Positions 1 to 64,000 of a stretch of 64,000 nt of DNA are shown piece after piece. The first letter of the stretch is position 1, and each line of letters begins with the position of its first letter. This DNA is from Promethearchaeia archaeon (GTDB lineage: Archaea > Asgardarchaeota > Lokiarchaeia > Sigyniarchaeales > SOKP01), in contig JAWOCD010000017.1 of NCBI GenBank assembly GCA_046483985.1, forward strand, positions 46,024 through 110,023, given 5' to 3'. The notes beneath the pieces are model-generated. The model was not told the DNA's origin and did not search any database. It saw only the letters and a program-made list of their open reading frames with translations. The translations under genes were made by a program, and so were the position numbers.

Positions 1-343
1 TATTACCCTTAAATTTACAGAGGAAGGACCAGTAGATTATCTACAAACTCGAGGAGAGATTCTAAAAAAAGTACGGAATGGGCATATACCAAAGGGAATC
101 CTGAAGAAATGGCCTCTTTATCTCGCTGTCTCGCCGAATTATGGGAAAAAGATTTGTTAAAAATTCTCATGTCTGTTGTAATATTAACTGTTTTTAAATA
201 ATAACCTCGATGGTAATAAGGGTGAAATGCTCGCAAATCTATTAAGGTTTCTCGTGGATCTGAGTGATTCCTATGGAGATTTAATTTCCTCTTGTTGGGA
301 AAAATTAGTTAAATTATAATATTATTAAAATTGATAATAAAAT

Positions 344-2161
344 ATGAAAAAATCTTTCTCTTCTTCCCATGCCCTATTGATGATTATTTTGGGAGCTTTA
401 TTGATGATATTTTTAAGTGCAAATCACATCACTCAAATTTCATATGCCCGTACCGATCCTTCGCTCTATAGAAATCAACCCAGCGTGAACCATATTGATC
501 AAGGCTATATTAACGATTCAGACAATGAATTGATTTGGTTTCTCCACGTAACTGACACCCAAGACATTTGGTATGACGATGGGAAGATTGGACAGTGGCG
601 CCAAATGCTAAATCAATCCTATCGCGAGATTAATCCTTTTTTAATTTATAACACCGGAGATTTAGTCAATAGCGATTATGAAAATTTTATCACCGGAAAT
701 GAACGTGATCAGCGAATTGAGGAATGGGAGCGCTATAACCAGTCACTCTATGATAGTGGAATGAATTCTTCTATATATATGGACGTGATAGGTAACCATG
801 ACGTGTACGGTGATCTTGGCAATTCATATTTTTTAAACTATTCGATGATGGGAAAAGAGTTAAATACTCTGCAATATGGGTTCAACCGGAGTTTTTCTTT
901 CGGTGACTACGCGTTTATTGGGCTTCACACAGCCGAGGATTACGGTATTCGTTATCCATTTGCACTATTCGGCTATTTAAATACGCAAGAATTGGATTGG
1001 TATGAACAAGAATTAACTCGTTTCCAAGATTGTGACCGAATTTTTCTTATGGGGCACCATCCTCCGTTTGAAATTTATTCAACGAGAAGTTCTTCAGGAA
1101 AATCTTTTTTCCAATTGAATGAGGAGTTCGATGTTGATTATTATTTCATGGGACACGGTCATATAAATAGTTTTCAAAATGTAAATGGAATGCTTGCCAT
1201 TGAAACAGAGAAATTTAGCAATGAAGGAGGCTCATATCGTATTGTTACTTTGGATAAGAACCAACTATCCACATCAATTGAGCGGGTGGGACAATGGCCT
1301 CAAGGAATCATTACCAATCCCCCCCGAAGGGACTATTTAGAGGAGGAAACTTGGACCGATGGGGAACACATTCGGGTCCTTGCATGGGATCCAGAGGGCG
1401 TCAATTTTGTTGAATGGTCAGCATTTACTCCGGATGGAAGCAAACAGATTATTGATTGGGAAAACTTAGATAACATATCAAGTACTGGACCTTTATGGGA
1501 GGGAGATTTCTCAAAATTAGAAGAAAAAATGGCAAAAAACTCAGATTTGGAATCATCCTTGATTAAAGTGAGGATATCTGGTAAGTCTGGGGAAAACATT
1601 AAGGAAATCCTTTATTCCCCAACTCAACGAACCCCTTTTGGGTGGTATGAAGCAATCCCGCTCATTTATATCTCGTGCTTTTCCCTTATTGGGATTGCTA
1701 TTATAGTCACGTATTATCTTCGCACTCGGGTACCGCGGTTTAAAAAAGATCCGGAACAGAACGTGGATAAACAACTGAGAAACCTTTTCTTGTTAAAATG
1801 TTTCATCTTTACCATAATTCCGTGGACACTTGGCGGGATGTTTGTTGATCAAGTCACGGTAGTTTTTGCATTATTTTATGTCAACGGATTAGGTATCCAT
1901 TTTAACGGCACTTTGTTAATTTACACCGGTGTTATTTTTTTCTTAGCGATTATATGGCAAGGTTTTACTCTCTCTTACAAGAAGAGATATTTAATGGTCG
2001 GTTTGACGGTCTGGAATCTCTTATTTACTGGGTTCTATGTTGTTTTTTATATTTTGCATTTTCCTATGCTCTCTTGGCTCTCTCCAGGGTTGTACGGGAT
2101 GCTAATAATAGATAGCTTAATTCTAAGACGTAGTTTAAATATGATTAAAAAAAAGCCATGA
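344..2161 (+). CDS. TMEM62-like membrane metallophosphoesterase (N-terminal anchor, calcineurin-like domain, beta-rich linker, C-terminal TM bundle)
   Basis: MPP motifs HVTDTQ, TGDLV, GNHD, GHH, GHGH; YRIVTLD...WPQGIITNP...HIRVLAW resembles the eukaryotic TMEM62 linker; about 5-6 C-terminal hydrophobic helices. Confidence 0.75.
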   Translation: MKKSFSSSHALLMIILGALLMIFLSANHITQISYARTDPSLYRNQPSVNHIDQGYINDSDNELIWFLHVTDTQDIWYDDGKIGQWRQMLNQSYREINPFLIYNTGDLVNSDYENFITGNERDQRIEEWERYNQSLYDSGMNSSIYMDVIGNHDVYGDLGNSYFLNYSMMGKELNTLQYGFNRSFSFGDYAFIGLHTAEDYGIRYPFALFGYLNTQELDWYEQELTRFQDCDRIFLMGHHPPFEIYSTRSSSGKSFFQLNEEFDVDYYFMGHGHINSFQNVNGMLAIETEKFSNEGGSYRIVTLDKNQLSTSIERVGQWPQGIITNPPRRDYLEEETWTDGEHIRVLAWDPEGVNFVEWSAFTPDGSKQIIDWENLDNISSTGPLWEGDFSKLEEKMAKNSDLESSLIKVRISGKSGENIKEILYSPTQRTPFGWYEAIPLIYISCFSLIGIAIIVTYYLRTRVPRFKKDPEQNVDKQLRNLFLLKCFIFTIIPWTLGGMFVDQVTVVFALFYVNGLGIHFNGTLLIYTGVIFFLAIIWQGFTLSYKKRYLMVGLTVWNLLFTGFYVVFYILHFPMLSWLSPGLYGMLIIDSLILRRSLNMIKKKP

Positions 2162-2238
2162 TTTTCCTTATCTAAGAGAGATTTGAGAATTGAAATTAGT
2201 TTGAAAACATTTTTACTTTTTTCTTCTTTTCTTATCAT

Positions 2239-2577
2239 ATGCCCAAAGAGTCTCAAGAAGAGAAAAAGAAGACAATCGATGATTACTTGGAATCTGTTGA
2301 ATCATCGCGATACTATCATGATCTTTATTTAAAAGCTGTCAATCATCCCATTCGGCGCGCGATATTGAAATATATTCATGAAAAAGGAAAAGTTTCTAAA
2401 AATAAACTTGGAGAGTTTCTAAAAGATCAGAATCTTCTCGATAAGGAATCCGATCTTACTTATCATCTTGATTTCTTGCAGAAGTCATTATGCATTAAAA
2501 AGGTAACACAGAAAGAAAGTTCGGCTGAAAAATATCAGTTAAGACAAGCTGGAAAGGTAATTGAATTTCTAAAATAA
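2239..2577 (+). CDS. ArsR-like winged-HTH protein
   Basis: KAVNHPIRRAIL...LTYHLDFL pattern. Confidence 0.7.
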   Translation: MPKESQEEKKKTIDDYLESVESSRYYHDLYLKAVNHPIRRAILKYIHEKGKVSKNKLGEFLKDQNLLDKESDLTYHLDFLQKSLCIKKVTQKESSAEKYQLRQAGKVIEFLK

Positions 2578-2596
2578 GTAAGATATATTTCAATTC

Positions 2597-4996
2597 TCAT
2601 ATTTCATCTACTCGAGCTTTTGGCGGATTTTCTTCTCCTTCTGGCTCTGGGAGTTCTTCTTTCTTAAATTCATCTGGCTTAATCGTTCCTATTTGTTCTA
2701 ATTCTTCTGTGAATTCATCAATCACCTTAGCAAATTTCTCTCCTTCGCCAGCTGATACACTCACAATTCTTACCCGTTTTGGATTAATATTGCTCTCCCC
2801 TAACATATCTCGGATGCTCGCATATCGGGTACTTGCTTTATTAAACCCCTCATCATAATGACAATCTTGCGGATGACATCCTGCGATTAATACCCCATCA
2901 GCCCCATGAAAAAATGCTTGAAATACTTCAGCAGGGTCTATCATTGCTGTACACATTACCCGAATCGGTCTGACATTGGTTGGATAATTTAATTTACTGG
3001 TACCCGCCAAATCAGCCCCTAAATAGGAACACCAGTTACAGAGAAATGCAACTATTAAAGGGGCTTCCTTCTTTTCTTTCAAGACTGTCTGTATTTGTGC
3101 TTCCAATTGCTCTTTTGTAAATCCTGGAATAAATAATGCATCATTGGGGCACATCGCAGCACATGCACCGCATCCCGAACAATTTGCTGGGGTTAATTCC
3201 AGTTCTTTATCTTCAAATGTAATGGCATTATAAATACAGATATTTTCACATAATCGGCACATATCACACTTGTCAGGGTTATGATAAACGATATGAGGAT
3301 CTAACTCCACCTCTTTTTTGGATAAGATTGCCATTGTTTTGGCTGCAGCGCTCTCTGCTTGAGCAATACTCGATGGGATATCTTTAGGTCCTTGAATTAC
3401 TCCCGCAAGGTAAATTCCATTTACAGAGGTTTCAGAGGGTTTTACTTTCAAATGGCGCTCCATAAGGAATCCGAAAGGATCTTGGGAAATATTTAAGATT
3501 TTTGCTAATTTCCTCGTTCCTTCGGCGGGTTCAATTCCAACTGCTAACACTACCATATCGGTATCATGTTCAAAAATAGTACCTTCAATTACATCCTCGC
3601 CTCGGATAATTAGTTTATCCGATGTATCTCTTTTTAAAACTGCAGAGATATTGCTTTTAATAAAGCGTGCATTAAAATCTTCACGGGCTCGATTATAAAA
3701 TTGTTCACATTTTTTCCCAACAGCCCGAATGTCAATATAATAGAGATTAATATTAGTATCAGGGTGATCCTTTTTGATTAGGGCGGCTTGTTTAATGGAA
3801 GCATTACAGCATACTTGGCTGCAATATTCATGGTCAATTTTCTTATTTCGGGATCCTACACAGAAGATAAACGAAACATCTTTCGGGATCTTGCCGTCCG
3901 ATGGTCTCACTACTTCCCCGCCAGTTGGGCCATCATTATTTAAAAGGCGCTCCATCTGCATTGTGGTAATGACATTTTCATATTTATTGTAATTCAATTC
4001 TCCCAGAATTGACGGATCGAATGTTTTAAATCCCGTTGCAACAATAATCGTTCCAACTTTGAATTTGATAATTTCGGGCTTTTGGTCAAAGATGATTGCA
4101 TCCCTGTCACACGCATCTTCACACGCTCTACATCCCACACACTCCTCTTGAATGATGTTAGGATATAAGGGAATTGCTTGAGGATAAGGAACGTCGATTG
4201 CTTTACGGGGATTAAACGTATCTGCAATATCAATCGGACATACTTCCCGACAGATATCTACGCATCCTACACATTCGTCCTCATCGATATATCTCGGCTT
4301 CTTCTTGATGGTAATCTTAAAATCTCCGATATATCCATCCACATCTAATACTTCCGAATAGGTATATAACTCAATATTGGGGTGCTCATTTACTTCGGAC
4401 ATTAGCGGCCCGAGAATACAAATAGAACAGTCCAAGGTTGGAAAGGTTTTGTCAAATAATGCCATATGTCCGCCGATCGTGAGATCTCGCTCGACCAAAT
4501 AAACTTTAAAACCAGCATCGGCTATGACGAGAGCGGCCTTAATTCCGGCAATTCCGCCGCCAATAATGAGGGTTGAGGGTGTTACAGAAGATTTCTGAAG
4601 CTCCAACGGCTCTAAAAGTTTTACCTGCTCGATTGCCATCTCGATCTGATCGATTGCTTTTTGCGTTGCTTTTTTCGGTCGTTTTGCATGAACCCATGAG
4701 TTTTGTTCCCGTATATTTGCAAAAGAAATGAGAAATCGGTTGATACCCGCCTTTTCAACAGTTTTTCGGAATAATTCCCCATGAAGCTTAAAGGAACACG
4801 ATGCAATTACCACGCGGTCAATATCATGTTCTTCAATATCTTCGGAAATTGTGGCTAAACCCAACTCAGAACACAAGTATATCTCTCTAGCTACATAAAT
4901 GTCTGATCGTTTTTTAAAATATGAAACTAATTTCTCATTATCGATAACACCGCTAATGTTTTTCCCACAATCACAGATAAATAATCCTATTTTCAT
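2597..4996 (-). CDS. hdrA: Heterodisulfide reductase subunit A fused to a C-terminal MvhD domain
   Basis: KIGLFICDCG, NIREQ, GGGIAG, DKTFPTLDC, CVGSR/CSQVCC, ferredoxin motifs, then MvhD motifs AFLCNWCSY, RVMC, GCHPQDCHY. Confidence 0.95.
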   Translation of the reverse strand: MKIGLFICDCGKNISGVIDNEKLVSYFKKRSDIYVAREIYLCSELGLATISEDIEEHDIDRVVIASCSFKLHGELFRKTVEKAGINRFLISFANIREQNSWVHAKRPKKATQKAIDQIEMAIEQVKLLEPLELQKSSVTPSTLIIGGGIAGIKAALVIADAGFKVYLVERDLTIGGHMALFDKTFPTLDCSICILGPLMSEVNEHPNIELYTYSEVLDVDGYIGDFKITIKKKPRYIDEDECVGCVDICREVCPIDIADTFNPRKAIDVPYPQAIPLYPNIIQEECVGCRACEDACDRDAIIFDQKPEIIKFKVGTIIVATGFKTFDPSILGELNYNKYENVITTMQMERLLNNDGPTGGEVVRPSDGKIPKDVSFIFCVGSRNKKIDHEYCSQVCCNASIKQAALIKKDHPDTNINLYYIDIRAVGKKCEQFYNRAREDFNARFIKSNISAVLKRDTSDKLIIRGEDVIEGTIFEHDTDMVVLAVGIEPAEGTRKLAKILNISQDPFGFLMERHLKVKPSETSVNGIYLAGVIQGPKDIPSSIAQAESAAAKTMAILSKKEVELDPHIVYHNPDKCDMCRLCENICIYNAITFEDKELELTPANCSGCGACAAMCPNDALFIPGFTKEQLEAQIQTVLKEKKEAPLIVAFLCNWCSYLGADLAGTSKLNYPTNVRPIRVMCTAMIDPAEVFQAFFHGADGVLIAGCHPQDCHYDEGFNKASTRYASIRDMLGESNINPKRVRIVSVSAGEGEKFAKVIDEFTEELEQIGTIKPDEFKKEELPEPEGEENPPKARVDEI

Positions 4997-5188
4997 ACTA
5001 AACAGAGTTGATGTGAATTAGTTTTAAGTCCATTATTTTAACAAAATGAATATTAGTTCTAAAAAATGATTCTTGCTAAATATAATTAAACCATTAAAAA
5101 ATGATTTTAGATTATAACAAAGAATTTAATCTACAAACTTCAAATTTTGAACATCTCCCCGGCGAATTTTCTTTGATCGGAATTAGTA

Positions 5189-5794
5189 TTACACGTGGTG
5201 AATTTCCTTGGAAAGAAACGGATATACCTTAAAAATATCAAATTCTGCCTCTTTTAGTTCTAAAAAATATCTCTCTTCTATTTGCTCCTCTCGTTGAATC
5301 CAATTCAATATTTCTTGATATGAGCGAAACTTTCCCTTATTTTTGCGCGATAATTTTAAGCCGGGACATTTGCGGGCGTATGTGAGAAAATTCTTCCGCT
5401 TAGTCATTAACATTTTCCACCCAATAGGAAAGGAACGGCATTGAAAGGGGCGAGCATCATAGACGCTGCATTCATCTCCCTTGAGAAATTGACATACCTC
5501 GTCCTCTCCCGTGAGTTTAAATGCTAACACCGTTATGTAATGGGTTTTTCCTCGTGATTTATTGGGCGGTCTCCAATAATACGATTTGGTGACTGTTGCG
5601 ACATACTTTCGAGCAAATTCCTTTAAACCTTTTGAACCTGTAAAGCCCAAATGCGCAGCTAGTTTCTGCACATCTTCACGATATAAATAGATTTCTCCTT
5701 CGTTTAAGCCCCGACAACATTTACCGCACATCTGGCAGGTGAATCTTATACCCTTCTGATATTTCTTTGAAATTCTTCGGTTTTTGGTTGGCAT
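5189..5794 (-). CDS. YkgJ-family (CxxCxxCC) cysteine-cluster protein
   Basis: FTCQMCGKCC...CQFL...CSVYDARPFQCRSFP. Confidence 0.85.
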   Translation of the reverse strand: MPTKNRRISKKYQKGIRFTCQMCGKCCRGLNEGEIYLYREDVQKLAAHLGFTGSKGLKEFARKYVATVTKSYYWRPPNKSRGKTHYITVLAFKLTGEDEVCQFLKGDECSVYDARPFQCRSFPIGWKMLMTKRKNFLTYARKCPGLKLSRKNKGKFRSYQEILNWIQREEQIEERYFLELKEAEFDIFKVYPFLSKEIHHV

Positions 5795-5894
5795 GATAAA
5801 TTACAATGAGTTAGATTAATCTGAACATGTTTTAAAATAAAATGACGAGGCTTCTGAATTTCTGGGGGGATAATTCCCTATGCTCATTCCCATT

Positions 5895-6164
5895 TTATTG
5901 CTCCTCAAACTTTTCTCTGAGAGGTTTGATGACGAGTAAAAATCCGAGCCAGATAAAAAAGATGAGAATTAACATTATAATAAGCCAGACGCTCATAAGC
6001 AGCCAAAATTGAGAATCAAGGATATTTACTCCAAAGACTTTAAAATGAACAATTTCTGGAGTAAAATAATTACCAAATAACATAATAGTACAAAAAATTG
6101 CAAAAATTAAAGCACCTATAAAAAATCTTAAACCATAATATGGTTCTTTTGGCTTTTCCGTCAT
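5895..6164 (-). CDS. Small 2-TM membrane protein
   Basis: ATG-start ORF with two hydrophobic stretches; no family recognised. Confidence 0.55.
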   Translation of the reverse strand: MTEKPKEPYYGLRFFIGALIFAIFCTIMLFGNYFTPEIVHFKVFGVNILDSQFWLLMSVWLIIMLILIFFIWLGFLLVIKPLREKFEEQ

Positions 6165-6464
6165 TTTTTTATCAGTACTGATGGATAAGATAAATTATTT
6201 TAAATTATAATATAATTTATTTTAGATTTAAAAAAATCTTTGCTAACGGGAAACACGGGTTTAAATATTAACATCTAAACAATTAGCATTACTCTAACCC
6301 ATTTTAATTAATTAATTAATTCAAGATAATATGAAAGATTATGGACTTATCATCCACTATTAGAAGATTTTAAGAGAACTATTCGTGGCTTTTATTTAAC
6401 AACATTTATCCGCTAGGATTTCTTTTTTGAATTATAGAAATTAAATATTGTTGCTGCGTGTTAC

Positions 6465-7268
6465 ATGAAGGATGAAATAGTTATATTGGGATCGGGGGGC
6501 GGACGACACCACATCAGGACACAATATCGTGCCACAGGGGGATTTCTCTATAAATTTAATGGGATTCAAGCACATATTGATCCTGGTCCTGGTGCAATTG
6601 TTCGTATCAATCAATTTAAGGAAGACCCCACAGAAACCAAATTGTTTATCGTTACCCATGTACATTTGGACCATTTTAACGATATTGGTGCCATTATTGA
6701 GTCCTCTCGGGAACAACTACATGACAAGAACCACCATTATTATAAGATCGGAACTCTCATCACGGCTCCTGATGTACTGCCTTTAATCTCAGAGTATCAT
6801 AAAAACATGATAGATAACATCGTACCTTTCAAACCAAGACAAAAATATCTTCATAATGGAATACAAATAGTGGGGACTAAAATAAAACATGCCGATGTGC
6901 AAGGATTCGGCGTCATATTCAATTTAGCCGAGTATTCTCTTGGTTATACCAGTGATAGTACTGTATTTAGAGGATTTGCAGAGCAGTTTAACGGCGTTGA
7001 TATTCTTATCTTGAATTTGTTACGGCCAGACTCCGTTACTTGCCCCCGACATCTCTGTACTGACCAAGTCATTCCGTATTTAAATCGAATCCACCCCTCC
7101 CTCAAGGGATTAATCATAACTCATTTTGGCACCTATATGGATGGACCATTCAGTAAAAAAAATAATGTGCCCACTCAAGTTAGAAAATTAAAAGAAAAAA
7201 CGGAGATACCTCATATTATTGCAGCTTATGACGGACTAAAAATTTCCCTTCAAGACCTCCTCGACTAG
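6465..7268 (+). CDS. MBL-fold metallo-hydrolase
   Basis: LGSGGGR, IDPGPG, THVHLDH, GYTSD, THFG. Confidence 0.88.
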   Translation: MKDEIVILGSGGGRHHIRTQYRATGGFLYKFNGIQAHIDPGPGAIVRINQFKEDPTETKLFIVTHVHLDHFNDIGAIIESSREQLHDKNHHYYKIGTLITAPDVLPLISEYHKNMIDNIVPFKPRQKYLHNGIQIVGTKIKHADVQGFGVIFNLAEYSLGYTSDSTVFRGFAEQFNGVDILILNLLRPDSVTCPRHLCTDQVIPYLNRIHPSLKGLIITHFGTYMDGPFSKKNNVPTQVRKLKEKTEIPHIIAAYDGLKISLQDLLD

Positions 7269-7431
7269 TTAATTTTCTCACAATTTGATAATCAAATCAT
7301 AATTTACTGAGGAATTTATCAATCCATTTTAGAACAGAAAGAAATGGTGTGATCAGTAATTAAAAACTGTCACAGAAAAAGAATAGAGAATAAAAAAATA
7401 AAAAAATATTGGAATTAAAATATTCGCATAT

Positions 7432-8520
7432 TTAGGCGAGATCTATATCATCAGAGAGATAAACATCTTGGACGGCGTGAATTATTTTTATACCTTCTTC
7501 CATTGGTCGTTGGAATGCCTTTCGACCCATAATAAGGCCCCAACCACCAGCTCGCTTATTGATAATCGCAGATTTAACGGCTGCTTGCATATCATTCTCT
7601 CCAGACGGCCCACCAGAATTAATCAAACCGACTCGTCCCATGTAGCAGTTGGCTACTTGGAAGCGGTTCCATTCCAGCAATTTCGCACCTTCAGATAACC
7701 CTTCCGTCGGTGCCAATTCGTTGTAAATCAGTGGGCTGGTTCTACCGAAATCTAATTTCTGAAATCCTCGAGATTTCTTAGAAATCTTTTGCTTGATGAT
7801 ATCTGCTTCAATGGTTGCTCCAATATGGTCTGCTTGGGCACACATATCATTTGAATCGTGATAATCCACTCCATCCTCCACGAATTCAGCGGGATTTCTT
7901 AGATAAGCCCATAATACCGTAACTAAACCCAATTCATGTGCATATTCAAACGCTTCACTTATTTCCAAAATCTGACGGCGGGATTCAGGCGAGCCAAAAT
8001 AGATGGTAGCTCCAACTGCGGCGGCCCCCATTTCGTATGCTTGATCAACGCTGGCAAATAAGGTCTGGTCGTAAAAATTAGGTTTCGAGAGCAGCTCATT
8101 ATGATTGATTTTCAAAATAAATGGAATTTTCCGGGAATATCTACGAGAGAGAGTTCCTAATACCCCAAGCGTTGACGCGACTCCGCTACAGCCACCCTTG
8201 ATAGCTAATTCAATAATCTTCTCAGGGTCAAAATAAATCGGATTGGGCGCAAAGTCTGCTCCGGCTGCATGCTCTATTCCGTGATCTACTGGTAAAATTG
8301 AGAGATATCCTGTATTTGCCAATCGACCCGATTGGAATAAGCGTTCCATATTATTTAGAACTCTATTATTCCTGTCAGATTGCTCTACTACCCGTTCTAT
8401 AAAATCTGGTCCTGGAGGATATAAGTTATCTTTTGAAATTCCTTGACAAGTGTGATTTAGAAAGTCATCTGCTTCGTCTCCGAGGATCTCACGAATTTCA
8501 TTGATTGATAATTGACTCAT
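7432..8520 (-). CDS. fbaB: Class I fructose-bisphosphate aldolase, bacterial DhnA/FbaB type
   Basis: [37 protein letters not shown] (Schiff-base Lys), [15 protein letters not shown]. Confidence 0.93.
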
Positions 8521-8672
8521 TTTATTTCTTCCTCTTTTGTTGGTTTTACAATTATATGTAATAATTATCTATTGCTATAATAAAATTATTACATAAGAAA
8601 GAATGTTTGAAATCATTAAAAATTTAATGCTTAAAAATCTTAAATGTAATGTCGAATAAACTAAGAATATTT

Positions 8673-9086
8673 TCAAGGCGTTTTCCTTTTTATTTCGGTG
8701 ATCGTATCAAAATCCGCATCAAGGGAATAAATTATATGAACTTGATTTTCCAAGGCACATGCAACATGGATTAAATCACGCGGTCTCAAATTATATTTCG
8801 ATAGAAGTTTTTGCGCGCGATTTATAGTCGAATGTGAAATTTTTTTAAAGGAGAGATTCGGAAAAACCAAAAATTCTTTTCCCTTTTGTTCCGCGGCGGC
8901 TTTTCCCAATGTCTTCTTAAGTATCCATATAACTTCGTCCCATGTGAGAGTCGATGTAATTGCTTTAATCTTCTTTTGTATAATATCTTCTAAAAATATT
9001 GCGCATTTTTTTGCCGCTTCGATCTCCTCAAGAGAGTATAAGAGGGGATTCAAGAAAATATTGGAATCAATGTAGACGGTATCCAT
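8673..9086 (-). CDS. vapC: PIN-domain VapC toxin
   Basis: YIDSNIF, TWDEV, RDLIHVACA, SLDADFD acidic PIN motifs; 3 bp downstream of the antitoxin. Confidence 0.9.
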   Translation of the reverse strand: MDTVYIDSNIFLNPLLYSLEEIEAAKKCAIFLEDIIQKKIKAITSTLTWDEVIWILKKTLGKAAAEQKGKEFLVFPNLSFKKISHSTINRAQKLLSKYNLRPRDLIHVACALENQVHIIYSLDADFDTITEIKRKTP

Positions 9087-9089
9087 GAG

Positions 9090-9329
9090 TTATCCTCGTT
9101 TATATTGTTTATCAAGGATTTGTTTGAAACTAACGGGCTTCTTTAGTTTTTTTGGGGTCTTAAGAAATTCATCTAAAAATTCCTTATCTTTTTTCGCAGG
9201 TCGAAGGATAATCTCATCTTGACGGACCTCAAAAATAATTTCACTTCCCGCATTAATCTTAAAATAATCCCTAATGTCCTTCGGAATCACGATTTGACCC
9301 CTTGATCCGACTTTTCGTTTAATTATCAT
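9090..9329 (-). CDS. AbrB/MazE-family antitoxin
   Basis: KVGSRGQIVIPKDIRD motif; in an operon with the PIN gene. Confidence 0.9.
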   Translation of the reverse strand: MIIKRKVGSRGQIVIPKDIRDYFKINAGSEIIFEVRQDEIILRPAKKDKEFLDEFLKTPKKLKKPVSFKQILDKQYKRG

Positions 9330-9619
9330 GTTTAAATAGAATAAGAATTCCTATTTATATTTATTCCAAATAAAAGATCTGAATTTTTCATAATCAGTAT
9401 TTCGCGTCACTGGGATCTTCTATCTTTAAGTCATATAAGACTCACATTTAACAAGAAATTTGCAATTTCAATAAGATATAAAGATAAATTTTTTATGTGA
9501 TCATACAACGAACAGCCCACTTTATCTTATCGTTTTTTATAGTCTTAGGTTTTATTAATAATTAAGTAAACATGAAGGGATTTAGAAAAAGTACCGCAAA
9601 ACATTGGATTTCGCCCTCT

Positions 9620-9642
9620 GCTTCACGCCTTTGGTGTGGAGC
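9620..9642. repeat. GC-rich hairpin resembling an IS200/IS605 subterminal palindrome
   Basis: GCTTCACGCC-TTT-GGTGTGGAGC, 10-bp stem with two G-T pairs in AT-rich intergenic DNA. Confidence 0.45.
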
Positions 9643-9849
9643 TTACTCTCCCTTTTTATATATTTAAGCGGGTTTTTCTTTATCCCTTTGTACTCTTTCT
9701 CTTTCTAAATGACCCTTGAATTTATAATGACACAGTAAATCTTTGCTCTCAAGATAAAGGTTTCTATTTCCTAAATCCTAGGAATAAAGCTGGTTCTCCA
9801 AATATAAAATGAAATAAATACAGAAAAAAATAAAAAAAAATCTAAGGAT

Positions 9850-10692
9850 CTATTTTTTCCACCAGAATTTACATGTGGGGCAGTAGTGGTGTGTTCCGTC
9901 ATAGAGAATGCCACCAGAAGCGCATTTAGGGCATTTTTTTTCCACTTTCTGTATCTTCGATTCTAACTTGCTTTTTAATCCAACTAATTTTTCTTTCCTT
10001 GCCTCAAGCTCTTTTTTTTCGCTTCTGTCAAAGAATCCGAGCGAATCGATTTCTTCCTCGAGTGATTCAATTTCCTTTTCGATATTTTCAACTTTTTCAA
10101 TGGCACTTTCTTTTTTAGGCTTGCTCGCTTTGATGGGCTTTTCCTCTTCTTTTGCTTTCGGAGGTTCCTCCTTTTGTTCAGGTTTTTTCTTTTGGGGTTC
10201 TGGTTCGGTAACCTCTTTTGTTTTACCTTCCTTTGTGACTTTCTTTTCTAATTTCTTCTCCTCCTTCTCTTCTTCGGGAGGAGCGGCTTCGGGTGCCTCT
10301 GCTTTCTTTTCTACCTTGAGTTTCTTTTCACGCTGGTGTGTTTCCTTTTCCCTCTCCTTTGAGACTTTATATGCATCTTTACCCATCTCAGTGAGCCCGA
10401 ATGAAGTATATTGGGTAAGCGTTTCTAACCGTTCTTCCGATATATCGTTTTTGCTGAGATTTTCTTCAAATTCTTTAATTTCCTTCTTTGATGACTTATA
10501 GGGACTGAATTTATCAACCAAACCCATATCTATGAGCATATTAATTAATTTCCGTGGGTATACGCCTCTATCGACCTCCTCCACATAGAACCGCTTACTT
10601 TCATGGAAGTCGTCGATTATCTTTCGTCCGCTTTCTAGAAAACCCAATACATCAAATTGGTTTTCATCATCATTTTCGTCTAAATAGGGCAT
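9850..10692 (-). CDS. Hypothetical protein: possible N-terminal wHTH, K/E/P-rich linker, coiled coil, C-terminal Zn ribbon
   Basis: FGLTEMGK wing-like motif; CPKC...CPTC at the C-terminus. Confidence 0.65.
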   Translation of the reverse strand: MPYLDENDDENQFDVLGFLESGRKIIDDFHESKRFYVEEVDRGVYPRKLINMLIDMGLVDKFSPYKSSKKEIKEFEENLSKNDISEERLETLTQYTSFGLTEMGKDAYKVSKEREKETHQREKKLKVEKKAEAPEAAPPEEEKEEKKLEKKVTKEGKTKEVTEPEPQKKKPEQKEEPPKAKEEEKPIKASKPKKESAIEKVENIEKEIESLEEEIDSLGFFDRSEKKELEARKEKLVGLKSKLESKIQKVEKKCPKCASGGILYDGTHHYCPTCKFWWKK

Positions 10693-10868
10693 ACTATATT
10701 ATTTAAATAGCTTTTTAAATTAAAAAGTTTTCTTTCGCAGATCGTTAAAAGACGAGAAAACAAGGAAAATAAAGAGAGAAAGCCAACATTCCCGACGAAA
10801 AGACTAAATCCTACTAATTTAGGGAAAAATATCATTAGATGGTCATTCCCTTATTAATTTCAGAAATT

Positions 10869-12272
10869 CTAGACTTTTTCCAGTATACCCTTTGCCGCAA
10901 TGATACCCGTCACTGCAGCACCCACGATTCCCCGGGAAAGTCCCGCCCCATCCCCCGCAAAAAAGATATCTTCGATCTGCTTTGCCTCGAGAAATTCGTT
11001 AGTCTCTACACGTTTTGCACTACGTTTAAATTCTGGGGCATAAATAAGAGTACTATCATTATTTACCCCAGGGATGACCTTATCAAGTACCGCTAATCCT
11101 TCTAAAATATCGCATACAAATCTGTATGGATATGCCATAGCAATATCTCCTGGAGTGTTTTCCTTCAAAGTGGGTTGAACGGGATTTCGGTCAATTAATG
11201 ATGTCCGCGACCTATGACCGCTCCGTAAATCACCAAGAGTCTGCAGGAGGGGTTTATATCCTCCCAATATGGATGTTTGCTTAGAAATCGAACGCCCATA
11301 CTCGGTGGTATCCTCTAAGGGACTTGTAAGTTTTTGGCGGATTAAGAATGCAAAATTAGAATTGTCCGAATTTCCTTCCACGGTTAGTTGATGCCCGTTT
11401 ACCCCCACAATATTTTTATCATAATGTTCTCTGACCACAGAGCCTTTATGGTTCACGCAGAAAGTTCTAACAAAATCGTTGTAAGTGGGAGTGATTATAT
11501 GGAATTTAGGGTCCCGCTGAATGTCTTCGCAGATATCTTCCATGATAATGGCGGGAACCTCTACTCGTACTCCGATATCTAATGGCATATACTGAGTCTC
11601 AATTCCCACCCGTTCACATTCTTCTGCCAACCAGACCATCCCCCATCGACCGGGCGCAACTAAAAGGTAATCAAACGATTTTTCCTTACCGCTTTCTAAA
11701 ACTACTTTTTTCTGCTCATTAAAACTCATGACCATAGTATTGGGAATAATATTAATATTGTGGTGGGAAGTTAAATAATCTCTGATATTAATTAACACTT
11801 TTGGGGTGTTCTTCGATCCTAATACGCGTTGCTTGATTGGGATAAATTTAATATCCGCGGCTGCGCATTTTTTCCTTAATGCTCTTAACTTTTCCTTATT
11901 CTGATATGGATCAAAGTATTGCTCAGGGGCGCCATTCTTGACAAAAAAATCATCAATACTTGCAATAAGCTCTTCGGCATTTAATCCAACCCGTTCACAT
12001 AAGTCTTCAATATCTCCGCCGATTTTTTTGTTCAAATTCAAGATTCCCGAAGAATAACAACCTGCTCCACCGACTCCGCTCATAATGCGGCAAGGGTCAC
12101 ATTTTTTGCATTCGATCTCTAATTCTTGATGGGGGCACATACGATTTTCAATATCGGGGCCCGCATCAAACATAGTAATTTCAAGATCGTCATGGTTCGA
12201 TTTTCCCAATTCGTTAGCTGCAAAAATTCCCGCACTGCCCGCACCGATGATACCGATTTTTATTTTACTCAT
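10869..12272 (-). CDS. FAD-dependent oxidoreductase (COG2509-like)
   Basis: IIGAGSAG, GVGGAG, DIGVRVEVP, VRTFC, AGDGAGLSRGI. Confidence 0.85.
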   Translation of the reverse strand: MSKIKIGIIGAGSAGIFAANELGKSNHDDLEITMFDAGPDIENRMCPHQELEIECKKCDPCRIMSGVGGAGCYSSGILNLNKKIGGDIEDLCERVGLNAEELIASIDDFFVKNGAPEQYFDPYQNKEKLRALRKKCAAADIKFIPIKQRVLGSKNTPKVLINIRDYLTSHHNINIIPNTMVMSFNEQKKVVLESGKEKSFDYLLVAPGRWGMVWLAEECERVGIETQYMPLDIGVRVEVPAIIMEDICEDIQRDPKFHIITPTYNDFVRTFCVNHKGSVVREHYDKNIVGVNGHQLTVEGNSDNSNFAFLIRQKLTSPLEDTTEYGRSISKQTSILGGYKPLLQTLGDLRSGHRSRTSLIDRNPVQPTLKENTPGDIAMAYPYRFVCDILEGLAVLDKVIPGVNNDSTLIYAPEFKRSAKRVETNEFLEAKQIEDIFFAGDGAGLSRGIVGAAVTGIIAAKGILEKV

Positions 12273-12459
12273 TTCAATTCTAATTAATTTGCATAGTAAA
12301 ATATATTTTTGGCTTAAAAAAATAAGATTCCCTATCTTGGTTTAAAATGAATAAGAATTGGAAAACAACCAAAAAGCAGCCCTTAATCATTCTTCTAAAC
12401 AGAAAAACTTTCTCTAAAAAGAGCAAAAACGTAAATTTAACGATTTCAATATTTCCCTT

Positions 12460-13422
12460 CTATTGAACTGAAATATACGTTTCATCCATTATATTCTCGC
12501 TGGTATCGACTTTCTCCACCAAACCTTGTGCTATAAATTCTTGAAGATGATGATAGATCATCCCACCATCCCATAATAAATAGAGATCTTTAATCAGTGG
12601 ATTAACGCGGTTTTCAGAGCGAAGTACCCACCTATAGGTCAGATCTCTAATCGATTTGGGCTCGCTTGGAGAGAGGGCAGCAAGTATTTTTTCTCCATTT
12701 TTGTTGATTTTGGTCCGTATCCTATCAAAAAAATCTTGTTCTTTTTCCAGATAAACCTTCCCGTGGGCAGGATTGAGAATATACGTATCAGCATGATAAA
12801 TTTGTTCCAATTTATCAATAGAGTTACGATATTCTGGCAGATTGCTATTAAAGTCTCCATAATAGGGATGACTTCCGATATCGCTAACATAAAAGACATT
12901 CGCGTCCGAGGAATTCTTTGCTTTAATGGCAAATGCCGTGTGTCCCGGGGAATGACCTGGAATGTGAAGTGCCTCAATAGTATAATTGGATAACTCGACT
13001 ATGTGCTGTGAAGGATTAAATGTGCTCACCTTTTTACACGGTTTAAATTTCATATAATCCTCAGCTAGGGATTTATAAGACTCAGTCAGCCCTAATTCGC
13101 TAAAACCCACTCTGTCCATTATATTTTTTAGGGAGGTGAGGTAACCTTTTTCTTGCTCAGGACAGAGAATCGTCCCGTCATAGTTTTCTTGTATGTAATA
13201 TGCATGGGCAGTATGGTCCAGATGACAATGAGAAAAATAGCATACAGGATTAGGCAGGGCAGAATATAACTCATCGATATTTGATAACGGGTAATTTCCA
13301 TCAATTAGAAGATCAAGGTTTTTAGCATCATCTTGAATTAGTAAGCTGTTTAACTTATTCGTACGGTCAGACTTTTCTCGCACTAATGTAATTTCCTTAG
13401 AATATGACTTCCGCTCGAACAT
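12460..13422 (-). CDS. MBL-fold metallo-hydrolase with possible C-terminal wHTH
   Basis: SHCHLDH, PGHSPGH, SD, PAHG. Confidence 0.85.
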   Translation of the reverse strand: MFERKSYSKEITLVREKSDRTNKLNSLLIQDDAKNLDLLIDGNYPLSNIDELYSALPNPVCYFSHCHLDHTAHAYYIQENYDGTILCPEQEKGYLTSLKNIMDRVGFSELGLTESYKSLAEDYMKFKPCKKVSTFNPSQHIVELSNYTIEALHIPGHSPGHTAFAIKAKNSSDANVFYVSDIGSHPYYGDFNSNLPEYRNSIDKLEQIYHADTYILNPAHGKVYLEKEQDFFDRIRTKINKNGEKILAALSPSEPKSIRDLTYRWVLRSENRVNPLIKDLYLLWDGGMIYHHLQEFIAQGLVEKVDTSENIMDETYISVQ

Positions 13423-13634
13423 CGATTCTCTCTTCGTTTTTTTCCTTTTCCTTAAGATAGGTAGGTTTTTATAAGATAGTATAGCGCAGTTTAAATTTTT
13501 TCATGTACTGAATGCAAGTTTAAAGAAGATCGTACAATAGAAACGAGGATTATTTGTTATCGTTAAAATATGCATAATTTTTGAACATAGAAAGAGGTTG
13601 TACCATCAAGTTTTGTCCAATGGTGATGAGGCTA

Positions 13635-13826
13635 CTAATCTTTTTTCTTCCAGTTTCTACAAATAATGCATTGCCATATCTGGATGTACTTTTGACCAGA
13701 ATCCGAGGAGGCAGATTTATCAACTATGGTTCTTTTGGCCATAGTTCCACCACACTTGGGGCAAAAAACCATATCTTCAGTTGTCTGTGAATTTTGAGTA
13801 GCCATTTTTTTTTCTCCTGAAACCAT
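13635..13826 (-). CDS. Small Zn-ribbon protein
   Basis: CPKCGG...WQCIICR. Confidence 0.6.
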   Translation of the reverse strand: MVSGEKKMATQNSQTTEDMVFCPKCGGTMAKRTIVDKSASSDSGQKYIQIWQCIICRNWKKKD

Positions 13827-14137
13827 TTTCCTATAAAAGTAAGGGTTTATCGCACCTATAAAAGACGATAATATCTATATTAATACCTTAACAAATTTAT
13901 AAAACCCTTTTATAAATATATATTTAATATATCATTTCTTTTATTTAAATGTTTGTTTAAGCAAAGGAAAATATTCCGACAAATCCAAATATTAAAAAGA
14001 TTATTCACTTTGAGATAAGTTTGAAAGATCTGCTAATTTTGTCTAATATGATTTGAACCAAATATTACACTAACTCTTAAGTTGGGGAAACTTGGACTAC
14101 TTATCAAATTCTCTAAATATTAATTATTTAACCATTA

Positions 14138-14163
14138 TCTTCCTCTAGGAGGGGAGGCTTCAA
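14138..14163 (+). mobile_element. Degenerate IS605-type right-end remnant
   Basis: TCCTCTAGGAGGGGAGGCTTCAA aligns with the minus-strand TCCTTTAGGGCGGGGAGACTTCAA ending at 63734; ends in TCAA. Confidence 0.5.
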
Positions 14164-14220
14164 TCAAAAATTATTAAAATACATTAGGAATAATGTCTTA
14201 TATTTATATGTGGTATTAAA

Positions 14221-14451
14221 GTGAACAAAAAGAAACCAAAATGCGTGGTCTGCGGAATGGAATTAGAATATAAGAGTTCCAATAAGCAGCTAAAATGTTC
14301 AAAATGCAATGCCTCGTATGACCCCGAGATTTTCGAAGTAGAAGAAGAAGGGAATAAGAAGAAAATTCAATTTAAAAGAATAAAGATAGTGGGCGCGGTG
14401 TTAGCTGCATTTTATCTGTTGTTCATACTGAGCAGACTAATTTTGTATTAA
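14221..14451 (+). CDS. Zn-ribbon protein with C-terminal TM anchor
   Basis: CVVC...CSKC and a hydrophobic tail. Confidence 0.6.
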   Translation: MNKKKPKCVVCGMELEYKSSNKQLKCSKCNASYDPEIFEVEEEGNKKKIQFKRIKIVGAVLAAFYLLFILSRLILY

Positions 14452-14563
14452 TGTTTATCCATATTTTTTCCTCTGATTTTCTCTCCAGCAATACAATAAT
14501 AAAACTAATAAACTTTAAAATCAAAATTAATACAAGTTTACAGAATAATACTTAATAAGAATA

Positions 14564-15439
14564 GTGAAGAAGATGCCGATTAGTGAAGATTTGATAATAA
14601 TCGAGTCAAAAGCTTATGTGAATATGCTTTTACATGTGTTACGCTTCGGCTCCGATGAACTTGATAAGAAATTATGGAGAGAGGTAATGGGGGTTTGTGT
14701 GGGGGAAATTGATGAGAAAAACGACCAAGTGGTTATCCACGATGCTATTCCTATAACTCACGGAAAAAAGGTGGAAGTGGAATATTCTGAAAATGACTAT
14801 GCACGCGTTGAAATGCTTCAAGAGGAGTTTCCCGAGGGACAGTTTATTGTTGGCTGGTATCATTCTCACCCCGGGATGGGGCCGTTTCTTTCGGAAGTGG
14901 ATAAGGTCAATCAAATCTATTGGCAAAATGTGAATGCAAAAGCAGTGGCATTAGTCTTTGATCACACATTGCTTTCAGATGAGGGGCACGATGGATTGGA
15001 GATTTTTCGTCTTACAGACGTGGAAAAAGGAAATAAGAGTGATTTCCATGGCGTTGATTACAAAGTCAAGCCCCCAGAAGATAAGTCAATTTATCGGAAA
15101 TTCGTTGAGATAGCAAATAACGTCCATAGAGAAGATCCCATTATGATGGAGGAAGGCGAGGTGGTAGATATGTTTGAAAAGATGAGCATTGGCACGGCAA
15201 AAAAGCCTGAAGAAGATGATCTTAAATCATATGTAATCAATAACACCACGATGATGCTCCAAACTATCAGGGATTTAAAAAATTCCATGACCACCGGAGT
15301 TACCCGATTGCAGAATTGGTTTGAAAAGGGGCTGCGGGAAGGAATAAAGGATCCCCTCAACGACTTAGAATACGAGTTCTGGCAATTAAAGAAACAGATT
15401 AAGAAACAGACTGGAATCGAAGACGATGAAGATTCTTAA
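14564..15439 (+). CDS. MPN+/JAMM metalloprotease, Rpn11/CSN5-like, with C-terminal helical extension
   Basis: EVMGVCVG and VGWYHSHPGMGPFLSEVD = complete E...HxH-x7-S-x2-D motif. Confidence 0.88.
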   Translation: MKKMPISEDLIIIESKAYVNMLLHVLRFGSDELDKKLWREVMGVCVGEIDEKNDQVVIHDAIPITHGKKVEVEYSENDYARVEMLQEEFPEGQFIVGWYHSHPGMGPFLSEVDKVNQIYWQNVNAKAVALVFDHTLLSDEGHDGLEIFRLTDVEKGNKSDFHGVDYKVKPPEDKSIYRKFVEIANNVHREDPIMMEEGEVVDMFEKMSIGTAKKPEEDDLKSYVINNTTMMLQTIRDLKNSMTTGVTRLQNWFEKGLREGIKDPLNDLEYEFWQLKKQIKKQTGIEDDEDS

Positions 15440-15746
15440 TTTTCTTTTTCTCTTTTAATTTTACCATCCTTCTAATGCTCTTATTTAGATTTGAACTATC
15501 ACGTCATAAATTTCAATGAGCATAACGAAATGTACAAACTCTTTCGTTTTTAATGAAATCATTAGTTGAAAGTTGGTAAAAAGACTCAAGTATCGCTACG
15601 GGGGAAGCCTAAATTATTACTTTTAAAGTTTACGCAAAACTTTAAATATATTGCTTGAACTTTAAATATCGAGGGGGAAAGAGCCCTATTTTGTCACTAT
15701 TTCAAATACATATATTTATATATCACCATAAGTTTTAAGATAATAC

Positions 15747-15857
15747 AATTGGAATGAGAAAATTGTTTACGAAAAAGTGCACTAGAAAGGTTCTATACCT
15801 TTAGAGTGCCGTTATAGCTGAGCTATAACTAGTAAACGAAAAAACTCGATTCCAATT
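15747..15857 (+). ncRNA. Candidate structured ncRNA (three-way junction), family unknown
   Basis: Nested stems AATTGGAAT/ATTCCAATT and TTGTTTAC/GTAAACGA enclosing two hairpins; TATA-like element upstream, T-tract downstream. Confidence 0.45.
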
Positions 15858-15948
15858 TATAAAACTTTTTTCTTTTCACATCATTAGTGGTTCAATCGAT
15901 TTAATCAATTTAAATTTTGAAAAACTTGATGGGGTTAAATCTTTTCAT

Positions 15949-16593
15949 TTACTTTTTCTTTAATCCTTTGCAGATCTTCAATAACCCTTCAAAACCCTCT
16001 AATGTCCATTTTCCATCAATACGTCGATATGGAAACTTTTGGCATGCAATAGGCTTTATGGGATGAAGAACACAGAGGGAATCTTCCAGAAATATACAAT
16101 CTCCCGTGGGATCTGTTTGAGCAATATACGATAAGCCCAAGTCCATCGCGTGTAGCGTGGTTTGAAAATCTTTCGGAACGAATTTAGGCCATGACCACTT
16201 ATACGGTCTCGGAAATAGATAGATATCTCCCAAAGCTTTGTGTTTGCGATGTTTACCTTCCCCCATATATTCATGATGGTTGAAAAGAAAATCGTAAATT
16301 TTTTCTGTCTTCGGGATATCAATTAGTTTCGCACATTTTTCAGGATTGTTTCTCACGTATGCCATAAAATCTTCGTCCCATTCCGATTTCCATGAAGAAT
16401 TATTCAAGCCAATAATGGAAATCTTTCTCGGATCGACTTGAAGGTTCTTATATACACCAGTTCTACTTTCTTGTTTCCAAACAAGTAAATCTTCTTTAAA
16501 AATAGGAACGTACCACCCTTGACGACAACAATTGCCGCATTGCACGCACTTGAACTTGTACTCCGAATGCTTTGATTTTTTCATAACTTCCAA
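15949..16593 (-). CDS. YkgJ-family cysteine-cluster protein
   Basis: FKCVQCGNCC...CIFL...CVLHPIKPIACQKFP. Confidence 0.85.
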   Translation of the reverse strand: MEVMKKSKHSEYKFKCVQCGNCCRQGWYVPIFKEDLLVWKQESRTGVYKNLQVDPRKISIIGLNNSSWKSEWDEDFMAYVRNNPEKCAKLIDIPKTEKIYDFLFNHHEYMGEGKHRKHKALGDIYLFPRPYKWSWPKFVPKDFQTTLHAMDLGLSYIAQTDPTGDCIFLEDSLCVLHPIKPIACQKFPYRRIDGKWTLEGFEGLLKICKGLKKK

Positions 16594-16755
16594 AGTCTAA
16601 ATTTTCTTAGAATCTTTCCAGGTAAAATAGTATTAAAATTCATTTATTTTTTTCTGTGGCAAATTCTGCTTGAATTTCGCGAAGAATTATTAGGATTTAA
16701 TTCGTGATAAAAGAATTATGCAAGTTCATGTGCATTATCTGAAATTTAAAGGGAT

Positions 16756-18645
16756 CTACTTAGTTATCCAAATCGGTGAGAGCCAAGCCATGTGATTATC
16801 GGGCAAATGAATTCGCACATAGTAGAACATAAATTCCTGGGATTTTTCAGGATGCATAAATGTGTCTTGAAAAAAATCGGAATTATCTATGAATGTTTCC
16901 TTAAATGAGTGAGTATCGGGCTCTAAACTTGCAAAAATTTCATTATTCCGAATTAATTCAACTTTTTTAATAGTTAATCCGCTAAACACTTTAATAAGAA
17001 TCTCTCTTTTCGTTTTAAGGTGTGAATTTTCTTCTAAGTCTATGATATCTCCTAAAGAATGTCTGTTAATCCAAAAATTACCAATAATCCGTGGACCTGT
17101 AGTTCCGTAACATTTTCTGCTTTTCAGTGCTTCCCAAATATTCTCTTTGGTTAGATCTTTTGCCCAGACACCAAGAATTCCGGGGGGATAGATGCCGTTG
17201 CGGACATCAATGGGTCCAGAAGGATAAATTCCATAGTGATCGTCCCCTCCAGCAGTAAATCCCAACTTATTCCCCTGCTTTAGGGCGGTTTGGACAAAGC
17301 CTTCTTCTTTTTCTAAAACGGGCCCCCTTTCATCACCGTATTTTCCCCAACTGTATAATTTATAACGTGGTGGAAGTATATTTCCATCCCGATATGAGTT
17401 TTCTTGATTCCCCCATGAAGAATATATCTCCACTAGATCTTCAAGAGAATCGTCAGAAAAAGTCCAATCTCGGTAGCCAGGTCTTACCGCGGTATGATGA
17501 GCTATCAAAAGGACTTGATCCCGATATCTTTTGAGATACTTAAAGAGTTTTGGAATCGAATTATATTTATTTAGTTCTGACCTGAGAATCGGTAAATTGT
17601 CGGACCGGTGATAGATACAGACATCTCCAAATCCTCCAGTATACCAGCTTCCCCATTCATATCCGAAAAAGCTAACAAAATCGTCTCGTTTATTATATTT
17701 GCGCACTATCTTTTTGATGTGGGAAAAATCAGCATCGGTAGTTTCCCAAGAGTGATCGTGCTCTGAGCACGTTCCAAAATCCAACTTAGCGTTAATAAGA
17801 TTTTGAAAATATTGTTCTGCACTGATCATTCCATCACTCTTTCGGGTATGCCCATGAAGAAAACCCCAGTATAACTGACGGTCTTCACCTTTTAACTTAT
17901 TGACACATAAAATCGGATTTGAGTCAAAACTTTGATATTGCGTAGAAACACGAATCTTAAAGAGTCCCGGTTTATGAATTTTCTTACTTTCAATAGTCAT
18001 TATTCCATTTTGCGGATTGGGTTTGAGCCTTTCACTAATTTGTTTAAAAATAGAGGAGTTATGAATTAGAGCAATATTTAATAACTTTTGATATTTTTCA
18101 ATGGGATTGTAATATTTGTCTTCAAATCGGATAATAAATTTAAAAGGTTCGCCAGCCTCCACCATGGAGGGACATAAGATTGTTAAGTGATCGAACTGCT
18201 CTGATTCAACCGTAACTGTTGGCGGATTTTCGACATATAACACCTCACCATTCGGTAATCGGACAATTATTTCAATCCGTTTGTTCTCTTCAATAATCGA
18301 TTGAACTAACGTGTGGTGAATGTTAATTTCAAAGGTTGTCATCTTCTCAATTGGATCACTCATAACCAAATATTGGACGTAAAATTCCTTCCCAGTACAG
18401 AGCATGGGAAATAACTGAGAAGCCGATTCCGTTTTAAGTTGGAAGTAACCATCAAACCCAGAATCAAAGGGTTGAACCTTATACCAATCATTTTTATTAT
18501 TTCTCCCTCCGCGAAAGCGAAAGGTAATTGTTGAACTATTCGGTAACGTTTGGGGGAATGTAAATTTCATGGATATATCCGCTTTTGATCGAACTTGAAT
18601 ATGTTGAGGCTCGATTGTTTTATCAAAAATTTGAATATACTTCAT
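16756..18645 (-). CDS. DUF3604/PHP-like metallohydrolase
   Basis: WGFLHGHT..SDG, SEHD, GYEW, HH, VEIYSSWG, GFTAGGDDH, CYGTTG, AWLSPIW. Confidence 0.8.
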   Translation of the reverse strand: MKYIQIFDKTIEPQHIQVRSKADISMKFTFPQTLPNSSTITFRFRGGRNNKNDWYKVQPFDSGFDGYFQLKTESASQLFPMLCTGKEFYVQYLVMSDPIEKMTTFEINIHHTLVQSIIEENKRIEIIVRLPNGEVLYVENPPTVTVESEQFDHLTILCPSMVEAGEPFKFIIRFEDKYYNPIEKYQKLLNIALIHNSSIFKQISERLKPNPQNGIMTIESKKIHKPGLFKIRVSTQYQSFDSNPILCVNKLKGEDRQLYWGFLHGHTRKSDGMISAEQYFQNLINAKLDFGTCSEHDHSWETTDADFSHIKKIVRKYNKRDDFVSFFGYEWGSWYTGGFGDVCIYHRSDNLPILRSELNKYNSIPKLFKYLKRYRDQVLLIAHHTAVRPGYRDWTFSDDSLEDLVEIYSSWGNQENSYRDGNILPPRYKLYSWGKYGDERGPVLEKEEGFVQTALKQGNKLGFTAGGDDHYGIYPSGPIDVRNGIYPPGILGVWAKDLTKENIWEALKSRKCYGTTGPRIIGNFWINRHSLGDIIDLEENSHLKTKREILIKVFSGLTIKKVELIRNNEIFASLEPDTHSFKETFIDNSDFFQDTFMHPEKSQEFMFYYVRIHLPDNHMAWLSPIWITK

Positions 18646-18842
18646 CTAATTATTAAAATCCTCTCTGAATTAAAAACTAAATTTTCTTGGGCATTCCATA
18701 TCATTTTGAAAACATTAAGGAAATATTTATTTCCTATTTCTAACAATTGATAGACCGTTTGGCTATATGCGTAATAAATATGATCTCTTTTTAATCAAGA
18801 AAGATTAATAGAAATAAAATCTAAAATAGCTTTTAATTTTTG

Positions 18843-18858
18843 AAAAAAAAAAAAAAAA
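18843..18858 (+). repeat. A16 homopolymer upstream of the roadblock gene
   Basis: 16 consecutive A between an AT-rich TATA-like element and the ATG at 18880. Confidence 0.8.
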
Positions 18859-18879
18859 TATTGAACAGAGGTTTGGTCA

Positions 18880-19260
18880 ATGTCTCAAAAAATGGAAAAA
18901 GTAAATAATTTATTAAATGACCTTGAAAATAAAGTTCCAGATATTTTGGGTTCTGCAGTTATAAGAACAAACGGGTTGGTTATTGCTTCTGCTCTTCCGA
19001 GCGAAACAAATGAGCGTATGATTGCCGCAATGTCAGCAGCACTTCTTGGAACTTCGAAAAGAACTGCCGAAACCTTATTTGAGGGTGGAAAGTTTAAAAG
19101 CTTAAATCTTGAACTTGATAAAGGGGATCTCTTTTTAATCGGTGCAGGAAGGGTGATATTGGTAGCACTCACCAAGAAGGAGCCTAATATCGGATTAGTT
19201 ACACTCGAGATGGAAGATAAATCAAAAAATATTAGTCAAATATTCCAAATGGAGGATTAA
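18880..19260 (+). CDS. Roadblock/LC7 (MglB/LAMTOR-like) protein
   Basis: GSAVIRTNGLVIASAL...IAAMSAALL...PNIGLV. Confidence 0.9.
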   Translation: MSQKMEKVNNLLNDLENKVPDILGSAVIRTNGLVIASALPSETNERMIAAMSAALLGTSKRTAETLFEGGKFKSLNLELDKGDLFLIGAGRVILVALTKKEPNIGLVTLEMEDKSKNISQIFQMED

Positions 19261-19264
19261 ATAA

Positions 19265-19732
19265 ATGTCAGAAGAAAAAATAGGCGAATTAAAATTTATT
19301 GCATCGATGTTCCGGATGGCTATTGAGGAGTTTAACAATGTAATGGGACCTGAAACAATTCAGACGATCTTTAGACTTATTGGAGAAAATCAAGGAAAGG
19401 AAGTTGCCAAGCGAATGCGAGAGAAGTTTAATCTCGAAAACTGGACATCATCCGATTTTGCCGAGAAATTTCCTAAGGACGTGTTAGATCCTGTTCTTGG
19501 AGAAGGCAACACAATTGTAAATGTAGAAGGCAATAAAATTTCACTTGTCTTAAAAGAATGTCCATTCCAACGTGCTGGAATCGATATTAGCAACCAATTT
19601 TATTGCACATACACTACAGGATTGATCGAAACGACGGCTCACGAATTATTGGGAGATGTTGAATTTGCCACTCAAAAATTGCGGGCCAAAGATGGAGTCG
19701 ATTGTACTTTTACTCTGGAGATAAAAAATTAA
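19265..19732 (+). CDS. V4R / methanogen-output-domain-like protein
   Basis: ECPF...FYCTYTTGLIE...GVDCTF Cys pattern; 4 bp downstream of the roadblock gene. Confidence 0.7.
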   Translation: MSEEKIGELKFIASMFRMAIEEFNNVMGPETIQTIFRLIGENQGKEVAKRMREKFNLENWTSSDFAEKFPKDVLDPVLGEGNTIVNVEGNKISLVLKECPFQRAGIDISNQFYCTYTTGLIETTAHELLGDVEFATQKLRAKDGVDCTFTLEIKN

Positions 19733-19800
19733 CAAAGGAATTACTTATGAGTCTATCTATAATTCTAAAAGATTAACTTATTTTTGAATTTTTATTATTT

Positions 19801-21514
19801 TATGCCGACATAAACAGATTTATGTCGGGTCTTATGACCTATCAGTTCATATAATATAATTCACCCATCTCCTGTTTCATAAACAGATATAAAGGGTTTT
19901 AATAACTGTAGATTGGCCCTAGTTTATTGATCTGATTAGAATCTTTTTTTTCTCTGCTGATTGCGCCCCTTACCTTTAAATATTAACATGAATTAGAGAA
20001 GTTAAGGAGTATAAAAGTTTACTATGATTATATTGGAATATAAGCGAAAAGATTCGATTTATCAAAAACAAATAACGGATCGGCTCTATGGATTAGAAAT
20101 ACGGCGATTTAACGGAAACATTCCAAAAGAACGTTATAAAGCAGAGAAATTATTATCAAACGTGCCGCGTAAAAAGAAGAAAAAACGGGGGAGAAAAAAG
20201 AATTATCTCGACCAATTCTATAAAATTGATCATTTTCTCAAGCGAGGAGAGTTGACCGAGATAAAACCCCATTATCTTTTACGATTCCGACATGTAGAGA
20301 TTTTACCAGCCTTTAAAGTAAAGGCTCAGGGCATTCGAAAGGTAGAATATCTGATGCTCAAAGAATATAAATCATTTACGGGATTTTTTGAATATCTTAC
20401 AATGTGTAATGATTTTACCTACTTCGATGCCCTTCAGGTGAAATTAGAGGGAGAGGGAATAACATTTCGGAATAAGTTTTTGCATGACATCATCCTTTAT
20501 GAACTCGCACGGATTCAGATCGGCATAGATACCTATACGGGTTTTATGAATACCGTGAGATTTATGCAACCGTTATTTTTAAGGAACCTCTTACATGACC
20601 CGGATTACTTTCCCGATGTGGATACCGTCAGCCATGTGTTGAGAGCCGTTCCGCTTGAAGCCTTAAAGAAGTACTTCTTTAAGTTGGTGGATGAGGCATT
20701 TCAATTCAAGATTGCTAAAAGTCGAATACTGATCTGGGACTGCCAATTCGTGCATTCAAATAGCAGTGACCGGTATCATGCAACAGAAGGGAGTTATACT
20801 GACGAAGATGCGAGGTTTTGTAAGCATAATGGAAAAAATTACGGTGTGGGCTATAAAGTCTCCACCATTTATGGTTACTGCGGAACACGGTCGGTGCCTC
20901 TTTTTTGCAAGTTATTTCCGGGAAATCAAGACGAATATTCCGTATTTCGGGACACTTTCGAGCAGTATTTTCAATTGGGATATCCCAAACCACAGATCAT
21001 TTTAGGCGACGGAGGTCCTTATTCCATTGAGATTTTACGATGGCTCTTTAATCTGGAGATTGTCCCTCTCATAAAAGGGAGAAAAAATATTAAACATCAG
21101 AACGTGAAGAAGTTAAGCGATAAATACTATGTAAATATGGATTTTGTCCCGTATAATTGGAGTAAGGATGAGCTTCTTACCATTATGAGAGTTAGATCCG
21201 AAATTGAGCGATGCTTCGCCCATAACACGGTAGTCTACAACGCTCGCCGGGCGAATGTGCGGGGTATTCAAATGGTTTCCAAACATCGCTACTTGATTTT
21301 AATCTTAGACCTTCTTAAAATTCTGACCGCCTACAAAATCGGGCGCCCCGACTTAATCGGGAAATGCCGTATCTTTACACGGACAAAACATGTGAATTTT
21401 GAGGCGGTTTTCCCTCCGCTTGCGGAAGAGAAAGGATATCAGACATTCCCGCCTCGTGAACGAAAAATGGCGACGAAATTCTTCCATCCATAATTGAGAT
21501 TTCCGTCGGTCTTA
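19801..21514 (+). mobile_element. Insertion sequence, DDE type (IS4/IS5-like); ends approximate
   Basis: Transposase flanked by related motifs: CCGACATAAA-CAGA-TTTATGTCGGGTCTTA (19805-19834) and GATTTCCGTCGGTCTTA (21498-21514). Confidence 0.6.
20024..21493 (+). CDS. DDE transposase (DDE_Tnp_1-like)
   Basis: IWDCQFV (D1), YGVGYKV, LGDGGPYS (D2), RSEIERCFA (E). Confidence 0.85.
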   Translation: MIILEYKRKDSIYQKQITDRLYGLEIRRFNGNIPKERYKAEKLLSNVPRKKKKKRGRKKNYLDQFYKIDHFLKRGELTEIKPHYLLRFRHVEILPAFKVKAQGIRKVEYLMLKEYKSFTGFFEYLTMCNDFTYFDALQVKLEGEGITFRNKFLHDIILYELARIQIGIDTYTGFMNTVRFMQPLFLRNLLHDPDYFPDVDTVSHVLRAVPLEALKKYFFKLVDEAFQFKIAKSRILIWDCQFVHSNSSDRYHATEGSYTDEDARFCKHNGKNYGVGYKVSTIYGYCGTRSVPLFCKLFPGNQDEYSVFRDTFEQYFQLGYPKPQIILGDGGPYSIEILRWLFNLEIVPLIKGRKNIKHQNVKKLSDKYYVNMDFVPYNWSKDELLTIMRVRSEIERCFAHNTVVYNARRANVRGIQMVSKHRYLILILDLLKILTAYKIGRPDLIGKCRIFTRTKHVNFEAVFPPLAEEKGYQTFPPRERKMATKFFHP

Positions 21515-21647
21515 AAATAACAATTTTCAAAAATAAATTATTCTTATATCTTGATAGATAAACTCTTATTTGAAAATCATTAAATATTTTTCTTTTGGTT
21601 AGTTAATATATTTAATATAATAATTTATCTTTAGGGAAGTTTTTGAA

Positions 21648-22424
21648 TTGATACATAACATCTTAATTTTAAAAAGATCTGGAGAAAATCTGTTTGGGAA
21701 GGGTTTTCCAACGGAAAAGCATGAAGAAGATATTATTAAGTGGAATGATACCCTCACAAGCGGCTTTATATCAGCAATGTTTGGATTTACACAGAAAACT
21801 TTTAAAGCAGATATAAACGATATTGAGATCGGTCCTTTTCGTGTACTGTTTGAAAGTGCTGGAGAAAGTGAAGAAGATTCTGATGATCTAATTCTTGCAG
21901 CATTCTTTGATAGACAAGATTCTATCATTAATGTCAGAGAAAAACTGCTAAAACTCAAGAAAATAATTAATGAAGATTATTGTGAAGCATTGAGTCAAAA
22001 TCTCTGCGATAAAGAAGCTTTTGTGGGTTTAGAGAAGGATATTGAGAAAGTTATGGAGATTTCTTCGGATAAGAGACTTAACTCAGAGACAGAAGATCAA
22101 TTAAAAACCACATTAAATGATTTCCGTTCAAATTCAGAGATTTTAGACTGTGATCTTATTACTGTTTCAGGAGTACCTCTGGCAAAAGAATGGAAACGAG
22201 AGTTCTTACAATTATGCTTGAGGCAAATTGATGCTTTTTGGAAGTCTAAACAGTATGTCGTCGATCAAATCATAATCTCTTACCGAAAACGCCATGTTAT
22301 CTTGTATAAAGTGAATGAGCAATTCGTATTGACAGCGCTCTTAAGGAGAAAAACTCCACTCGGGATGGCAACCCTCCTTGTTGAAGAGGCTGCAACGAAA
22401 ATAAATAAAATAAGTGTGAAATAA
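21648..22424 (+). CDS. Longin-like plus roadblock domain fusion
   Basis: N-terminal IHNILILKRSGENLF...LTSGFISAMFGF (Asgard longin pattern); C-terminal DLITVSGVPLA...VLTALL..KTPLGMA (roadblock). Confidence 0.7.
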   Translation: MIHNILILKRSGENLFGKGFPTEKHEEDIIKWNDTLTSGFISAMFGFTQKTFKADINDIEIGPFRVLFESAGESEEDSDDLILAAFFDRQDSIINVREKLLKLKKIINEDYCEALSQNLCDKEAFVGLEKDIEKVMEISSDKRLNSETEDQLKTTLNDFRSNSEILDCDLITVSGVPLAKEWKREFLQLCLRQIDAFWKSKQYVVDQIIISYRKRHVILYKVNEQFVLTALLRRKTPLGMATLLVEEAATKINKISVK

Positions 22425-22465
22425 TAAAAATTATTGACATAGGCAATACTGAGGGATAAAAAATA

Positions 22466-22876
22466 ATGGGATTATTGTCCAAAATATTTGGAAGTAAAGA
22501 GATTGAATCTGTAAAAGAGTTAGAGAAAAAACTTTCTTCGGTCCATAGAAATACTCAATGTACTATTCTCAGTTTTATTGGACTAAAGGGCAGATTGAAG
22601 GGCTTACCTCTAATTTATGAGGCAAAAGATGAGAAAAAATTAAAGCAAATTACCGCCCAATTAATTGAATTTTTTCCCTCTCTTCATAAGTTAACACTCG
22701 GCGGAAACGTGGAGAAGTTTAATATTGAGTTTAAAAAAAACTCGCTTTTCTTTAAAGAAATTACGAATAAAATAGGCTTTTTTGCAGTTGCAGAAAAATT
22801 TGAATATTTAAACGAGGCTGACGAGTGGCTCAGTAATAATTTCAATTCAATTTATAACATATTTTTGGTAAAATAA
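22466..22876 (+). CDS. Hypothetical protein, possible roadblock/profilin-like fold
   Basis: 136 aa alpha/beta pattern, GLPLIY; MGLLSKIFG amphipathic N-terminus; same strand as the longin-roadblock gene. Confidence 0.5.
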   Translation: MGLLSKIFGSKEIESVKELEKKLSSVHRNTQCTILSFIGLKGRLKGLPLIYEAKDEKKLKQITAQLIEFFPSLHKLTLGGNVEKFNIEFKKNSLFFKEITNKIGFFAVAEKFEYLNEADEWLSNNFNSIYNIFLVK

Positions 22877-22893
22877 TAAGGAAATATATATAT

Positions 22894-23454
22894 TCAAGCC
22901 AATTTTAAAAAATCAGCATCGGTTATAATTCCGATGTACTTGTCAAACTCTTTTACCAAAACCGCGGGGTAATTCGTTAACAATTGGGAGACCGTACTGA
23001 TTTTCCATGATTTCTGGATCTCCGGAAAAGGTAACTCTTTTAAATGTTCTATGCTAATATTCGACAGATCTGGATGCTCCGCAATGTACTTTTGTATCCG
23101 TTTGGCGGTGAGGCTCCCCAGATTTTGATTACTCTCTAAAATAGGCAGTTGGGAGATCTGATGTTTATTCATTAGTTCAATTGCCTCTGTTATGGTGGAT
23201 TCTATGCCGATCGAAACAATTTCCTCCGTCATAATATTTTCCGCTGTCTTTTTAATTTTGTTTTTCTCTATTTTTTTACCGATTAAAAAATTGTACACTA
23301 ATTTCACCTTGGAGTAAGGAGGATCAATCCTTCCGGTTTCAATTCGAGATATACTTGATTGTGGAATATTCAATTCTTCCGCCAAATCAGTCTGAGAGAT
23401 TCCCAATTGTTTCCTTAACTTTTTTAATTCAGATAATTGGGGCAAAAATTTCAT
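22894..23454 (-). CDS. XRE-HTH plus CBS-pair transcriptional regulator
   Basis: LRKQLGISQTDLA...QSSISRIETG..DP, then ISQLP and GIITDAD CBS motifs. Confidence 0.9.
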   Translation of the reverse strand: MKFLPQLSELKKLRKQLGISQTDLAEELNIPQSSISRIETGRIDPPYSKVKLVYNFLIGKKIEKNKIKKTAENIMTEEIVSIGIESTITEAIELMNKHQISQLPILESNQNLGSLTAKRIQKYIAEHPDLSNISIEHLKELPFPEIQKSWKISTVSQLLTNYPAVLVKEFDKYIGIITDADFLKLA

Positions 23455-23640
23455 TTTTATAAGCTATAGCTTTAGTTTTATTAAAATAATCCCTCCATAT
23501 CAATTTGCAACTAATAAAAAATAAATATATATCTTAATAATTGATTGGAGACCATTTTTCATTCTTAGATTAGATAGGTTTTATTATCAAATAGAAAGGA
23601 ATTGTTGCATGCTTTCAGTGATTTTTCAAATTATTTGATC

Positions 23641-23669
23641 TATGCATATCTTATGCATTAAATGCATAA
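23641..23669. promoter_or_regulatory. Putative operator palindrome
   Basis: TTATGCATT-A-AATGCATAA (23651-23669) plus TATGCATA (23641-23648), between the regulator and the divergent DUF39 operon. Confidence 0.55.
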
Positions 23670-23799
23670 TCTAAAAATTAATATTTATATTTTAAAGATT
23701 TTTTTCTAAGATATCTCTCTAAGATATTTTTTATACTCTTAACATTTAGAAAATATTAATATTAAATGTAATTAAATATTGTCTCACATAGGTGATTAA

Positions 23800-25278
23800 G
23801 TGACTAAAACTTATGCGGAAATAAATAAGAAAATTGAAAAAGGAACTGCTGTTGTAGTTACTGCAGAGGAAATGATTAATATTGTTGATGAACAAGGGGT
23901 AAAAGTTGCTGCAGAGGAGGTTGATGTTGTTACGACTGGTACTTTTGGTCCAATGTGTTCGAGCGGCGCTTTTTTAAATTTTGGACATAGTGATCCTCCT
24001 ATAAAGTTTGAACATCTTTGGCTAAATGATGTTCATGCTTATCATGGGAATGCAGCTGTAGATTGCTATATTGGAGCAACACGATTGGCTGATAAGAGTC
24101 CCTATGAATATGGGGGAGGGCATGTCATAGAAGACTTAGTTGCAGGTAGACCCGTTCGTTTACGGGGCAATTCTTATACGACAGATTGTTATCCCCTCGG
24201 TGAGATTGACACGGAACTCACCCTCAATGATCTGAACCAAGCTATTTTATGCAATCCAAGAAACGTATATCAAAGGTATTCATGTGCCGTCAATAGTACT
24301 GAAAAAACACTTTATACATATATGGGCAAATTATTACCAGAATTCGGAAATGGCCATTATGCGGGTGCGGGATCCCTAAATCCTTTATCCAATGATCCCG
24401 ATTATGAAACTATTGGTTTGGGTACACGCATCTTTTTAGGTGGTGGAAAAGGGTACGTTATTGGAGAGGGAACGCAACATAATCCTAAAGATCGATTTGG
24501 AACGCTTTTTGTAAAAGGAAATCTAAAAGATATGAGTTCGGAATACTTGAGAGGAGCCACCTTCAAGAATTATGGTTCCACTATGTTTGTTGGGGTAGGG
24601 ATACCCATTCCCATCTTAAATGAAGGATTAGCTAAGAAAACTGCAGTAAAAGACGAAGATATTATTACTGAAATAGTTGATTATGGTGTTCCCCGGCGCG
24701 ATCGTCCTACACTTAAAAAGACAAATTATAAAGAACTAAAAGAAGGAAGTATTCAACTAAATGGGAAAACAATTAAAGTTTCTTCCTTATCTTCAGTCTA
24801 TTATGCCAGAAAAATTGCAAACGAATTAAAAGAATGGATCCAAGACGGGGATTTCCTCCTATCTCAGCCGATAGAAAGATTATCTCGTGAAAGGGAGTTT
24901 AAACCAATGAGACAGACAAAAGAAATGGAGTTTGTGAAAGATTTAAAACGGAACGCGATGATATGTTACGAAGATTGCGATATTAAAGTGGTCGCCGAGA
25001 AGATAATTGAAGGGGATATTAATCATGTGATTGTCACCGATAAAGAACATCATTTAGAGGGAATTGTGACGAGTTTTGATATTACGCGAGCTATTGCAGA
25101 AGAAAAAAACGATATTAAAGATATTACTACAAAAAAAGTTATTACCGCTAAGGATGATGAACCCATCGATATTGCTGCCAGAAGAATGCGTGTAAATAAT
25201 ATTTCGGCTTTGCCTGTTATTGATGAAAATAACATAGTTACAGGAATTCTTACCTCGGAGGAGTTGATGTCAAGATGA
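23800..25278 (+). CDS. Homocysteine biosynthesis protein (DUF39, aspartate-semialdehyde sulfurtransferase, MA1821-like) with C-terminal CBS pair
   Basis: KTYAEINKKI..G.AVVVTAEE, VDVVTTGTFGPMCSSGA, YGGGHVIEDL, NPRN.YQ, TYMG; CBS tail. Confidence 0.92.
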   Translation: MTKTYAEINKKIEKGTAVVVTAEEMINIVDEQGVKVAAEEVDVVTTGTFGPMCSSGAFLNFGHSDPPIKFEHLWLNDVHAYHGNAAVDCYIGATRLADKSPYEYGGGHVIEDLVAGRPVRLRGNSYTTDCYPLGEIDTELTLNDLNQAILCNPRNVYQRYSCAVNSTEKTLYTYMGKLLPEFGNGHYAGAGSLNPLSNDPDYETIGLGTRIFLGGGKGYVIGEGTQHNPKDRFGTLFVKGNLKDMSSEYLRGATFKNYGSTMFVGVGIPIPILNEGLAKKTAVKDEDIITEIVDYGVPRRDRPTLKKTNYKELKEGSIQLNGKTIKVSSLSSVYYARKIANELKEWIQDGDFLLSQPIERLSREREFKPMRQTKEMEFVKDLKRNAMICYEDCDIKVVAEKIIEGDINHVIVTDKEHHLEGIVTSFDITRAIAEEKNDIKDITTKKVITAKDDEPIDIAARRMRVNNISALPVIDENNIVTGILTSEELMSR

Positions 25279-25670
25279 CAATTATAAATGTGACAGTTCC
25301 GTTTCGATTAATAAAAGAAATAAAGGACTACTCCGAAATTATCAATACGATCCTAGAACATGATGTCTCGTTTAATATTTTGAAATTTTCTCTCGGTTCT
25401 AATGGCGTTTCCCTTCTATTGGATGTTCCAGAAGAGAAAATCAAAACCATAACTGAGTCATTAGAAAAAAATGAGGTTATCGTTAACCAAAAAGGACAGG
25501 TTATTATCGACTTTGAACTATGTACTCATTGTGGCGGGTGTATTTCCCTATGCCCTACTGATGCATTGCACTTCGATGAGGAAGATAAACTGAATTATTC
25601 AGAAGGAAAATGTATCAGCTGCTTATTATGTTTGGATTCCTGTCCCAGAAATGCTATTGATGAGAGTTAA
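25275..25670 (+). CDS. NIL plus 2x[4Fe-4S] ferredoxin (MA1822-like partner)
   Basis: CTHCGGCISLCP and CISCLLCLDSCP; ATGA overlap with the DUF39 gene. Confidence 0.85.
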   Translation: MTIINVTVPFRLIKEIKDYSEIINTILEHDVSFNILKFSLGSNGVSLLLDVPEEKIKTITESLEKNEVIVNQKGQVIIDFELCTHCGGCISLCPTDALHFDEEDKLNYSEGKCISCLLCLDSCPRNAIDES

Positions 25671-25673
25671 TTT

Positions 25674-25799
25674 CCACATCAATCTTTCGATTTTCTATGG
25701 TTAGTTTATTTTGGAGATAAAATTACCGCGAAATGCACATTAACTAAAGTTGAAAAAGAAGAAAATCGGATTATCTTTGGTATGGAATGTTTTAACGAT
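25674..25799 (+). pseudogene. MaoC/hot-dog dehydratase C-terminal fragment
   Basis: Translates PHQSFDFLWLVYFGDKITAKCTLTKVEKEENRIIFGMECFND; no upstream start; abuts the IS-type hairpin. Confidence 0.5.
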
Positions 25800-25800
25800 C

Positions 25801-25845
25801 TGCGAAAGAAGTCCCCATCCCTTTAGGGAGGGGATGAATTTCGTA
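25801..25845 (+). mobile_element. IS200/IS605-type left-end hairpin (solo)
   Basis: TGCGAAAGAAGTCCCCATCCCTTTAGGGAGGGGATGAATTTCGTA: outer stem TGCGAAA/TTTCGTA, inner CTTTAG-loop hairpin. Confidence 0.6.
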
Positions 25846-25905
25846 TATTATACAAACATTTTCTCTGGCGGAAAGATACAAAAAATAAAAAAATTAAATT
25901 GAGAC

Positions 25906-26679
25906 TTAGATTTTCCCTTTCCGTTTCATGATATAAAATATTCCGATCGTCAGCGAAACTCCTGAGATAACAAGTAATGGAATTATCCAGAGAAAGGGAT
26001 CTCCATTCTCTGAATCATCAGTGTTATTGTTATTTGATGTATAAGAGGAGGTAGATAATTCTACCTGGTAGATTACTGTACCATTGTGTTCGATAGTAAA
26101 TCTGTTGGAGAGCCCCTTATCCGTGTAATACCAAGATAGATTATACTCTTTGTTGCTTTCATAACTGTGAAATTCTGTTAGTATCCCATCCGAAATAGTA
26201 TAATAAGAGTCGTTGAATCGATTTTTAGTTTCATATGTTTCATTTAATGCATCCGCGTAGGCTTCTACGTGATTGGAAGGAATAAGAACTCCGGTATCCG
26301 TATCCCAACCTCGTGTAAAATTTAAGGTTTCTGATGATGAGTTAAAAAACACATATTGAGCATTTTCCATCACGATATCCTCTATTTGGGAGGAACTATT
26401 ATAGGCTGTAAGAGTTACATTAATTTGGGCTGTATCCAGCCCTGAACTAGTTATGGAATCAATAGTCATTTGAAACTCAGAATTTTCAGGAAGATATTTA
26501 TTGGAACCGTTATTTTCCGTCACAGTCCACTCGTAAACTTGACCTTCATTGATTTGCCATTCTATATCTTCTGCAGAAACTTTAATCCCCCTTATAGGAG
26601 TAATGGTCATTCCAATTGCCATAAATATTATTAGGAGCCATGAAGTCAGAATTTTATGTGAATAATCCATAATAACCAT
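25906..26679 (-). CDS. Membrane-anchored extracellular protein
   Basis: Signal peptide, many N-x-S/T sequons, S/N/T linker, C-terminal TM plus KRKGK. Confidence 0.75.
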   Translation of the reverse strand: MVIMDYSHKILTSWLLIIFMAIGMTITPIRGIKVSAEDIEWQINEGQVYEWTVTENNGSNKYLPENSEFQMTIDSITSSGLDTAQINVTLTAYNSSSQIEDIVMENAQYVFFNSSSETLNFTRGWDTDTGVLIPSNHVEAYADALNETYETKNRFNDSYYTISDGILTEFHSYESNKEYNLSWYYTDKGLSNRFTIEHNGTVIYQVELSTSSYTSNNNNTDDSENGDPFLWIIPLLVISGVSLTIGIFYIMKRKGKI

Positions 26680-26848
26680 ATTTTTTATTTGGTGATAAAA
26701 AAAAGGATGATCTATTTAAAAGAAATAAGGTATAATTTTTCCCACATCTGAAGAAAAGGGATTTAACTTATAAGGAAAGAAGTTCTTGTCCTTTAGGTCG
26801 GGGATGAATAGTATATGCAATCCCTTTTTGGGAGTGCGTGTTCAATAC

Positions 26849-27871
26849 TTACTTCTCAGTAATGATTTCATAAATTTCATGAATACGAGGGGAATTTTTC
26901 CTCATGGAAATACATCTTTCCTCCTCGCATCCCCGAAGAATACTTATCAATTCATTAATATGAATGGTTGGAATATCCAATCTCTTATTAAATAGATCTT
27001 CCATATCATCCCTAAATTTGGGTTTACTTAACGTATATAAACACGTGGGACATGGCATTAAAAGGAAATCAGCTCCGGCATTTGTAGCACTCTCTAGTTT
27101 CTTGAAAGTAACTTTTAATGCATCTTCACTATGTAGTACAATTTGACTTGCCCCCCAACCACAGCACCCCTCATACTCTTTATAATCTACCGCCTCTCCG
27201 CCGAAAAGTGTAACAAAATCTTCCAATTTATGTTTATCCCCTAAATAGGACGTCATATTTTTCTTGTCCCTATCTAAGTTTAGATAATGGCATCCGTAAT
27301 GAGAGGCAACTTTTAATCCCTTTAAATCAAACTTCAGAGTACTCAGCACTTGATTCCGGATAAGATAAAGGAAATCCAAGTCATGAACAATCCTTAAGGC
27401 GGGGTTTTCCAGAATTTCGTATTTTTTTTCATAATCTTCATCAAATTCCTCTTTCAACCCGTTTAAGATCTCTTGGGTCTTCCGATATACCTCTTTTTCC
27501 CTCAGAAAATCCCGCCCTCGTAATAATGAATTATAGCAGCCATTACAGGAAACCAAGAGAATATCTGCTTGTCTATTTATTTCATTCAAGTTTCTCTCAT
27601 TAATTGCCGCAAATTGAGCTCTCGTGATGAGGTTTCTTTGGAAGAACGTTCCTGAACAGCATGATTGTTTATTACAGACACTAACATTTAAATCTAAATC
27701 TTCCAATAAGTCATAAATGCCCCATCTTACCCCGGGAAAATATTTTTCCAAACAAGCCTTAAATAAACAGAGCCTTTTCTCTTGAAAAAACTCAAGAGGG
27801 TTATCGGGATATTCTTTGATTATCTCGTCTATATCCAGTGCAAAATTATCGATTTCCATACTCTTCAGCAA
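26849..27871 (-). CDS. hdrB: Heterodisulfide reductase subunit B-like (two CCG domains)
   Basis: FKAC..KYFPG, QSCCSG, CNGCY, HYGCH, GCCGWG, PCPTC. Confidence 0.85.
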   Translation of the reverse strand: MLKSMEIDNFALDIDEIIKEYPDNPLEFFQEKRLCLFKACLEKYFPGVRWGIYDLLEDLDLNVSVCNKQSCCSGTFFQRNLITRAQFAAINERNLNEINRQADILLVSCNGCYNSLLRGRDFLREKEVYRKTQEILNGLKEEFDEDYEKKYEILENPALRIVHDLDFLYLIRNQVLSTLKFDLKGLKVASHYGCHYLNLDRDKKNMTSYLGDKHKLEDFVTLFGGEAVDYKEYEGCCGWGASQIVLHSEDALKVTFKKLESATNAGADFLLMPCPTCLYTLSKPKFRDDMEDLFNKRLDIPTIHINELISILRGCEEERCISMRKNSPRIHEIYEIITEK

Positions 27872-27883
27872 CTATACGTTTAA

Positions 27884-28486
27884 TTATGAATTTTTAGCTG
27901 TTTCTTTATTTTCTCTTCTTTGTTTAAGGTTTTCTAATTCTCCATATTTTTCACTTGCCTTAAACACGTATTTTATCCTGGCGAAGTCGCATATTTTATC
28001 AATCTCCTCCATGCGATCAATCGGAATTGCTTCGCCTAAAGGATCCTCTAAAACAGTCCCGTTGGTGAGAAAGCGCTCCGCCATCTTAACATATTTTGTC
28101 AAATCATTATATTTTGGACCATAACCGCGTTTAAAAGATTCATTTCTCAAATTTATTATTAACAGCGGAATATTAATCCCTTCTTTGGGACAGACTCGCT
28201 TACATCGCTCGCATAAAAAACAATACCAGATATCAGAATCCTTAAGTACACTTGTATCCCCCTTTAATACTTTTTCAATAATGTTTCGACTGTTATAATG
28301 CGAAATTTTTGCTGCGGGACAATCTCCAACACACCGACCGCAGGATATGCATTGTTGTATGTTTCTGTTTTCGCTTACATCATCTACCAGTTCTTTAAAA
28401 AAGGTTCTATCCCAATCCTCGTCAGTTTCAATTCTACTATCAAAAATCTTCTCTCCTTTTTCCTCTTTTTCTGACTTTTCTGACAT
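27884..28486 (-). CDS. hdrC: Heterodisulfide reductase subunit C-like
   Basis: CISCGRCVGDCP and WYCFLCERCKRVCP; directly upstream of hdrB. Confidence 0.85.
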   Translation of the reverse strand: MSEKSEKEEKGEKIFDSRIETDEDWDRTFFKELVDDVSENRNIQQCISCGRCVGDCPAAKISHYNSRNIIEKVLKGDTSVLKDSDIWYCFLCERCKRVCPKEGINIPLLIINLRNESFKRGYGPKYNDLTKYVKMAERFLTNGTVLEDPLGEAIPIDRMEEIDKICDFARIKYVFKASEKYGELENLKQRRENKETAKNS

Positions 28487-28611
28487 CGTATTATTTTCAA
28501 TTCTTATTGTTTCTACTTCTAGGAAAAAACATTATTAAATTTTAATTCTCACATTTTTTTGTATAAAAAAATCTCTACTATTATCTTATATTTATAACCA
28601 TTCGGTTAGTT

Positions 28612-30192
28612 TTAATTTTTCTCTAAATTACGTACTCCTAATTTAATTTGCTTGGAGAACATTTCGTTTCCATTCTTGGAAGGGTTTTGAAATTTGATAA
28701 TACAGTGGAAAGTAACTTTCCCCTCGTTTTGTTTTGATAAAATGTATTTCCTCTGTAATTTTTCATGGAGATCTAATGCTTTAATAAGTTCATTTTTTGC
28801 GCTCAGTTTAATTCGGTTAGGTGGTTTCCAATTCAGTCGATAGGAAAAATTTCTGAAAACAACATTACCCTTGTTTCTAATCGTTAAAGTTAATATGAGT
28901 TTTTTATTTTGTCGTCTTATCTTATAGTTGATTTGTAGTATTTGGGAGAAAATATGAGTTTTCAGCGCGAGATCCGAAAGCTCATCAATATTTTTGATCT
29001 GAGCACCGATGTAAGCAGAAGTAGAAAAAGTATTAATTTCATTTATTAGTGCATGGAGATCTTCTGGAAGGAAAGTAAAATCGAGTAAGTTTTTTAGGGT
29101 TTTTTGGGAAAGCATTGTGAAAACCAAAATTAGAAATCGCTCTTTATGCTTTTTGGAGTTCCTGTCTAGTTCGTAAAGGAGGCTTTTCTCGTAAGATTTA
29201 ATGAAAATCTTTAACAGAAAATTATATAGTGTACTCTGCTTAGAAGAGGAGAGAAGGAGGCTTTTGGCTGAAAAATCATCACATACCCCGAGATAAAATG
29301 AAAGGAATTCAAGTCTGTTAATTTTCAAGCCACATTTACCCAAAAACATCAATGTTCGAAAAATATTCTTTAAAAATTTAAATGTGTCATTTTTGGAAAT
29401 GGAATCGGATTCTCTTTGTAAGGTATTAATCATTTTGGCTGTCAATTCTATTTTCTCTTCTCCTAGATTTAGAAAAAGTTTTTGATTCCCCGTTAAAATT
29501 TTGAGAATTAATTTGGTATATCGTCCCCTCGCATAAATATTTGTTAAAAAAATGGCCAAATCATAAATAACAAGATTCGTTTCCTTGTCTGAAAGTTCTA
29601 TGAGCAGATACTTTTTCAATAAATGGAAGAAAATCTCCCGATTTATAATAAAATCCAATACTTTTTTCTTATAGAGTTTGGCCGAAATCTTGAGGACTTT
29701 ATTTCTTGTATATTTTACCCCTATAGACCTATTTTTCTTTAAATGCATATGGGCATCTGCCTCTATTACAAAAGGGAGTGTTAGATTTAACCCAAAATTC
29801 TGATTTACCTTTGTTAAGCTTCCCGTAAATTTTTTCCGGAAATGCCGGGTTATATCATGTATGGTCGTTTTTTCTTTTTCTTTTGGTAAGGAGTAGTGTT
29901 TTGTAGTGGCTTCCTTGATTTTTTTGAATTTCTTTGACTCCTTCTCAATATTTTCCCCTCCTACCATTTGAGCGTTTTTAGAGAAAAGATAAACTCTCGC
30001 TTTTCTAGCGTATTCCACTAAAACAACAAATTGAATACGTCCGAGTTGCTTGACATCTAATGAAGGAAGGACACCACGGGTGAAGATGCTTTTTGCCTTC
30101 ACTCTTAATACTTTCACGGTTTTCGGTCGTTTCTCTTCATATTCTTTTTGAGCAAATTTTACAATATCCTTTAAGTGACTCCTTCCCTTCAT
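28612..30192 (-). CDS. Hypothetical basic protein with possible C-terminal Ig-like domain
   Basis: 526-aa ORF; LTLTIRNKG beta-sandwich-like tail. Confidence 0.6.
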   Translation of the reverse strand: MKGRSHLKDIVKFAQKEYEEKRPKTVKVLRVKAKSIFTRGVLPSLDVKQLGRIQFVVLVEYARKARVYLFSKNAQMVGGENIEKESKKFKKIKEATTKHYSLPKEKEKTTIHDITRHFRKKFTGSLTKVNQNFGLNLTLPFVIEADAHMHLKKNRSIGVKYTRNKVLKISAKLYKKKVLDFIINREIFFHLLKKYLLIELSDKETNLVIYDLAIFLTNIYARGRYTKLILKILTGNQKLFLNLGEEKIELTAKMINTLQRESDSISKNDTFKFLKNIFRTLMFLGKCGLKINRLEFLSFYLGVCDDFSAKSLLLSSSKQSTLYNFLLKIFIKSYEKSLLYELDRNSKKHKERFLILVFTMLSQKTLKNLLDFTFLPEDLHALINEINTFSTSAYIGAQIKNIDELSDLALKTHIFSQILQINYKIRRQNKKLILTLTIRNKGNVVFRNFSYRLNWKPPNRIKLSAKNELIKALDLHEKLQRKYILSKQNEGKVTFHCIIKFQNPSKNGNEMFSKQIKLGVRNLEKN

Positions 30193-30194
30193 AA

Positions 30195-30237
30195 TAATTT
30201 TAATTAATAATTGGTAATTTTAATTAATAATTAGTAA
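30195..30237. repeat. 20-bp tandem duplication in a divergent promoter
   Basis: TAATTTTAATTAATAATTGG / TAATTTTAATTAATAATTAG. Confidence 0.7.
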
Positions 30238-30264
30238 ACCCAAATAAATTTTTAATAAAATTAG

Positions 30265-31149
30265 ATGTGTGTGAAAATGTCATTAGATGGTAAAAACGTG
30301 ATTATTACTGGTTCGGGACGGGGAATAGGAAAGCAGATAGCAAAAGCATGCGCAAAAAAAGGGGCAAATGTGGGAATCACCTCTAGAACGTTAGAAGAAT
30401 TACAACAAGTCAAGGAAGAAATACAAGATATCTCTGATGTCAAGGTAGTTATAAAAACCGCTGATATCACAGATTACGATGCTGTGGAACAAATGTTTAA
30501 AGAATATCATAAGGATTTAGGAGAGTTGTTTGGGGTGATTGCTAACGCGGGAATGTCTGGGCGATATGACACCCATAAATTTACAGCAGAAAAATTTGCA
30601 AAAATCATAGACGTAAATGTAAACGGGGTCTTTCATACATTTAAGGCATCTTATCCGTATTTAAAGAAGGATAATAAGAAAGATAAAGCCCGGTTTATTA
30701 TTACCGGAAGTGCTGCCTATGCAGCGGCAATGCCAAAGTTTGCGGCGTATACTGCCTCTAAATATGCGGTTGTCGGTCTGCAGAAGGAATTAAATCTCGA
30801 ATACCGCCGTGAAAACATTAATTTCAATATGGTCTTGCCTACTATGGTTGATACTCAACTTTTACGAGGGGAAAAGGCAGGTGACGGAAATGCTCCTCCC
30901 AGTATCATGGATCCTGAAGATTTAAGAGAGTATTATTTGTTTCTTCTCTCAGAAGATGCAAATCGGGTTTCTGATGAGTTGATTTTTACAAACGAAGTCA
31001 AGGCCTTTAAAAAGGCTCTGAAAGATGCTCCCGATGATTTGCAAGATGATTGGAAGAAATATAAGGATTATCTTAAAGAAAACGATAAAAGTGCCTACAA
31101 AGTGGTTAAAAATTACAAGAAGTTAACCAAGTATCTTTTCAAAAATTAA
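30265..31149 (+). CDS. Short-chain dehydrogenase/reductase
   Basis: TGSGRGIG, ANAG, YTASK. Confidence 0.92.
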   Translation: MCVKMSLDGKNVIITGSGRGIGKQIAKACAKKGANVGITSRTLEELQQVKEEIQDISDVKVVIKTADITDYDAVEQMFKEYHKDLGELFGVIANAGMSGRYDTHKFTAEKFAKIIDVNVNGVFHTFKASYPYLKKDNKKDKARFIITGSAAYAAAMPKFAAYTASKYAVVGLQKELNLEYRRENINFNMVLPTMVDTQLLRGEKAGDGNAPPSIMDPEDLREYYLFLLSEDANRVSDELIFTNEVKAFKKALKDAPDDLQDDWKKYKDYLKENDKSAYKVVKNYKKLTKYLFKN

Positions 31150-31186
31150 TCATACATTTTTTATTTATTTTCATTCTTCTTTCTCT

Positions 31187-31774
31187 ATGACTATTGAAAA
31201 GCAAAAGATTGCTAAAATTATTCACATTGAGGAGTATATAGACGAGCCTACAAAGTTTTCCCACCTTTTTGAAGTCCAATTACCACCAGAAAAAATTAAT
31301 CTATGGAAACCTCGGAGGAATTTCAATATGGGAACGCCCTTAATAGGAGATTTATATCTTGATTTAGAAGAAGAAGATATGCTGGAAATCCATCCATTTC
31401 CAGAATGGGTTGTTCAACTATATTATCCAGCCAACCAAAAAAGTATCCCTTATCTTGTTGTTCCTAATCTCCCGAAAGCAAAAATCAGAAAATTAAGAAG
31501 AAAATCTATAGATCAAAAAATAGACATTATCGACCAAGAGATTAAACATATTAAGATTGAAAATCTGATCGCTTTTGAATATAAAGTGGGCATTAACATA
31601 ATGGTGCGTGCCTTTATCCCTCATTTTTTTATATCATCGCATATAGACAAAGAAAAAGGTGAAAACCCGCCTTATCTTCAAGTTTTTGAACCTGAACTAA
31701 GTGCCTTAACCGAAAACCTTGAAATTAAGACAAGTTATTTCTTTAGGTTACCCTATAAGGTTTATATATCTTAA
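31187..31774 (+). CDS. Hypothetical protein
   Basis: 195-aa ATG ORF; no motif recognised. Confidence 0.55.
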   Translation: MTIEKQKIAKIIHIEEYIDEPTKFSHLFEVQLPPEKINLWKPRRNFNMGTPLIGDLYLDLEEEDMLEIHPFPEWVVQLYYPANQKSIPYLVVPNLPKAKIRKLRRKSIDQKIDIIDQEIKHIKIENLIAFEYKVGINIMVRAFIPHFFISSHIDKEKGENPPYLQVFEPELSALTENLEIKTSYFFRLPYKVYIS

Positions 31775-31786
31775 GAGACATTCAAA

Positions 31787-32011
31787 TCATTCTTTTAATC
31801 TGTTTATAACAAATATATTGATGAGAGAAGGGAGTACAAGCCAAACCAGCAAAATTGAAATTAAAATTTCGCCAAATGTACCGGGTGTTCGATAGAAAAT
31901 ATTACTAAAGATATTAATAAGGAAATGAATAAAAATTATCGGAATTAAGCTTAACGTCCATTAGAAAATAATGCCGAAAACTACTCCCAATATCATGGCG
32001 TAAGAAGATTC
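31787..32011 (-). pseudogene. CPBP/Abi (CAAX protease-like) C-terminal fragment with in-frame stop
   Basis: YAMILGVVFGIIF*WTLSLIPIIFIHFLIN: HxxxN motif; TAA at 31961-31963. Confidence 0.55.
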
Positions 32012-32015
32012 ACTA

Positions 32016-33092
32016 TTAGATGATTTCGTAATTTACGGGGAGGCCATCCCTTTGTTTTTCCATAAATTCATTAATCAATTTAAGATGTTCTGAAAATTGA
32101 TTAAAGGAAATTTGTTCATCTTTATATCTCTGAGTTATATTCTGGATGATATAGGCGGGAGTAAATTTAATAAACCGAATATCGGAGAACAAGATGACCT
32201 TCCCTTGCCCTTCAAAAATATAATTCCCCTTGAGTAAATCGTCTAAGACATCTTGTCTATTATTGAGAATATTTAAACATTCGTTCACGGTGAGAACTTC
32301 GTTTCTCAATTTTTTAATTAAGGAAAATATGGGTTTATCCATTAAAAAGTGCAAGATTCTCTTATTTTCAATTTCGGACGTACAGTCGAAGGTTGCGTAA
32401 AATTCTTGAAACTCATTTATATACGTATCATACAGTCCCCCATCCTTGTCTGAAATCGTAAGCTCATGGGGAGGGATTCTAATACAAGATAAATCCTTTA
32501 TAAGAAAGTAACAGTTGTCACACCCGGGGATATTTTTCTTTTTAACTAAACCCTCGCGTATAAATGTACTAAGAATTAAATCAATATTTGAGGTTGAGAA
32601 TCCATATTGTTTCCTTAAAAGGGATTTCAATTGAATCTTGGAGAGGACCCCTTTTTGGAGAATCTTTAAAATGGTGTGTTTAATCTTATCGCGGAAAAAA
32701 CTCAGAAGATTTTCTTCTTTATCTAATTTTGTATAGTTTTTAAGCGTGGTATATGCTTCACTAATAGCCCTTGTAATTTTATTGGAATTGATTAACTCCA
32801 CTAAATTCTTACTTATAATACCGATTATATCTGGATTATCTTGGATTACATCTTTTACATGATCTTGATCTGTATATTCCACCATTAAAAAATAAATCTC
32901 GCCCTCAAATTTATGGATAACCGAGATATAACTGTGCTCATTTTTCTCTTCAGGGGTATAATTAATCATAGATTCTGCTTTATTCAATTCGTGTTTTGCC
33001 CAGATTTTTAGAAAAAGATCTTTAGAAGGGAAATTATGTTCTGGGGGATACTGGATAATTGCCTCAGGACCTGTAGATTTATTCCAATGCAC
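32016..33092 (-). CDS. Longin/uDENN plus wHTH protein, NPRL2/NPRL3-like architecture (true start probably ATA at 33107)
   Basis: (IRLIIV)HWNKSTGPEAIIQYPP resembles NPRL2 FHPTLGPKITYQVP; ILKILQKG...DLILSTFIREGLV wHTH. Confidence 0.65.
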   Translation of the reverse strand: MHWNKSTGPEAIIQYPPEHNFPSKDLFLKIWAKHELNKAESMINYTPEEKNEHSYISVIHKFEGEIYFLMVEYTDQDHVKDVIQDNPDIIGIISKNLVELINSNKITRAISEAYTTLKNYTKLDKEENLLSFFRDKIKHTILKILQKGVLSKIQLKSLLRKQYGFSTSNIDLILSTFIREGLVKKKNIPGCDNCYFLIKDLSCIRIPPHELTISDKDGGLYDTYINEFQEFYATFDCTSEIENKRILHFLMDKPIFSLIKKLRNEVLTVNECLNILNNRQDVLDDLLKGNYIFEGQGKVILFSDIRFIKFTPAYIIQNITQRYKDEQISFNQFSEHLKLINEFMEKQRDGLPVNYEII

Positions 33093-33109
33093 AATTATAA
33101 GTCTTATTT

Positions 33110-34906
33110 CTAATCACCCCTCCCTTCTGCTTTAACCTCAACGAGTTCTGGGATTTCTGGTATCAATTCGAAATATTTTCTTTGGAAATGCCGTTCAAGA
33201 ATAGGATCAATCCGTTTTTTCCATAAATTTACATCAACTCCGGAAAAGGCTTTATCTTTAAGAGAGAACTTCCGTTCAATATCTTCTATAAAATGATCTA
33301 ACTTATTCCTTAAAATTCGTAATTCTTCTGTTAAAATTAGAGCAAATATCAGTTTCTTGTTTTTGCTGAATCCAAACAATATTTTTTTTCCGCCGTGATC
33401 GATTACCCTTAATTTTTTTTCTTCTTTCGTAATTTCTTGTAGCATGGTAATGAGTCCGATAAAACCCCCACTTGCTAAGTCTGATTCTATCGCATCTTCA
33501 TCAATGGGTTTAAATGACTTTTCATAGAGGAGCATTCCAGATTCATGAATTACAAACAAATGAATGAGATAATCGGGCCAGTTTTGTTCCTTGGGATTTA
33601 CTGTTTCCTCAATATTAGAAAGTAGAAAGAGACTAATTATTGAGCCTAAATTAATTACTCCAATTATAAAGATTTCACGGGTGTATTTATTCGCAAAAAA
33701 TGTTGTTGGGATATTCATCGCAGTGAAAAGACCCAGAATGATACTAAAAAGCATAACAGCGAAAGAAATGCCAAATACCTTTCCTAAGTCTTTTCGCTCT
33801 GTTATGTCACTCATTAACAAGGGAACTGTCATAAAGCTCGCTAAAAATGCAGCAAAAAATACGGTCAGTCCGAAATAAGGTATATTAATCTCAAATAATC
33901 TGAGGAAATTCACAATTGAAATCGCTAAAATGATGCTTGAAACCGTGGTTTTTCTTCCATAAAAATCGAACACAGCACCCACACTGATTCCTGTTATTAA
34001 AGAAAACGAGACAGCAATAAAGACCACTACAAATGTGAGAACACTTGGCCATTCTCCAAAATAAAAAATCTCAATATCTACTATAAAAAAATTGGTAAGC
34101 ATTCCTATTGTAAAACCAAAAAAGGCGATCATTATGATATATTTGATAATTCGAATATTGATTTCGGTTGAATCTTTACCAATAACTATTGGTTTGTAGG
34201 GCTTTTCTTCTTCTTTATTTTTATAGAGATAAATAATGGCGCCAATAATGATTAAAACGGGCAGCGTGATAAGGATTTCATTAGCTATTAAAAAGAACAT
34301 AATACCTAGGGTAATAATTAGTAAGATAATTAAATATGAATATACACGACCACGTTCTAATATTGTGGTGAAATCAATAAAATAAGTCGCTAAAAATATG
34401 TAAAGTATCCCTGCAATGACACTATTGGTAAGAAAAAAGAGAGAAGGAACTAAATCTCCGGTTCTTCTAAAGAATCCTATATGCAAAGTAGTAATTAATA
34501 CAGATAAGAGTAAAATTTTGAAAAGCAATGGATATCTTTTTCCTTTAACTTTATCTAAAGTAAAGCCGCCGATCAAAAAACCAATTGCCACACCGATAAT
34601 AATAAAAAAACCCGATTGTAACGGGAAATTCCTATAAGCTCTCGTACCAAGATCTATGGTCAAAAATATGTCAATCATAAGTGTGGAGGCAAAACAAACA
34701 GCTATGAGATACAGCGTAAGAAACTGCTTTTTTGTGATTTCGATATCTTTAAATAATCCTTTATACGTCTTCTCCGTTTGTTTTTTAATATATTCTCTAA
34801 TTTTCTCTTCATAAATCTCTTTTTCGAGGCTGTGTTTTGAATCCTTAATCTTCTTCTGATTTTGATCCTTCCCGTTTTCTTGCTGGTTATTTTCCATTTT
34901 TTTCAT
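33110..34906 (-). CDS. MFS-fold transporter fused to a C-terminal longin-like domain
   Basis: About 12 TMs with motif-A loops GFTLDKVKGKR and GAVFDFYGRK, ERGRVYS; soluble tail LIHLFVIHESGMLLYE...SDLASGGFIG...IDHGGKKILF. Confidence 0.8.
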   Translation of the reverse strand: MKKMENNQQENGKDQNQKKIKDSKHSLEKEIYEEKIREYIKKQTEKTYKGLFKDIEITKKQFLTLYLIAVCFASTLMIDIFLTIDLGTRAYRNFPLQSGFFIIIGVAIGFLIGGFTLDKVKGKRYPLLFKILLLSVLITTLHIGFFRRTGDLVPSLFFLTNSVIAGILYIFLATYFIDFTTILERGRVYSYLIILLIITLGIMFFLIANEILITLPVLIIIGAIIYLYKNKEEEKPYKPIVIGKDSTEINIRIIKYIIMIAFFGFTIGMLTNFFIVDIEIFYFGEWPSVLTFVVVFIAVSFSLITGISVGAVFDFYGRKTTVSSIILAISIVNFLRLFEINIPYFGLTVFFAAFLASFMTVPLLMSDITERKDLGKVFGISFAVMLFSIILGLFTAMNIPTTFFANKYTREIFIIGVINLGSIISLFLLSNIEETVNPKEQNWPDYLIHLFVIHESGMLLYEKSFKPIDEDAIESDLASGGFIGLITMLQEITKEEKKLRVIDHGGKKILFGFSKNKKLIFALILTEELRILRNKLDHFIEDIERKFSLKDKAFSGVDVNLWKKRIDPILERHFQRKYFELIPEIPELVEVKAEGRGD

Positions 34907-35217
34907 TACTCAGATTTTTTAACGTATGTTTTTATATATCAATGAATTAAAATTGTTTTTTAAATAATTTAGGTAATTATTTTTCTTTTACCTTAACCAA
35001 TATAAGTAATAAATTAACGCTAAAGAAAAAAATTTATTCAACCTATAACCGAGTATATAAGAAATTATGTAGAAGAAGGGACTGATTCGACTGATATAAT
35101 ATGGGTATAAATAAAAATATTCTTTAAGAAAAAAGAGACTCCCTGGAAAACCCTCCGTAGGAAATTCGGAAGTAAAAAATCCCAAATTTGATATGGGCGG
35201 ATGGGGTACATAGAATT

Positions 35218-36639
35218 TCAAGCAGGAATTTCGGCGATATCGTGAGTGGTGTCGTTTAACCAATGTTGCATTAATTTTAATGTATTTTGAGTCGCTTGAA
35301 CTTCTGCATAACCCGAAATTTTAGGATCTAGATTACCCCCTACCCCATTTAACACATAATGGGTTCCGTTGATTAGATTATGTTCATAAGAATGACCATG
35401 TCCAAAAAAGACGAGACTCACATTGAATGTATCGGCTAAATCTGTCACTCGAGGCATCCGATTATTTATGTTATCATTCTTTCCCCTGAGTGGCGGAGGA
35501 TGTAAACATATTATTCTAAAGGTTTTATTCATCGATTTCTGTAAATCTTCTTGGGCCCATTCCAATTGATCATCGTCCAGTTTATCAAATCCGCCTTCTT
35601 CATCCTTCGTAATATTCCATGGATCTAACATCGTAAAATGGATTTGACTATAATTAAATGAGTAATAGAACTGCTTATTAGTTTGCCTTTCCAGCGGATA
35701 AAATTTTGCAAAAATGTCCCCTTCAGTATCATCAAAGCGTTCATGATTTCCTACAACGTCTACTAGAGGAGCAGAAGAAGCTAATTCACTATGTACAGAA
35801 ATATCATCAAACCATGATTTCCAAGTAGGATAACGGGTTCCCTTCGAAGTAATATCTCCGGTGACGATGGTAAACTCTGGAAAGTTACCCTCCGAAGTGG
35901 CTTTTTCAGCCATATATTTGGGAACATTAGGCCCGAGCAAGCAACCTAGATCAGCACTATTTTGTCTAGGATCTGAAAAAACCAAAAAATTGAAGGAAGA
36001 ATTAAGTGAAGGAGCAGTCATGAAGCTATGGATGGTTTCATCAAATTCGTTTATCCGATAATAGTAGGTAGTATTGGGATTCAATCCGGTTATGCCGATT
36101 TGATGCCATTCGACCAATTCACTATCCTCCGATATATTCAGAGAACTTTCACTAAATTCCTTATCCGAGGTAAAACTTATACTTGATTTGGCTGGATCCA
36201 CTGTTCGCCACATTATTGTGACCTCTGTTGAAGGGTCTTGACCAGAACCCCAAGTTAATATGGGTCCAGTATTATAATGCCTCGCACTATAGAAAAAATT
36301 GATCTCCCAGATACCAATTGTGCTTGCTGTAATACCAATGATTAGAAAAAAAATAAAGGTCGCTGGCCAGATTTTCTCTACGTTTTCTTTTTTCTTGATT
36401 TTTAAAATCATCACTCGAATGGAAATAAATACCATTCCAATGATAAAAATTGCTACAGCAGGAAGGATGATCCCTACAATATTAAATCCAGAAAGGTATA
36501 AATATTCCGCATAGGCAGATAAAAATAAGGGTAAAATAATTAGAAAAGCTAGCGGAACAATTAAACTGATTTTAAGTAAAGTTAACTTAAATTTTGTAGA
36601 TCTGAAAATCTTCATATGATGTGTAAAACGTGAATCCAA
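35218..36639 (-). CDS. Membrane-anchored purple-acid-phosphatase-like metallophosphoesterase (FN3 plus MPP)
   Basis: 3 N-terminal TMs, GLNPNTTYYY, SD, TGD, GNHE, HPP, GHGHSYE. Confidence 0.85.
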   Translation of the reverse strand: MDSRFTHHMKIFRSTKFKLTLLKISLIVPLAFLIILPLFLSAYAEYLYLSGFNIVGIILPAVAIFIIGMVFISIRVMILKIKKKENVEKIWPATFIFFLIIGITASTIGIWEINFFYSARHYNTGPILTWGSGQDPSTEVTIMWRTVDPAKSSISFTSDKEFSESSLNISEDSELVEWHQIGITGLNPNTTYYYRINEFDETIHSFMTAPSLNSSFNFLVFSDPRQNSADLGCLLGPNVPKYMAEKATSEGNFPEFTIVTGDITSKGTRYPTWKSWFDDISVHSELASSAPLVDVVGNHERFDDTEGDIFAKFYPLERQTNKQFYYSFNYSQIHFTMLDPWNITKDEEGGFDKLDDDQLEWAQEDLQKSMNKTFRIICLHPPPLRGKNDNINNRMPRVTDLADTFNVSLVFFGHGHSYEHNLINGTHYVLNGVGGNLDPKISGYAEVQATQNTLKLMQHWLNDTTHDIAEIPA

Positions 36640-36683
36640 AAAAATATTTTTATAAATGAAAAGAATTCAGTCTTAGCGGGTAA

Positions 36684-39479
36684 CTAAACTTGAATAAGGA
36701 TTTTTAGTGTCTTGATCTCAAACTTATTGAAGGAAAGGGTAATTTTATGTTTTCCTTGTAATTTGTAGGTTTGTTTTTGCTGGTTCTGTAAATCACGTTC
36801 CAGTAAATCCGTTTCCACTACATTTTTAATTTCTAGGGCATCATGACATTGAAGTTCCACATTTTCTTGCGTCTCGCCCGCGGTTTCAAAAAGTCGGAGA
36901 ATCAGAAAGGTTGTGCTTTCTTTCATTTTTATGCCATCGTCCCCTAAATGATTGATCATTATCCGTTCTGGCGGCTTAATCGTTTGCAAAATTATGTTTG
37001 GATTCGTTACATGAACAAGTGAGCATGGCTCCTTAAAAATCCTTTTAAAGCGTTTATGTACGTAAGGGTCACTCAGCTGAATTTTATTTTGGAGGTTTTG
37101 ATCGTTTCGTGCAGCTGTCAAGAGTGGATAATTATATTCGTATCCGTTCCTCCATGCAGCTGCTTCTTTGAAGCCTCCTTTATGGATTTTAATTGCATAA
37201 CTGGTCCTATTCAATCCAATATCAACATATTTGGTACGCTCCTGTTTAGGAACGAGATCTAAGTGAGAAAAGAAAGGACTACTTGCCCGGGCTGGCGTGT
37301 GCACCAACGTTAAATAAATTCCCTTTTCATTTGCACTAAAGCCGTACTTCGAATTGTTAACAATAGTAATGCCTCTATCCTCCTCTGAGACATCTACGTA
37401 CTTTTGAGCGGGAAATTCCCATTTCCCTTCTTCCATTTTCGTGTTGGGGATAATTTTCCGTTTCAAGTACCCATAGGGGATCTCTCCAGCGAGTTCATTT
37501 GTATTAAGATTGAAGGGAAACCGCGTTTTGAACAAAAGATATTTATCATGTACGTCGATATCGGTCTGCAAGTCAATTTGAAGAGAATCAGGGCGTAATG
37601 AGACATAATGTTCGATTTTAGTATTCCGAAAAGTGTAGATTATTTTAATCTTTTTTAGGCTCTTGGAATCCTCCACTACCTTAATTCCCTTGACCATCCC
37701 GATGTCTACGGGTAACTGGGTATATCCCGAATAGATTGACCAAGCGGGATGTGCGATCTTTCTTTCTTCATAGACATGTACACCGATACCATCCCTTTCT
37801 CTTATATACTCTCTCTTATTCTCTTTATGAATCAGCGAAACTATTTTCCCAGATTCTTTTTCAACAGTGAATGAGATCAATTTATTTTCAAAAATGAATT
37901 TATCGGAAACGTTCCACAATTTTAGTACCGATTCTTTCCGTGATTGCTCATGTTTTTTCAGAAGCTCAGATTTTTTTAAAATTTGAAAAGAAAGCGGCTC
38001 GATTTCTCTTAATTGAATTGGAACAGACCGATTATTGTCGTCTTTAATATGGATAAGTCCGTTTCGTTTCCATGGAATGGTATTGACAACGATTAGATAA
38101 TCATTCTGCTCTTGTTCTTTAATTTCATTCAAGTTGAGATATGTTTGCAAAAGTAATTGCAAAGCTTCGGAGATATAAGCAGTTGCGTCATCGACCACAT
38201 TCTGTAATTCCTCTTCTTGCTCATAATAAACGTCTTGGATACTCGATCCTGGTAAAATATCGTGGAACTGATTGAAAAGGACATGTTTCCACAGTTTTTT
38301 TATTTTTTCATAGGGGTAGAAATATTCCCGGAATATTACGGACAAAAACGTCAATATCAACTCACAATTCCTCATTTTAACTTCACAGAGCCGATTTAAA
38401 CGCTTAGTTTCCGCTTGTGAAGTGTAGATTCCTCTGTGAAATTCTAAATAGAGCTCATCATTCCAAACAGGTAATAAATCTCCGCACTCCTTCCGTAAGG
38501 TTTTGAAATATTGTCCCACTGTACAAAATTTCATATGCCCTGCCCGTGCAATATTGGTCATTATATCTATTTCCTCAATCCACGGACCCATTCCACCGTC
38601 TCCAAAACCATAAAAAATCCCGCAAGTCTTAATTCGCTTCTCGGTCAGTGCATTCTCAAACTCCTCCATTGTGTTAGAAGAATCAAAGACTAATCCTCTC
38701 TCATTGACTTTTCGACTTGTTCTTTTATAAAGATCGAGGCTTAATACCGAATTCCAATTGAATAGAAACATATGCGTAAATATTTCCGATCCGTCTAGCC
38801 CTCGCCAGAGAAAATTGGCAAATGGAAACTCATTATAGTCATTCCACGTGATTTTAGTTGTCCAAAATGCTTCTCCCCCGGATTTTTTAAGAATCTGAGG
38901 TAATTGAGCATTAAAACCGAAGGTATCGCTTAAGGATTCTATTCTCGACAATTTGCCAAAATGTTCAAGATAAAACAATTGCCCGTATAATCTCTGCCGA
39001 ACCAAGGATTCCCCACTCGGAAGATTTGTATCAGGTTCAACCCACATTCCACCGATGATTTCCCACCGGTTCTTTTTTTCGTACTCTTGAATCTTTTTAA
39101 ACAATTTTGGCCGAAGCATCTTGACCCAGTCATAATATTGGGGTGTGGTCTGTGAGAAAGTAAAATAGGGATATTGCTCGAAATGATCTATAGCTTGTTG
39201 AAACGTAATGATTGCTCGTCGAATTGTGGATAATTTTGTCCATAACCAACACGCGTCCAAATGAGATTGCCCAATAGCATAAAGGTTGAAATTCTTTAAT
39301 CGAAAATTCTTTTTATACTCTGAAAATTTGGCTATTGCCATATGCAGATAATAGTTGATGTTGTGGTTCTGAGAAAATTTCCAACATTTTCGCCACGCCC
39401 TATTGTGTAACATGGCTTCCAAGGGGCGATCTAATTTGGTTCGAAGTTTAAGTCTTTTTTCGTCGAATTTGTTCAGCAT
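36684..39479 (-). CDS. Alpha-mannosidase, GH38 (Man2C1/MngB-like)
   Basis: GQSHLDACWLW, GGMWVEPD.NLPSGESLVRQ, DTFG, GDGG.GP, ELYLEFHRG, NQFHDILPGSSI. Confidence 0.93.
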   Translation of the reverse strand: MLNKFDEKRLKLRTKLDRPLEAMLHNRAWRKCWKFSQNHNINYYLHMAIAKFSEYKKNFRLKNFNLYAIGQSHLDACWLWTKLSTIRRAIITFQQAIDHFEQYPYFTFSQTTPQYYDWVKMLRPKLFKKIQEYEKKNRWEIIGGMWVEPDTNLPSGESLVRQRLYGQLFYLEHFGKLSRIESLSDTFGFNAQLPQILKKSGGEAFWTTKITWNDYNEFPFANFLWRGLDGSEIFTHMFLFNWNSVLSLDLYKRTSRKVNERGLVFDSSNTMEEFENALTEKRIKTCGIFYGFGDGGMGPWIEEIDIMTNIARAGHMKFCTVGQYFKTLRKECGDLLPVWNDELYLEFHRGIYTSQAETKRLNRLCEVKMRNCELILTFLSVIFREYFYPYEKIKKLWKHVLFNQFHDILPGSSIQDVYYEQEEELQNVVDDATAYISEALQLLLQTYLNLNEIKEQEQNDYLIVVNTIPWKRNGLIHIKDDNNRSVPIQLREIEPLSFQILKKSELLKKHEQSRKESVLKLWNVSDKFIFENKLISFTVEKESGKIVSLIHKENKREYIRERDGIGVHVYEERKIAHPAWSIYSGYTQLPVDIGMVKGIKVVEDSKSLKKIKIIYTFRNTKIEHYVSLRPDSLQIDLQTDIDVHDKYLLFKTRFPFNLNTNELAGEIPYGYLKRKIIPNTKMEEGKWEFPAQKYVDVSEEDRGITIVNNSKYGFSANEKGIYLTLVHTPARASSPFFSHLDLVPKQERTKYVDIGLNRTSYAIKIHKGGFKEAAAWRNGYEYNYPLLTAARNDQNLQNKIQLSDPYVHKRFKRIFKEPCSLVHVTNPNIILQTIKPPERIMINHLGDDGIKMKESTTFLILRLFETAGETQENVELQCHDALEIKNVVETDLLERDLQNQQKQTYKLQGKHKITLSFNKFEIKTLKILIQV

Positions 39480-39608
39480 CTTTGTAAACGTTTAAAATTA
39501 ATCTTATTACATGTGAAAGATATCCCTTTTCTTTAAACATTTCTATTTCCGTCAACTGGATTAACTAAAGCCTAATTCCTTCAATTTTAAAAAATAAGAA
39601 AAATTCTT

Positions 39609-41231
39609 TTAAATAATATCAAAGGCTCTGCATAACCAATAGACCATCGTATAGGAGGTTCCTGGCGGTTCTTCGAGCCCATTTCCATTTGGATCACCGC
39701 CTTCTTTCTGTAACGGATTTGTCTGCCAGACATTATGTTGTGAGGGATATTCTGAGACTGTGCGTGGCTCTCTATAGATTTTATCCTCCATGCTAAATAG
39801 GTCTACCATCCAGGAAAACATCCAACCTCTGGGATTTTTTTCGATAAAATCCAACCATTTTTGCCTCGACGGGTCTAAGACCTTCTTTCTCATTTCTGGG
39901 TTTGTACTGGTAGCGCGGGTAGAATGCGGACGTTCCGTTAAATTGTAATTTCGAACGGGACACCAATTACTGGTATGGAATCTCCATAATTGATCGCATA
40001 CATCCCATGTGACTTTTTCGTAATCATACTTCGGATTATCAATAGCCTTCCTTTGTGCATCGGGGAGTAACTTCAGAAATGCGAGGTGGACTGAATTAAA
40101 AAAGGCATTGCGATGATAGCGAACGATGGGATAGAAATTTTGCTCAAAGTTCTTTATATAAAGATATTGTAACTGAGGATCATCTTCTAAAATAATTAAC
40201 GGAAACATCGATTTACATGCACCCATAAACGCGAAATACTCCATCCCTGCGTTCCAGAGTTGTCCCATATTTGCCCTCCTCATTCGAAGCATTTTAGCGG
40301 CGGTATAATGATAAAGGTCCCCATATTTTTCTGGAAAGGCAGTTGCCGCTATTCGCAAGGCAATGAGTTTCCACGGAGGTGTATTGATATCCGAGCCAGT
40401 TGGAGATCCATCATAATCTAGAACGAGCCAATTTGATTCTTCCTTCCAATGGTGAATAACTTGTCCGATCATTTTTTTTGTGGTATTAACTGCATATTTA
40501 GAATCCTCATTTACAGAAGAGTCAATAAATTTCAAAACGGACGCCCACCCGAGGTACATCCCTGATACTTCATCTCGAGATGTTTTTAAACGGACCCGCC
40601 AGTTACTATATACTCCAGTCCCATTATGGTGTCTTGGATGAGGTTCAAGCATGAAGGGGTGATATTTCTTTGCGTCTTGGTAAGAGCAAGCAAAACGAGC
40701 GATAATTCCGGGATACCATTCCCCGTTGGGTTTTTTCCCTAACCCGCCGTTCGGTGCGGCGATCAACTTGGCAAATGCATCCACAAAAAATCTCACATCG
40801 CTACTCGCGTTTTCTAACATTTCCCCGTCTCCACTATCTAAGGCCGTTTTGTATTTAAAACACGCAGCTGCAAGCGCATAGGAAGCATGGGCTGCCCCAT
40901 TATCTGTATGGTGCCATTTTTCAATAGCGTCATATGTATAGGATCTATTTTTAAAGGTCACTTTTACGGGATAGCCTACGGGACTGTTTATCTTCCGATT
41001 CCGCCAATCAAATTTTTCTGCCATTTCTTCCAATCGAGTCATATTAATGCTTTCTTTATCTTCGAAATACTCTGTATTGGGTTTCTCCAGCTCATAAGTG
41101 AAGGAATTGATGTCATATAGGATGTAAAGAACCGCAGAGCCATAAGAAAGGACCCCTAATAATGGCAATAAAAAGAGAACTACTATAACTATATTTTTAT
41201 TTTTGATATTTTTTCTTTTTCGAATTCTCAT
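39609..41231 (-). CDS. Membrane-anchored extracellular hypothetical protein, possible (alpha/alpha)-barrel glycosidase-like fold
   Basis: N-terminal TM; TDNGA, SRDEVSG, W/Y/H-rich helical body; next to GH38. Confidence 0.55.
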   Translation of the reverse strand: MRIRKRKNIKNKNIVIVVLFLLPLLGVLSYGSAVLYILYDINSFTYELEKPNTEYFEDKESINMTRLEEMAEKFDWRNRKINSPVGYPVKVTFKNRSYTYDAIEKWHHTDNGAAHASYALAAACFKYKTALDSGDGEMLENASSDVRFFVDAFAKLIAAPNGGLGKKPNGEWYPGIIARFACSYQDAKKYHPFMLEPHPRHHNGTGVYSNWRVRLKTSRDEVSGMYLGWASVLKFIDSSVNEDSKYAVNTTKKMIGQVIHHWKEESNWLVLDYDGSPTGSDINTPPWKLIALRIAATAFPEKYGDLYHYTAAKMLRMRRANMGQLWNAGMEYFAFMGACKSMFPLIILEDDPQLQYLYIKNFEQNFYPIVRYHRNAFFNSVHLAFLKLLPDAQRKAIDNPKYDYEKVTWDVCDQLWRFHTSNWCPVRNYNLTERPHSTRATSTNPEMRKKVLDPSRQKWLDFIEKNPRGWMFSWMVDLFSMEDKIYREPRTVSEYPSQHNVWQTNPLQKEGGDPNGNGLEEPPGTSYTMVYWLCRAFDII

Positions 41232-41367
41232 TTAATATGATCTTATTCATCTCTTTTATTATATATTTTTAAAAAGAGGAAATCATATTGAACGCGGGGG
41301 CAATAAATAAATTAAGAATTTTTAATCAGTAAACTATATAATATTTAGGGAGCTGTAATACGCAATT

Positions 41368-41874
41368 ATGCCTCAGAAAAACAGAAAAAAGCCGATATTT
41401 ATTATGACCATAGGAATTCCGGGTTCAGGGAAAACTCATTGGGTAAGAAATAATATACCAAATAATAAATTCAATATTGTTTGTCCGGATTTGATAAGGA
41501 AGGAAGTGACGGGAAGAATCTCTGATGTCTCTCAAGATGATCTTGTATGGGATATTGCAAAAAATCGAGTTACCGATGCCCTTAAAAAAGGAATGAATGT
41601 CGTATTGGATGCAACTAATGTGAATCAAAAGGATCGGCGAAAATTTGTTAAAACATTACCGCCCCATCAATTATTTGCCAAACGGTTTGAAGTTTCCCCA
41701 AAAACTGCAAAAAAACGAATCCAAAAAGATATTGAGTCACAAAAAGACCGTTCCCATGTCCCTCAAGATGTGGTAGATTCTATGCATGAACAGTTCGTAA
41801 GAAGTTGTTCAGCGGAAGATTTACACGAGGAAGGGTTTCAATTAATAGAAGGTATTGAGCAGATACTACCCTGA
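41368..41874 (+). CDS. P-loop kinase (AAA_33/polynucleotide-kinase-like)
   Basis: GIPGSGKT, CPDLIR, VLDATN. Confidence 0.85.
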   Translation: MPQKNRKKPIFIMTIGIPGSGKTHWVRNNIPNNKFNIVCPDLIRKEVTGRISDVSQDDLVWDIAKNRVTDALKKGMNVVLDATNVNQKDRRKFVKTLPPHQLFAKRFEVSPKTAKKRIQKDIESQKDRSHVPQDVVDSMHEQFVRSCSAEDLHEEGFQLIEGIEQILP

Positions 41875-43332
41875 TTCGGGAACTTTTAATCTACCTTGCT
41901 TCTTTAATTGTTTTAAATATTTCCGCCTCTTTCTTTCGTGTATCTCCATAAGATGTTTCTTCTTTTGGATCCATTCTTCGCCAGCGAGCGGATAAAATGT
42001 CATAGATAATGCGCTGATACCTAAAAATATGCCCGGAATTAAACAAAATGCCACCATAATGCCAATTAAAGCAAGTTCTGTCTGAGGCTGTTTATACGGA
42101 ACGCCACTAATGACCTCAGGAGATTTGAATCCGAATGCAACGATCACGGTTAAGAAGAGCCAATTGGCTATTGAAATTGGATATTTGGTGACAATTGCGT
42201 TTACGCCACCGTAGATTGCTTCTCTCCGTTTTCCAGTGATTAATTCATCGTTGTCAATTATATCTCCCATAATCACCGTTTGTAATATTAACGCGCCCGC
42301 AAGGCCCACCCCAAGAATAAAACCGGGAATACTTGCCAAAATGGCACTAAATCCGATGAAAAAAAGTAGAATAAAACCAAAAGAGATTAATGATAAAAGT
42401 ATCATCATTAATTTTTTTGGTCCCCAATCATCAACCTTATTAAGAGTAATTAGAAAACCTAACAAAACACCGCACATTAAAGAAATAACTAAATAGGTAA
42501 AATTTTGACCCACGATAATGTAATCAATATAATAAAGTATTCCTGTCTGTAAAACCGGCAACACCAACGCAATACAAAAAGACGGAATCATAAATATCCA
42601 GAATGGCTTGTTCTTGAGTGTTAATTTTAAGCCTTCAATAAATCCGACCCTCTCTTGCATTTGTGCAAACATATTTTCCTTTAATCCATATGAGGTTATA
42701 AATAGGGTGATTGCCCCACCAATTCCAATTATCACCATTAAAGGTAAAAAGAAAGGATGGACCCCATCTTGTCCCGTTAAAAAGAGAATCGGAATAATAA
42801 AGCCCATAGCTACTGCAACAAAATTAAATATTGAGGAGAAAAAAGAAAGTTCTGCCCTTCCTGGAGCTGTAAGCGCAATCTCATTGGGTAAACAAAAAAA
42901 ACAGCAGCCTATAATAGTAAAAACAGTGTCTAAAAGAAATAAAGCCAATATAAAGTTAAAAAATAATCCAAGCGGAGTATGCCATATCGGAAACCAACAA
43001 AATATAAAAGCCAGACCGTAAAATATACTTCCAAACCGGATAAATGGAATACGTCGTCCGATTTTGGTTCTCGTATTATCAATAAAATAGGAAGCAATGG
43101 GGTCGTTAATTACATTCCAGAAGCCAAAAAGCAACCACGCAATTCCGATTAAGCTCGGATCTGCACCGATTTTTTCCACATAATAGAAGGTTATATTCGC
43201 AAAAACAAGCCCTTGCAACAGAGCATTAGCCAATGCACCAAAACCGAAATTTATTTTGATTTTAAGGGGGATTTGTTCTTTTGGGAGTGTTTCCTTCTCA
43301 TCCGAAGGCTGTTTCTTATTTATTTCACTCAT
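41866..43332 (-). CDS. MFS GPH-family (MelB-like) sugar/cation symporter
   Basis: WNVINDP, DNTRTKIGRRIPFI, GDIIDNDELITGKRREAIY. Confidence 0.9.
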   Translation of the reverse strand: MSEINKKQPSDEKETLPKEQIPLKIKINFGFGALANALLQGLVFANITFYYVEKIGADPSLIGIAWLLFGFWNVINDPIASYFIDNTRTKIGRRIPFIRFGSIFYGLAFIFCWFPIWHTPLGLFFNFILALFLLDTVFTIIGCCFFCLPNEIALTAPGRAELSFFSSIFNFVAVAMGFIIPILFLTGQDGVHPFFLPLMVIIGIGGAITLFITSYGLKENMFAQMQERVGFIEGLKLTLKNKPFWIFMIPSFCIALVLPVLQTGILYYIDYIIVGQNFTYLVISLMCGVLLGFLITLNKVDDWGPKKLMMILLSLISFGFILLFFIGFSAILASIPGFILGVGLAGALILQTVIMGDIIDNDELITGKRREAIYGGVNAIVTKYPISIANWLFLTVIVAFGFKSPEVISGVPYKQPQTELALIGIMVAFCLIPGIFLGISALSMTFYPLAGEEWIQKKKHLMEIHERKRRKYLKQLKKQGRLKVPESG

Positions 43333-43478
43333 TTGATTTAGAACACTTTTGTTTTTCTATATTTCTATAGAAAGAATGACAAGTTAATCATATAATAGGG
43401 TTGAAATGTATATATATTTTCAAGAAGTCTTTTTTTAAAGAACTCAAGGGAGGGCAAGATTCGCATTCAAAATGAGTT

Positions 43479-43817
43479 TCACTCTTGAACTTTGCAATAC
43501 AAATGTTCGGTTTTTACCTCAAAATTAGCTTTTCCCTCATTTAATCTCTTAATTATCTGCTCTAAAGTTGTAATGGGAAGAATTTTACGAGCAACTCCAA
43601 CACATTCCCGAAGATAATATTCTTCATCTAATTCTTGTATGGGAAACATCTTACATTCCTTTGTCTTATCGGGATGATTACATTCTCCATCTTTAAAATG
43701 TGACCCCTTGCAATAGCGCAAGCAGCACTCCCCGCAATCCTTGCACGCATCCATCTTCAATATGATATTGACCACCTTAATCCCCTCTCTTAGACTCCTC
43801 CTTAATGTGTAAGTCAT
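43479..43817 (-). CDS. Small Cys-rich protein (YkgJ-like); true start probably internal
   Basis: CKDCGECC...C...C...ECKMFP. Confidence 0.6.
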   Translation of the reverse strand: MTYTLRRSLREGIKVVNIILKMDACKDCGECCLRYCKGSHFKDGECNHPDKTKECKMFPIQELDEEYYLRECVGVARKILPITTLEQIIKRLNEGKANFEVKTEHLYCKVQE

Positions 43818-44691
43818 TTTCTGATTTCCTATGATCTGCTAACCAATTATTGATTAATTCATACGCTTCATAAATAGACTTGGACCTTTTTACCAATGAG
43901 GTGAATGGATTAAATTTGGAGACAGTTGAAGTTTTAAACCAAAAGATTTTAGTGGAAATTTCTTGCAAGTTTACTTCCGTTCTTCCAATTGTGTGTTTTC
44001 CGCGAAACCCATCTAATGCCATCTGCAAGGCTTTATTAGATCGGGAAAAAAATTTATTGCGTTCCCGAAATGTATTAATCACTCTTAATAATTTCAAATC
44101 CTTCTCGTTTATCCAACTACTTCCCACGAGACCTTTCATTAATTTGATAGAATGCAAATTTTGTTCAAATTCCTTGGGAGTAATCCCTCCCGCTATACCC
44201 GGACCAATAATACAGAGACGATTCTCAACTTTTAGTAAATTTAATAATGCAAGCGATAATGAACCCAGTGCAGGACTTAATATTTCCTTTTCCAATCCGC
44301 TACATACGAGATTACCACCCCCATTCACTCCTAAAACATATTTAATCTTTTCACGTTTTAAGATTTTTTCAAATTGGGTAAATGTATGGCGTAACCCAGA
44401 TTGAAAAGTTACGACCATAAAATCTTCTCTAATAAATTCCAATAATTCCTCAAAGAAGGGCACATAGATAGTAGACGAATTATAAAAATCACATATATCC
44501 GCATTTAATATCGATTGACATGTTCCATAAAGCACTTTATCAAATTTCCACGATTCAAGTTTTCGCTTCATCAGATATGCGCTTGTAAGGTCTCCCCCAC
44601 CAGACATTCCCAATATCAAGATGGGAGAATCTCTCTCTAAAGTTTCGAATATATAATTGTCCATATTTTTATTATAAAATATAAAAATCAA
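43777..44691 (-). CDS. DUF1152-like protein
   Basis: GMSGGGD, GVNGGGN, GPGIAGG patterns (some conserved Asp residues appear substituted). Confidence 0.65.
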   Translation of the reverse strand: MIFIFYNKNMDNYIFETLERDSPILILGMSGGGDLTSAYLMKRKLESWKFDKVLYGTCQSILNADICDFYNSSTIYVPFFEELLEFIREDFMVVTFQSGLRHTFTQFEKILKREKIKYVLGVNGGGNLVCSGLEKEILSPALGSLSLALLNLLKVENRLCIIGPGIAGGITPKEFEQNLHSIKLMKGLVGSSWINEKDLKLLRVINTFRERNKFFSRSNKALQMALDGFRGKHTIGRTEVNLQEISTKIFWFKTSTVSKFNPFTSLVKRSKSIYEAYELINNWLADHRKSENDLHIKEESKRGD

Positions 44692-44752
44692 ACTTCAATA
44701 TAAACGTGATTTTTAGGAAAGAATAAAAAAACCAAGAAAATTAAGATGAAAA

Positions 44753-45223
44753 TTACTTTTTTACTAACTCTTTCCCTTCTTCTTGCCACTTTTTGATTGA
44801 TTCCGCTGAAGCTCCCTTGACAATGGCGGCCAACTCTTCGGGATCTTCCCGTAATATACCTTGGACGGAATTAACACCTACAAGTTTGAGCTTCTCATCA
44901 GTCGCAGAACCTAATCCATCTAATTCGGTTAAATCGACCGGTTCTCGTTTCACCTTTGGCTTACGCCTCTTCTTTGGTTTTTTAGCTCTTGGTACGAATG
45001 GTTCTCGCTTCTCTTCCTCTTCGGGTAATTCGAGTTCTTTTAATTTCTCAATATTCCATTCATACGCACTCCGTCTTCGTATATCAACTCTTATGCCATG
45101 CTTTTTGAGATCCTCAACGCTGTGTCCGGATTCCTTAACCTCCTCAATCGAAAATCCGTAACCTTCTCGTGGCTTTTTGGTCCGATGGGGCGATTTAACG
45201 ATCGGTTTAATTTTATTTTCCAT
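44753..45223 (-). CDS. rpl13e: Ribosomal protein eL13 fused to a C-terminal helix-hairpin-helix domain
   Basis: REGYGFSIEEV...GIRVDIRRRS...N (eL13); DLTELDGLG...KLKLVGV (HhH). Confidence 0.88.
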   Translation of the reverse strand: MENKIKPIVKSPHRTKKPREGYGFSIEEVKESGHSVEDLKKHGIRVDIRRRSAYEWNIEKLKELELPEEEEKREPFVPRAKKPKKRRKPKVKREPVDLTELDGLGSATDEKLKLVGVNSVQGILREDPEELAAIVKGASAESIKKWQEEGKELVKK

Positions 45224-45308
45224 TTCGTATTCACTTTTCTTAATTTCTAGTTAACAACACAAATAAGATATAGAGTATAATTTAACGTGGATATTATAAT
45301 TTTCTATT

Positions 45309-45950
45309 TCATGATGAGAATGAAATGATATCCAAATCCTCTAGCTTTTTAAGAATTTCGTTAACCTTGCTCCGACTAGTGGCCAACTTTCTGGAAATAG
45401 CCAAAGGTGAATTTTTCCCGTCACATAGTAGCGCGACTTGAAATTCAAAATCTTCAATCATACCCATAGAAAGAATTTTCTCCAAAACGTTACGTACCAA
45501 GAGCAATTTAGGAAAAACTTCGGCAATCTTACCCCCTAAGGTGAGATTTTCAATATCTGCGGTGAATGATTGGAATCTCGTCTTTTCCGTGGTGATGCGA
45601 TAGGTTTTTAGATCAGATTGATGTTTTTTCCAAAACCGCTGCCCGATTTTATGAAGGACTTCTTTAATCTTTTCTGTCTTATCATCAGCGTCTGAAATTG
45701 CACAAAATAAAATTCGGGAGAGGGGATGAAAATAAATAACAACGGTTGATTCTTCCGAACGGATTTCCCTGGTCATTTCATCGATACGCCTTCCCTTTGC
45801 CATTGCTTCTTGCAAATTATCGATTGTACGGTTGACGATATTGAAAAAATTAGTTATGAGGGTATCATCGATCTTTTTTAATTTGACGAAGGTGGTCTCT
45901 AAGAGGGAGATTCCACCGTCACCGTCAATAAGATAAACCTTATAAATCAT
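45309..45950 (-). CDS. Longin-like plus wHTH protein
   Basis: IYKVYLIDGDGGISLL longin start; VFPKL; VALLCDGKNS..AIS..L...RSKVNEILKKL wHTH. Confidence 0.7.
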   Translation of the reverse strand: MIYKVYLIDGDGGISLLETTFVKLKKIDDTLITNFFNIVNRTIDNLQEAMAKGRRIDEMTREIRSEESTVVIYFHPLSRILFCAISDADDKTEKIKEVLHKIGQRFWKKHQSDLKTYRITTEKTRFQSFTADIENLTLGGKIAEVFPKLLLVRNVLEKILSMGMIEDFEFQVALLCDGKNSPLAISRKLATSRSKVNEILKKLEDLDIISFSS

Positions 45951-46079
45951 TTCTGCCTCACCAATAGAAGTACTTCAGAGAAGTGCTTGAAAGGACCATC
46001 TTTTCTCAAAAAACTAAATTATATTAAAATAAATAATTTTACTAATTTTATAATTAAGTATTTCATTTTATAGATTTGT

Positions 46080-47417
46080 ATGAAGAGAGTAAAAGTTTTT
46101 ATTTTTTTCTATCTGATTGGTTTTTTCCCCTCAATATCGACTTATTTTCTCGTAACAACCCCAGATATTTCTAATCACGCCACATTTCATTTACAAAATG
46201 AAAACAGCGTCAGCAAGTATGAAAATCCGCAAAATGTAACCTATAAAATCGAGACATCATTAGTTTTACAAAACTCCATCGAACTAGGAGACTATTATTT
46301 TAAAAATGCCAGGGTCGACAATAGAACTTTTGATTCGCAATTAACGCCGCGTGTCCCTCCATATCAGATTTCTAATTGTGAGTCCCTCAACATTAATGGT
46401 AATACCACGTCAATACAGTTTCAACAAGATAGATTCAATAATACCTATGATTCATTTAATTCGACCTCCCTTAACGAAGGAAGCGAAATTACAATCGATT
46501 ACGAATATGAAGTGACCCTCAATGAAATCTTGTTTGATAATATTACGGAAAACGATATTGGCGAATATGATCAATCAGAAAAAATCTTTGACTTGTACTG
46601 CAATAAATCGGTGGAATATTTTAATACATCGGATCCCGATTTAATCAATCGTGCGGACTCCATTGTTGATTCCGGTGATAATCCAGTCGAGAAGGCAGAA
46701 AAGATTTTTGATTGGATAATCGAAAATATCGAATATGATGAAACCCTCGATGAAGAAAAAGGCGCTACCTACGCATATGCAAACAGAACGGGAGATTGCA
46801 GTGAGTTTTCTGATTTAATGGTCACGCTTCTAAGAATTCAAGGCATTCCGGCTAGAAAGGTTACAGGGTTTGTATTAACTAATAATCCATTGACTGAACT
46901 AGAGGAGGAACAAGAATGGAACTACGATCTATCATATGATTCTAATAGCCAAACTATTAGTTCAGATAATCCATATCTGGGTCATGCATGGATAGAATAC
47001 TATGTTCCTCAAGTGGGGTGGATTGCATGCGATCCCACGTGGGGCGTCCAAGCAGAAGAGCAAGAGGAAATGGACTACTTTAACCGAATTGATTATCTTC
47101 ATTTCGGAACGACTGTAGGGTCTCACATTCCTTATCCTCCTGGTGAAAATTGCAGTGAATTTCCATTTTTACCAGAACCGGTTGTATTAATAGGGGGTTC
47201 AGAATATCTTTATGAAGTAAATACCAAAATTACTATTTTAGAAACCAATTTAAGCCTTTCGGATAGGGAACCCGAGTTATGGATGATAGTTTTGAGCATT
47301 ATCCTTGTCTCCGCAATAATAGCGGGCATTATTGGGACGATAGTTATCATTATAAAAAAAGTCTATAAAAACGACGAGCGTCACGAAGTCAATACAAGTG
47401 AGAGATCTTATATGTAA
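46080..47417 (+). CDS. Membrane-anchored transglutaminase-like cysteine protease
   Basis: GDCSEFS..LLR..GIPAR, HAWIE, DPTW triad; N-terminal and C-terminal TM. Confidence 0.9.
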   Translation: MKRVKVFIFFYLIGFFPSISTYFLVTTPDISNHATFHLQNENSVSKYENPQNVTYKIETSLVLQNSIELGDYYFKNARVDNRTFDSQLTPRVPPYQISNCESLNINGNTTSIQFQQDRFNNTYDSFNSTSLNEGSEITIDYEYEVTLNEILFDNITENDIGEYDQSEKIFDLYCNKSVEYFNTSDPDLINRADSIVDSGDNPVEKAEKIFDWIIENIEYDETLDEEKGATYAYANRTGDCSEFSDLMVTLLRIQGIPARKVTGFVLTNNPLTELEEEQEWNYDLSYDSNSQTISSDNPYLGHAWIEYYVPQVGWIACDPTWGVQAEEQEEMDYFNRIDYLHFGTTVGSHIPYPPGENCSEFPFLPEPVVLIGGSEYLYEVNTKITILETNLSLSDREPELWMIVLSIILVSAIIAGIIGTIVIIIKKVYKNDERHEVNTSERSYM

Positions 47418-48706
47418 GTTTTGATTAACTCGTGAATAATATTAGAGAATTCGGGAATTTCCTCTTCGATTTGTTCTATACTTTGGAATTCTTCCATAAA
47501 GAGCATGAGGTATAATTTATATTTCCCGACGTTGATTCGTTTAAAGACCACTTTTTTAGCCTCATCGGTTATTCCGGATGAGACAATAAAATTTTGCTTG
47601 AGTAATTTGAATTCCTTAAATGTTTTATATAGGGTTTTAAAATGAGGTGCTGACAGTTCAAACACTTTTCCAAATACCTCATCCTTTGCATAATTGGCCA
47701 GAATAATGCCATTTTCATTTAATAATAAGATTGCGTCAGAATCAGTTTTATTGGCGAATATTCGTAACTGCTGCTCAAACAAATCTCTATTTGGGCTTAA
47801 CTGCGATAACCCAAAGGAATATGCAGAGATTAATGACCATCGATCAAAAATAGAGGTTTTAAATATTTTAATAAAAAAGTCTTCGGAATATTCGTTGAGC
47901 TTATCCTTCAATTTATCAATGTTGTTGTTAATTTCCGTAGATTCTTGTAAGTCGGGGTCGTATTTGTTTAAACAAATAACAATTGGGGGTGATTCATTTA
48001 ATTCTTTTAAAGAATTGATAATATCTTTATAAAGCTTTAATGCCTCATTCATTCGTTCACTATCTTGTACATCAATAATATAGAATAAAAGATCGATATT
48101 ATACAAGTAGATCTTACTTTGTTTAATATATTTATCCCGGTAGCGCTTTTGACCCCCGAGATCCCAAATAGAAATTTGAGAATTTTGTTGGGAGAACAAT
48201 TTTTCCTCACTTCTATCTAATCCCTTGGTGGGAAGAAGTTTTATAATTTCGGAATATTTTTCTTTTATCGCTTTGAGGAAGGACGTTTTTCCCGCGTAAT
48301 CAAGACCTGCATAGACTATCTTAATTTTTCGCTTTGCGGAGAGCGGATTTTCCAAATCTTGGGTAAATTCCATCAATTCCTCTTTAAGCGCGTCCATTAT
48401 TTTCCTATATTCCTCTAAGTCTCCAGCAGCTTGAAGAAGTGAAGCGGTTTTATCGATGATAATCCTTAAGTATTTCATATTTTCATAAAAAAAGCTGGTG
48501 TTATCCTCGTCTATTAAGACGGTAATTGTGCTGGCTTTTGCTTGCCCCCTGGCTTTTTCATCAGCAATCAAGAAGAAATATGTTAATCCAATTAATCCTA
48601 AATCAGGAAATGGAAGTATTCCAAAATAATTTACGCCTTTAATTTCTGTGCCGTTTTGATAAACAGCATCACCCATCAAAAGGGAAATTGTTTTCATTGC
48701 AATCAA
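47408..48706 (-). CDS. Longin - Arf/Rag-like small GTPase - roadblock three-domain protein (true start probably ATC at 48817)
   Basis: G1 GLDYAGKTS, G2 PTKG, G3 WDLGGQ, G4 NKYD, G5 TSI; C-terminal AILLLNENGIILA roadblock; upstream in-frame IKSIILSVFDDDGPTPKVYWP longin. Confidence 0.88.
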   Translation of the reverse strand: MIAMKTISLLMGDAVYQNGTEIKGVNYFGILPFPDLGLIGLTYFFLIADEKARGQAKASTITVLIDEDNTSFFYENMKYLRIIIDKTASLLQAAGDLEEYRKIMDALKEELMEFTQDLENPLSAKRKIKIVYAGLDYAGKTSFLKAIKEKYSEIIKLLPTKGLDRSEEKLFSQQNSQISIWDLGGQKRYRDKYIKQSKIYLYNIDLLFYIIDVQDSERMNEALKLYKDIINSLKELNESPPIVICLNKYDPDLQESTEINNNIDKLKDKLNEYSEDFFIKIFKTSIFDRWSLISAYSFGLSQLSPNRDLFEQQLRIFANKTDSDAILLLNENGIILANYAKDEVFGKVFELSAPHFKTLYKTFKEFKLLKQNFIVSSGITDEAKKVVFKRINVGKYKLYLMLFMEEFQSIEQIEEEIPEFSNIIHELIKTYI

Positions 48707-49088
48707 TAAACGATGAGCTTCATCAATATCTTTAGGCCAATAAACCTTGGGAGTAGGTCCATCGTCATCAAAGACAGAAAGAATAATTGATTTAATTACT
48801 GTATCATTCTTTTCGATTGTATACTCCTCCTTTATGAATTAATAGAGATTCGATTATCAGCGTGAAAATCTCAATTTTTTTCTCAAATATGCGTTTCCTT
48901 CTAATCAAAGTTTACGTTTTTTATAAATTAGTTTTCCATTTAAAGGTTTTTTTCCTTAAAATTTTTAACGAGTTTGGTTAAATAATTTTCAATATTTAAT
49001 AAAAATATCCAAAATATCCAATTACTATGAATAAAGAAATAATTTAATTTTAAAAATTTAATCTCATGGTTCATTTCTCTATTTTTTT

Positions 49089-50933
49089 TTAAATCCGGAA
49101 CTGGACGCATGAAGGGGATAATTCACCTAAAATATCCTCTAATATGTCATTAAAACCATTTTGGGAATCAATGTTAATACGTATAAAGGAATTAATGATA
49201 TTAGAATTCAAAATTGATTGCGTTTGCAGAGATTGGATATTATCAAATCGTAAACTTCTTTTTAATTGGGCAGAATTGAGATACCCCTTTTTTGACTTGA
49301 GATTATCGTTGTTGATGAATCGTTTCACCTTTTTTGGGAAGTGGCGAGTATCCAAGTTTAGAAATCGCTGATTTATGTATGTCGAGAAGTTTTCAAGAAG
49401 GACAAACTTTTTATTCTGTTCTTGTGTAAGCTTTTTGCATTTTTCTCTAATAAATTCGAGTACTTTCTTTCCCAAGAGAAACGAGCTTTCATTATCTTGG
49501 AGATATGCCCCAGTTAAGTTATAAACTGTCCTATTTAATCCAATAACGCTAATAGCTAGTTTTTGGCCCCTTAAATTCAGAAGATTGGTACCATTTAACG
49601 ATCCGCTGCATAGAGGTAAGTGCCCCGAGTTAATCCGATTTTGGATGATTTCATATTTCTTTAAGAGGATATTGGCACAAAGATCTAAACTCTCCTGAAG
49701 AGAGTCAAAAAATTTGGTTTCAGAATGGGTTTTATAACTTATTCGGGGAAGATTAATGCTTATATTTTGCAAGGTACCGTAATTCAAGTATCCTGATTGC
49801 TCGATGATCTCATGTAAATTGGATTTTTGATGGAAATTTTTAAAATACGGAGATTCCGCATTCTTGATTTCATCCCAGAGTTGAGAATAATCATCTCTGC
49901 TTGAGTTTATCTTTTCCGGAGTAAAGCATATTATATGTTTGGGATTATTAAAGGGTTCTGAATTATAATCGCCTTCTATGAAGGTTTCATTAAACTTTTC
50001 AAATAGGGTTTCACATTCGGATTTGTAATCCCCATAGGTTCCTGTTTTCTTCCCATAAGGACCTACGGCGGGTAAGTTAGAGAGCTCTTCAAAGATTTCA
50101 GGACTGGTAGAGATTGAAGAATTCGGAATTTGACGCCCTATTATCATGGGCAATTGATTTATTTCAAAGATGAGACTCCGAACGCTCAGAGCAATCTCTT
50201 TATCTGATAAGTCCGTAACATAAGGTGCCAAAAAGATAGATAAGAAATTAAAACCTTGTCGACCGCAAAACTCTCCCTGCGTCATCGCCAACCATTTTGC
50301 CAAATGAGCGATTGCGACCTTTAAGTTACTTGCTGGACCGCTTTTATTGCAGTGGGTCCAACTATCCGTCGGAGGGAGACCGTTTTTCAAAATCATCCGG
50401 GGATCCCATATTTGAGAATTAGGGCGCAGATCAAAATACCGTAATCCGTGGATATGAATATCACCGTAAAGATGTGCTTTAGATTCATCCCCCTCTAACA
50501 GTTTTAGGTGTGCATATTCCTCTGAAATTCGGTTTGCTGCCCAATGATGAATACTTTCGGGATTCTTATTGACTGAAGTTTCCTGTTTCCTATTTTCGTT
50601 TAATATTCGGTCATAATCCATCAGTGGCATACCGATCCGAGTATATAATTTCCGTTCCTCTTCAAAATGTTGTTCGGATAATATTGAACAGACAATCTCT
50701 CGAATGTGAGGGCCGGAGAGAAAATCTATGCCCGATGAGATAATTCTTCTCACGACTAATTCTGTGATCTTCTCAGCTTCTTGTTCTGATAAATTAGTTT
50801 CCTTTATAAGGCTTTTTTTGATTTTATCCGGTATAAAATTTTCGATATCACCCTCTGTTTGATATACTTTGGGTAATAATTCATCCAAATAAGATTGTTT
50901 CAAAACCTTTCCTCTATTCTTTTTACTCATCAT
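49089..50933 (-). CDS. nrdD: Degenerate class III ribonucleotide reductase (ATP-cone plus NrdD barrel; catalytic Cys and glycyl-radical tail absent)
   Basis: ATP cone; YTRIGMP, NPESIH, AHLYGDIHIH, INLPR are conserved; RPNS in place of PNC; no MGCR, no CxxC/RxxGY C-terminus. Confidence 0.75.
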   Translation of the reverse strand: MMSKKNRGKVLKQSYLDELLPKVYQTEGDIENFIPDKIKKSLIKETNLSEQEAEKITELVVRRIISSGIDFLSGPHIREIVCSILSEQHFEEERKLYTRIGMPLMDYDRILNENRKQETSVNKNPESIHHWAANRISEEYAHLKLLEGDESKAHLYGDIHIHGLRYFDLRPNSQIWDPRMILKNGLPPTDSWTHCNKSGPASNLKVAIAHLAKWLAMTQGEFCGRQGFNFLSIFLAPYVTDLSDKEIALSVRSLIFEINQLPMIIGRQIPNSSISTSPEIFEELSNLPAVGPYGKKTGTYGDYKSECETLFEKFNETFIEGDYNSEPFNNPKHIICFTPEKINSSRDDYSQLWDEIKNAESPYFKNFHQKSNLHEIIEQSGYLNYGTLQNISINLPRISYKTHSETKFFDSLQESLDLCANILLKKYEIIQNRINSGHLPLCSGSLNGTNLLNLRGQKLAISVIGLNRTVYNLTGAYLQDNESSFLLGKKVLEFIREKCKKLTQEQNKKFVLLENFSTYINQRFLNLDTRHFPKKVKRFINNDNLKSKKGYLNSAQLKRSLRFDNIQSLQTQSILNSNIINSFIRINIDSQNGFNDILEDILGELSPSCVQFRI

Positions 50934-51137
50934 ATATCAGTATTTAATCATATATGCCAATTTATTTATAATAAATCGAAAGAACAAATCATAGATTAAA
51001 ACTATTATTTTTTCCTTAATAACGCAGATTGAATCCTCTGTATTTTTTAATATAGGTACTGATAATTAATCATAATTACAATATTTCTGCAGTCTCCTAC
51101 ACTTTATGAAAAATTAAAAATAACTTGTGATATCAAT

Positions 51138-51932
51138 ATGTCGCAATCAATGTCTTCTACTCAGTTGGAAAGTATGTTTCGTATAATTTTCTCGTTGCTT
51201 TCAGATACTAAGAGAAAACTGGTTGTCGTATGGTTTGAAATTACAGAATTCCTTGATCATTTAGATATTCATGAGGAAGAGTTATATCAACTCGTTCTTA
51301 ATTTTGAATCTATAAAACGGATTAAAGGAAACTATACCTATTATGTTTCCGTAAATAAGGTATTATTCATTTTAGAAGCCTTACGAATCTTGAATTACGA
51401 TATTACCATGCTTTGCAGTATCCTCGATTATGCAGGATTTGAACAATTGATCTATCAGATTTTACTCAAAAATAATTTTTTTGCGCTGACAAATTTCAGG
51501 TTTTCCGATACATCCGATTTTCAGAAAACTACCAAACAGAAACGATATGAAATCGATGTGATCGGTGTTTATCGAAAGTATATGTTAATTATCGACGCCA
51601 AACAATGGAAGAAAAAGGATTCCTTTAGTGCCATGAATCGGGCTGCAAACTTACAATATCAACGTGTAAAAGCGCTGAAAAAAAATCCTCTTGCTTTTTC
51701 TGATTTGATCCATCAATTATTAGGACCAAAACCAAAACTGAAAAAATATCTCCCCCTGAATTTAATCCCATTAATGGTGACGTTAGAGGAAAACTCAATC
51801 AAACTGAATAAGAGGGAAATTCCTCTGGTATCCATTTATAAATTCAGTGGATTCTTGAGAGAGTTTCCAAGTATTGATTTATATAAGACAGAAAAAATAA
51901 AAAAAGTCTCTATCCAGCAAAGACTATTCTGA
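51138..51932 (+). CDS. PD-(D/E)xK nuclease-fold protein (Mrr/NERD-like)
   Basis: GFEQLI, YEIDVIG, IIDAKQW. Confidence 0.75.
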   Translation: MSQSMSSTQLESMFRIIFSLLSDTKRKLVVVWFEITEFLDHLDIHEEELYQLVLNFESIKRIKGNYTYYVSVNKVLFILEALRILNYDITMLCSILDYAGFEQLIYQILLKNNFFALTNFRFSDTSDFQKTTKQKRYEIDVIGVYRKYMLIIDAKQWKKKDSFSAMNRAANLQYQRVKALKKNPLAFSDLIHQLLGPKPKLKKYLPLNLIPLMVTLEENSIKLNKREIPLVSIYKFSGFLREFPSIDLYKTEKIKKVSIQQRLF

Positions 51933-51959
51933 GCCTTATACTTGTAATACTCGTGGAAA

Positions 51960-53225
51960 TCAATCCTTTTTTTCAAGGCCAAGATACTTTTTGATTTGCT
52001 TCTTTGCGTTATTCACAGCAATATTAATCACGCCGCTCTTAACACGAGGTTGGGAAAAGAGAATTAAAAACATTCCCTGGGTCATTTTATATTCATTACC
52101 GATGGGGGCTAAGTCTAAAATACCTTTCGTTGCTTTTAGGGAGATTGTTTTAAGTTTTCCGGCACTAAGTCCATCAACAATATCTATACCAATCATAGAT
52201 AAAGTTTGCCCAATCGTAGCGAATAGCGTGTCTGATACTCGATTTGAGATGGCTGAGGCTAATATTGTTCCATCCCCTTTAACAATTGCAGAAGCCTCAA
52301 TATGCATGTCGATTTTAAAGAGGTCCTTGAGGATGTCGTTCATGCTCTGAGGGGGTAATTTCTTTTCTACTTTTTCTTTCTCCTTTTCTTCCTCGTCATG
52401 TGTTTCCTCTGATTTCTGTGAAGGCATAACTAATTTTTTTGAGAGCACCTCCAAAACGTCTTGCATATCCTCTTCAATTTCTTTTTGGCTTCGGTGAGCA
52501 GGAGAAGGTGCTTCGGATTGTTGCGTAGTAGTTGCTCCCGTGAATGCGGACTGATTTGATGTATTTCCTGAATTTTGTTGCTGTCCTCCAGTTTGACGGG
52601 GGATTGGTTTAATGTCTGGTTTTGATTGTGGCTGGGTACTCTGTCCATCATGGGAACCTTGATCTTTAGATGGTCCGTAAACCTCCCTTCTCTGAATGAC
52701 CGGTTCATTAAAAGGCTTTGGGGTAATTTCTTTCAAAAAACCATCGGAATCTTGATTAGTTTGGCGCTGCCGTTGCTGGGTTGGTTGCGTTTGGGAGGTT
52801 TGTCGATTCTGTGGTTCGTTAGGAGGCGAATTCTGAGATACCGTTTGTCCGCGCGATGTTTGATGATTACGATGAGTTTCCTGTTGAGAATTTTCTTGCT
52901 CTGAATTTTGAGGGATTGTTTGCAAATTTCGTTGCTCTGGCGAATGTGACGCTTCTTCCTCGGCACGGGAATTTTGGTTTCCTGAAAAGAATTGTACTTC
53001 AGCGTTTGGATTAGTATTACGTGGTACCCTTCCCCGATTTGTTTGTTGTTGTTGGGGGTGTTCTTTTTCCTTTTCGTTTGATTTATCTTGATCCCCCACT
53101 CCGGGAATGTTAGTGAGATTTATCCTTGATCTTTCTTTTGAAATCGGTAAAGGTGCTCCGCATTTTCTGCAAAATGCGCCATCATGCTCACTATTCGTAG
53201 CACCACAATTGCTGCAAATAATCAT
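51960..53225 (-). CDS. Zn-ribbon plus long Q/N/S/T-rich disordered region plus roadblock domain
   Basis: CSNCG...FCRKCG; over 200 aa of low complexity; IEASAIVKGDGTILASA roadblock. Confidence 0.8.
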   Translation of the reverse strand: MIICSNCGATNSEHDGAFCRKCGAPLPISKERSRINLTNIPGVGDQDKSNEKEKEHPQQQQTNRGRVPRNTNPNAEVQFFSGNQNSRAEEEASHSPEQRNLQTIPQNSEQENSQQETHRNHQTSRGQTVSQNSPPNEPQNRQTSQTQPTQQRQRQTNQDSDGFLKEITPKPFNEPVIQRREVYGPSKDQGSHDGQSTQPQSKPDIKPIPRQTGGQQQNSGNTSNQSAFTGATTTQQSEAPSPAHRSQKEIEEDMQDVLEVLSKKLVMPSQKSEETHDEEEKEKEKVEKKLPPQSMNDILKDLFKIDMHIEASAIVKGDGTILASAISNRVSDTLFATIGQTLSMIGIDIVDGLSAGKLKTISLKATKGILDLAPIGNEYKMTQGMFLILFSQPRVKSGVINIAVNNAKKQIKKYLGLEKKD

Positions 53226-53333
53226 TATTAGAAATATCTGAATGTTCTTAAATTATTCTTATTATAAATATAAAAATTCTTAATTATTAATCTTGGTAAA
53301 AAAATAATTGTTAATAATAAATTTAGATTAGTT

Positions 53334-54299
53334 TTACTTATAAAGAACTTTCTTTAAGAGGGAAACAAACGATTCGCTGTGTTCTTCCTTGAAATCGGGG
53401 GTGTTTTTTAGCAATAAAAGGTAGTAGGGTGCTGTTTCTGTTTCAAATGATATTTGTTTAAAGAGGAAATACTTTCCAAATCTCTGGACGACCATAGATT
53501 CATCAGCCTGGTCTTTGAGCGTGCCTTGACCAAGTTCCCGTCCTTTAAGTGAATCATTCAGAGTTAAGAAATAAGGCGTACTGGAACTCAAGATATGTTT
53601 AATATCTTCATCTTCATAATATTGACCGATGATCAAGGAATTATCATCCAATACCACAACTCCTTGGGCATCGACCTTTTTTGCAAACTCCTCGATCGTT
53701 TTTTCAATTAATTCCGATTTCGGATAGAGAGCCAATAAGATTTCCGACATTGCGGTAATTATAGTAGACAGGTCATAGATGGTAGTTTTATAGAAATATA
53801 ATTTTTTGTAATCGGTAAGGTTTTTAATCTTATCCTTTAGATTTAGGAGGAGATGATTCATTTCTTTTTTTGCGCTTTTCATTAACGCCGGATCTAACTT
53901 GTGAAAAAATACATAGATGGGGGGTCCAATTTCTAATTTAGCAAATTGTTCTATTACATCCGTGAGATAGCTTAAGGCTTCCGGTATTCTCGGTTTATTC
54001 TGAATATCGATTACATAAATGCAGATTTCGGTTCCATCAAAATATTTTGAGGGATTTTTGAGATAAGAGATTCGGTATGAGATTTGCCCTCCTAAGTCCC
54101 ATTCTGATATATCGCGTCCTAAGAATTGGAAAATGCGTCTCTGAGCGCCCCGGGTGGGCTTTAAAATCGCAATCTTTGAAAATTCTCTCTGTAAAGACTT
54201 AATTATTGACGTTTTCCCCGCCATATCCAACCCAGTAAAGAGGATTTTCCTTGCTTCTTTATCTTCTTTTTCTTTTAAATATTCCATAGTTTTAACCAA
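53334..54299 (-). CDS. Arf/Rag-like small GTPase with C-terminal roadblock domain
   Basis: GLDMAGKTS, PTRG, WDLGGQ, HKLD (Rag-type G4); GVVVLDDNSLIIG roadblock. Confidence 0.88.
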   Translation of the reverse strand: MVKTMEYLKEKEDKEARKILFTGLDMAGKTSIIKSLQREFSKIAILKPTRGAQRRIFQFLGRDISEWDLGGQISYRISYLKNPSKYFDGTEICIYVIDIQNKPRIPEALSYLTDVIEQFAKLEIGPPIYVFFHKLDPALMKSAKKEMNHLLLNLKDKIKNLTDYKKLYFYKTTIYDLSTIITAMSEILLALYPKSELIEKTIEEFAKKVDAQGVVVLDDNSLIIGQYYEDEDIKHILSSSTPYFLTLNDSLKGRELGQGTLKDQADESMVVQRFGKYFLFKQISFETETAPYYLLLLKNTPDFKEEHSESFVSLLKKVLYK

Positions 54300-54486
54300 A
54301 ATAAATTTAGTAGTATTTATGTTATTATATAGATATGTTGATTTTAAAATTGTTCACATTCAATTTATATAATTAAATAGATTTACAGAATTATTTATTA
54401 ATTTTTTGTAAAATACGAAATTTTAACTCATTTTCGGTTTTTAAGTTTGCTTCCCCTAAATAAAAACCAAGATTAAGGTTTATGTG

Positions 54487-55878
54487 TTAAAAATTATCCA
54501 ATAAATACGTTTTAAAGTCGCTATATTCCGTTATCTCAACTGGGTTGGGTATTTCATCTTTGTTTTGAATCTTATCTAAAGATTGCGGCATTTCCGGAGT
54601 TACATCTGTTAAGGATATTATCTCGTTTGGAAATTTTGCCGGGTCTGCTGTTTCGAAAGTAATCGAAGTAAATTTCTTATGTTCTGGATGATCCCGTCGA
54701 TATTTTTTAAGAGCTGCCCAGCCCACCGCACCGTGTGGTTCAAGGATCTTCTCAAAGTTGTCGTAAAACTTTGAAATGGTCTCTTTCGTTAATGCGTCAG
54801 TGATAGAATAGGAAGCAATATCCCGCTTTATTTGCTCTAAGTCCGGAGTTTTATGCATATTTCCCTTCTCATCAATCTTCCCATTATAGAGATCGATCAA
54901 TCTCGCAAAATTTGAGGGGTGTCCCACATTCATCGCATTTGAAATGCATTTCTTGGACGGTTCGACCTTTTCGTATTTTCCCGTTTCAAGGAACCGAGGA
55001 AATTCGTCATTTTCATTCACTGCAGCGATAAATTTCTTAACGGGAAGACCCATGTGATGTGCAATTAGCCCCCCCATCAAATTTCCAAAATTTCCGGAGG
55101 GTACAGAAAAGATAACTTGCTCATCAATATCCGAAACTACCTTGGAATAACTCCAAAAATAATAGAGTGTTTGGGGAAGTAATCTTCCAAAATTTATCGA
55201 ATTAGCTGAAGAAAGATTATATTTTTCCAAATCGGGATCTGCGAAAGCATTTTTAACCATTCGTTGGCAGTCATCAAATTTTCCTTCAATTCCGATTGCG
55301 GTAATATTTTTCCCTAAGGTGGTCATCTGTTTTCTCTGTAAATCGCTAATTTCATGTTGGGGGTAGAGCACTACAACTTTTATTCGAGACATCTCGTAAA
55401 AGGCTTGAGCTACTGCCCCACCTGTATCTCCCGAAGTAGCGGTGAGAATGATTACATCGCGATCTTCAATTGAGAGAAAATATTCCATTACCCGTGCTAA
55501 TGTTCGCGCACCGAAATCTTTAAAACTGCACGTTGGACCTTGATCTAAATAACAAATATAATCATCTTCGGTGATTCGATCGATAGGAACTTCAAAATTT
55601 AAAGCATCTTTCACAATTTCTTCCAATTTTTCCTCGGGGATTTGATCTCCAATAATTTTTGAGGTGATGTTAAATCCGATTTCATGGAGTTGCATCTCGC
55701 CAAATTGCTTCAGTTCCTCCCGTTCAATCTTCGGGATTTCCGTGAGCATATAGAGCCCTTTATCTGGTGCTTGACCTGTTAGAATTGCCGTTTTAAAATC
55801 CACATCGGGCGCTTCATGATTTGTTGAATAAAATTCTATTCCTTTTTGAGTCATAAATTTTCTATTCCTTATCATCAA
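54487..55878 (-). CDS. thrC: Threonine synthase (long bacterial/fungal type)
   Basis: GQAPDKGLY, GPTCSFKDFG (PLP Lys), ATSGDTG, SANSINFGRL, PSGNFGN, TADPAKF. Confidence 0.93.
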   Translation of the reverse strand: MMIRNRKFMTQKGIEFYSTNHEAPDVDFKTAILTGQAPDKGLYMLTEIPKIEREELKQFGEMQLHEIGFNITSKIIGDQIPEEKLEEIVKDALNFEVPIDRITEDDYICYLDQGPTCSFKDFGARTLARVMEYFLSIEDRDVIILTATSGDTGGAVAQAFYEMSRIKVVVLYPQHEISDLQRKQMTTLGKNITAIGIEGKFDDCQRMVKNAFADPDLEKYNLSSANSINFGRLLPQTLYYFWSYSKVVSDIDEQVIFSVPSGNFGNLMGGLIAHHMGLPVKKFIAAVNENDEFPRFLETGKYEKVEPSKKCISNAMNVGHPSNFARLIDLYNGKIDEKGNMHKTPDLEQIKRDIASYSITDALTKETISKFYDNFEKILEPHGAVGWAALKKYRRDHPEHKKFTSITFETADPAKFPNEIISLTDVTPEMPQSLDKIQNKDEIPNPVEITEYSDFKTYLLDNF

Positions 55879-56024
55879 TTAAATGTAACTATTATAATAG
55901 TAAAAAAGATAGTTTAATTTTAAATTATTGAGTTTAGGAACTTTATTCCATGAGGAGATTAGAGACTATTTTTGACCATATCAAATTAGCGGGATGGTAC
56001 AGGGAGAGATTTTCAATTAAATAT

Positions 56025-56531
56025 TTAAATGGTTTTAAAAAGCTCATTTACTTTCTGGATGACTAATTTTGGGGTTTTCGCACCATAGACAATATCCGAA
56101 CGTCTATCATCCACTTGAGTATTTGCCATTTTATCTGCCCATCCTTCAATCCCCGTAAAAGCAACGATCTTTTTATTATAAATCCAAGCAAAAGCAATTT
56201 CACTCAGAGTTCCTGCCTTTCCGGAAATTGCCACTATCACATCACCGCTTAACACAACCACTAAATTTCGGGCATGTGAAAAGGGAACGGGAATTGCGAT
56301 ATCTACATAAGGATTTGCCGCAGATTTGTTTTTTTGAGGGATTATTCCGATAGTCGTTCCATCTGCTTGTTTTGCCCCTTTACACACCGCTTCCATAACT
56401 CCGCCTAAACCTCCACAAGAAACAATATATCCGTTCTCGGCTAATAATCGACCAACTTTAATAGCTTTTTTCTCTGTTTTTTTATCTATAAAACTTGCGC
56501 CGATTACTGCCACGGTTCCTTTATATTCCAT
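56025..56531 (-). CDS. TIGR00725/LOG-like protein
   Basis: CGGLGGVMEA, ARN, GTLSEIA. Confidence 0.85.
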   Translation of the reverse strand: MEYKGTVAVIGASFIDKKTEKKAIKVGRLLAENGYIVSCGGLGGVMEAVCKGAKQADGTTIGIIPQKNKSAANPYVDIAIPVPFSHARNLVVVLSGDVIVAISGKAGTLSEIAFAWIYNKKIVAFTGIEGWADKMANTQVDDRRSDIVYGAKTPKLVIQKVNELFKTI

Positions 56532-56572
56532 TTTCTTTCTCTGTTAAATATACTTTCTTTTTTATCATTAGA

Positions 56573-56789
56573 GTGCGACCCAGCCACGTCCTTCTGGGCG
56601 GGGATAAATCGCACATACATTTATAAACGATTAATACTATAAAAATTTTGATGGACGGCAACCCAAATCATCGTGTAACCGCAGGGCCTGCAGGATTAGC
56701 ATTTTGAGTATCTGTAAGACTTGTGCAGTTAGGCGAGCCATTTGTGATAAATTTCGATTCCATCACCTTTTAGGGCATAGTGGTTTAAC
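56573..56789 (+). mobile_element. Non-autonomous IS605-derived miniature element (left end plus omegaRNA-like right end)
   Basis: Left hairpin GTGCGA..CCACGTCCTTCTGGGCGGGG..TCGCAC; internal ACCGCAGGGCCTGCAGGA; right CCTTTTAGGGCATAGTGGTTTAAC; no ORF. Confidence 0.55.
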
Positions 56790-56882
56790 GATCTGCTCAC
56801 TTTATATATATAATGCATACTTTTATATACTTTAAAACAAATTTTTATAATGGGTTCATAAAAATATTCATAAGGGATTATT

Positions 56883-57164
56883 ATGGATTGTTACGATAAG
56901 ATATTGAAGACGTATAATAATAAAGATAGATTCGGATCAGATTATCTTAGAGTATGGAAAAATAAAGCCCTTATTACATTGATGACTATGCTGAAAGAAG
57001 ACAGAGGAGATAATCTGGAGGTTAGAAATAGTCTTATTCTATTAATAAATTTGTTCGATATTAACTCTCCAGATTATTGTACCGAATTAGGTGAAAGTAA
57101 GGACATATTATCCAAAGGAGAAAAGAGAAATCTAAAGGAATTATTAAAACAAGAACTAAACTAA
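56883..57164 (+). CDS. Small hypothetical protein
   Basis: 93-aa ATG ORF with an AAGGGA upstream. Confidence 0.55.
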   Translation: MDCYDKILKTYNNKDRFGSDYLRVWKNKALITLMTMLKEDRGDNLEVRNSLILLINLFDINSPDYCTELGESKDILSKGEKRNLKELLKQELN

Positions 57165-57202
57165 CATAAATTCTTGTTCCTTCGATTAAAACTAAATAAA
57201 TA

Positions 57203-59374
57203 TTAAAAAACTTTAAATTCCGTTTCTTTCCACTTGTCATAATTTGCAAAAATCTTTTTAATTTTATGAAGGATTTCATCAAATGTTTCTTGTAATTCGG
57301 CATTATCTCCAAAAGTTTCGGTGATGACCTTAGAAAAGTCCACATCGTATTCGGTCGTCAATTCAGATATCTTTTCCAAATCTGAATGATTTATTCCTTG
57401 TTCTTTTAATTCACTTATTACTGAACGCACTTCATTTTTGAGTTGGGTGGTTGCATTGAGCGCTTTCGTACTCTTGTTAAACAATTTTCTTTCCCTTTCA
57501 TAGGTGATCCTATCGTCTTCGGTTAGCTCCTCTTCTTTGACGGTATCCAAACGCTCTTCTAGAATTCTTTTAACTCGTTTATAGATCTTTATAGATTCAT
57601 CAATTTTTTGTAAGCACTTTAACAGATCTGTTTTCACGTTTAATCTGGCTTCCACGATTTTAAGATAGGCATCCTCATAAAGGATCTGTAATTCGCCGAA
57701 TGTACTTTTTTCCCATTCGTCAATTCGTAGTTTTAATTGATGTAAATCTTGTCTTAATTGTCCTCGTTCTTTTGGAGTAAGTTTTCGCTTTTTTAACGAT
57801 TTATAAATACCTTTTGCATCTTTTTTGGCCATCAATGCCTTTAGTTTCAGTATATGCGCTTTATTTTCAATATTAGTTATACTCCGATTCTCTCCTTCAC
57901 GCTCACAGAACTTCAAGATCTTAATGGCATCGCTGATCAAAGTATAAAACTTTTCCTTATCAGATTCAATGTAGTATTTGGAGTCTTGGATTTTTTGTTT
58001 GGCTCTATCCATCAAAATTTCAATTTCAAAGATATAATCGATTAAGCTTACTTGTTTTCGTTCCGAAAGTATTTTTGATTTTTCTTCCATATCCTCCATG
58101 ACATGCCTTCCTGCAAAAAACCACAAGATGGCAGAAGGTATCCACAATAAGACCGCAAATACCATCATATTAAATACGCTTCCCAACATTGTAATAAGAG
58201 AAAACGATAATAAAAGGGTCATCCCTTTTCCAAGTTGCTCTGACAATTTAAAGAAGGAAGTGGCAGTGCCTTTATGTTCTGGTAAATTCACATCGATCAT
58301 CACCGCATTCTTGTTTGAAACCCATCCGGTGGAAAAGATTGAGCCTAAAAAGGCAAAAATAAAGTAGTAAATATACTGTGGATATGCCTTAAATATCTCA
58401 ATAATGGTTAAAATGATGTAGTCCCATATCTCATCGGTGGGAATTGTAGCGGGATAATTCATACTCCCAATAAATCCTTCTCCTAAGGGTGTAATGGAAA
58501 ATAACATCAAGAGGCAGAATGGAACGGTTAAGACCATGCAAATGGTGGCAAATCGCGAGCGATACCTTTTATTAATGCGATAGAGAACATCGCTAATATA
58601 TGAGAGTATTGCATTTCCCAGCAAATATCCTATGCCAACCATACCGGCGAAAATGGTAGCCGTTTGTAATCGGATGTTTGCGGGTAAGAGGTAGAAATAA
58701 TGGGAGGATAACATCGAGGTCATAAAAAAGATTAAAATCGTTCCTGGAATAATGGCAAAAAAGCCTTGAAGAATCAGATATTTGTTTGTTTTTTTATCTA
58801 CAATCTCTTTTAAGTCTTGCTTCGCAATCCGGTATGTATATTCCAAATCCATTTCCGTTAGATCGACTAATTCATCTTCACTGGCTCCTCTCTGCGGAAT
58901 CTTTACGAAAAAGAGAATTACAATAACGCCTATACTAATTCCCGAGAGTAAGAGAAACGGAAATCTCCACGTAAAAAGGGGTCCTAAAAAAGAGGATAGA
59001 CCTTGGCCCACACCATTGGAAATAGAACTCTGAATGGCAAGGGTTCCAAACCAGCCTGAACGCTCCTCTGGAGGAATCGCATCCGATATAATGGAGTATC
59101 CGACCGGCATAACACAACCGAGACCCGCTCCGCTGGCCAATCTGGAAATTACCAACATAAGATAATTCATACTGAATGAAGTGAGAAGCATTCCAATAGT
59201 CCACGAAAACGCTCCAGCTAAGATGACTTTGCTCCGATTAATCCTGTCTGTATAATATCCCCAGACAACCGCGAACCCCGCGCTGATTAGAACGAAAAAC
59301 GCGTCCGGAATTGCGATATATGCCTCGGGGATGTTAAACTCTTCCTTAATAATACCATATGAGGGAATCAGCAT
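57203..59374 (-). CDS. Spinster-like MFS transporter with ~290-aa C-terminal helical cytoplasmic domain (true start probably ATT near 59461)
   Basis: WGYYTDRINR, ISDAIPPEERS, WRFPF, DVNLPEHKGT; charged helical tail. Confidence 0.85.
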   Translation of the reverse strand: MLIPSYGIIKEEFNIPEAYIAIPDAFFVLISAGFAVVWGYYTDRINRSKVILAGAFSWTIGMLLTSFSMNYLMLVISRLASGAGLGCVMPVGYSIISDAIPPEERSGWFGTLAIQSSISNGVGQGLSSFLGPLFTWRFPFLLLSGISIGVIVILFFVKIPQRGASEDELVDLTEMDLEYTYRIAKQDLKEIVDKKTNKYLILQGFFAIIPGTILIFFMTSMLSSHYFYLLPANIRLQTATIFAGMVGIGYLLGNAILSYISDVLYRINKRYRSRFATICMVLTVPFCLLMLFSITPLGEGFIGSMNYPATIPTDEIWDYIILTIIEIFKAYPQYIYYFIFAFLGSIFSTGWVSNKNAVMIDVNLPEHKGTATSFFKLSEQLGKGMTLLLSFSLITMLGSVFNMMVFAVLLWIPSAILWFFAGRHVMEDMEEKSKILSERKQVSLIDYIFEIEILMDRAKQKIQDSKYYIESDKEKFYTLISDAIKILKFCEREGENRSITNIENKAHILKLKALMAKKDAKGIYKSLKKRKLTPKERGQLRQDLHQLKLRIDEWEKSTFGELQILYEDAYLKIVEARLNVKTDLLKCLQKIDESIKIYKRVKRILEERLDTVKEEELTEDDRITYERERKLFNKSTKALNATTQLKNEVRSVISELKEQGINHSDLEKISELTTEYDVDFSKVITETFGDNAELQETFDEILHKIKKIFANYDKWKETEFKVF

Positions 59375-59639
59375 ATTCTGGCAAGCGATTGAGATAAATA
59401 ATAAAACTATAACCAGAATAATTGGTACAAGATCCTCTTTATCAATTGTCGTGAGCGGAATGAAAATTTAACCGGTTTTAATATAATTTTAATCTATCTA
59501 CCTTATTATGAGATAAGAGTTAAAAATTAAAAAGATTTGTTTTTGTAATATGTATACCATTAGTATTCTTATCAAATACTCGATTTGTAAGCATTATACT
59601 GATCTATTATGGTGAGTCTCTGTGTCCAACGAAAATAGC

Positions 59640-60581
59640 TTAAATATTTTGCAGTATGATGTCTTTCTTTAACTTGAGAGAAATCTTCTGCACAAGATGA
59701 CCTACTTCCGGAGCAACCATCAGTTTTCCGTTATTTAAACTTCTTAAACCGTTTAAGCAATTCCAAAGCCCATATTTGTCATTAGTTTCGGTTCCTAATG
59801 CCTCCGTGTATTTTCCACCCTTCAAGAGATAACCCCCTAATCCGCCAATGGGAGGCCATTTTTCCAGAGCTTTTTCAAAATCCCTTTCCAAGAGCCGATT
59901 CATTATGCTTACCTTCTCCATATCACACAATCCCATTGCGGCCGCAAGACTATGCTCTGCATGTGATGCATGCCCGGCGGACATTAAAATTCGCGTATAA
60001 AAAAAGGCCAATTCTTCCGGATCCTCGCAATTAAATCTCCTCTCATGAATTTTAATCTGTTCTTCGGCTAATGGTTCTAACTCATCCAATACTTGGACGG
60101 CGTTTTCGCCCGAAATCGTGGCAGATTGGGGAATAAACCGTTCTAAATCTAATGTCTTTTCAATCTGTTTCTGATATTCTTCCCTCAAAAGATCGGCATT
60201 TCCACCATGCCCTATGAGCACCATTACGTTTTTAACCGGCTCTTCACGCCCTCTGATGAGGTCAATATGATATCTTATGAAGTTGATCGTATTATTCAGG
60301 AATTCGTCCCATGGACGCCAAGCCGGGGCCCACTCTTTTGCAATTGGACCACACCTGTCGGTTGTAAAGGGAATATGTCCCACATATCGCTGACCGGTTT
60401 CGCGTTCTAAATCGTATGCGATTTTTTTTGCATGAAAATCATCTATTGCACGGGGAAGAGCCAATCCATGCCCCTCATTTGGATTACCAATGCTAAATAA
60501 GTGCCACTTGAATTCATGTTCCTCAAAAGGCCCCCATTTGTCCATTTTATCCTTTAAATTATACGGTGTCATCTTTCCCAA
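59640..60581 (-). CDS. Creatininase-family amidohydrolase (ArfB-like)
   Basis: GNPNEGHG.ALP..ID, GHGGN, GHASHAEHS. Confidence 0.75.
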   Translation of the reverse strand: MGKMTPYNLKDKMDKWGPFEEHEFKWHLFSIGNPNEGHGLALPRAIDDFHAKKIAYDLERETGQRYVGHIPFTTDRCGPIAKEWAPAWRPWDEFLNNTINFIRYHIDLIRGREEPVKNVMVLIGHGGNADLLREEYQKQIEKTLDLERFIPQSATISGENAVQVLDELEPLAEEQIKIHERRFNCEDPEELAFFYTRILMSAGHASHAEHSLAAAMGLCDMEKVSIMNRLLERDFEKALEKWPPIGGLGGYLLKGGKYTEALGTETNDKYGLWNCLNGLRSLNNGKLMVAPEVGHLVQKISLKLKKDIILQNI

Positions 60582-60704
60582 ATAAAATTAAGTTTAGAGG
60601 TTTAATAATCTTCTTTTTTTACGAATTTGTCAAAATTTGGAAACGAAGTCTCCGGAAATCTGGTAAAACATTTAAAAGGACTCACGTTAATACCTGTTAG
60701 AGGA

Positions 60705-61187
60705 TCACTCTTGTTCTAAGAATTCAAAGGATTTAACTATTTTATCCACGGTTTTTATATGCTTCGAATCTTGAGATGCTAAATAGGAATGAGATAGGAT
60801 ATAAATTTCATCTTGAACCTTAATGGTGTATTGGCGAATTTTCATGGTCTCTTCTCCAAATCCCCCGATATATTCGGTTAGAAATCCTTCTTGATCTCCA
60901 AAGGTTATAGTTTTTTGGTTAATTTGCTTTACTTCTTCAAGGGAAGCTTCCAGTTCGTGCAAATTCCGGTTCAAATATTCTTTCAATGAAGTATCCGCAT
61001 TTGATAATTGATAAACCATAAAGGAAAGATTCTCTCTGAAAAAGCCCTTTTCTAACGATGGAGCATATATTACGACAATTGCTCCTAATTGTGCTTCTCC
61101 GCGCTCCCAATTGGGGGGATACTGAAATTGAATACCGTATTTTTCGTTTTGATAGGTTCGAAGGTCCATTACATGAAATAAAATCAA
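60705..61187 (-). CDS. PsbP/DcrB-like protein
   Basis: YGIQFQYPPNW, FRENLS, IVKSFEF. Confidence 0.75.
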   Translation of the reverse strand: MILFHVMDLRTYQNEKYGIQFQYPPNWERGEAQLGAIVVIYAPSLEKGFFRENLSFMVYQLSNADTSLKEYLNRNLHELEASLEEVKQINQKTITFGDQEGFLTEYIGGFGEETMKIRQYTIKVQDEIYILSHSYLASQDSKHIKTVDKIVKSFEFLEQE

Positions 61188-61439
61188 AAATCGCTATAAA
61201 GTTTTATTTTGTAACATCTCCTTTCTGTCCGATAAGAATGGTGAGAAGCAATGAAAAGGGTCTCCCAATATTTTTAGCATCATTCCCATCATAACCATAC
61301 TTTTTCTTGAATTACTATTTTTCTTAGTAAATCTTATTGGATTTGTTTTTCGCTTATAAGTTTAATTTAAATGAATCTGGCTTATTTGGAAAAATTAGGG
61401 GAATATCTAAGATTACTTTTACTCGTGAGATTTCGATTG

Positions 61440-62618
61440 TTAATTCTCTCCTCTCTGTTTGATGAGAATGGTCAGAACCAGGAAAGTAAGTGAAACCGCA
61501 CTTGATACGAGTAAATGCATGGAAAAACTTAGAGTGTCGATGAAACGGAATGAAAATGCCGTGGAAATGAAGGTCATTAACCATCCGCCAATGCCTATCC
61601 CGAGTCCGGAAAACTTTCCTACGGATTCTGGAGCAGAAATATCGGCCCAGAGGGCAAACAACACGATAGTGTACATAGATACTGCTCCACAATAGAGGAT
61701 TCCCAGCACTTGACTAAGGAAAATCGTTTCGTTGAAGAGCGCAAAAAATAAATCCGTAAGAAAAATCATCCAGAGCGAAATAATTAAGATGAGATAGGGT
61801 TTAGACTTTGTATAAAGAAATCCGGAAATTAACGCAAATCCGGTATGCGATATAACGAGAAACATTTTGATTTCAAGACCCCCTCTCCACACATTTGCAT
61901 AGATCTCGGGCGTCTCGATAATTCGTAAGAACCCCAAGCTATCTACAAAAATAACACCGAACAACGCAAGAATAAGAAGCCCCTTATTATAATGAATAAA
62001 GGAACCTTCAGCAAGAAAAATCTCCTTCTTTTCCTCATTTCTAAAGAGTTTGAACACTATAATAATTGCGAATATGGGAATACTTGGCAGCAACCCAAGC
62101 GAGATTTCTTTAATGAACCCCGAAATATTCCACGGGAAAGGGGATAAAATCCCGTATGAGTAAATAAAGGCGGTTGCAACGGCAGCAAATATTCCACGAT
62201 ATTTTGGTCGAATAAAATCCCGAAGGAGACTAATGGATATTGGTGTTTCTACTCCCATAACAACCCCGAGGAGTATTATCCAGAGAATAAATAATGGAAC
62301 CGAATTGAAGGAAAGGAATGAAAGTATCAACGGGGTCTGAATCAGAAAACAGAGAAAAAGAATCTTGATCTTTTCTTCTACACGCCAGTTGAATTTGTCG
62401 ATGATATATCCAACTATTAGGCAGATGGATGCAGTTAATAGGGCCAGCAGCATCATATACCCCACGACATCAATATTTGACAAATTCAAATGATTTATGA
62501 TAAAATCCGGGATGCCGAGCTGAATAAATTTAATGATAAACGTAAACCCTGCCACAATAATGATCAGGTAAAAAAATACCCCAATGAGCTCGTTTTTTCG
62601 TAATCGTTTAAGATTCAT
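61440..62618 (-). CDS. MFS-like integral membrane protein
   Basis: About 12 TMs; GYIIDKF, DFIRPKYRG. Confidence 0.7.
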   Translation of the reverse strand: MNLKRLRKNELIGVFFYLIIIVAGFTFIIKFIQLGIPDFIINHLNLSNIDVVGYMMLLALLTASICLIVGYIIDKFNWRVEEKIKILFLCFLIQTPLILSFLSFNSVPLFILWIILLGVVMGVETPISISLLRDFIRPKYRGIFAAVATAFIYSYGILSPFPWNISGFIKEISLGLLPSIPIFAIIIVFKLFRNEEKKEIFLAEGSFIHYNKGLLILALFGVIFVDSLGFLRIIETPEIYANVWRGGLEIKMFLVISHTGFALISGFLYTKSKPYLILIISLWMIFLTDLFFALFNETIFLSQVLGILYCGAVSMYTIVLFALWADISAPESVGKFSGLGIGIGGWLMTFISTAFSFRFIDTLSFSMHLLVSSAVSLTFLVLTILIKQRGEN

Positions 62619-62926
62619 AATGGACGAGATAGGTCATATTCACAATAATTTCGTGGATAAATTAATAGATTCAAATAAAATTTTATTTTTAAAAAATGTT
62701 ATTTTTACATAATTTGAAATTCATTAGACAGACAATCCAATGGATGAGAGAGATCGCATCAATGAAAAGTCCTATTTATTTATTAAAAAACCTGCAAAAT
62801 AGCAAAAAGGAATAAATTCCTGAAATTTTGAGAATTGTACGGTGTATTCAAGAATGAAATATTCTCGATTAGAAAGACACTCACATCTTAAGATTTAGAT
62901 TAAAGGAAAGATTACATCTTATTGAA

Positions 62927-63688
62927 ATGATCTTTAATAAGATGGTCTTGGGTCCGGTAGATACGAATGCCTATCTCATAGGGTCCAAGAATTCCGATGA
63001 AATTGCTCTAATTGACCCTGGGTTTGAACCAAAAAGGATAATTGAACAATTAGAGAAAATTCAACCGCGCCGCATTAAGATATTATTAACACACGGCCAT
63101 TTTGATCATACCATTCACTTGGATAGGATAATAGAACATTTTCCGGATCTGAAGTTGATGTATCATAAAGCGGAATATGACCCCCAGCAGAGAGACGCGA
63201 CAGAGGAAGAGATTGACCAGATGGTATCTGCAATGATCCGTATCGGGCAAGGGGAGGCTAAGTCGGAGAAAAAGGAGGCTGAGGAAGCCTTCGAAATTTT
63301 GAAGGAATGCGGATTATTTACCAATATAAAGGGCGATACGTGGCTAAAAGACGGATCACAGATAAAAATCGGTGAAATTTCCCTAACAACCTTGGAAACG
63401 CCTGGGCATTCTCCGGGAAGTTTAAGTTTCTATACAGATGATATCAATGCGGTTAGAGGGCATTTAGTCGATGGAGTTCTTTTTACAGGAGATCTCTTGT
63501 TAAAGCGAAATATCGGAGAATTTGCTATTCCAGGCGGGGATAAACAGCAGATTTTCTCAAGTATAAAAGACAAGATCTTGGACAACCCCGAGATAACCGA
63601 TCGCTTTAAAGTGTTTGGAGGACATTATGGAAGTACGACAATAGCCGCGGAGAAACTATCGAACCCGTTTCGGACGCATTTTTTATAG
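62927..63688 (+). CDS. MBL-fold hydrolase, glyoxalase II/YcbL-like
   Basis: TNAYL, IDPG, THGHFDH, TPGHSPGS, FTGD, GHY..TT. Confidence 0.9.
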   Translation: MIFNKMVLGPVDTNAYLIGSKNSDEIALIDPGFEPKRIIEQLEKIQPRRIKILLTHGHFDHTIHLDRIIEHFPDLKLMYHKAEYDPQQRDATEEEIDQMVSAMIRIGQGEAKSEKKEAEEAFEILKECGLFTNIKGDTWLKDGSQIKIGEISLTTLETPGHSPGSLSFYTDDINAVRGHLVDGVLFTGDLLLKRNIGEFAIPGGDKQQIFSSIKDKILDNPEITDRFKVFGGHYGSTTIAAEKLSNPFRTHFL

Positions 63689-63733
63689 ATTATACATACA
63701 CGGTGCTTTCTTGCACTCTAGTAGTAAAGGAAA

Positions 63734-63900
63734 TTGAAGTCTCCCCGCCCTAAAGGACGGGGATTCCTACGAGTCCACTAAGCGTTAGCTGGTGGGCATA
63801 TCTTAGGGCTGTGTGTCGTAGAAAATCCGTTCCATTGCTTTAGAAAGGATTCCTCCTTCAAAGAGGGTTGATGCGATAGGTCAGCAGATGTGAGAAACTT
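63734..63900 (-). mobile_element. IS605-type right end / orphan TnpB omegaRNA-like locus
   Basis: Minus strand CTACGA...TCGTAG-GAATCCCCGTCCTTTAGGGCGGGGAGACTTCAA; no tnpB C-terminus in the remaining upstream sequence. Confidence 0.6.
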
Positions 63901-64000
63901 TACCATAATATTTTTTAAAAAAGTGTAGGTTTTTTTCTTGCTTAACAATTATATTCTCCTCAAGGATTTTCACAAATATAGATTTGGGGGGAAATAAGAA

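Follow-up and report, generated by a model that had tools for sequence, protein, structure and literature searches.

The DNA segment at positions 32016 to 34906 of the window, a 64,000-nucleotide stretch of a contig from a Promethearchaeia archaeon, raises the question of whether a membrane transporter and the soluble protein encoded directly behind it work as one signaling unit, and on which effector such a unit would act. An earlier reading made from the sequence alone (the sequence-only reading) had proposed a two-gene module linking solute binding to small-GTPase regulation. The segment is filled exactly by two minus-strand ORFs, 33110 to 34906 (598 aa, gene A) and 32016 to 33092 (358 aa from a GTG codon, gene B). 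The features of both genes and of a neighboring ORF are as follows.

33110..34906, minus strand: gene A, MFS-type membrane protein with a C-terminal longin domain (598 aa; ORF, 40 relatives)
33611..34729, minus strand: residues 60 to 432 of A, 12 transmembrane segments in a 6+6 layout (family-averaged hydropathy)
33113..33601, minus strand: residues 436 to 598 of A, cytoplasmic longin domain and short C-terminal peptide (AF2 model, VIA, Foldseek)
33113..33123, minus strand: Shine-Dalgarno-like GGAGGGGTGAT within the last codons of gene A, 5 nt before an ATA codon (read from the sequence)
32016..33107, minus strand: gene B, longin domain followed by two winged helices (ORF, homologue starts, AF2 model with pLDDT 91.9)
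32793..33107, minus strand: residues 1 to 105 of B, longin domain with W8-N9-x3-G13-P14 in the first hairpin (model, VIA, motif counts)
32472..32726, minus strand: residues 128 to 212 of B, first winged helix (model, VIA matches)
32154..32342, minus strand: residues 256 to 318 of B, second winged helix (model, profile against PDB sequences)
31187..31774, plus strand: 195-aa ORF with no assigned fold, recurrent neighbor of B (neighborhood counts)

Gene A encodes a protein of the MFS type whose tail is a cytoplasmic longin; in the database its translation begins at the second methionine and is 595 aa long. Family-averaged hydropathy resolved 12 hydrophobic segments, arranged 6+6 around a central loop at residues 230 to 248, and 11 segments were counted in a single-sequence scan at a stricter threshold. 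The Pfam family MFS_1 scored 27 bits for the window protein (cut-off, 33.4) and matched 26 of 35 A-family members at E ≤ 0.001, with a best value of 6e-13. The A profile returned only chance matches and no MFS chain among PDB sequences, and a direct sequence search of the PDB gave no match for gene A or gene B. Conserved loops follow TM2 (G-x3-D-K-x2-G-K-R) and TM8 (F-D-F-x-G-R-K), which we take to be the MFS motif A. In the window protein they read GGFTLDKVKGKRY and FDFYGRK, respectively, the looked-for loop of the G-x3-D-[RK]-x-G-[RK]-[RK] type and its echo, and residues G113, G114, D118, F313, D314, G317, and K319 are invariant across 35 sequences. These conserved gating-loop motifs suggest that A may still cycle between conformations.

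The tail of A (residues 436 to 598; AF2 model, pLDDT 79.2) was modeled as strand-strand-helix-strand-strand-strand-helix-helix, with strands at 447-454, 459-464, 499-504, 507-513, and 519-525 and helices at 475-493, 530-546, and 559-574 (in tail numbering E12-19, E24-29, H40-58, E64-69, E72-78, E84-90, H95-111, and H124-139). Two four-residue helical turns (H3-6 and H8-11) precede the first strand; the five-stranded sheet in the model has longin order, and there is no N-terminal helix. All of the best 50 rows of a VIA comparison over 48,161 chains were longin or roadblock domains, among them 7q3d_C with the top Z of 11.7 (rmsd 4.3 over 139 aligned residues) and 8yah_C (Z 11.4), and Foldseek returned 95 matches at E ≤ 0.001 with TRAPP longins on top (E 1.1e-5). 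Since roadblock chains lie at most 1 Z unit from the longins, the assignment to longin and not roadblock rests on topology. Pfam longin families were matched at subthreshold level only, Fuz_longin_1 by 4 of 22 tails (best 0.0025) and Sybindin by 2 of 22 (best 1e-4). The tail is the best-kept portion of A, orthologs being 56 to 67% identical in it versus 37 to 52% over the whole protein. Both elements that the sequence-only reading had described for A, 12 transmembrane segments and a longin-like tail, were borne out by these data.

Gene B encodes a soluble protein of an Asgard-wide family, predicted to consist of a longin domain and a double winged helix. Its homologues start seven residues earlier, with a methionine where the window has ATA (33107-33105), and counted from 33107 the protein has 363 aa instead of 358. 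Because this ATA codon coincides with the homologue methionine and follows 5 nt behind GGAGGGGTGAT, presumably complementary to the 3' end of 16S rRNA, the distance from the TAG stop codon of A (33112-33110) is probably 2 nt and not 17 nt. The AF2 model (pLDDT 91.9, pTM 0.78) placed in order the longin (1-105), a helix, winged helix 1 (128-212), further helices, winged helix 2 (256-318), and C-terminal helices. The longin elements (E2-9, E13-20, H29-41, E47-50, E59-67, E70-78, and H84-104) follow longin topology, and the first hairpin carries conserved W (57/60 family members), G (59/60), and, less often, P (25/60). The best VIA matches of this domain were 8yqg_A (Z 12.0; 125 aligned, rmsd 2.9), 4zy8_D and 6nzd_I (both Z 11.3), and 7t3b_B (Z 9.9); Lst4, a Lokiarchaeal Roadblock-Longin protein, and chains of the folliculin complex and GATOR1 are among the best domain matches. 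With 299 database relatives of B at E ≤ 0.001, 293 of 400 phylum genomes matching B, and 40 relatives of A, the observation is far beyond chance. The ESM Atlas gave only unnamed Promethearchaeota clusters for B.

The sequence-only reading had placed a longin hairpin at the start of B, and it is present as written in the N-terminal region (..HWNKSTGPEAIIQYPP..); the winged-helix-like segments it had seen correspond to two winged helices in the model. It had also described B as following immediately on the stop codon of A, which holds for the adjacency, the gap being 17 nt from the GTG codon and probably 2 nt from ATA. Its designation of B as NPRL2-like was partly upheld. The three best whole-length Foldseek matches were GATOR1 chains of 363 to 370 residues (E 4.1e-4 to 1.6e-3), judged from their length to be NPRL2; they cover 339 to 344 columns, but at a whole-chain TM-score of only 0.18 to 0.20, and in the VIA comparison only the longin aligned well. 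NPRL2 could not be singled out over FNIP/Lst4 for the longin, the Z values being tied within about one unit. Pfam NPR2/NPR3 and folliculin families were not among the matches listed at E ≤ 1 for 60 B-family members (the full list of the window protein and the 25 commonest of 94 families), and the matches shown were to winged-helix families only. In a member of the NPRL2/NPRL3 family a catalytic arginine finger would be expected in the longin. Arginine stays below 40% in every column of the B longin, the richest having 38%, and the window B longin contains a single arginine, residue 2.

A and B constitute a predicted two-gene operon of this Promethearchaeota (Loki-type Asgard) archaeon. They are strictly co-inherited: in 12 of 12 genomes matching A at E ≤ 1e-100, B lies directly downstream on the same strand (genome G156 being counted by a B fragment at a contig end), and the same succession was found on 6 of 6 evaluable metagenome contigs. 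The genes are separated by 2 to 85 nt or overlap. The pair also occurs in two genomes of other families (G130 and G133), where B is only 26 to 30% identical. The gene order, which the sequence-only reading had named as a check, is therefore conserved, and A and B are probably co-translated. A read search of sequencing runs returned one DNA run (0.06 share of words) and listed no RNA run.

Each partner was also found on its own. Orthologs of B with 52 to 58% identity occur in two other, large genera (g10 and g11) with A upstream in 0 of 29 loci, so B does not need A. The tail-type longin is present in 16 ORFs of the genome and, with no B adjoining, also stands at the C terminus of PAS-HisKA histidine kinases, of 7-helix and 10-helix membrane proteins, and of others, which gives the tail a role of its own. 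Among 13 loci of A paralogs with the same tail, three of them truncated by contig ends, none has a B-like gene in the neighborhood. The C-terminal RKYFELIP peptide of A was considered as a marker of B-linked transporters and was rejected, being present also in the B-less paralogs L053 and L059.

Other members of the B family are likewise coupled to membrane proteins. Three B-family genes of this genome each immediately follow a gene whose membrane-protein product ends in a cytoplasmic tail, and two B paralogs in the genome adjoin giant single-pass surface proteins. In genomes G169 and G219 the B-type module is fused behind a membrane anchor within one ORF of 2663 to 2678 aa. This association of B-family paralogs with giant surface proteins, by adjacency or by fusion behind their anchor, is new here and points to the B family as the partner, on the cytoplasmic side, of whichever membrane protein is encoded just upstream. 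For the paralogs behind giant proteins this partner would be a tail of about 80 residues and not a longin; longin-longin pairing is thus not the general mode of the family. A possible third component is the product of the 195-aa ORF, which adjoins B in 8 of the 25 genomes having it and lies right after B on the same strand in G131, G132, and G133; it also adjoins B where A is missing (G131, G132, G162, and G163). It had no Pfam match, and its ESM Atlas scores were below 0.9 with a poor model.

These observations are tentatively brought together in the reading that we favor, an operon whose product B docks on A and relays the state of the transporter to an effector, most likely a Rag/Arf-like GTPase. 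A would be an MFS-type carrier cycling between conformations, with a longin as its cytoplasmic end. B would be made together with A, 2 to 17 nt apart and with the ribosome-binding site inside the end of A, and would dock on A from the cytoplasmic side, the simplest mode being a pairing of the two longins like that in FLCN-FNIP, NPRL2-NPRL3, and C9orf72-SMCR8. The membrane-bound A-B pair could then pass the transporter state to a cytoplasmic effector, for which one of the Rag/Arf-like small GTPases of the genome is the likeliest candidate. Docking, the longin-longin mode, the signal, and a GTPase output of A-B are what we infer. A profile-profile comparison of the A tail with B detected no similarity (probability 0.1), which is neutral for pairing of the two longins.

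For the GTPase, two Gtr1/RagA-like genes are present in the window (47408-48706 and 53334-54299), 12 and 18 kb from the pair, and in locus L035 an Arf-like GTPase gene adjoins B. A small GTPase gene stands beside the pair in only 1 of 12 related loci and was dismissed as a conserved neighbor. The solute-binding and small-GTPase module of the sequence-only reading stands in its folds and two-gene order, whereas its proposed function is weakened by the 1/12 loci, the missing conserved arginine of the B longin, the occurrence of B without A in g10 and g11, and the lack of NPR2 or folliculin families among the Pfam matches listed.

The same genomic evidence bears on a rather unlikely alternative in which the two proteins are not physically coupled and their adjacency is inherited gene order, the A tail acting alone, either as a dimerizer of the transporter or as a docking site for a GTPase or roadblock partner, and B acting elsewhere, for instance with the 195-aa neighbor. 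Such independence would agree with the 29/29 loci of B without A in g10/g11, the tail domain in 16 ORFs including histidine kinases without B, the 0/13 loci with B near A paralogs, and the 195-aa ORF next to B in 8/25 genomes, among them the four without A. The closest structure to B, moreover, is a Lokiarchaeal longin titled as a dimer (8yqg, Z 12.0), so that self-pairing of B is possible. Mere inheritance is countered by the fact that every A ortholog has B on the same strand at 2 to 85 nt (12/12 genomes and 6/6 contigs) even at order-level divergence, by the putative ribosome-binding site for B inside A, and by the fusion of B paralogs to an upstream membrane protein.

Two further readings, which we regard as improbable to the same degree, retain a contact between A and B and assign another function to it. 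B may be a winged-helix regulator of transcription whose longin serves as the sensor, held at the membrane by A and released by transport, by analogy with Mlc, which is held by the glucose transporter PtsG. The winged helix-turn-helix fold of ArsR/TrmB-type proteins is present in B by model, profile, and VIA: the profile of winged helix 2 (positions 243-316, PDB sequences) matches archaeal and bacterial ArsR-type regulators, PH1932 (E 3.3e-4) and HlyU (0.0053), winged helix 1 matches RosR, MecI, and ArsR-type folds (VIA Z 7.3 to 7.7), and subthreshold Pfam matches of the family were to TFIIE_alpha, HTH_5, TrmB, and HTH_20. Winged helix 1 of the window B has a net charge of +8, but the charge of each winged helix ranges from -5 to +8 between family members, the pI is 4.95 to 6.5 in 17 of 25 tabulated members including the window B, and winged helix 2 has an acidic helix (NNRQDVLDDLL) where recognition would take place, a helix that is also acidic in the orthologs but not conserved family-wide. 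The permanent fusion behind a membrane anchor in G169 and G219 would require proteolytic release, and in NPRL2-type proteins winged helices serve for contacts with other proteins as well; both points count against DNA-directed regulation. Alternatively, B would be a cargo-type adaptor whose longin reads the cytoplasmic tails of A and of the giant proteins for their placement, clustering, or turnover and does no GTPase regulation of its own, in analogy to the longin-fold small and medium adaptor-complex subunits that read sorting signals. This is consistent with the three B-family genes directly behind tail-bearing membrane-protein genes, with the existence of fused forms, and with adaptor-complex sigma and mu chains among the matches of both longins (Z 8.2 to 11.4). 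Longins of GAP complexes nevertheless lead the matches of the B longin, with a margin of only about one Z unit; genes for coat proteins or further adaptor subunits were not found nearby in the window, and the W-D/N ... G-P motif is reported as missing from adaptins in the accessible part of PMC12290439.

No paper on an MFS-longin fusion or on the A-B operon was found in the literature covered, which for Liu et al. (bioRxiv 10.1101/2020.10.19.343400) comprised the main text. The statement of the sequence-only reading that the pair had not been described agrees with this, although parts of it are already in print: the accessible text of Liu et al. reports, for Thor and some of the Loki genomes, a family that joins a longin to an NPRL2-type C-terminal domain, and many NPRL2-like longin fusions to two-component signaling domains, which the PAS-HisKA kinases ending in the tail-type longin resemble. 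As far as the main text of that preprint was available, it mentions no transporters, permease fusions, or winged helices and does not describe a transporter-longin plus B operon. A paper on Asgard transporters (PMC7997004) names longin once, in the introduction. Asgard archaea have dozens of longin, roadblock, and small-GTPase genes, and operons rarely help in telling which of their proteins work together, as stated in the available portion of a structural survey (PMC10933270). The A-B pair is an exception, a defined small protein pair open to tests of binding, GTPase regulation, and DNA binding.

Among the known systems close to B are NPRL2/NPRL3 (yeast Npr2/Npr3), longin subunits of GATOR1/SEACIT, the GAP for RagA/Gtr1. 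These proteins share with B a length of about 360 to 380 residues and appear to share its layout, in which the longin comes first and a C-terminal part of helices and winged helices comes after it; the NPRL2/GATOR1 longin aligns with that of B at Z 9.5 to 9.9. B differs in that its candidate partner is a transporter tail and not an NPRL3-like paralog, in the lack of a conserved longin arginine, and in having no Pfam NPR2 match among those listed at E ≤ 1 for 60 members of its family; nothing resembling DEPDC5 was noticed among the genes of the window. The available sections of PMC12290439 describe a GP motif before or at the second strand, restricted to GAP-complex longins, NPRL2 included, and some Asgard longins, and G13-P14 of the window B occupies this place.

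In the same source, as far as accessible, C9orf72 has W33-D34 ... G38-P39, the spacing of W-[D/N]-x3-G-P in B, and FLCN, SMCR8, and an NPRL subunit are named as bearers of the arginine finger. C9orf72-SMCR8 and FLCN-FNIP are heterodimers of two unlike longins with the finger on one only, and chains of the folliculin complex and Lst4 are among the best matches of the B longin (Z 9.9 to 11.3). Unlike these proteins, B has winged helices in place of DENN domains, the region behind its longin being modeled as two winged helices with ArsR/RosR-type matches. An arginine finger in the A-tail or B longin would be hypothetical, and no GTPase is linked to the pair.

The most far-reaching version of the reading we favor, and the one to which we give the least credence, would make the pair an archaeal transceptor: the MFS cycle would be read by a membrane-tethered heterodimer of the A-tail and B longins that acts on a Rag/Arf-like GTPase in the manner of a GAP or GEF, the wider B family would serve giant surface receptors likewise, and the arrangement would be a prokaryotic forerunner of the nutrient sensing of eukaryotes, with its logic of solute carrier to GATOR/folliculin to Rag. 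If the pair does bind and act on a GTPase, the wiring of a transporter to a longin GTPase regulator would predate the origin of eukaryotes. The eukaryotic counterpart is the lysosomal SLC38A9-Rag-Ragulator transceptor, in which the cytoplasmic part of a solute carrier talks to longin/roadblock platforms. SLC38A9, which transports amino acids, belongs to a different fold family and has a disordered N-terminal tail in place of a longin, and the likeness to the A-B pair is one of idea, with no homology claimed.

The sequence-only reading had placed at 32016..34906 a 12-TM MFS protein with a cytoplasmic longin-like tail, coupled to an NPRL2-like longin and winged-helix protein, a pair that would link solute binding to small-GTPase regulation. 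Two minus-strand ORFs were found there in the window (G000:C126:46024-110023; the assembly of its genome, G000, comprises 4.06 Mb in 128 contigs).

33110-34906, minus strand: gene A, ORF of 598 aa, stop codon TAG at 33112-33110
32016-33092, minus strand: gene B, ORF of 358 aa when read from GTG

Hydropathy averaged over 35 family members gave 12 hydrophobic segments in A in a 6+6 layout with a cytoplasmic loop at residues 230-248, and a stricter single-sequence scan gave 11. Pfam MFS_1 matched 26 of the 35 members at E<=0.001, the window protein itself scoring 27 bits, under the cut-off of 33.4. Both loops, GGFTLDKVKGKRY following TM2 and FDFYGRK following TM8, show little or no variation and look like the gating motif of MFS carriers; transport may thus be retained by A.

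The tail of A (residues 436-598), modeled with 21 relatives from the fetched loci (pLDDT 79.2, pTM 0.73), is predicted to follow the longin order strand-strand-helix-strand-strand-strand-helix-helix. When the model was compared exhaustively against 48,161 chains of known structure, the top 50 matches were all longin or roadblock domains, including 7q3d_C (Z 11.7), 8yah_C and 4afi_B (both 11.4), and a Prometheoarchaeum roadblock (11.1). TRAPP longins and MglB led the 95 Foldseek matches at E<=0.001, and Pfam returned Fuz_longin_1 and Sybindin, both sub-threshold. The tail is the best-kept part of A, with 56-67% identity compared to 37-52% overall within the same family, and its most conserved motif, IDHGGKK, lies in the hairpin of the third and fourth strands. 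No arginine finger could be demonstrated in the tail of A.

Longins of this tail type occur in 16 ORFs of G000, among them another MFS, four more multi-helix membrane proteins (one with 10 helices, three with 6 or 7), and large single-pass proteins; contigs C24, C51, C71, C85, C93, and C123 carry such ORFs. In other genomes, the domain terminates PAS-HisKA(-HATPase) kinases and a TPR protein. Loci with a tail-type longin are as follows.

L043:4372-8829
L044:1276-3510
L045:3001-4827

The model of B, built from B and 59 relatives (pLDDT 91.9, pTM 0.78), agrees with the anticipated longin plus winged helices and comprises, in 363-residue numbering, a longin (1-105) joined through a helix to the first winged helix (128-212), more helices, a second winged helix (256-318), and two closing helices. 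The top three Foldseek PDB matches were chains of 363-370 residues from GATOR1 entries (9v0j_A, 4.1e-4; 9o5d_D, 5.2e-4; 9o5a_H, 1.6e-3), which their length suggests to be NPRL2; the matches span 339-344 columns, yet the TM-score is just 0.18-0.20. For the longin alone, the closest structure by VIA-align was the Lokiarchaeal Roadblock-Longin protein 8yqg_A (Z 12.0), followed by yeast Lst4 (11.3), folliculin-complex chains (11.3 and 10.1), and the GATOR1 chain 7t3b_B (9.9). A Foldseek-independent search was led by the same six families (Z 10.7-9.7) with generic longins at 9.4 or below, a margin of about 1 Z unit that is a tie by the standard of the tool. No Pfam family exceeded its threshold, and the NPR2 and folliculin families were absent from the matches listed for 60 family members at E<=1. 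B looks NPRL2-like in architecture, but family membership is not demonstrable. The hairpin motif reads W8-N9-K-S-T-G13-P14; of 60 family members, 57 have the W, 59 the G, and 25 the P, with D, N, or S at the second position.

Homologues of B begin with M-x-(R/K)-I-I-I-V-H-W. The corresponding frame of the window is I-R-L-I-I-V-H-W; ATA (33107-33105) takes the place of the Met of the closest relative, and a Shine-Dalgarno-like GGAGGGGTGAT is located 5 nt upstream of it, within the 3' end of A (region 33105-33123, minus strand). Because the Met of the homologues coincides with this ATA, and the annotated GTG start would remove most of the first longin strand of the model, B probably starts 2 nt downstream of the A stop codon, ATA being either a rare or non-canonical start codon or an assembly base error.

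Among 400 genomes of the phylum, B matches were present in 293 and A matches in 218, the latter mostly through paralogs. At E<=1e-100, A matched in 12 genomes (G000, G150, G155, G165, G157, G275, G156, G153, G276, G274, G154, and G148), and by match coordinates B immediately follows A in the same orientation in all of them, the pairing in G156 relying on an 89-residue B fragment at a contig end. Seven metagenome contigs carry an A ortholog; B is downstream in six of these, and the remaining contig stops within A. The intergenic distance is 2-85 nt, or the genes overlap. The pair is also present in G130 and G133, from other families (A 32-34% and B 26-30% identical to those of the window); in G134, 3.4 kb separate the genes, which are on opposite strands. 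The A-B finding is real, conserved, and ordered.

Other loci argue against obligatory pairing. B orthologs with 53-58% identity lack an upstream A at 29 loci from genera g10 and g11 (L002-L030) and are preceded instead by a helical protein of ~90 residues or a VTT/DedA-type membrane protein. The small protein, conserved and seen in loci of both genera, ends in PEFF or PDFF, the VTT/DedA-type protein precedes B in some g10 loci, and a multi-helix membrane protein of ~250 residues follows B in many of these loci. Conversely, A paralogs with about 29-38% identity, all bearing the longin tail, occupy 13 loci, three of them short contigs, and no B-like gene was present in the flanks examined.

The surroundings of the pair in the window contain the following genes.

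28612-30192, minus strand: ORF of 526 aa with a weak, sub-threshold Alpha_adaptinC2 match (E 0.0047)
31187-31774, plus strand: ORF of 195 aa, no Pfam match, poor Atlas model
35218-36639, minus strand: membrane-anchored calcineurin-like/purple-acid-type phosphoesterase, directly upstream of A
47408-48706, minus strand: Gtr1/RagA-like GTPase
53334-54299, minus strand: Gtr1/RagA-like GTPase
57203-59374, minus strand: MFS-type gene, 723 aa, MFS_1 on residues 1-296, long non-MFS C-terminal part
61440-62618, minus strand: MFS-type gene, 392 aa, MFS_1 on residues 3-160, long non-MFS C-terminal part

Carried by 25 genomes and limited to one order, the 195-aa ORF adjoins B in 8 of them and in family f3 directly follows B on the same strand. 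A relative of the 526-aa ORF (33% identity) is located close to the pair in locus L034. The phosphoesterase has the same position and orientation relative to A in the distant G133 locus (L041:8182-9687; 22% identity, E 8e-14), and a GH38 mannosidase comes next after it in the window and in L031. The GTPase gene at 47408-48706 has an N-terminal extension of ~118 residues. The tail-longin profile had no match in the two MFS-type genes.

About six full-length B-family genes are present in G000. On contig C32, the start of two of these coincides with or adjoins the stop codon of a gene for a giant surface protein (1163 aa in one case, at least 1367 aa in the other). The giant proteins contain Ig-like, CarboxypepD_reg, and DUF2341 domains, a single membrane helix at the C-terminal end, and a conserved cytoplasmic tail of ~80 residues. 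Of 61 genomes sampled from the family, 52 have this B paralog. It lies inside open frames of 2655-2678 aa in G219 and in G169, where there are five copies in tandem on contig C9, and two examined sequences were each confirmed as a single ORF of 2663-2678 aa, consisting of a signal/anchor helix, ~2150 extracellular residues, a membrane helix, the tail, and the complete longin and double winged-helix module.

G000:C32, L050:3266-7845: giant-protein/B-paralog locus
G000:C32, L065:3-5210: giant-protein/B-paralog locus
L104:590-8623: fused ORF
L105:556-8544: fused ORF

Gene fusion of this kind is a classic sign that the proteins cooperate where they are encoded separately; extrapolated from these paralogs, B most likely acts on the cytoplasmic face of A. 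They also indicate that the partner of a B-family protein need not be a longin.

The operon and its conservation are established, as are the folds and the fusions seen in paralogs. Beyond these, we tentatively infer three steps, a reading that as a whole falls somewhat short of an even chance. B would be co-translated with A, would dock on the cytoplasmic face of A, most simply longin to longin, and the membrane-bound pair would relay the state of the carrier onward, with a Rag/Arf-like GTPase as the most likely effector. The two Gtr1/RagA-like genes of the window lie 12 and 18 kb from the pair, and a small GTPase gene adjoins the pair in only one of 12 related loci (Arf-like, in L035). B could instead be a cargo-type adaptor with no GTPase activity, which we regard as improbable.

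That A and B have no physical link is unlikely, the conserved operon and the paralog fusions standing beside the loci where each gene occurs alone. The second winged helix of B resembles ArsR-type regulators in a profile search (PH1932, 3.3e-4), and B might be a winged-helix regulator sequestered at the membrane; the chance of this is slim, as the pI of the family is mostly acidic (4.95-6.5 in 17 of 25 members) and the reading helix is acidic and unconserved. Relay through a docked A-B pair stays our tentative preference, and the value of the finding is a small protein pair open to testing.

Full-text literature searches and targeted reading yielded no account of a transporter-longin fusion or of the A-B operon. 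The ingredients of the pair are already in print, namely NPRL2-like Asgard proteins and longin fusions (bioRxiv 10.1101/2020.10.19.343400), GP-motif Asgard longins (PMC12290439), and structures of Asgard longin, roadblock, and GTPase proteins (PMC10933270). The tail-type longins on histidine kinases agree with the NPRL2-like longin fused to two-component domains described in the first source (bioRxiv 10.1101/2020.10.19.343400). The 2025 study reports a GP motif at the site found in B for C9orf72, SMCR8, FLCN, NPRL2, and some Asgard longins, and its absence from FNIP2, NPRL3, adaptins, TRAPP, and DENND proteins (PMC12290439). The spacing of W33-D34 ... G38-P39 in C9orf72, as given there (PMC12290439), is identical to that of the B motif. 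The family alignment contains no conserved arginine in the longin of B, which in this respect is like the finger-less partner of longin GAP-complex pairs.
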